From assembly GCA_964016885.1 (NCBI GenBank), contig OZ024740.1:60202001-60266000 (forward strand): a stretch of DNA of 64,000 nt, written 5' to 3'. This DNA comes from Eledone cirrhosa. Taxonomy: Eukaryota. The position numbers and the translations under genes are program-made. Shown piece after piece: positions 1-64,000 of this stretch (position 1 is the stretch's first letter; each line of letters begins with the position of its first letter). Under the pieces are notes generated by a model that ran no database searches, was not told where the DNA came from, and was given only the letters and a program-made list of their open reading frames with translations.

Positions 1-1233
1 CTGACGAAGTGAGGTTGGTGGAGGCAAATCCTCTATAGCTTTAACTCTCTCAGGAATAGGTCGAATACCGTCAGCGTCAATGACGCGACCCAAAAAATTC
101 AAAGATTCGGAACCAAAAACACATTTTGACCGATTAATCCGAACATTGTAATTCTTTAAACGACAAAATAAAAGTTCCAGATGGCGCAAATGCTGCTCTG
201 GAGAAGAGCTCGCAACAAGAAGGTCATCAATGTAGGTGTATACAAAGTCGAGGCCGTGAGTGACCTCATCCATAAAACGCTGGAAGGTGCTAGCAGCATT
301 CCTTAACCCGAAAGGCATGGTAAGAAATTTGAAAGATCCAAATGGCGTAGTTATAGCCGTTTTCGGGATGTCGTCTCTGTTGACAGGAATTTGGTTATCG
401 CTCGTATCAAATCGAGTTTCGAAAAAATGTTGCAACCTTGCAACGAGGATGCAAAATCCTGCAGATGAAGGATAGGATACCGATCCGGTACGGTCATCGA
501 GGTCAATCTTCTATAATCTCCAATGGGTCTCCAATCTCCAGAAGATTTTGGCACCATATGTAATGGAGATGCCCACGGGCTCGTGGAAGGACGAATAATT
601 CCGAGCTGTAGCATATGATCGAACTCGGACCGTGCTGCTTTCAATTTGTCCGCTGGCAATCGACGAGGACGCGAAAAAACCGTAGCGCCAGTTGTAGTAA
701 TAAAATGCTCCGTAGCGTGGCCTGGATCAGTGACTCTAAAAATTTCATGAGTCAGTTGCGGGAACGATTTCAACAGTCCATGATATAAGTTACCAGAGTT
801 AGCAATAAAGAAAGTCGGGCTAATTGTAGAAAATTCCGTCGTCCTGCCACAAAGAAAAAACCCAGTAATATCGTCAATCAGGCGTTGGTGACGAACGTCC
901 CCCGTCAAAGAAAAATGGTGCAGGAAGTTCGCGCCCAAAATCGGGTATGGCAGATCAGCAACAGTGAACACCCATTTGAAATCCCGACGAAGATTTCGGA
1001 ACTTAAGAGATCTGTCCAAAAGTTCTGATTGTTGACTGGTTGACAGCTTGCAATTCGATCAACGACTCAGGAGGAGTTACTGTCATAGTATTAACAGGCC
1101 AAATACTGCATGAAGCTCCTGTGTCCACTAGGAAGGCTCTTCCAGACAGGAGGTCCTCAATGAAGAAATGGCGGTTCCGTTTTGTCTCGCAGAGTTCACT
1201 AGCCGCCTTTAGTGACTCTGGTCCACATTTCCC
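1..1233 (-). pseudogene. pol: Gypsy pol (aspartic protease + reverse transcriptase), frameshifted
   Basis: The -1 frame after G GGA AAT reads RHFFIEDLLSGRAFLVDTGASCSIWP. Frameshift near 1010, then ORF 351-1019 ([21 protein letters not shown]). Frameshift near 400, then TTPFG..MPFGLRNAASTFQRFM..YIDD (223-234). Confidence 0.92.
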
Positions 1234-1990
1234 GTGGCCGAATAATTACACGGAGGCTGGCAATGATCTGCCTTATCCGCATAGGTAGCATGATACCAGC
1301 ACAATGATGGGTTGCTGGCAGGCGAAGTAGTATGCCGACGTGGAATCGCGAAAGAACGCGAACGACTCCTAGGCCGCCGGGGATACGGCCTATTCTCCCT
1401 GCACAATCGAGCGACTTGCTGCGTCAAAGCGTCAATAATCTTCAATATGGCATCCTCGCGTGTCGAGACGGGCTGATTCAAATGAGAGGAAGCAATACGC
1501 GAGTCCGAGGCGGTAGCCTTTTTAGATAACTCCACGATTCGATCCGCGGAGGCAGCAATTTGCTCCAAAGAGCTGGTGTCCACTATATTTGCCAAAATAA
1601 TTTGGACGTTGTTTGGCAGGCGAGAGAAAAATAATTTTTTAATAAAGGAATTATCCTGTTCAGGCGATTCACTGAGGTCCCTAATGTGGCGCAAAAATTC
1701 AGACGGCGACCTGTCGCCCAGACACTCATCCTCCAACAATGAACGAAATCTGCTCTCAGCAGAACGACTGTTCCTTCGAAGAATTTCTTCCCGCAACGAG
1801 TCATAAGAAATACTGGCCAACGGGTTCGTAATCAAATCTTTCACTGTTATAGCGAGTGAAGAAGGAATACAACTTATCAAAAAGTTGAGCTTTTCTCGGT
1901 TTTTACTTCGTTGGCAGCAAAATAAGCGTCCAGCTGCGCAAACCAGAGCTTAGTATCACCTGAGAACGCAGGCAAACCAGGACCACTCAT
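1209..1990 (-). pseudogene. gag: Gypsy gag with one frameshift near 1880
   Basis: ATG at 1990 gives MSGPGLPAFSGDTKLWFAQLDAYF, then shifts into ORF 1209-1880 (LGDRSPSEFLR, RS-rich stretch, CWYHATYADKADHCQPPC). Confidence 0.88.
1227..1233 (-). promoter_or_regulatory. -1 ribosomal frameshift slippery heptamer (gag-pol)
   Basis: G GGA AAT in the gag frame just before the gag stop; the -1 frame runs open into the protease. Confidence 0.7.
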
Positions 1991-2397
1991 CGTCAATCTA
2001 TTTCCACATGGACGAATAAAAGTAAGTAATGTTCAAAATGACGGGGAAACAGCACAATTTTCCATAAATATCCATAAAGTTGCCGCAAGCAAAAGAAATT
2101 CAGTCACAGTACAAGAATTAGCAGCGAAAATCCAAAAGGTAGAATCTGTGGATCAAGGTTGACATTATCAAACAAGATGGCGTCGCCTTTCTTTTCCAAA
2201 ACAAGAATATGCTCGCGTGAGGAGGCTAAGCCAATCAGATGGCCGCATTTGAAGAAGAAAGACAATGTGCGGGAATGTTAGCTGGCCAGTCAGCCATGTT
2301 GAAAAAGAACAATTTTTTTTTTTTTTTTTGTAAGACGAACAATTTTTAATTTAAAAAACGAATGGTGAAATTAAGTAGGTTGCGTTTTCATTTTTTT

Positions 2398-2414
2398 ATC
2401 GACGAGGGTCACCA
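2398..2414 (-). promoter_or_regulatory. Primer-binding site
   Basis: TGGTGACCCTCGTCGAT starts 5 nt after the putative LTR end; TGG complements the tRNA CCA end. Confidence 0.75.
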
Positions 2415-2419
2415 TTTTA

Positions 2420-2889
2420 TGCTGGAGGGTCGTCGGTCATCCCGTCTAATTGGTTATTTGGTTATTATTTACTGGCACATTAGTCAAACAAGGAATAAAG
2501 AACATACCTCAATTTTATGTTATAAAAACATTTTTTATATAGGAGCAATTACAGAATATATAGAAATACGTTAGTGCTCCTCGGTTGAGCTATATTTTAA
2601 ATTGTCATATACTGCCGCATGATGTGAGGTCATCCTTTGGATCACTGCTGGTTATTATAGCACGTCTATTGTCTCCAAGCTCTCATTGTCCAATTCTCAT
2701 ATTATGCCACGACCGCATGGTGTGATGTCGCTGCGTGGAGTACTGCATAGGGATTAGCACGTCTATTGTCTCCGAGCTCCCATTGTCCAAGTGTTGTTTT
2801 CAGCTACTGACGTCAGAACGTGACGTCAGAACTAAGGGCAGTTAATCGACTGTTTTCACCGTCGACGCTAGCTGGCGTGATCTTCTACA
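2420..2889 (-). repeat. Putative 5' LTR (~470 bp)
   Basis: TGTAGAAGATC...GACCCTCCAGCA imperfect inverted TG..CA ends next to the PBS; internal duplications (gcacgtctattgtctcc x2, tgacgtcagaac x2); second LTR not in window. Confidence 0.55.
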
Positions 2890-3174
2890 GAAACCTCAGG
2901 GCCTAAGAACATCACAACACACTTAAAAGATATACGACTTTAACGAATCAGCAAACATTGACATCTACTCGTATCAACATTTAAATGCCAAAAATATGTA
3001 AGGTTAACAGAGCTAACAAAACACCTAACACAAACCCTGAATTTTTATGCTAATTTCGAAATTTAAACTCATCCTTGATATCCTTAACTAAAAGATTCTC
3101 TCCAAATCACAACACGGATTAAGACCGTACAACTCAAACATTACACACAAAATACATGATAGCTTCATCAACAA

Positions 3175-3435
3175 GTCGGTAAGTAGAATCGTTAGAATGC
3201 TGAACGAAGGCCTCGTGGTGCTTCACCCGGCTCTTTGCGTTTTGAGTTGAAATAGCAACTAAAAATAGCAACCAAATCACTCTCATTTCACTGTCTAACG
3301 TCTTAAATAAGGAAAGGTCACATAAGACAAAGTAGTCCTACATTTCCCTAAAGAAATCTGGATGGATTATTGCTGAAATTGTTTTGACCGCTGACCTGCT
3401 CGAACGGTTCATCTGAGGTTGAACAAAAACAACAT
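3175..3435 (+). mobile_element. Chimeric SINE: tRNA-like head joined to the AAC-tailed repeat family
   Basis: Head resembles the 22962 SINE up to gagttgaaat, then gaaatagca-c-aaat body and aacaaaaacaac tail shared with 8380, 56205, 61590. Confidence 0.45.
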
Positions 3436-3929
3436 TAATAATCCTATCTGGTAAATACACATAAGGTCACCAAGGTATTGGAGCATACAACTCATCTACA
3501 CACATCTGTCCTTTTACCTATTCTTAACCTATTCACACACCTCAATATATCCCTTTCCATATCAATCCGCCTAAAGACATCCTTGATTCTACAATACAAA
3601 ATTGCTTGTTTCAAAGTGTTTCCGTTATAATTTTATGTAACAACATTTGTTATGTTTTGTTCCAAACACCAACTTAATGAGTTTATTAATTATATAAATT
3701 ATACAAATCCCTCGAAATTTTTGTTTAATTTTACAATTATTTGTAAATTATAGGCAATGATTTTCTTTAGAAATGTGGTAATGAAAAGGATACACACAGC
3801 CTCGTATACAGAATATTTTAGTCTCATTTTCTCACTACTTCGCAAATTCTCTTAATACTAGACCAATTACCTTCAAGATTTCCCCCCTAACAGACATAAT
3901 GTAACACCTATTACGTTCACCAACGTGTA

Positions 3930-4170
3930 TTCACACTTTATTTCACGTTGCTCCAGTTTAGAAATGAGTTGCGATGTCACTGGTTCCCGAGCTGTATCGG
4001 CCATTGGCTTTCCCTTGGATGACATCGATAGCATGGAGAGGGGAGACTGGTATGCATGGGCGACTGCTGGTCCTCCACAAACAACCTTGCCCGGACTTGT
4101 GCCTCGGAGGAGAACTTTCTAGGTGTAAACCCCATGGTCATTCGTGACCTTAGAGGCCTTTAACCTTTAT
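3930..4170 (+). mobile_element. 5'-truncated SINE
   Basis: cactttatttcacgttgctcc shared with the tRNA-headed SINE at 46985; ends in a TTTAACCTTT tail. Confidence 0.6.
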
Positions 4171-4497
4171 ATATATACAAATATCATTTCAGCGAGATCG
4201 CATTTCGGCGGTGACCAAAACAAAAGATAAAATGAAAACAGTGGTCATGAAGCCATCAGCCACCATAGCCGAGAAAACGAAACAAGCTAAACAGGTTAAC
4301 AAATATATATATATTTAATACAATAACAGAGATAGTTTAAAACTAAACTCTGACTGGTAACCATCTCACTCAACAAACATTAGGTTATATTTAAATATAA
4401 ACCCAATTTTAGTGTTTGGGGTGCTTACAATATGTATAATGTGGAAAAACCAGTTGTATTATTTTGTGAGATATAATTAAAGTTAAAGTATATCTCT

Positions 4498-4622
4498 TTC
4501 CAAACAATTGTTTCATTATAAGTTTTCTACAAGTTGGGAGAATGTTTCCAGTTTATGTAGAAGCCTAATATATATTCATGTAAGAATATATTTAGGTGGG
4601 CACTTATAAATCATCAGTGGAA
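4498..4622 (-). ncRNA. Type I hammerhead ribozyme, long loop II
   Basis: TTCCA CTGATGA T TTATAAGT [78 nt] ACTTATAA T GAAA CAATTG TT TGGAA. Confidence 0.75.
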
Positions 4623-5506
4623 TCCCGTTAAACTTTGATATAAGAAAATAATTTCTTACCGCTGTCAAAAATCGTGTCCGTAAAGTTACTCTCTCTCTCT
4701 CGCCTCGAATGACCGCCAAATTTGAAATTCCAGCAGTTTTGAGCTGAGGAAGTATCATAGCGACACGAAGCGGGAAGGGGAGACAACCCACGATCCACGA
4801 AATGAGGAAAAAAAAATAATATACACGCGGGTTAATTAGTTTTTTTGAAAACATTATCAATCCAACGTGTTTAAGAACTCAATTGAAAATTAAAAAAAAT
4901 AAATATATGCTTGTATAAATTACACACGCATATAGATATTTTCTTAGGCTAAATCAGAAGTTGTACCCGAATAAGAACCGCTTCTCATAACTGCAGTAAA
5001 TGCAGAAAGTTATGCTATAAAGGGCAAATGGGAATATAATTCTCCGGCCGAATTAAGAGTAAAATATAAAACACACGCGGGTTAATTAGTTATTTCAAAA
5101 CCAATATTAATTCCTCGTGTAAAGAACTCAATTAATAAAAGAAAATAAATAAATATATGCATGTAATTATATACGTAGGCATATATTTATATTTTCTTAG
5201 GCTAAAAAACAGAGAAGTTACAACCAAAAAAAGCCACAATATTTCACAACAGTAATAAATACGGAAAGTCAAATTCATAAGGTACCTGGAAATAAACACC
5301 GCTGGCCAATCAAGAGTAAATATTTAATACAATAACAGAGATAGTTTAAAACTAAACTCTGACTGGTAACCATCTCACTCAACAAACATTAGGTTATATT
5401 TAAATATAAACCCAATTTTAGTGTTTGGGGTGCTAACAATATGTATAATGTGGAAAAACCAGTTGTATTATTTTGTGAGATATAATTAAAGTTAAAGTAT
5501 ATCTCT

Positions 5507-5631
5507 TTCCAAACAATTGTTTCATTATAAGTTTTCTACAAGTTGGGAGAATGTTTCCAGTTTATGTAGAAGCCTAATATATATTCATGTAAGAATATAT
5601 TTAGGTGGGTACTTATAAATCATCAGTGGAA
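5507..5631 (-). ncRNA. Type I hammerhead ribozyme, second copy
   Basis: Same motif as 4498-4622, 1009 bp away. Confidence 0.75.
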
Positions 5632-5918
5632 TCCCGTTAAACTTTGATATAAGAAAATAATTTCTTACCGCTGTCAAAAATCGTGTCCGTAAAGTTACTC
5701 TCTCTCGCCTCGAATGACCGCCAAATTTGAAATTCCAGCAGTTTTTGGCTGAGGAAGTATCATAGCGACACGAAGCGGGAAGGGGAGACAACCCACGATC
5801 CACGAAATGAGGAAAAAAAATAATATACACGCGGGTTAATTAGTTTTTTTGAAAACATTATCAATCCAACGTATATATATATATAAACAGGTTAACAAAT
5901 ATATATATATATAGATAT

Positions 5919-6270
5919 ATGGAATAGAATGAAACGAAATTTCATTTCTCACTCTTAGTACGGCAGTTACTTAAATGTAAGTATGTATGTATGTATACGT
6001 ACATACATATATGTATACAGACGTACAGTAGTATGTATATATATATACATAGATGCACACACATATATATGCACGTATATATATATGCCTAAACACTGAA
6101 CGGCGTAATTCGGGCTGTTTGTTTATTTTTTTAAAAAAAAACGAGCATTATAATAAATGTTCGGTAAACCGATACGTGCATATATATATGTGTGTGCATG
6201 TATGTATATATATACATACTACTGTACGTCTGTATACATATGTATGTACGTATACATACATACATACTTA
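5919..6270. repeat. TA-embedded repeat with inverted segment (family also at 36512-37090)
   Basis: ~5978-6078 is the reverse complement of ~6173-6270; shares atggaatagaatgaaacgaaatttc and cctaaacactg..accgatacgtgc with the 36.5 kb copy. Confidence 0.7.
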
Positions 6271-6286
6271 TATATATATATATATA

Positions 6287-6601
6287 TCAGAAAGGGTGTG
6301 GTAAAATACCAGGTGGACCATAACTCACCAGAGTACTTGATACTTGGGGTAGTAGAGTGGGTAATATGAAAAAGTTCATGGGTCCTGAATCTTTTCATAT
6401 ATATATATATAACAAAGGAATTGTGGTAAGGAACCAGATGGACCATAACGCACCAGAGTACTCAATACTTAGGGTAGTAGAGTGGGAAATAGGAAAAAGT
6501 ATGACCCCGACGGCAGAGCTCAAGCCGTTTCGACGGCTATTTCCAGAAATAGCCGTCGAAACGGCTTGAGCTCTGCCGTCGGGGGTCATACTTTTTCCTA
6601 T
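6287..6601 (+). repeat. Two tandem copies of a short element, each ending in a fold-back hairpin
   Basis: gtggtaa..ccag.tggaccataac.caccagagtact..gggtagtagagtggg twice; hairpin 6366-6400; palindrome arms 6489-6543/6546-6601. Confidence 0.75.
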
Positions 6602-6949
6602 ATATATATATAGAGAGAGAGCAAGTTAATACGAAGCATTGTGAGATATGAAATAAACGACTGATAAGTTTCAGAAAGACAGTACAATGTGGTAGAAATA
6701 TCAAAGTAATGTTTTGCCCAGTATATTTTAACATGATATTTCAGGGCTATAATGATCGCTCGACATGCTAGAAATAGGAGCTAAATCTCCTTCATATAAA
6801 ACGGACACGTTGGACAATATAGTCCCAGAAAACTATTATTCAACAAATGCGATATAGAATGAAAAGCGACGTAAATAAAATAAAATGGGAATATTTCAAA
6901 CTTTAGTTAACATACATATGTTCGATGGCGTACTGCTTAGTTTTTGTTG

Positions 6950-7041
<92 letters not shown>

Positions 7042-7047
7042 TTGTTA

Positions 7048-7682
7048 AACATTTAGGCAAAAGGCCAGCAATTTTGGTGTGAAATGAAAAATCGATTACA
7101 TCGACCCAAGAACTTTACTAATAGTTTCGACTCGGGAAGGATGATATGCAAATCATTCGAAACAAATACCGCAAAGAATTTTGTCCGCCACTCTAACGAT
7201 TCAGCCAATCCAACGCCTAAATATCTCATATTTAATGGTTTCTGATTTAGGCACAGGGCCAGCAATTTTGGCGGAGGGGAAAGTCGATTAAATCGACCCC
7301 AGTACATTACTGGTGCTTTGCTTTATTTTATCGACCCCGTAAGCTTGAAAGGCAAAGCTAACCTATATGGGATTTAAACTAAGGACGTAAGGGGGCGTAA
7401 CTATATGCTGGAAAGCATGTTGTCCCACGCTCTATCGATACTGCCAATCCAGCATCAATATTAGTAATGGTTACTGATTTAGACACAAGGCCAGCAAATT
7501 TGGGGAGAGGAAAATCGATTAAATCGACCCCAGTGCATGAGTGATGCTTCATTTTGTCGACCTCGTAAGGGTGAAAGGCAAAGCTAACCTCGGCGGAATT
7601 TGAACTGAGAAAGTAAAAGGCCGTAACTCTATGCCGCGAAGCAGGATGTCCAACGCTCCACCGATTGCCAATCCACCGCCCT
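7048..7682 (-). mobile_element. Cluster of three tRNA-derived SINE copies
   Basis: Three copies with aggccagcaa-ttt, atcgacccca and gaaaggcaaagctaacct motifs; B-box GTTCAAATTCC on minus in the last. Confidence 0.8.
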
Positions 7683-8379
7683 AACGCGGATAAAAAACTG
7701 ACTTTTTTTCTTTTTTTTTCGAAATTTTGTGTTACTAAAATCTTCCAGTTTGCAACGAGTTTGTTTTCTGCTCTATTTATAAACACTTTATACTCAGTCC
7801 GTTAAATAAATGACATTTATATTCTGAAACGAAATTTAACCTATTATAATGATCAACACATCCTGTTTCTGAACTCCCCACAATGCCCCATGGACCATTG
7901 TATATGTGCGTACGTATGTGTGTGTACGTCGTGTAAATGTACGTGTGTGTGTGTGTACCTACGTGTGTGTGTGTGTACGTACGTGCGTGTGTGTGTGTGT
8001 ACCTATGTGTGTGTGTGTGTGTACGTACGTGCGTGTGTGTGTAGCTACGTGCGTGTGTGTGTGTAGCTACGTGTGTATACCTACGTGTGTGTAACGCACG
8101 TATAGCTATATTCCCACATCAGATGTCCACAACATTTTAAGTAGCAATTACTGTTTAAAGAAGACGAGAAAAAAATTCACTTGTTTAAAGAATTAGATAT
8201 AAGCTATACAAAACCGTCCTACAAGTGCGTGAGATTCATTTCACGTAGGGAAAAACAGCTATACGGAAATTAATAACCCGATTCGTGACTGGCTATAAGA
8301 TTTATAGCGCATGTCTTCAGATTTACTCGAAACAGCTTTACATTCTACATATCCAGTTACAAGCTGATGAGGAAACCTT

Positions 8380-8578
8380 TAGGTGGTTGCTCTACAGGCT
8401 AGAAATAGCAGCCAAATCCCCTTCAAATCACACGCTATATATTGTCCTTACCCAAGGACAATATATATTAACTAATTAGCCCTGCATACACTTTAAAAGG
8501 CGTGATGGGCATAGATGAAAAACTATGATAATAGGCCTGCTCGTTCAGGGCTGGCCTGGGGCTAAACGAAAACAACAT
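8380..8578 (+). mobile_element. AAC-tailed SINE-like repeat
   Basis: gctagaaatagcagccaaatccc..ggcctggggctaaacgaaaacaac; related copies at 6760, 30100, 56205, 61590. Confidence 0.55.
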
Positions 8579-8930
8579 TAGCCAATGACATGTTCTGTAC
8601 GGATTTGCTCAATCTGATAGAATTATCAGTCAAATCTTTCTGAATCATAGACGTTGAATATTGTGGCCCTAAGTCTCCAGAAAGAGATGGTATGATCACG
8701 GTTTAAACACGTATTTGACCTAGGGCTAATAAGGTAGCTACTCCGCGGTAACTTGACATGCTAAATATAGCAACTTAATATCTCTGACAAACAACAACCT
8801 AACGTCCTTTAAAAAAGGGAAATATCTAATAATGTACTCCATCACTTCTGACTTAGCATTAAATAATGCTAACAAAAGAATCCTTAAATACTTCTTCGTG
8901 TGAATATCTATGCGCACAAACACAAACACT

Positions 8931-9050
<120 letters not shown>

Positions 9051-9052
9051 GT

Positions 9053-9094
<42 letters not shown>

Positions 9095-9259
9095 CTTATA
9101 TAAATACAAACATAAATACGTACATATATATATATATATTATTATAAAAACTTAAAACCAAAACTGAATACTAACCAATACAATCACTAATACTCTTTTA
9201 TTCCTAATTAAACTATTTTTCAACTGTGAACAATTTGTCAGCATTTTCTATTCCGTTTA

Positions 9260-9346
<87 letters not shown>

Positions 9347-9380
9347 AAGGAGGTCAATCGTGTGTACAAACATTGAAAAA

Positions 9381-9426
9381 TACTCCGAAGACTCATACCT
9401 AGGTTTGGATGAAACAATTGTAAGTG
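9381..9426 (+). ncRNA. Variant hammerhead in a ~120 bp island between (TA)n tracts
   Basis: TACT CCGAAGA C TCATACCTAGGTTTGGA T GAAA CAATTG TA AGTG; U4C, imperfect stem II. Confidence 0.55.
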
Positions 9427-9653
9427 AATAAACGCTTTGAACACAGCTTTGATTCTTGTGAATTCTATATATATATATATATATTGTTATATTTGGGGAG
9501 GGTCATATTGTTATAATATTGCCAGAAATAAACACACTGTTTGGTTTGGATTGGTTTTCGCTTCTGTATCTTTTATATCTCCATAGTTAATTTATCTGGC
9601 AATCAATGTTTATTATTGATTAACCAACGGTTAAAAATACAGATTTAAATATA

Positions 9654-9761
<108 letters not shown>

Positions 9762-9803
9762 ATCAAAGTTCTTTCGTCACACATCTGAGACATCATCAGT
9801 GGT
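9762..9803 (-). ncRNA. Hammerhead, same family as 22217, weakened stem I
   Basis: ACCA CTGATGA T GTCTCA GATG TGTGAC GAAA GAAC TT TGAT; 9481-9540 matches 21973-22020. Confidence 0.6.
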
Positions 9804-10178
9804 GCTATTATGCTTCCTCCCGTTGTATTGTAATGTCTACGCCATTTTTATTTCATTTATTTATTTATTCTTGTCTCTGTCTCTGTTTGCACATGCGTTT
9901 GCGTGTGTGTTTTCTGTTTGGTGTGTGTGTTCGTGTTTGAGTCTCTGTGTTTCTGTATTCTATCGTTGTATTCTATCACTACTGTGTGTTTGTTGTTATT
10001 GTACTTGTGTATATATTTATTTATTTATATTTCCCTTATATCAGTATTGTGTGTTTGGATATGGTTGTTGTTGTTATTCCTTTCGTTTTTTCTGTTCTAC
10101 TTTGGTTTTCTTAGTTCTATTTCAGTTGGTTCTCTGATTTGCCTACCTGCTGAGTCATTTCTATGTTTAGATATCTAA

Positions 10179-10280
<102 letters not shown>

Positions 10281-10412
10281 ACATTCATATGTACATATGG
10301 GTTATATCGAGTATTAATAACAATATTCGATTCTTTGTAAACAAAGGCCCGTATAAAGCCGTGCCGTGCTGATGACAAATTGTCATCCGTGTGCTCAACA
10401 CCGGCATTGAGG

Positions 10413-10456
10413 GACAAGTAACATGTTTCCGGGTCATTACCCTTCATCAGTACTGT
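10413..10456 (-). ncRNA. Hammerhead-like motif
   Basis: ACAGTA CTGATGA A GGGT AATG ACCC G GAAA CATG TT ACTTGT; stem I register off by one. Confidence 0.6.
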
Positions 10457-11199
10457 ATGCCTCTGCCAATCTGTTGAACGGTTGAAAATACATAGTATTT
10501 TCTGAAGTACACATCGGCTGAGTAGCCTCATTTGCATTCCGAGCGAGTTACAGCTGACCGTGCCGAACAGGTGTCTGCTTATGGTCGGGGAAGGCCAGCA
10601 TTAACTAATTAAAAGAATTGTTTCCGATAGCGGCTCTTTTCCCCCTTGACACTCCTACACGCTTTTTAGCAGAGTTTACAAACAAAGCTACGTATGTGCA
10701 TCCCAGCACGAGGAAACCTCACTCTGATGTATATAGTAGTGTCTCCTTCCAATAATACATTTTTAAACCTTCCCACATAAACTTAATGTAGTCAGCTTTT
10801 TGTCTGACTTTAAGTTAGGGACTAATCAAATTAACCATAGAAAGATACGAGTATGTACGCCCACAAATATTGCAGATTAAGTTTACCCCCATGACTTTCA
10901 CAAATCTTACGTTTTTGTGCAGCTAGTGTAAATTCTACATTAAACATTCAACTTCTTTCCAAAACATCTGGACAATCTTGTATCCATTTTCTCCCTTGAT
11001 GGCGAAGAAAAGGATTTATGCGGTCGTCAAGTATGAAATTTGTAGTAATTTGTATTTTTTCTACAAATCTCTACAAATTTCATACTTGACAACCCAATAT
11101 TTCCCAGTTGTCCTTACATATTTCTATTTCAAAGGTTTCCTAAGAGGACTTTACGCAATCCTTAAACTACAGCCATAGTTTATGCAGGGGGGTGGGGGG

Positions 11200-11720
11200 T
11201 TCTACATACAAACTCCGCACAGAGCATCAGCTTCAGAAGACATTGATCATTCATTATGTACAAGCTGTATTGTCCAACGAAAATGGTACTTGTATAGTAT
11301 TGTCTCAATACATAGGACATCGGTTCCCCTCAAATCTCTGAGTCTGAGGTTCACCACTAACAGCTGACATTCAGAATATGTCTTAAACATCTCCAATGAA
11401 AACACTCAAGAACCTTTAAATGATGCTTCCAGAGGATCCATAAAAGAGCGAAGTCAATACACATGCACGATACACAGAACCTTTTGTTAACCCTGTTATA
11501 CACTTTTAGGGCTAGACGGGGGACAAACGTTTTGAAGAAGTCAGTTTCTTTCTGAACCCTTAGAGATATTTTGTTATCTGAGGATCAAAAAAGACTGAGC
11601 ATGCTGCCTAAGAGAACTACTTTTGGTTCTATTTCTTCAACTAAGATGCATTCACAAATGAGTTTCCTAGGGCAAGCTGGAACATTTCAGCGGCTTTTTC
11701 CAGGCTAATGCTGAGTAAGG
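11200..11720 (-). mobile_element. Decayed RTE-clade LINE, ORF C-terminus
   Basis: Broken frames give TKGSVYRACVLTSLFYGS, LECFHWRCLRHILNV, IETILYKYHFRW; upstream boundary uncertain. Confidence 0.7.
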
Positions 11721-12149
11721 GTAACATCCAAATACATAAGAAGTTACCTTGTTTGATACAAGAATAAGTCTAGCCATGTTTCCACTAACGTAGACCCAAC
11801 CTTCAATTTCATTGGGAAACGATTTAAATACAGATATAGAATATTCAGGGCGAGCGAGTTTAGGAAGTATTTTAATCACCGAGGACCAGACCATGTAACA
11901 ATTACAATGTTTCCTGTAGTGCTCATAGGCGATCTGACATACACTCACACACAAACACACTTATTAACGAATGCACTAGCATAGCATGATTCCGAATAAA
12001 GGTAGATATTAATCCAGGTATACAGCTACTGAAGTAGCTATATGATCATAGTTTGGAATACTCATAGCGAGGATAAATGTGTGATTATTATACATAAACA
12101 TTATGTATGAATATTGTATAGATATATCAACAATACTGCTTAATAGATA

Positions 12150-12400
12150 AAGATTATATATATATATACATTTGCTATTGAATACTTGCTAACATTATAT
12201 GATTACGCAAGCAGCGATACATAGGTATTCCGTCTGTTACAGAAACATATGTCAATACCTAATAAATTCGTTTTTAAAAAAAGCACTTTCATTTTATATT
12301 CATCTTTTCTACATTTTCTCCGGAATATAATTTATACTCGTTGAGCAAACCTACACGTACGCTGTTCATCTCTAACGTAACGATATATTATCACTACATT
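12150..12400 (+). mobile_element. Decayed copy of the 27240-27640 hammerhead family
   Basis: ctgttacaGAAA CATATG TC AATA (12234-12257), ttttctccgga and cgttgagcaaac align to the minus strand of 27240-27450; CUGANGA core not recognisable. Confidence 0.55.
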
Positions 12401-12413
12401 ATTGATAACCTGA

Positions 12414-12469
<56 letters not shown>

Positions 12470-12488
12470 TGTATATATATATATTAAT

Positions 12489-12578
<90 letters not shown>

Positions 12579-12600
12579 GAATATATATATATATATATAT

Positions 12601-13250
<650 letters not shown>

Positions 13251-13283
13251 ATATATGTATATATATATGTATATATATATATA

Positions 13284-13451
<168 letters not shown>

Positions 13452-13620
13452 GATAAAAATCCTCTGCCTCCTTCACTGTATTTGTCACCAAAACTATGTC
13501 GTCGGCAAATTCAGCATCTGATATCTTTTTCGCCTTAACTCTCCTGCTCTGAGCCGGTGCTACAGTAAAGCCAGAGTCTTGGTGTTTCTCCAGTCCAAGG
13601 CGCATAAAATAGTCCACTAC
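13452..13620 (-). mobile_element. RTE LINE RT fragment, inverted 5' piece
   Basis: [36 protein letters not shown]. Confidence 0.8.
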
Positions 13621-13631
13621 GATGATAAAAA

Positions 13632-29155: not shown

Positions 29156-32100
29156 AGTCAGATGATAGGCAAAACTATGACATTTGTGAAATTACCAAGA
29201 GAGTTAGCAATGATAGATTCAAAATATTTAATAGTAATCTACCTCATTTTTAGGCTTGATAGATGACCGTCGACTTCTTATATTCATCCCGCCCTGTAAA
29301 CAGATATCGTTCTGCATGTTCGTCCACGCTAAACACTGCAAAGAAGATTAGACGGAGCCTACACTCACATTCTAAGAGACGCAGACAGAGACAGCAAGAC
29401 ACAGACAAACACAGACACATACAGATACACACAGACACATTTTTAGAGGATTTAAATTTTAAGACTAATCGAGTAGAAGTACTTATTGTCTAATGTTTAC
29501 CTCTGGCAAAGCTTGGTTGTATTGTATGTGACCATGATATGAATTCTCCAATCTTTGGCGAAATGTAGCCATCGTGAATTTTAATAAAACTAACGTCAAA
29601 ATCAGTTAAGAACGTGATTTCACAACTTACTATTAATCATGATATATATTATTGAACGAAAGCCAGGCATCCCTAGATATATTACTATAGTCCACTGTTT
29701 ACAAAATGGAAGTTTTCCATAAAATTGTGTGCACATAAAATGTTCACTTATTATACACGAGAGAATTTCTGATGCAAATATATTTCTATGAAAAACTTTA
29801 CTTAACTCTTAACATCCTGTAATGAGGGTAGTTTTATGTACTAGTGTACAGATTCATGTAAAATGTCGTAGTATTCAGGACATCAATTTTTAATGTAATA
29901 TTGTTATAGAGTTGTTTATACTTTTCAAGAATATTTCGCCGGTTCCGTTTCATACGGTACAGGCTAAGAGTTACCCAAGTCATGTGCGATAAGGGTTGCA
30001 TGCAGGGATGGGGGTTAATAAGTTATTGATTTGCCGACTGAAGGCTTGATGGTTCGTATCCTGTCGCTGGTACTGTTTACATAAGGTAACAACGGACCAA
30101 CGATCGTTTCATCTGATCCAAATAACAACCAAATTTCTCAAATCATATTTGATTGCCTTAATATAAACACTTATTAAATGCGATCCTTTCTAAACTATGT
30201 CTAAATGAAAAAAAAAATCATAGAATAATCAGGACTGAAGTAACTTTCATCCTAAGTCTTAGAACTGTCCTAGAACTAAACAACATCAACCGGTCACTGT
30301 CGAGACCTCAAGGGTACTACCGAGCTCCTTCCGACATCGGAACGTCTAAGGAAGGAGCCCCACGAGATCGGGTGGCTGTTGCAGTAGGTGTCGCTGGCCA
30401 TTGTCCGTGGGAATGATTTTGTGCGCGGGCGCAGCCTCGACTCGAAACCAGTCCCAGAGTCCATCACCCCTTTCCCCCCTCCCATTCGTCTGTGACCCTA
30501 TAGCCCTTACCTTTTCCTTCCTTTTCCGTTTTCATAACCACAAAAGACATTTGAATATTTAATGAAACTCAACTTTGTGTAGTGAGTACTTGTTAGATTA
30601 TTCAACCACTCATAACCAAGTACGGTTCTGTCAACCCATTCCGACGACTTAGTTATAAAACCTTTAAATATTGTTTTAATGCTGCACGAGGGGTGATAGA
30701 GTCCACGAGAGTATAAATGTTACTCGATAGTTTCATATTAAACAGACCTGTCAACTCTCCCCGTCAGACGGCGGGATTTGGGGTGGGTGAGAGATGTCTT
30801 CTCTTGTGAAAATGGGTATAGCTTTCATTTTCATTATGTAAATCTCCCCATTTTGCCTCACTTCTCCCCGTTTTCGACACTTTTTTTCATGGTACTAGTA
30901 CAAGGGTGTTTAGATGTTGGCAGGTCTGATTAAATGGATTATCTGAATAAAGAAGATTTTAAAAGTTTAGTGGAAACACTGTATTAGAAGCTAAATATGT
31001 TTTATTTTGCGAAAGGATTTGCTGGATAAAGTATATACAAATAGATGTAAGGAACAATTCATAACATAAATATAAATAAGGATGAACCAGTAATTCCTGA
31101 TGCAGTCGTAAGCACGCCGTCTTGGGCATTTTGAACCTGATAAAGTCCATTTCTCTCCAAGACTGAACATAGCCAAATTCTTCCAATGAGAGAGAGGAAA
31201 GAAAAGAGGAAGGAATTGAGCGGGAGATATAGAGGAAGAACTAACTTCAGAACTAGACTGGTACTCTTTTAATTGATCTCGAAAGAATGAAAGACAAAGT
31301 TATTTGAACTCAGATAGCTGGAGCGAATACTGCAAAGCCTTCCATCTAACGCTCTAACGACTCTGCCAATTCCTTCCCCATCATATATGTGTACACACAA
31401 AATTTACAGTAGTAAGTGTGGATGGTCGTTAAGTGGAGAGTGACTTGAAATCTATTGATTGATTTCAAATGCTCCTCTGAGTATATATGGAAGAGCAAAG
31501 TTCTTGAGTCTGCAGAATACCCCATTTATGGATGCATCTGATAAGAAAATATAATCAAGCAATTGGCTATTTACCGTACTTAAAAGAAATAATTATATAT
31601 TAATTAAATGAGCGAGACGGGAGCCAAGGACGCCTGCTGTAGGAAATACAATTAGTAATGTAGAATGCAGAAGATAAGATTTTATTTAGCGAGCCGAGAA
31701 ACTTTGATTAATTTTAATTAATTAGTGAAATGATCATTAAATTATACTTTGTTCATAGGATTTGGTAAGATCAAAATATGTCCGGAATTGTCACTGTACT
31801 GCAAAAGATCAGACTCATTACTTAGAGCAATCTATAATTTTCAATCCGAAGATTGTTGCCCTCACTTTTTTGGCCGGAGTTATTCATTTGAACAATGATT
31901 CGGTCTCCTCACTATGTATGTATGGTCTTGTAACCCTCGACAGGATCTTAGGGACACCGTAGAGACATACAGACTTTTGAGCATCTTTTTAACTTAGCGG
32001 AACCCATCCTCTCTCCAAGACGAAATGCAGGTAATTTCTTCCCATAGGAGTAACAGAGAGGAAGAGAGAAATATATAGAGAAAGAATTGATCCCAGTAAT

Positions 32101-33061
32101 GGACTAATATTTTTTTATCGACCTCAAAAGCATGAAAGACATAGTTGACCCCGGCAGGTTTTTGAATTCGGGATGCCATGATGAATACCGCAAAGCATTC
32201 TATATGACGTTCTATTGGCTGCCAATTCGTCACCGCTTTCTCAATATAAATGTAATTTTAATCACTTTCAATTCTTGCCTCATTAAATTATGTATTAACT
32301 ATTTATCCATGGGTTGATTGATTCATACTTCGTGATAATGTTAAAAGTCTACTTCTATTCTTCATCCTCCAATATACAACATTCTATTTTAAACCATGGA
32401 TCAAAATACCAACGCTTCACATAAATTATTTCGTAATTTTCGTAAATACTATTAAAGCTATTAATGAGCTGTTCAGAGTTTTCTACTATCTAAATTTAAT
32501 CATTCACGGGGTTACTGATATTTGACACCAGCAATGACACTCCCGTTTATTTAAGAACATGAAGAACCATATTATCTTTGAAGATGTGTGGTGGGATTTG
32601 GATGCCTTTTCCTGCAGATTACTCAACCGTATAGAGGATCCCTCTTCATAGAGGCTTGATCATATAGAATCGCTTAAAACGTTGAAAATAATGTTGCGGT
32701 TACAATAGACATTCGAATGAATAAAATAAACACGAAAATGGTAAGAGTGAATGAGGTGATTCTTGGCTTGTGCATGTAAGTCGAACAATGATTGTTGAGA
32801 GAAGGCACTCGCCCTTGATGTTCAAAGCGTTTGTGGATCTCTGAGATTCCTTAATTAGCCTTAGATTTTCAGCTATCTATAACAGGTGGACTGAATATCT
32901 CAATTGTATACATTGTATAAATGTTACCCCCCTTTTCTCGTTTCTATGTAAACCTCCACCTTCATATAGAAACTTGTCTTTGTAATAACTCTCCCCCATC
33001 CAATGCCTGCGTGAAAATAAAATAGATTATTATTATTGTTGTTGTTGTTATTGTTATTAGG

Positions 33062-33348
33062 GAGGCTGATTACTAGTATAGGTAGAGCGTCGAAGAAAAT
33101 GCTTTGTGGTATTTAATTAGAACTTTCGCCGAAGTCAACTTTGCCTTTCATGGGCTCGATAAAATAATTGTTTCTACTTTTGGCACAAGGCCAGCAATTA
33201 CCCCAGTGCATTATTGGTGCTTTTTTATCGACCCCAGGATGAAAGGCAAAGTTAACCTCAGCGGGATTTGAACTCAGAACGTAAAGGGCCATAACTCAAT
33301 ACTGAAGAGCATGGTGCCTGACTCTCTACCGATACTGCTAAACCACCG
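33062..33348. mobile_element. Tail-to-tail SINE pair
   Basis: Plus copy to ~33165 (aactttgcctttcat..cgataaaat), minus copy from attgtttcta; further copies at ~31250, 32085, 34105 (minus) and 57570 (plus). Confidence 0.7.
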
Positions 33349-35142
33349 CATATAAACCAGTAAAGTAGTAGGAAGGATATAATCAATATTTCCCTCTCCA
33401 CAAATTATATTCTGTTTCTTTTCATTCATAGGACTACGCCCAAGCTTGAGCACTGATTTCAAAGGTTTTAGTCATTCATATTGATCCCAGGACTAGTAGT
33501 TAGACATATGTCCAAGGTTCCGGGCAATGAGATCGAAATTGGAACCACATACTCGTGACGGGAACTTAATCCTACGGCTATACCTGAACCTTTCTATTTA
33601 ATTAGCAATTAAGAAATATGAAACAGAAAGGATGACTTTGATTGTTGATAATATTCCTCTATTCTGTCTATCCTGTGGAATTATCCTATACATTTTAAAA
33701 TAAATATGTATTAATTTCAAATATACATAATTTTAAATTCATTAGGAAACGCTTAACAAGATCCCGTGTAATTTACACTTCACATGCTTGTGGGTATGTT
33801 ATTGTACATAACTACTAATTAAATTATTATCCAATCAATTAACTATTTGCGTATCAGTTAGCCTCAACATTGCCTAATTTCTGAGCTCTGGTATTGAACA
33901 TTAAGTTCAAAAGCCAAGTTCAAAAGCTAAGTAATAATTTGAGAAACGTGACTAAGATTACACTGATTTTCTTGCAGAATTACCCGTTTTCATTAATGTC
34001 TCAAAGGAGTGGGAAATCATTGGGAAATGTCAAGAGCTCTTGCTTCAATGTTGCAGGAAATATATTATGGAAATTTCGATATTTTAATACTCACACGAGA
34101 CATATTGATTTCTGGTTTAGGCACAAGGCTAGCGCGTTTGTGGGAAGGGCAAAGTTGATTAAATCAACCTCAGTACTATTTTTTATGGAGCCTGGAAGGA
34201 TTAAAGACAAAGTTGACCTCGACAGGATTTGAACTCAGAACGTAGAAAGTCCTAACTAAATACAGCAAAGTATTTTATCCGACGCTTTACCGATACTCCC
34301 AATTCACTCCCACCAAACCAGAATTAAATATTCACGTCAGAACGCAAACGTTTAGTGATGTGTAATTTTACAAAAAGGGACACTGTGGTATACATAGTCG
34401 TTTAGGATTTTTTTAAACTGTTGAAACCAAGACCATGCTGGAGTACCACATGTCTTCTGAATTTCAAAATAATAAAACTGTCTGACAAGCATTTTGTAAA
34501 ATAAACATGACTGAAATGAAGTGGTGTTGGTGGTAGAGGTCTTAATAATAAACGGAATGTCGATGTCGATATAATTAATCTGTTATCACAGCGGGTTTCT
34601 GAACTGGCGGAGTCGAGCAAAACACAGCATGCAGTTAAGGTAACTCATTGAAACTGTTCAAAATCTATTTATGTGATGTGACTAAAAATAGCGTGAAACA
34701 GATAGAAACGTTGGTTCGGGCTAACAGCCAATAAGTACAACACAACCTATGTCTTCTGTTGTCATATTTCTCTTCATTTCACTGAACACAACGAAACAAA
34801 GTAATGGAGCTGCCTACTTAAAAGCATGGCACGTCAGTTAGTTCAAGGACCACATTGTCAATTGCAATAGACCATTCACGAAGGTATGTGTGCAGTTATA
34901 TTGAATGTTTAGAAACAGTCGCTGAAAAGAGTGTTCAGGGATATTATACAGCAAATGGATTGGTGCAGTGCTTTTTAATTATATTCTTTATACAATGACT
35001 GAATAAGATATGGTAAAATGGGCGATACTATATATTTCCTGTGACACATAGCAGAATGATGGAAATTGAAGAAATATTAATAAAACATTGAAGAATTGCT
35101 GTATTTTTCTGAAGATTACTTGTGAGTGCGTATTATGTGTAT

Positions 35143-35326
35143 ATTGGCAGTATTGGTAGAGGGTCGGACGCCATGCTTTGCAGCAAAGAGTTACGTCCCT
35201 TTATGGTCTGAGTTCAAATCCCGCCGAGGTTAACTTTGCCTTTCATCCTTACGGGGTCGATAAAATAAAGTACCAGTGATGCACTGGGATAATTGCTGGC
35301 CTTGTGCCAAAAAGTAGAAACAATTA
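35143..35326 (+). mobile_element. tRNA-derived SINE
   Basis: Closely matches 22972-23148. Confidence 0.85.
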
Positions 35327-35449
35327 TGTGTATGATTCTGTATTAAACTGAGAGTGTGAATATGCGTTGTGTGTGTGAATAGGTATGAAAGCATACAGGA
35401 AAACACGTGTATACGCACGCGTACAGACATGTCTATGAATATATATATA

Positions 35450-35593
<144 letters not shown>

Positions 35594-35599
35594 GTAAAT

Positions 35600-36385
35600 A
35601 GAAATAACAACACAATCGGTACAGTATATGGAAGGGATATATTAGGTTAACGTTTGATATAGCAGGAAGAGGGTCTTAACGTTTCGGACGCTAGTCCTTC
35701 ATCAGAAGAAAGAATGAGAAATAAGATAGATTGAGGGGACGGGCGGGATGGAATTGGAAAAAATGTCTTTAGATAAAAATAACAGGTCCATTCATGTTGA
35801 CATCTCTTCCAAAACTGTTGGTGCTGGCATTTTGTGTATGATTTATTTTTTAGAAAAGTGGATGATGGAGGGCGTCTACCTGAAATGGAAAACAAAACCG
35901 TTTTGTAAAAAGAGCGAAGGGAATGGGTTACGAAATCGTCGTCCTGAAGACGGAGGAATTGGGAATAGGGTATGGAGTGTTTGGTGTGGGTTGGATGGGA
36001 GGAGGTGAAGTCGAGGTAAGTTTGGGAGTATGTTGGTTTAATGAAGATGGAAGTAGAGAGGGTGTGGTGAGAGTGATTAATAGATAGAGAGATATCTAGA
36101 AAAGCGACAGAAGAATCGAAGACGGAGGCGGTGAAATTGAGAGCAGGATGGAAAGATTGGACAAAAAAAAGAAAGCAGTCGAGCTGTTCTCGTGATAGAG
36201 AGGTGGCGCCGATACAGTCGTCGATATAACGACCGTATAGCTCAGGAGTCGGTCCAGCGTACTGGGAGAAGATCTGGGCTTCGACGTATGGCATAGTTTG
36301 GACCTATACTGGTTCCCATCGCTAATCTGAGACCTGCTGATAAAATTCCCCCGAAAAAGAAAATCTATTGAGGGTGATGATTTCT
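35600..36385 (-). pseudogene. Penelope-like element: RT fragment joined to a pLTR-like end
   Basis: YQQVS..AMGTSIGPNYA, YGRYIDDCIG, FHPALNFT, VAFLDI, IKPTYSQTYLDFTSSHP..SIPYSQFLRL, then deletion and hammerhead. Confidence 0.88.
35674..35709 (-). ncRNA. Minimal Penelope-type hammerhead
   Basis: TCTT CTGATGA A GGAC TAGC GTCC GAAA CG TT AAGA; palindromic AACGTT. Confidence 0.75.
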
Positions 36386-36511
36386 CCCGAATGGAACAAT
36401 TCTAGTCCTGTAGAAGCCATTTCTATATTGAATATTTATACTCTGCTATGTATTGAGTACCTTAATTACTGTGGTTACCCCCGATTGAACCCGGATAAAC
36501 TTATATATATA

Positions 36512-37209
<698 letters not shown>

Positions 37210-37469
37210 GGGCGTTTCATACATTTAATCCATATAAGTTCCTATAAATGTACTGGCATATATGTACATTTCAATCAAGAATTTCTTGTGTAGGAAAATT
37301 AGTACTTCACACTTCAACTTAATTATCCAAATTTATACCATTAACACATTCGAGTTATTTCCCCTGGCTTTACATTTACAATTATAGAAAGTATGCTAAC
37401 CAAAAATATTTATAACTTTTTCATTGTGTATAAATCTATTCATTGATTTTCAGGCTGATTGAGACATTA

Positions 37470-37510
37470 CTGTGCTAAAGAGGTCTAATAGATCGAAACC
37501 GGTCTATCGC
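37470..37510 (+). ncRNA. Probably inactive hammerhead (G5A)
   Basis: CTAAAGA GGTCT AAT AGATC GAAA CCGG TC; weak stem I. Confidence 0.55.
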
Positions 37511-38983
37511 TATTTCTTGTTTGTAAAGAAAGGCCAGCTTTCTCCTAAGACAATGTATATTAACATAGATTAATTCTTAATTCTTGAAATTATCTCCTCT
37601 TTTCTTTGAACGTAATTAATAATTACCATTTGTTTTTTGTTGTTTTTTCTTTCTCTAAAATGGAAATTTTAAAACATTAAGAGACTTTTTGTGTGACATG
37701 ACATTTTAATTAAATTGTTCGAAGTCATGCTGTTAGCCCCCCCCCCCCCCCCCACACACACACACATGCACACGCACACGCACGCACACACACGCACACA
37801 CACACATGCGCGCACGCACATACACACACACACACACATACACACACGCACGCACATACACACACACTCACGCGCGCGCGCACATACACACACGCACGCA
37901 CAACACACATACACGCACACGCGCACATTTTTGTTTGAGAAATGGGAGAAAAAGTACTCAATACATATTGTAGAGTATAATTATTCATTGTAAGCAGCTG
38001 GTGTTTTGTATTGCTACTCGGAGTTTCCCATAATACACATGCATTGCATGAAACTCGGAGTAGAAAGAAAAGAGAATATCAGCTACATACAAGAATTGTA
38101 TGTGTATCTGTATATATGTATCTCTAAGGGTGTGTATGTTGTTAAGTGATAAATCAAACATGTGTATAACTGTGTGTGTATCAAGTATATATTATATGTG
38201 CACGTGTTTAGAAATATAAGGATTTACATACAACCACAAATGTATGCAAAACCTTTTTTCTACATATGTTCATAAACATGTACGTACGTACGTATTTGTG
38301 CGTAAGCCCACATCCATGAACATTGAATGGGTCACCGTCTGTATCGACGATGAGTCTTTTGGTTGTTCAATTAACGGAACAGCCTGCTCGTAAAATTGAC
38401 ATGCAGGTAGTTGATCATGTCAAACCCGCATACCCTTAACGCAATACTCAGGGGTATTCAATTTGACAAGGCTGACCATTTGAATTACAGGAATAGTTTA
38501 TCCGATCGGCTTCCAAATAGTTTCTTTCTACCCAATTATATTCACAAGGCATAGGTCGAATAATTAAAATCAGTAGTGCATGAAGCATATATGAATATCA
38601 TAATTAAATATTTCAATCACCAGGAAAGATATACGTGACAACTGTAGTTTCCAACTGTCTGTGATAGTGCTAGTGTCATGATAAACTGCATTCTGCCCAT
38701 ATTCTCAAGTCATAGTGGCGGTGCCACGATAAAACGCCCACGGAACACGTCGTATTGTAATTGACGTTAGAAAAAGCATCCAGCTGTAGAAATACAAGAG
38801 CACAAGGGAACACAAGAGCAAGATATGGTCACCCCCACCTGTCTAACCGTCGATGTAACAACTCGTCTAACTCATGAAAGCATAGAAAACAGATGTAAAA
38901 CGGTTATGATGACTGTTCGTGCGCGAAAATCTGTTAAGGTTCTCTGTATTTGTGGATATTTTTATGTGTGTGCGTTTCGTGTA

Positions 38984-39024
<41 letters not shown>

Positions 39025-39029
<5 letters not shown>

Positions 39030-39123
39030 TGTCCCCAAAAATGTATACATGCATTGATTACCTGTACAGGCAATATCTATTAGAATGCTGTCGAAGTGTG
39101 TATAGATTTCTTGGGACACCCTG
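39025..39123. mobile_element. Tc1/mariner-type MITE (~100 bp)
   Basis: TIRs ggtgtccccaaaaatgtatac / gtatagatttcttgggacaccctg, TA flanks. Confidence 0.65.
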
Positions 39124-39229
<106 letters not shown>

Positions 39230-39628
39230 TGTGTGTGTGTGTATACAGTTACAATGTATATAAAGGTCTCTCCTGTCGATAACGACATACTGAATTAGTT
39301 TGCGATGTGGCTGAGTATTCCACCTTTAGCGTAATTGTCCAGTGGAATCAGTGTAACAAAGGTTGCGGCTTTGAATTAAGGGTCCAATTTCACTCTAATG
39401 GCTTATGTTGACACTTGCTCAAAGTGTCACTTAGTGATCGCCAACCCGGAGCCTCATGAATGTTAATCGAACGCCTTAATCCGTGTGTGCATGTGTGCGT
39501 GTATGCGTGTGTGCTTGACTGCATGAGTGTGCGCGTATGCGCGCGTGTGTGTGTGTGTGTTGCCAGCGGTTAAGTAAAAGGCTAAAGGGAAATATGGAAA
39601 CACAGTAAAAGATTAGTTTGTGAAATGA

Positions 39629-39828
39629 NNNNNNNNNNNNNNNNNNNNNNNNNNNNNNNNNNNNNNNNNNNNNNNNNNNNNNNNNNNNNNNNNNNNNNNN
39701 NNNNNNNNNNNNNNNNNNNNNNNNNNNNNNNNNNNNNNNNNNNNNNNNNNNNNNNNNNNNNNNNNNNNNNNNNNNNNNNNNNNNNNNNNNNNNNNNNNNN
39801 NNNNNNNNNNNNNNNNNNNNNNNNNNNN
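39629..39828. other. Assembly gap (200 N)
   Basis: Run of N. Confidence 1.
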
Positions 39829-39945
<117 letters not shown>

Positions 39946-40055
39946 TATATAGTATAAATATATATATATATAATATATGTATATATATATATATATATGT
40001 ATATATTATACATATATATATATATATGTATATATATATGTATATATATAGTATA

Positions 40056-40087
<32 letters not shown>

Positions 40088-40088
40088 C

Positions 40089-40137
<49 letters not shown>

Positions 40138-40219
40138 CATATATATACATATATATATACATGTATATATATATTATATATACATATATATATATATATA
40201 TATACATATTATATACATG

Positions 40220-40295
<76 letters not shown>

Positions 40296-40299
40296 CATG

Positions 40300-40497
<198 letters not shown>

Positions 40498-40498
40498 C

Positions 40499-40545
<47 letters not shown>

Positions 40546-40548
40546 CAT

Positions 40549-40762
<214 letters not shown>

Positions 40763-40774
40763 CATATATATATA

Positions 40775-40813
<39 letters not shown>

Positions 40814-40817
40814 TTAC

Positions 40818-40940
<123 letters not shown>

Positions 40941-40950
40941 TATATAATAT

Positions 40951-41030
<80 letters not shown>

Positions 41031-41066
41031 TATATACATATATATATACATATATATATATATATG

Positions 41067-41117
<51 letters not shown>

Positions 41118-41311
41118 TTATACATATATATATATATATATATATAATATAATATATATATATATATACATTATATATATATAATATACATATTATATAT
41201 ATATACATATATATATATGTAATATATATTATGTATATATATATACTATATATATATATATATTATATATATATATATATACATATATTATATACATATA
41301 TATATATGTAT

Positions 41312-41391
<80 letters not shown>

Positions 41392-41669
41392 CATATATAT
41401 ACATATACATATATATATATATATACATATGAGTGGTTAGAGAATTGGATTCGCAATCGTAAGGTTGTGAGTTCGATTCCTGGACCAGGCGATGCGTTAT
41501 GTCCTTGGGCAAGACACTTTATTTCACGTTTGCTCCTTCTACCTGGAGTTGCGACCGATAGATAGTATTAGCAATTGGAAAGACCAACGGAAACATTGTT
41601 CCCTCGGTCCGATTTGACGAAAGTCGATCGTCTTATATATATATATACATATATATATATACATATATA

Positions 41670-41700
<31 letters not shown>

Positions 41701-41730
41701 ACATATACATATATATACATATATATATAC

Positions 41731-41821
<91 letters not shown>

Positions 41822-41863
41822 CATATATATATACACATATATTATATACATATATATATACAC

Positions 41864-41894
<31 letters not shown>

Positions 41895-41995
41895 CACATA
41901 TATATACACATATATATACATATATATATATACATATATATATACATATATATAATATATATACATTATATATATACATATATATATATATATAC

Positions 41996-42026
<31 letters not shown>

Positions 42027-42197
42027 CATATATATACATATATATATACATAGGGTTATAGACGGCGAGTCTACGATTTCCCGCCTTCACTATACACCAA
42101 TGTATTTACGGGTCACTTTCACGACCTTTTAGACCTGTATTAGTTGGAGTGAGGTCATATATTTTGTCGTTCCTGGGGTTTTAACCTAGGACAGGAA

Positions 42198-42284
42198 AAT
42201 GCTTCTCTGATGATCGTTGCTTTTCCATTAATATCCATGTGATATTTAATGTTTTGCACGTGAAACTGTACAGTTAAGGCCATT
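42198..42284 (+). ncRNA. Hammerhead, extended loop II
   Basis: AATGCTTCT CTGATGA T CGTTGC [hairpin loop] GCACG T GAAA CTGTACAG TT AAGGCCATT. Confidence 0.62.
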
Positions 42285-42396
42285 AGAATAGGTAAATATT
42301 TATATTATATTTTTTAATTTTGATTAATTTTGATTGTATATTAATTTTGATTTATTTGAAAAATTGAATGAATTTTTGCTTGTTCTGCTTATCTTG

Positions 42397-42447
<51 letters not shown>

Positions 42448-42730
42448 CATATATACATATATATACATATATATACATATATATACATATATATATACAT
42501 ATATATACATATATATATACATATATATACATATATATATACATATATATATACATATATATACATATATATATACATATATATACATATATATATACAT
42601 ATATATACATATATATACATATATATATACATATATATATACATATATATACATATATATATACATATATATATACATATATATACATATATATATACAT
42701 ATATATACATATATATATACATATATATAC

Positions 42731-42781
<51 letters not shown>

Positions 42782-42794
42782 CATATATATATAC

Positions 42795-42827
<33 letters not shown>

Positions 42828-43702
42828 CATAATATATATATATATATACATATATATATACATATATATATACATATATATATATATATTATACATATAT
42901 ATATATATATACATATATATATACATATATATATACATATATATACATATATATATATATACATATATATACATATATATATATACATATATATACATAT
43001 ATATATATACATATAAATACATATATATATATACATATATATACATATATATATATACATATAAATACATATATATATACATATACATATATATATACAT
43101 ATATATATACATATATATATACATATATATACATATATATATACATATATATACATATATATATACATATATATATACATATACATATATATATATATAC
43201 ATATATATACATATATATATACTTATATATACATATATATATACATATATATACATATATATATATACATATATATACATATATATATACATATATATAC
43301 ATATATATATACATATATATAAATATATATATACATATATATACATATATATATACATATATATACATATATATATACATATATATACATATATATATAC
43401 ATATATATAAATATATATATACATATATATATACATATACATACATATATATATACATATATATACATACATATATATACATATATATATACATATACAT
43501 ACATATATATATACATATACATACATATATATATACATATATATACATATATATATACATATATATACATATATATACATATATATATACATATATATAT
43601 ACATATATATACATATATATACATATATATATACATATATATACATATATATATATACATATATATACATATATATATACATATATATACACATATATAT
43701 AC

Positions 43703-43739
<37 letters not shown>

Positions 43740-43798
43740 CATATATATATACATATATATACACATATATATACACATATATATACACATATATATAC

Positions 43799-43835
<37 letters not shown>

Positions 43836-43845
43836 CATATATATT

Positions 43846-43883
<38 letters not shown>

Positions 43884-43888
43884 TATAC

Positions 43889-43923
<35 letters not shown>

Positions 43924-43962
43924 CATATATATATACATATATATATATATATACATATATAC

Positions 43963-43993
<31 letters not shown>

Positions 43994-44174
43994 CATATAT
44001 ACATATATATATATACATATATATATATATACATATATATATAGATATATATATATATATATACATATATATATACATATATATATACATATATATATAC
44101 ATATCTATATACATATATATATACATATATATATACATATATATATACATATATATATATACATATATATATAC

Positions 44175-44221
<47 letters not shown>

Positions 44222-44226
44222 TATAC

Positions 44227-44257
<31 letters not shown>

Positions 44258-44308
44258 CATATATATACATATATATATACATATATATATATATATACAT
44301 ATATATAC

Positions 44309-44339
<31 letters not shown>

Positions 44340-44571
44340 CATATATATATACATATAAATATAGATATATATATATATATACATATATATACATATATAT
44401 ATACATATATACATATATAATATACATATAAATATAGATATATATATATATATATACATATATATATACATATATATATACATATATATATACATATATA
44501 TATACATATATATATACATATATATATACATATATATATACATATATATATACATATACATATATATATAC

Positions 44572-44624
<53 letters not shown>

Positions 44625-44625
44625 C

Positions 44626-44672
<47 letters not shown>

Positions 44673-44774
44673 CATATATATATACATACATATATATATA
44701 TATATATATACGTATATATATACATACATATATATATACATACATATAATATATATATATATATACGTATATAT

Positions 44775-44881
<107 letters not shown>

Positions 44882-44950
44882 CATATATATATATATATAT
44901 ATACATACATATATATATATATATATATACATACATATATATATATATAT

Positions 44951-44993
<43 letters not shown>

Positions 44994-45073
44994 CATATAT
45001 ATATATATATACATATATATACATTTATATAACATATATATATATATATATACATACATATATATATATATAT

Positions 45074-45154
<81 letters not shown>

Positions 45155-45155
45155 C

Positions 45156-45186
<31 letters not shown>

Positions 45187-45349
45187 CATACATATATATA
45201 TATATACATATATATATAGATATATATATATATATATACATATATATATACATATATATATACATATATATATACATATCTATATACATATATATATACA
45301 TATATATATACATATATATATACATATATATATATACATATATATATAC

Positions 45350-45393
<44 letters not shown>

Positions 45394-45442
45394 TATATAT
45401 ACATATATATATACATATATATATATATATACATATATATAC

Positions 45443-45473
<31 letters not shown>

Positions 45474-45775
45474 CATATATATACATATATATATACATAT
45501 ATATATATATACATATATATATACATATAAATATAGATATATTATATATATATACATATATATACATATATATATACATATATACATATATATATACTTA
45601 TATATATACATATATACATATATATATACATATAAATATAGATATATATATATATATATACATATATATATACATATATATATACATATATATATACATA
45701 TATATATACATATATATATACATATATATATACATATATATATACATATATATATACATATACATATATATATAC

Positions 45776-45826
<51 letters not shown>

Positions 45827-45938
45827 CATATATATATACATATATATATATATAAAATACATATATATATATATACATATATATATACATACATATATAT
45901 ATATATATATATACGTATATATATACATACATATATAT

Positions 45939-45971
<33 letters not shown>

Positions 45972-45985
45972 CGTATATATATACA

Positions 45986-46092
<107 letters not shown>

Positions 46093-46161
46093 CATATATA
46101 TATATATATATATACATACATATATATATATATATATACATACATATATATATATATATAT

Positions 46162-46194
<33 letters not shown>

Positions 46195-46215
46195 CATACA
46201 TATATATATATATAT

Positions 46216-46289
<74 letters not shown>

Positions 46290-46435
46290 TATATATATAT
46301 ATACATATATATACATATATATATACATATGTATATATATATATACATACATATATATATATATATATATACATACATATATATATATATATATACATAC
46401 ATATATATACTATATATATATATATATATACATAC

Positions 46436-46466
<31 letters not shown>

Positions 46467-46489
46467 CATACATATATATATATACATAC

Positions 46490-46522
<33 letters not shown>

Positions 46523-46545
46523 CATATATATACATATATATATAC

Positions 46546-46598
<53 letters not shown>

Positions 46599-46631
46599 CA
46601 TATATAAACATATATATATACATATATATAC

Positions 46632-46906
<275 letters not shown>

Positions 46907-46907
46907 C

Positions 46908-46940
<33 letters not shown>

Positions 46941-46941
46941 C

Positions 46942-46980
<39 letters not shown>

Positions 46981-46984
46981 CAGT

Positions 46985-63053: not shown

Positions 63054-64000
63054 AGTACAAAATATAATTCATTGTATCCCTTTGTAGAGCACTTAATTCT
63101 ACGTGATACAATTCATGGAGCTGCCCGGAATAAGCACGTTCGCTCTGAAATGTCAATAATAAAGTCACACCCTAACTTCAGAGAAAATTATCACTAATTT
63201 GCTAGGAAATTAATTCACACCAGATTTTTTTAATCCAAAAAGAGATACGCATTCAATAACACATACACATACACACACAGTTTATCCCCCACCCTCTCTC
63301 ACATACACACATACAACTAACCATATAATCATGCTTAGACACGGATGCTATAATATACTAGTGGAGCCGTGCCGTCAATAATGACTGCAATAGCACTGAA
63401 CGTATTTAATTGTTGCAATCCAGCATTGATAGGCCATATATGCCAGAATTACCGAATGTATGAACAGTTATACAAACTAGGAAATATGCGTTTTGATAAA
63501 TTAACGGTTAACATAAGAGAAACCCTATAGTTATGTTTATTACTGATATTTGTAAGTAGTTAAATATAAGAATGACATTTTATTCATTTAGTTTTAGTTG
63601 TTGCAAACTGGGCCTGGCTCAGTTGAACTGGGTCTAATTTATTTTAAGCATATAATTAAATAAATTTCAGCATATATGTACAAATGACATACAAGATTAA
63701 ATGTATAATTTCGGACAAAAGACTATTTAAAGGGACAAATGTACGGTTAGAATCCAGGACCCTGTCATTGGAAACAGAACTTCTTACTGTAACAACATGA
63801 CTGAGATAAGAAATGCATTGTGTGTATATGTGTGTAAATTTTGAAGAGGTACAGACAGTGATATATATAAACAAATATAGAAACACACAGCGAATTATTG
63901 TGGTTGCTGATAGGCGATTCAAATAGGAATCTCGTACTCAGGCTTAAATTGAACATGAATTATTTACATCTACCCTCGAGGTGGAAAATATAGTGAACAA

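Follow-up and report, generated by a model that had tools for sequence, protein, structure and literature searches.

The insertion at positions 4311 to 5872 of a 64,000-nucleotide stretch of the Eledone cirrhosa genome (the window) raises the question of how a non-coding element with a ribozyme motif in each repeat came to be copied into DNA at more than unit length. The element comprises 1.55 units of a 1009-nt repeat, read from the minus strand. A sequence-only reading had described near-identical repeats 1009 bp apart, each with a minus-strand hammerhead, no recognisable open reading frame and direct repeats of about 26 bp on both flanks. All of this is confirmed. Positions 4311-4868 (repeat copy 1, minus strand, the 3' copy in the RNA sense) differ from 5317/5320-5872 by 4 substitutions, one indel of 4 nt and one of 1 nt, and the period of 1009 becomes 1005/1004 past the indels. 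Repeat copy 2 (5317..5872, minus strand) belongs to the upstream unit, which is truncated 5' at monomer position 644, the 5' end of the window copy. The longest stop-to-stop frame at the locus is 100 aa, with none longer between the repeats, and the longest ATG frame of the circularised unit is 92 aa.

Monomer position 1 is numbered here as window 5511 and position 1009 as window 4503. The window copy spans both cut sites and thus holds one complete cut-to-cut monomer (4503..5511, minus strand, 1009 nt, non-coding, 31% GC), which recurs as an exact block at L229, L257 and L264. A 3' tail of about 190 nt (4311..4502, minus strand) runs from the cut site to the 3' end that is fixed family-wide, its final 3 nt overlapping the (TA)n target. 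The left target-site duplication (4288..4313, plus strand, 26 bp) ends in (TA)n and is likely the primer end for target-primed reverse transcription. The right duplication (5884..5909, plus strand, 26 bp) follows an 11-nt (TA)n spacer, (TA)5A, at the 5' junction (5873..5883, plus strand). The unit also contains an internal duplication that had been missed in the sequence-only reading, consisting of two diverged sub-repeats of about 250 nt with 72% identity (4809-5058 and 5059-5316, minus strand).

Each hammerhead consists of a 5-bp helix I, CUGAUGA, a 96-nt insert and GAAA-CAAUUG-UU. In hammerhead 1 (type I, 4498..4622, minus strand) helix I pairs 4622-4618 with 4502-4498, CUGAUGA is at 4617-4611 and GAAA at 4514-4511, with a GUU cut after 4503. 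Hammerhead 2 (5507..5631, minus strand) has the same fold, with CUGAUGA at 5626-5620. The predicted cuts leave 5' ends at 4502 and 5511. The two have in common a variant confined to the window locus. The 96-nt insert is a branched helix II, also overlooked earlier, in which a 7-bp stem opens into two hairpins as a long three-way junction; its basal pair is U.U in the window element and G-C or A-U in relatives. Among the 46 matches returned by Rfam at E<=1 there is no hammerhead. The motif is nonetheless real, though atypical. Both sides have changed in 8 of 32 pairs across 12 subfamily representatives, a count reached by none of 500 shuffles and compared with 1-3 in slid controls; these figures are not probabilities, the 12 representatives being related. 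Across the same representatives 92.4% of cells pair, and the thirteen core positions have a mean conservation of 99.5% against 96.4% unit-wide. The cut base in relatives is U, A or C and never G. The helix III loop varies (AAUU, GAUC, GGCC, and GACGUC inside a longer loop in a sister family) and is palindromic throughout these changes, which favours the earlier suggestion that two ribozymes could pair as a dimer through CAATTG. Dimeric cleavage via a palindromic helix III is itself already described (PMC6765202).

The minimum-energy prediction for the hammerhead domain is an alternative fold (-28.3 against -25.8 kcal/mol for the active fold), and the combination of a GUU cut with a U.U base suggests a slow ribozyme. 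Active hammerheads with U.U at the base of helix II are on record (PMC3088659; PMC7229834). One published core search, as set out in PMC8557442, admitted only a 7-17 nt spacer; a 96-nt helix II falls outside this range and is missed by Rfam, so similar families have possibly been overlooked. Folding z-scores (-8.9 for the circular unit and -7.0 for the sister unit) were dropped as evidence in view of -7.5 for the antisense and -13.5 for one control stretch out of three. A plus-strand CUGAGGA at 4744/5749 lacked plausible helices by eye and was rejected as a hammerhead. The idea of a nested hammerhead remnant within helix II was also abandoned, as the sister family has a covarying hairpin there.

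The element belongs to a large family. A 24-mer from the tail has 3,818 exact matches in the 3.0-Gb assembly, subfamilies included, and a mid-unit 20-mer has 227. The 1009-nt unit and its head-to-tail junction are present in two contig runs of unspecified type. The 3' end lies at monomer positions 190-196, on an AU-rich patch, in 29 of 30 loci (two of them this window) and in 30 of 30 loci of another set, with (TA)n immediately after it in 78 of 90. The 5' ends vary and continue into the preceding unit with no defined start, giving arrays of up to 4.6 units (L209). The expectation that other copies would be freely permuted multimers is therefore not borne out: the 3' end is fixed about 190 nt past the cut and only the 5' ends vary. 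This end pattern is, as read from the copies, target-primed and Penelope-like rather than a random permutation. Nor are the copies the pLTRs of a coding element, the outcome that had been named as fatal to the circular-RNA proposal, since none of about 180 aligned loci is an ordinary pLTR flanking an open reading frame. A plausible non-TA target duplication is seen in at most 4 of 90 loci, and the 26-bp case of the window is rare in this respect.

Older subfamilies have spacings of 712-768 and approximately 990-1030 nt. They retain the hammerhead fold, as does a sister retrozyme family (L112-L140, for example C1:169338437-169341633) with a 707-nt unit, a GUC cut site and a longer helix III. 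The sister family has 1,085 first-look candidates and a fixed 3' end like that of the window family. A coding element (L105) was considered as its parent and ruled out, the two being adjacent insertions.

The ends of genomic copies give evidence of cleavage in vivo. Among passages of the cut site in which the copy reaches position 18, 22 of 57 end at monomer positions 1-18, where 2.1 are expected (P 2e-15), and 35 read through. The next-best 18-nt interval scores 0.14, against 0.48 at the cut. Half of the piled-up ends (11 of 22) start at positions 1-9, ahead of an ATAT microhomology. This count is based on the first 100 of the 227 mid-unit 20-mer places, with arrays merged (n=89) and without a segmental duplicate (L035), a complex locus (L222) and a locus lacking a main hit (L247); the ends of L229 and L187 were placed by eye. 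On the first passage the stop falls at the cut in 10 of 68 copies; for the young subfamily the figure is 8 of 33, with 1.5 expected. These counts come from a sample classed by eye that comprises 77 terminal tails in 94 rows from the first 100 of the 3,818 tail matches. Some copies are exact to the base: L264, L372 and the sister-family locus L128 begin at position 1, and L229 folds back on itself exactly there.

Further evidence comes from fusions to a coding element. Coding Penelope-like elements are numerous in this genome, some Neptune-type (Cys-rich linker and C-terminal GIY-YIG) and some Hydra-type, the latter called from the CxCX5C linker and DKT motif that PMC8557442 describes; both calls are by motif and not from a tree. 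Their hammerheads resemble those of the window family in having a U.U helix II base, an NUU cut and a palindromic helix III, and in one Hydra-type family (L142-L171, 52,243 first-look candidates, two alternative 3' ends in (TA)n) helix III is identical (GAAA-CAAUUG-UU). Searching for the hammerhead of the window family with a base other than T after it gave 15 matches, made up of 10 point variants, 1 deletion (L261, which lacks the first approximately 9 nt exactly from the cut) and 4 matches to chimeras. The four correspond to three loci (L229, L257/L417 and L264), in each of which monomer positions 1-1009 are joined to a Neptune-type fragment that starts at the Neptune cut. The partner has a reverse transcriptase, Cys-rich linker, C-terminal GIY-YIG and 3' hammerhead, with its own GAAA-GUAC-UU cut; its assignment to Neptune rather than Nematis is a reading of motifs and not of a tree.

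All three monomers were copied jointly with a Neptune-type tail. L257/L417 carries the monomer within the hammerhead cut of a full-length RT and GIY-YIG element of about 4 kb, with no duplication, and the joint is repeated in the inverted 5' piece, so the fusion predates integration. The joint at L229 is likewise repeated in an inverted 5' piece. The monomers differ from one another at 34, 81 and 86 sites and none is as close to the other two as to ordinary copies; the three loci are independent. These chimeras are three loci in the assembly sequence of one genome. Another pattern search yielded none beyond them (0 in 47 of 47 matches), and among 76 of the 178 Neptune-cut matches there was none other than L257. 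No fusion of retrozyme to Hydra-type element, in that direction, was found among the 15 matches.

Taken with the pile-up, the exact cut-to-cut monomers at these three loci uphold the predicted cleavage at 4502/5511 that would free a monomer of about 1009 nt. From the positions of ends and joints it is likely that cutting and re-joining of the family's RNAs took place in living cells and preceded their copying into DNA. In 21 of 85 multi-repeat loci a variant is common to the repeats and absent from the other sampled loci (29 variants among 181 loci, with about 0.4 expected by chance). A 25-mer specific to the window has two matches in the whole assembly, both at the window locus, and a further search pattern matched that locus alone because it contained the private variant. 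The repeats within such a locus are of one lineage, and this pattern suggests that one template was copied twice, but gene conversion could also produce shared private variants, as could a donor that the assembly lacks.

The explanation that best accounts for the whole is a non-LTR retrozyme whose RNA was cut in vivo, re-joined and copied by a borrowed Penelope-like reverse transcriptase-endonuclease, and on the genomic evidence it is quite probably correct. In outline, a tandem element would be transcribed and cleaved incompletely, probably as a dimer through the helix III palindrome. An RtcB-type ligase would probably join the resulting 5'-OH and cyclic-phosphate ends, yielding circles or multimers; in the account of PMC7229834, axolotl monomers were circularised in vitro by RtcB. 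Priming would use the internal AU-rich patch 190 nt past the cut, at a (TA)n target that has been nicked, and the borrowed enzyme would likely copy the RNA into such targets for one or more laps, the window copy representing 1.55 of them. Copying of circles beyond unit length has been proposed for Penelope-like elements (PMC4209133). A circle would be the likeliest template, being somewhat favoured over the others together. The circular template put forward in the sequence-only reading is thus favoured: the private variants common to repeats within a locus agree with it, and ligated or uncleaved linear multimers or jumps across a nick may account for them as well. RNA ends open to ligation in trans would be expected to circularise too. 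Stops at the cut on the second pass (39%) are not explained by a sealed monomer circle alone, and hence a linear fraction would be needed.

It is possible, if unlikely, that nothing was ligated and that the reverse transcriptase jumped from end to end across the cuts, the template being a linear monomer (a circle nicked at the cut and held by helix I) or another cut RNA. A success rate of approximately 60-75% per jump would then be required. Stop rates in the young subfamily are comparable on first and second passage (8/33 and 22/57, Fisher p 0.25), which speaks for jumping, as do the deletion at L261 (1 of 15 matches) and small indels at the Neptune cut in some of the 76 examples examined (of 178 matches, with no control site). 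Almost every internal junction is, however, base-exact: none of 72 junction reads has an indel at the cut. The four chimeric joints are likewise exact, in contrast to free 5' ends, which are mostly short by 5-17 nt; exact joints favour ligation over polymerase jumps. A circle-free route in which multimers were copied from the partly cleaved linear read-through of tandem donors, as in partial-tandem pLTRs, is less probable again. Arrays of up to 4.6 units are available as donors, the hammerhead looks weak, and the combination of 5' truncation and a constant 3' end is given as standard in PMC8557442. Such a route leaves unexplained the cut-to-cut fusions with a different element, and the shared variant of the window has no donor in the assembly.

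Very improbable is an inactive hammerhead, with the polymerase stalling at helix I or joining at ATAT and the chimeras arising by template switches between look-alike motifs. Most of the piled-up ends do lie 5-17 nt inside the cut, close to the ATAT patch, and there is a 2-nt TT microhomology at the chimeric joints. Against this, there is no pile-up at stronger predicted helices or at other AT patches, and the joints retain both GTT copies in register with both cuts although 5 nt of TTGTT homology were on offer. The copies that begin or fold back at position 1, together with the conservation of the core above that of the unit, also tell against inactivity. The wider proposal that retrozyme and autonomous Penelope-like RNAs are both cut by their hammerheads and ligated in the germline, and that the mixed circles are copied whole by the Penelope reverse transcriptase, has about an even chance of being right. 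If it is, the genome is a fossil record of Penelope hammerheads cutting in vivo, Penelope-like elements replicate via re-ligated (circular) RNA, and any RNA with 5'-OH and cyclic-phosphate ends could be spliced into the cut and carried along.

On the features that can be tested in sequence, the window family is a non-LTR retrozyme. As in the metazoan non-LTR retrozymes described in PMC7229834 and 10.64898/2026.07.22.740005, it has non-coding head-to-tail repeats, each unit with a single type I hammerhead, a GC content under 50% and no LTR organisation, together with a weak palindromic helix III, co-occurrence with Penelope-like elements and a long target duplication where one is visible (26 bp in the window, against the more than 4 bp expected of retrozymes). 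The U.U at the base of helix II is shared with HHR_Amex2 of the axolotl as reported there. The unit of 700-1030 nt is at the top of the size range; animal retrozyme units are given as 51-972 bp in a survey of 35 genomes (Li et al. 2026, 10.64898/2026.07.22.740005) and as 150 to >1000 nt by Cervera & de la Pena (2020, PMC7229834). Published units thus reach approximately 1 kb, and the length of the window unit, which had been thought to exceed that of typical animal retrozymes, is not new in itself. What differs from these retrozymes is the branched helix II of 96 nt and the genomic fusion to a coding element at both cut sites. Instead of forming long arrays, the copies are dispersed and 5'-truncated, their 3' end being fixed in (TA)n, and the circles here are predicted.

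The family also resembles the hammerhead-bearing pLTRs of Penelope-like elements (Cervera & de la Pena 2014, PMC4209133; Craig et al. 2021, PMC8557442), where partial tandems, 5' truncation and (TA)n targeting are likewise described and sequence past the 3' end reappears upstream. The fixed 3' end, 5' truncation and microsatellite target are all found here, but the repeats enclose no RT and GIY-YIG reading frame such as an autonomous pLTR would have, and the tail has no homology to the coding families examined. Inverted 5'-truncated pieces are rare in the window family (2 of 90 copies), against 13 of 30 loci for Neptune-type elements and 10 of 30 for Hydra-type ones. A partner search by DNA similarity found no homologous tail in the GIY-YIG loci covered, 50 of the 150 listed. 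The non-autonomous Chlamys elements (MRC1; PMC8557442) are also non-coding, pLTR-forming and multicopy in head-to-tail order. In that description they depend on a Penelope-like partner, resemble its 3' end and mostly lack hammerheads; the window family differs in that its hammerhead is conserved and 3' homology to a partner was not found. No account of the window family, the branched helix II, the pile-up at the cut or the cut-to-cut chimeras was found in literature searches limited to openly accessible articles, and the supplements of PMC7229834 and 10.64898/2026.07.22.740005 may list related families.

The value of these observations is that copy ends mark the cut and that, in three insertions, the joints between a retrozyme monomer and a Penelope-like element coincide exactly with the ribozyme sites of both. 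Such a genomic record of cutting and re-joining in vivo would make the role of the Penelope hammerheads directly testable, and the pile-up and chimera tests can be applied to any assembled animal genome.

Other elements were seen in passing. Several copies of Neptune-type elements (L302-L331 and L436-L479) have small deletions or insertions that start exactly at the hammerhead cut, a pattern noted with no control site. In the Neptune-type families L061, L062, L067 and L091 no CUGANGA core was seen in the first kilobase or so past the reading frame, among the output listed. A second abundant non-coding family that inserts into (TA)n is present in the window at 25809-25828 (minus strand) and 27010-27029 (plus strand) and elsewhere at L090, L053, L058 and others. 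Its 3' end is like that of the window family, it has inverted 5' pieces, and a hammerhead-like motif a short way upstream has CAGAAGA in place of CUGANGA. The window also contains what we take to be fragments of the gag and protease/RT of an LTR retrotransposon (351-1949, minus strand) and, presumably, a fragment of a Penelope-like reverse transcriptase (35647-36303, minus strand). A degenerate (TA)n satellite of about 14 kb with an N gap occupies approximately 39500-54000. The dispersed repeat at 6272-6620, a common one that also lies near many other loci, contains a 125-bp tandem and, at 6505-6584, a perfect hairpin of 39 bp.
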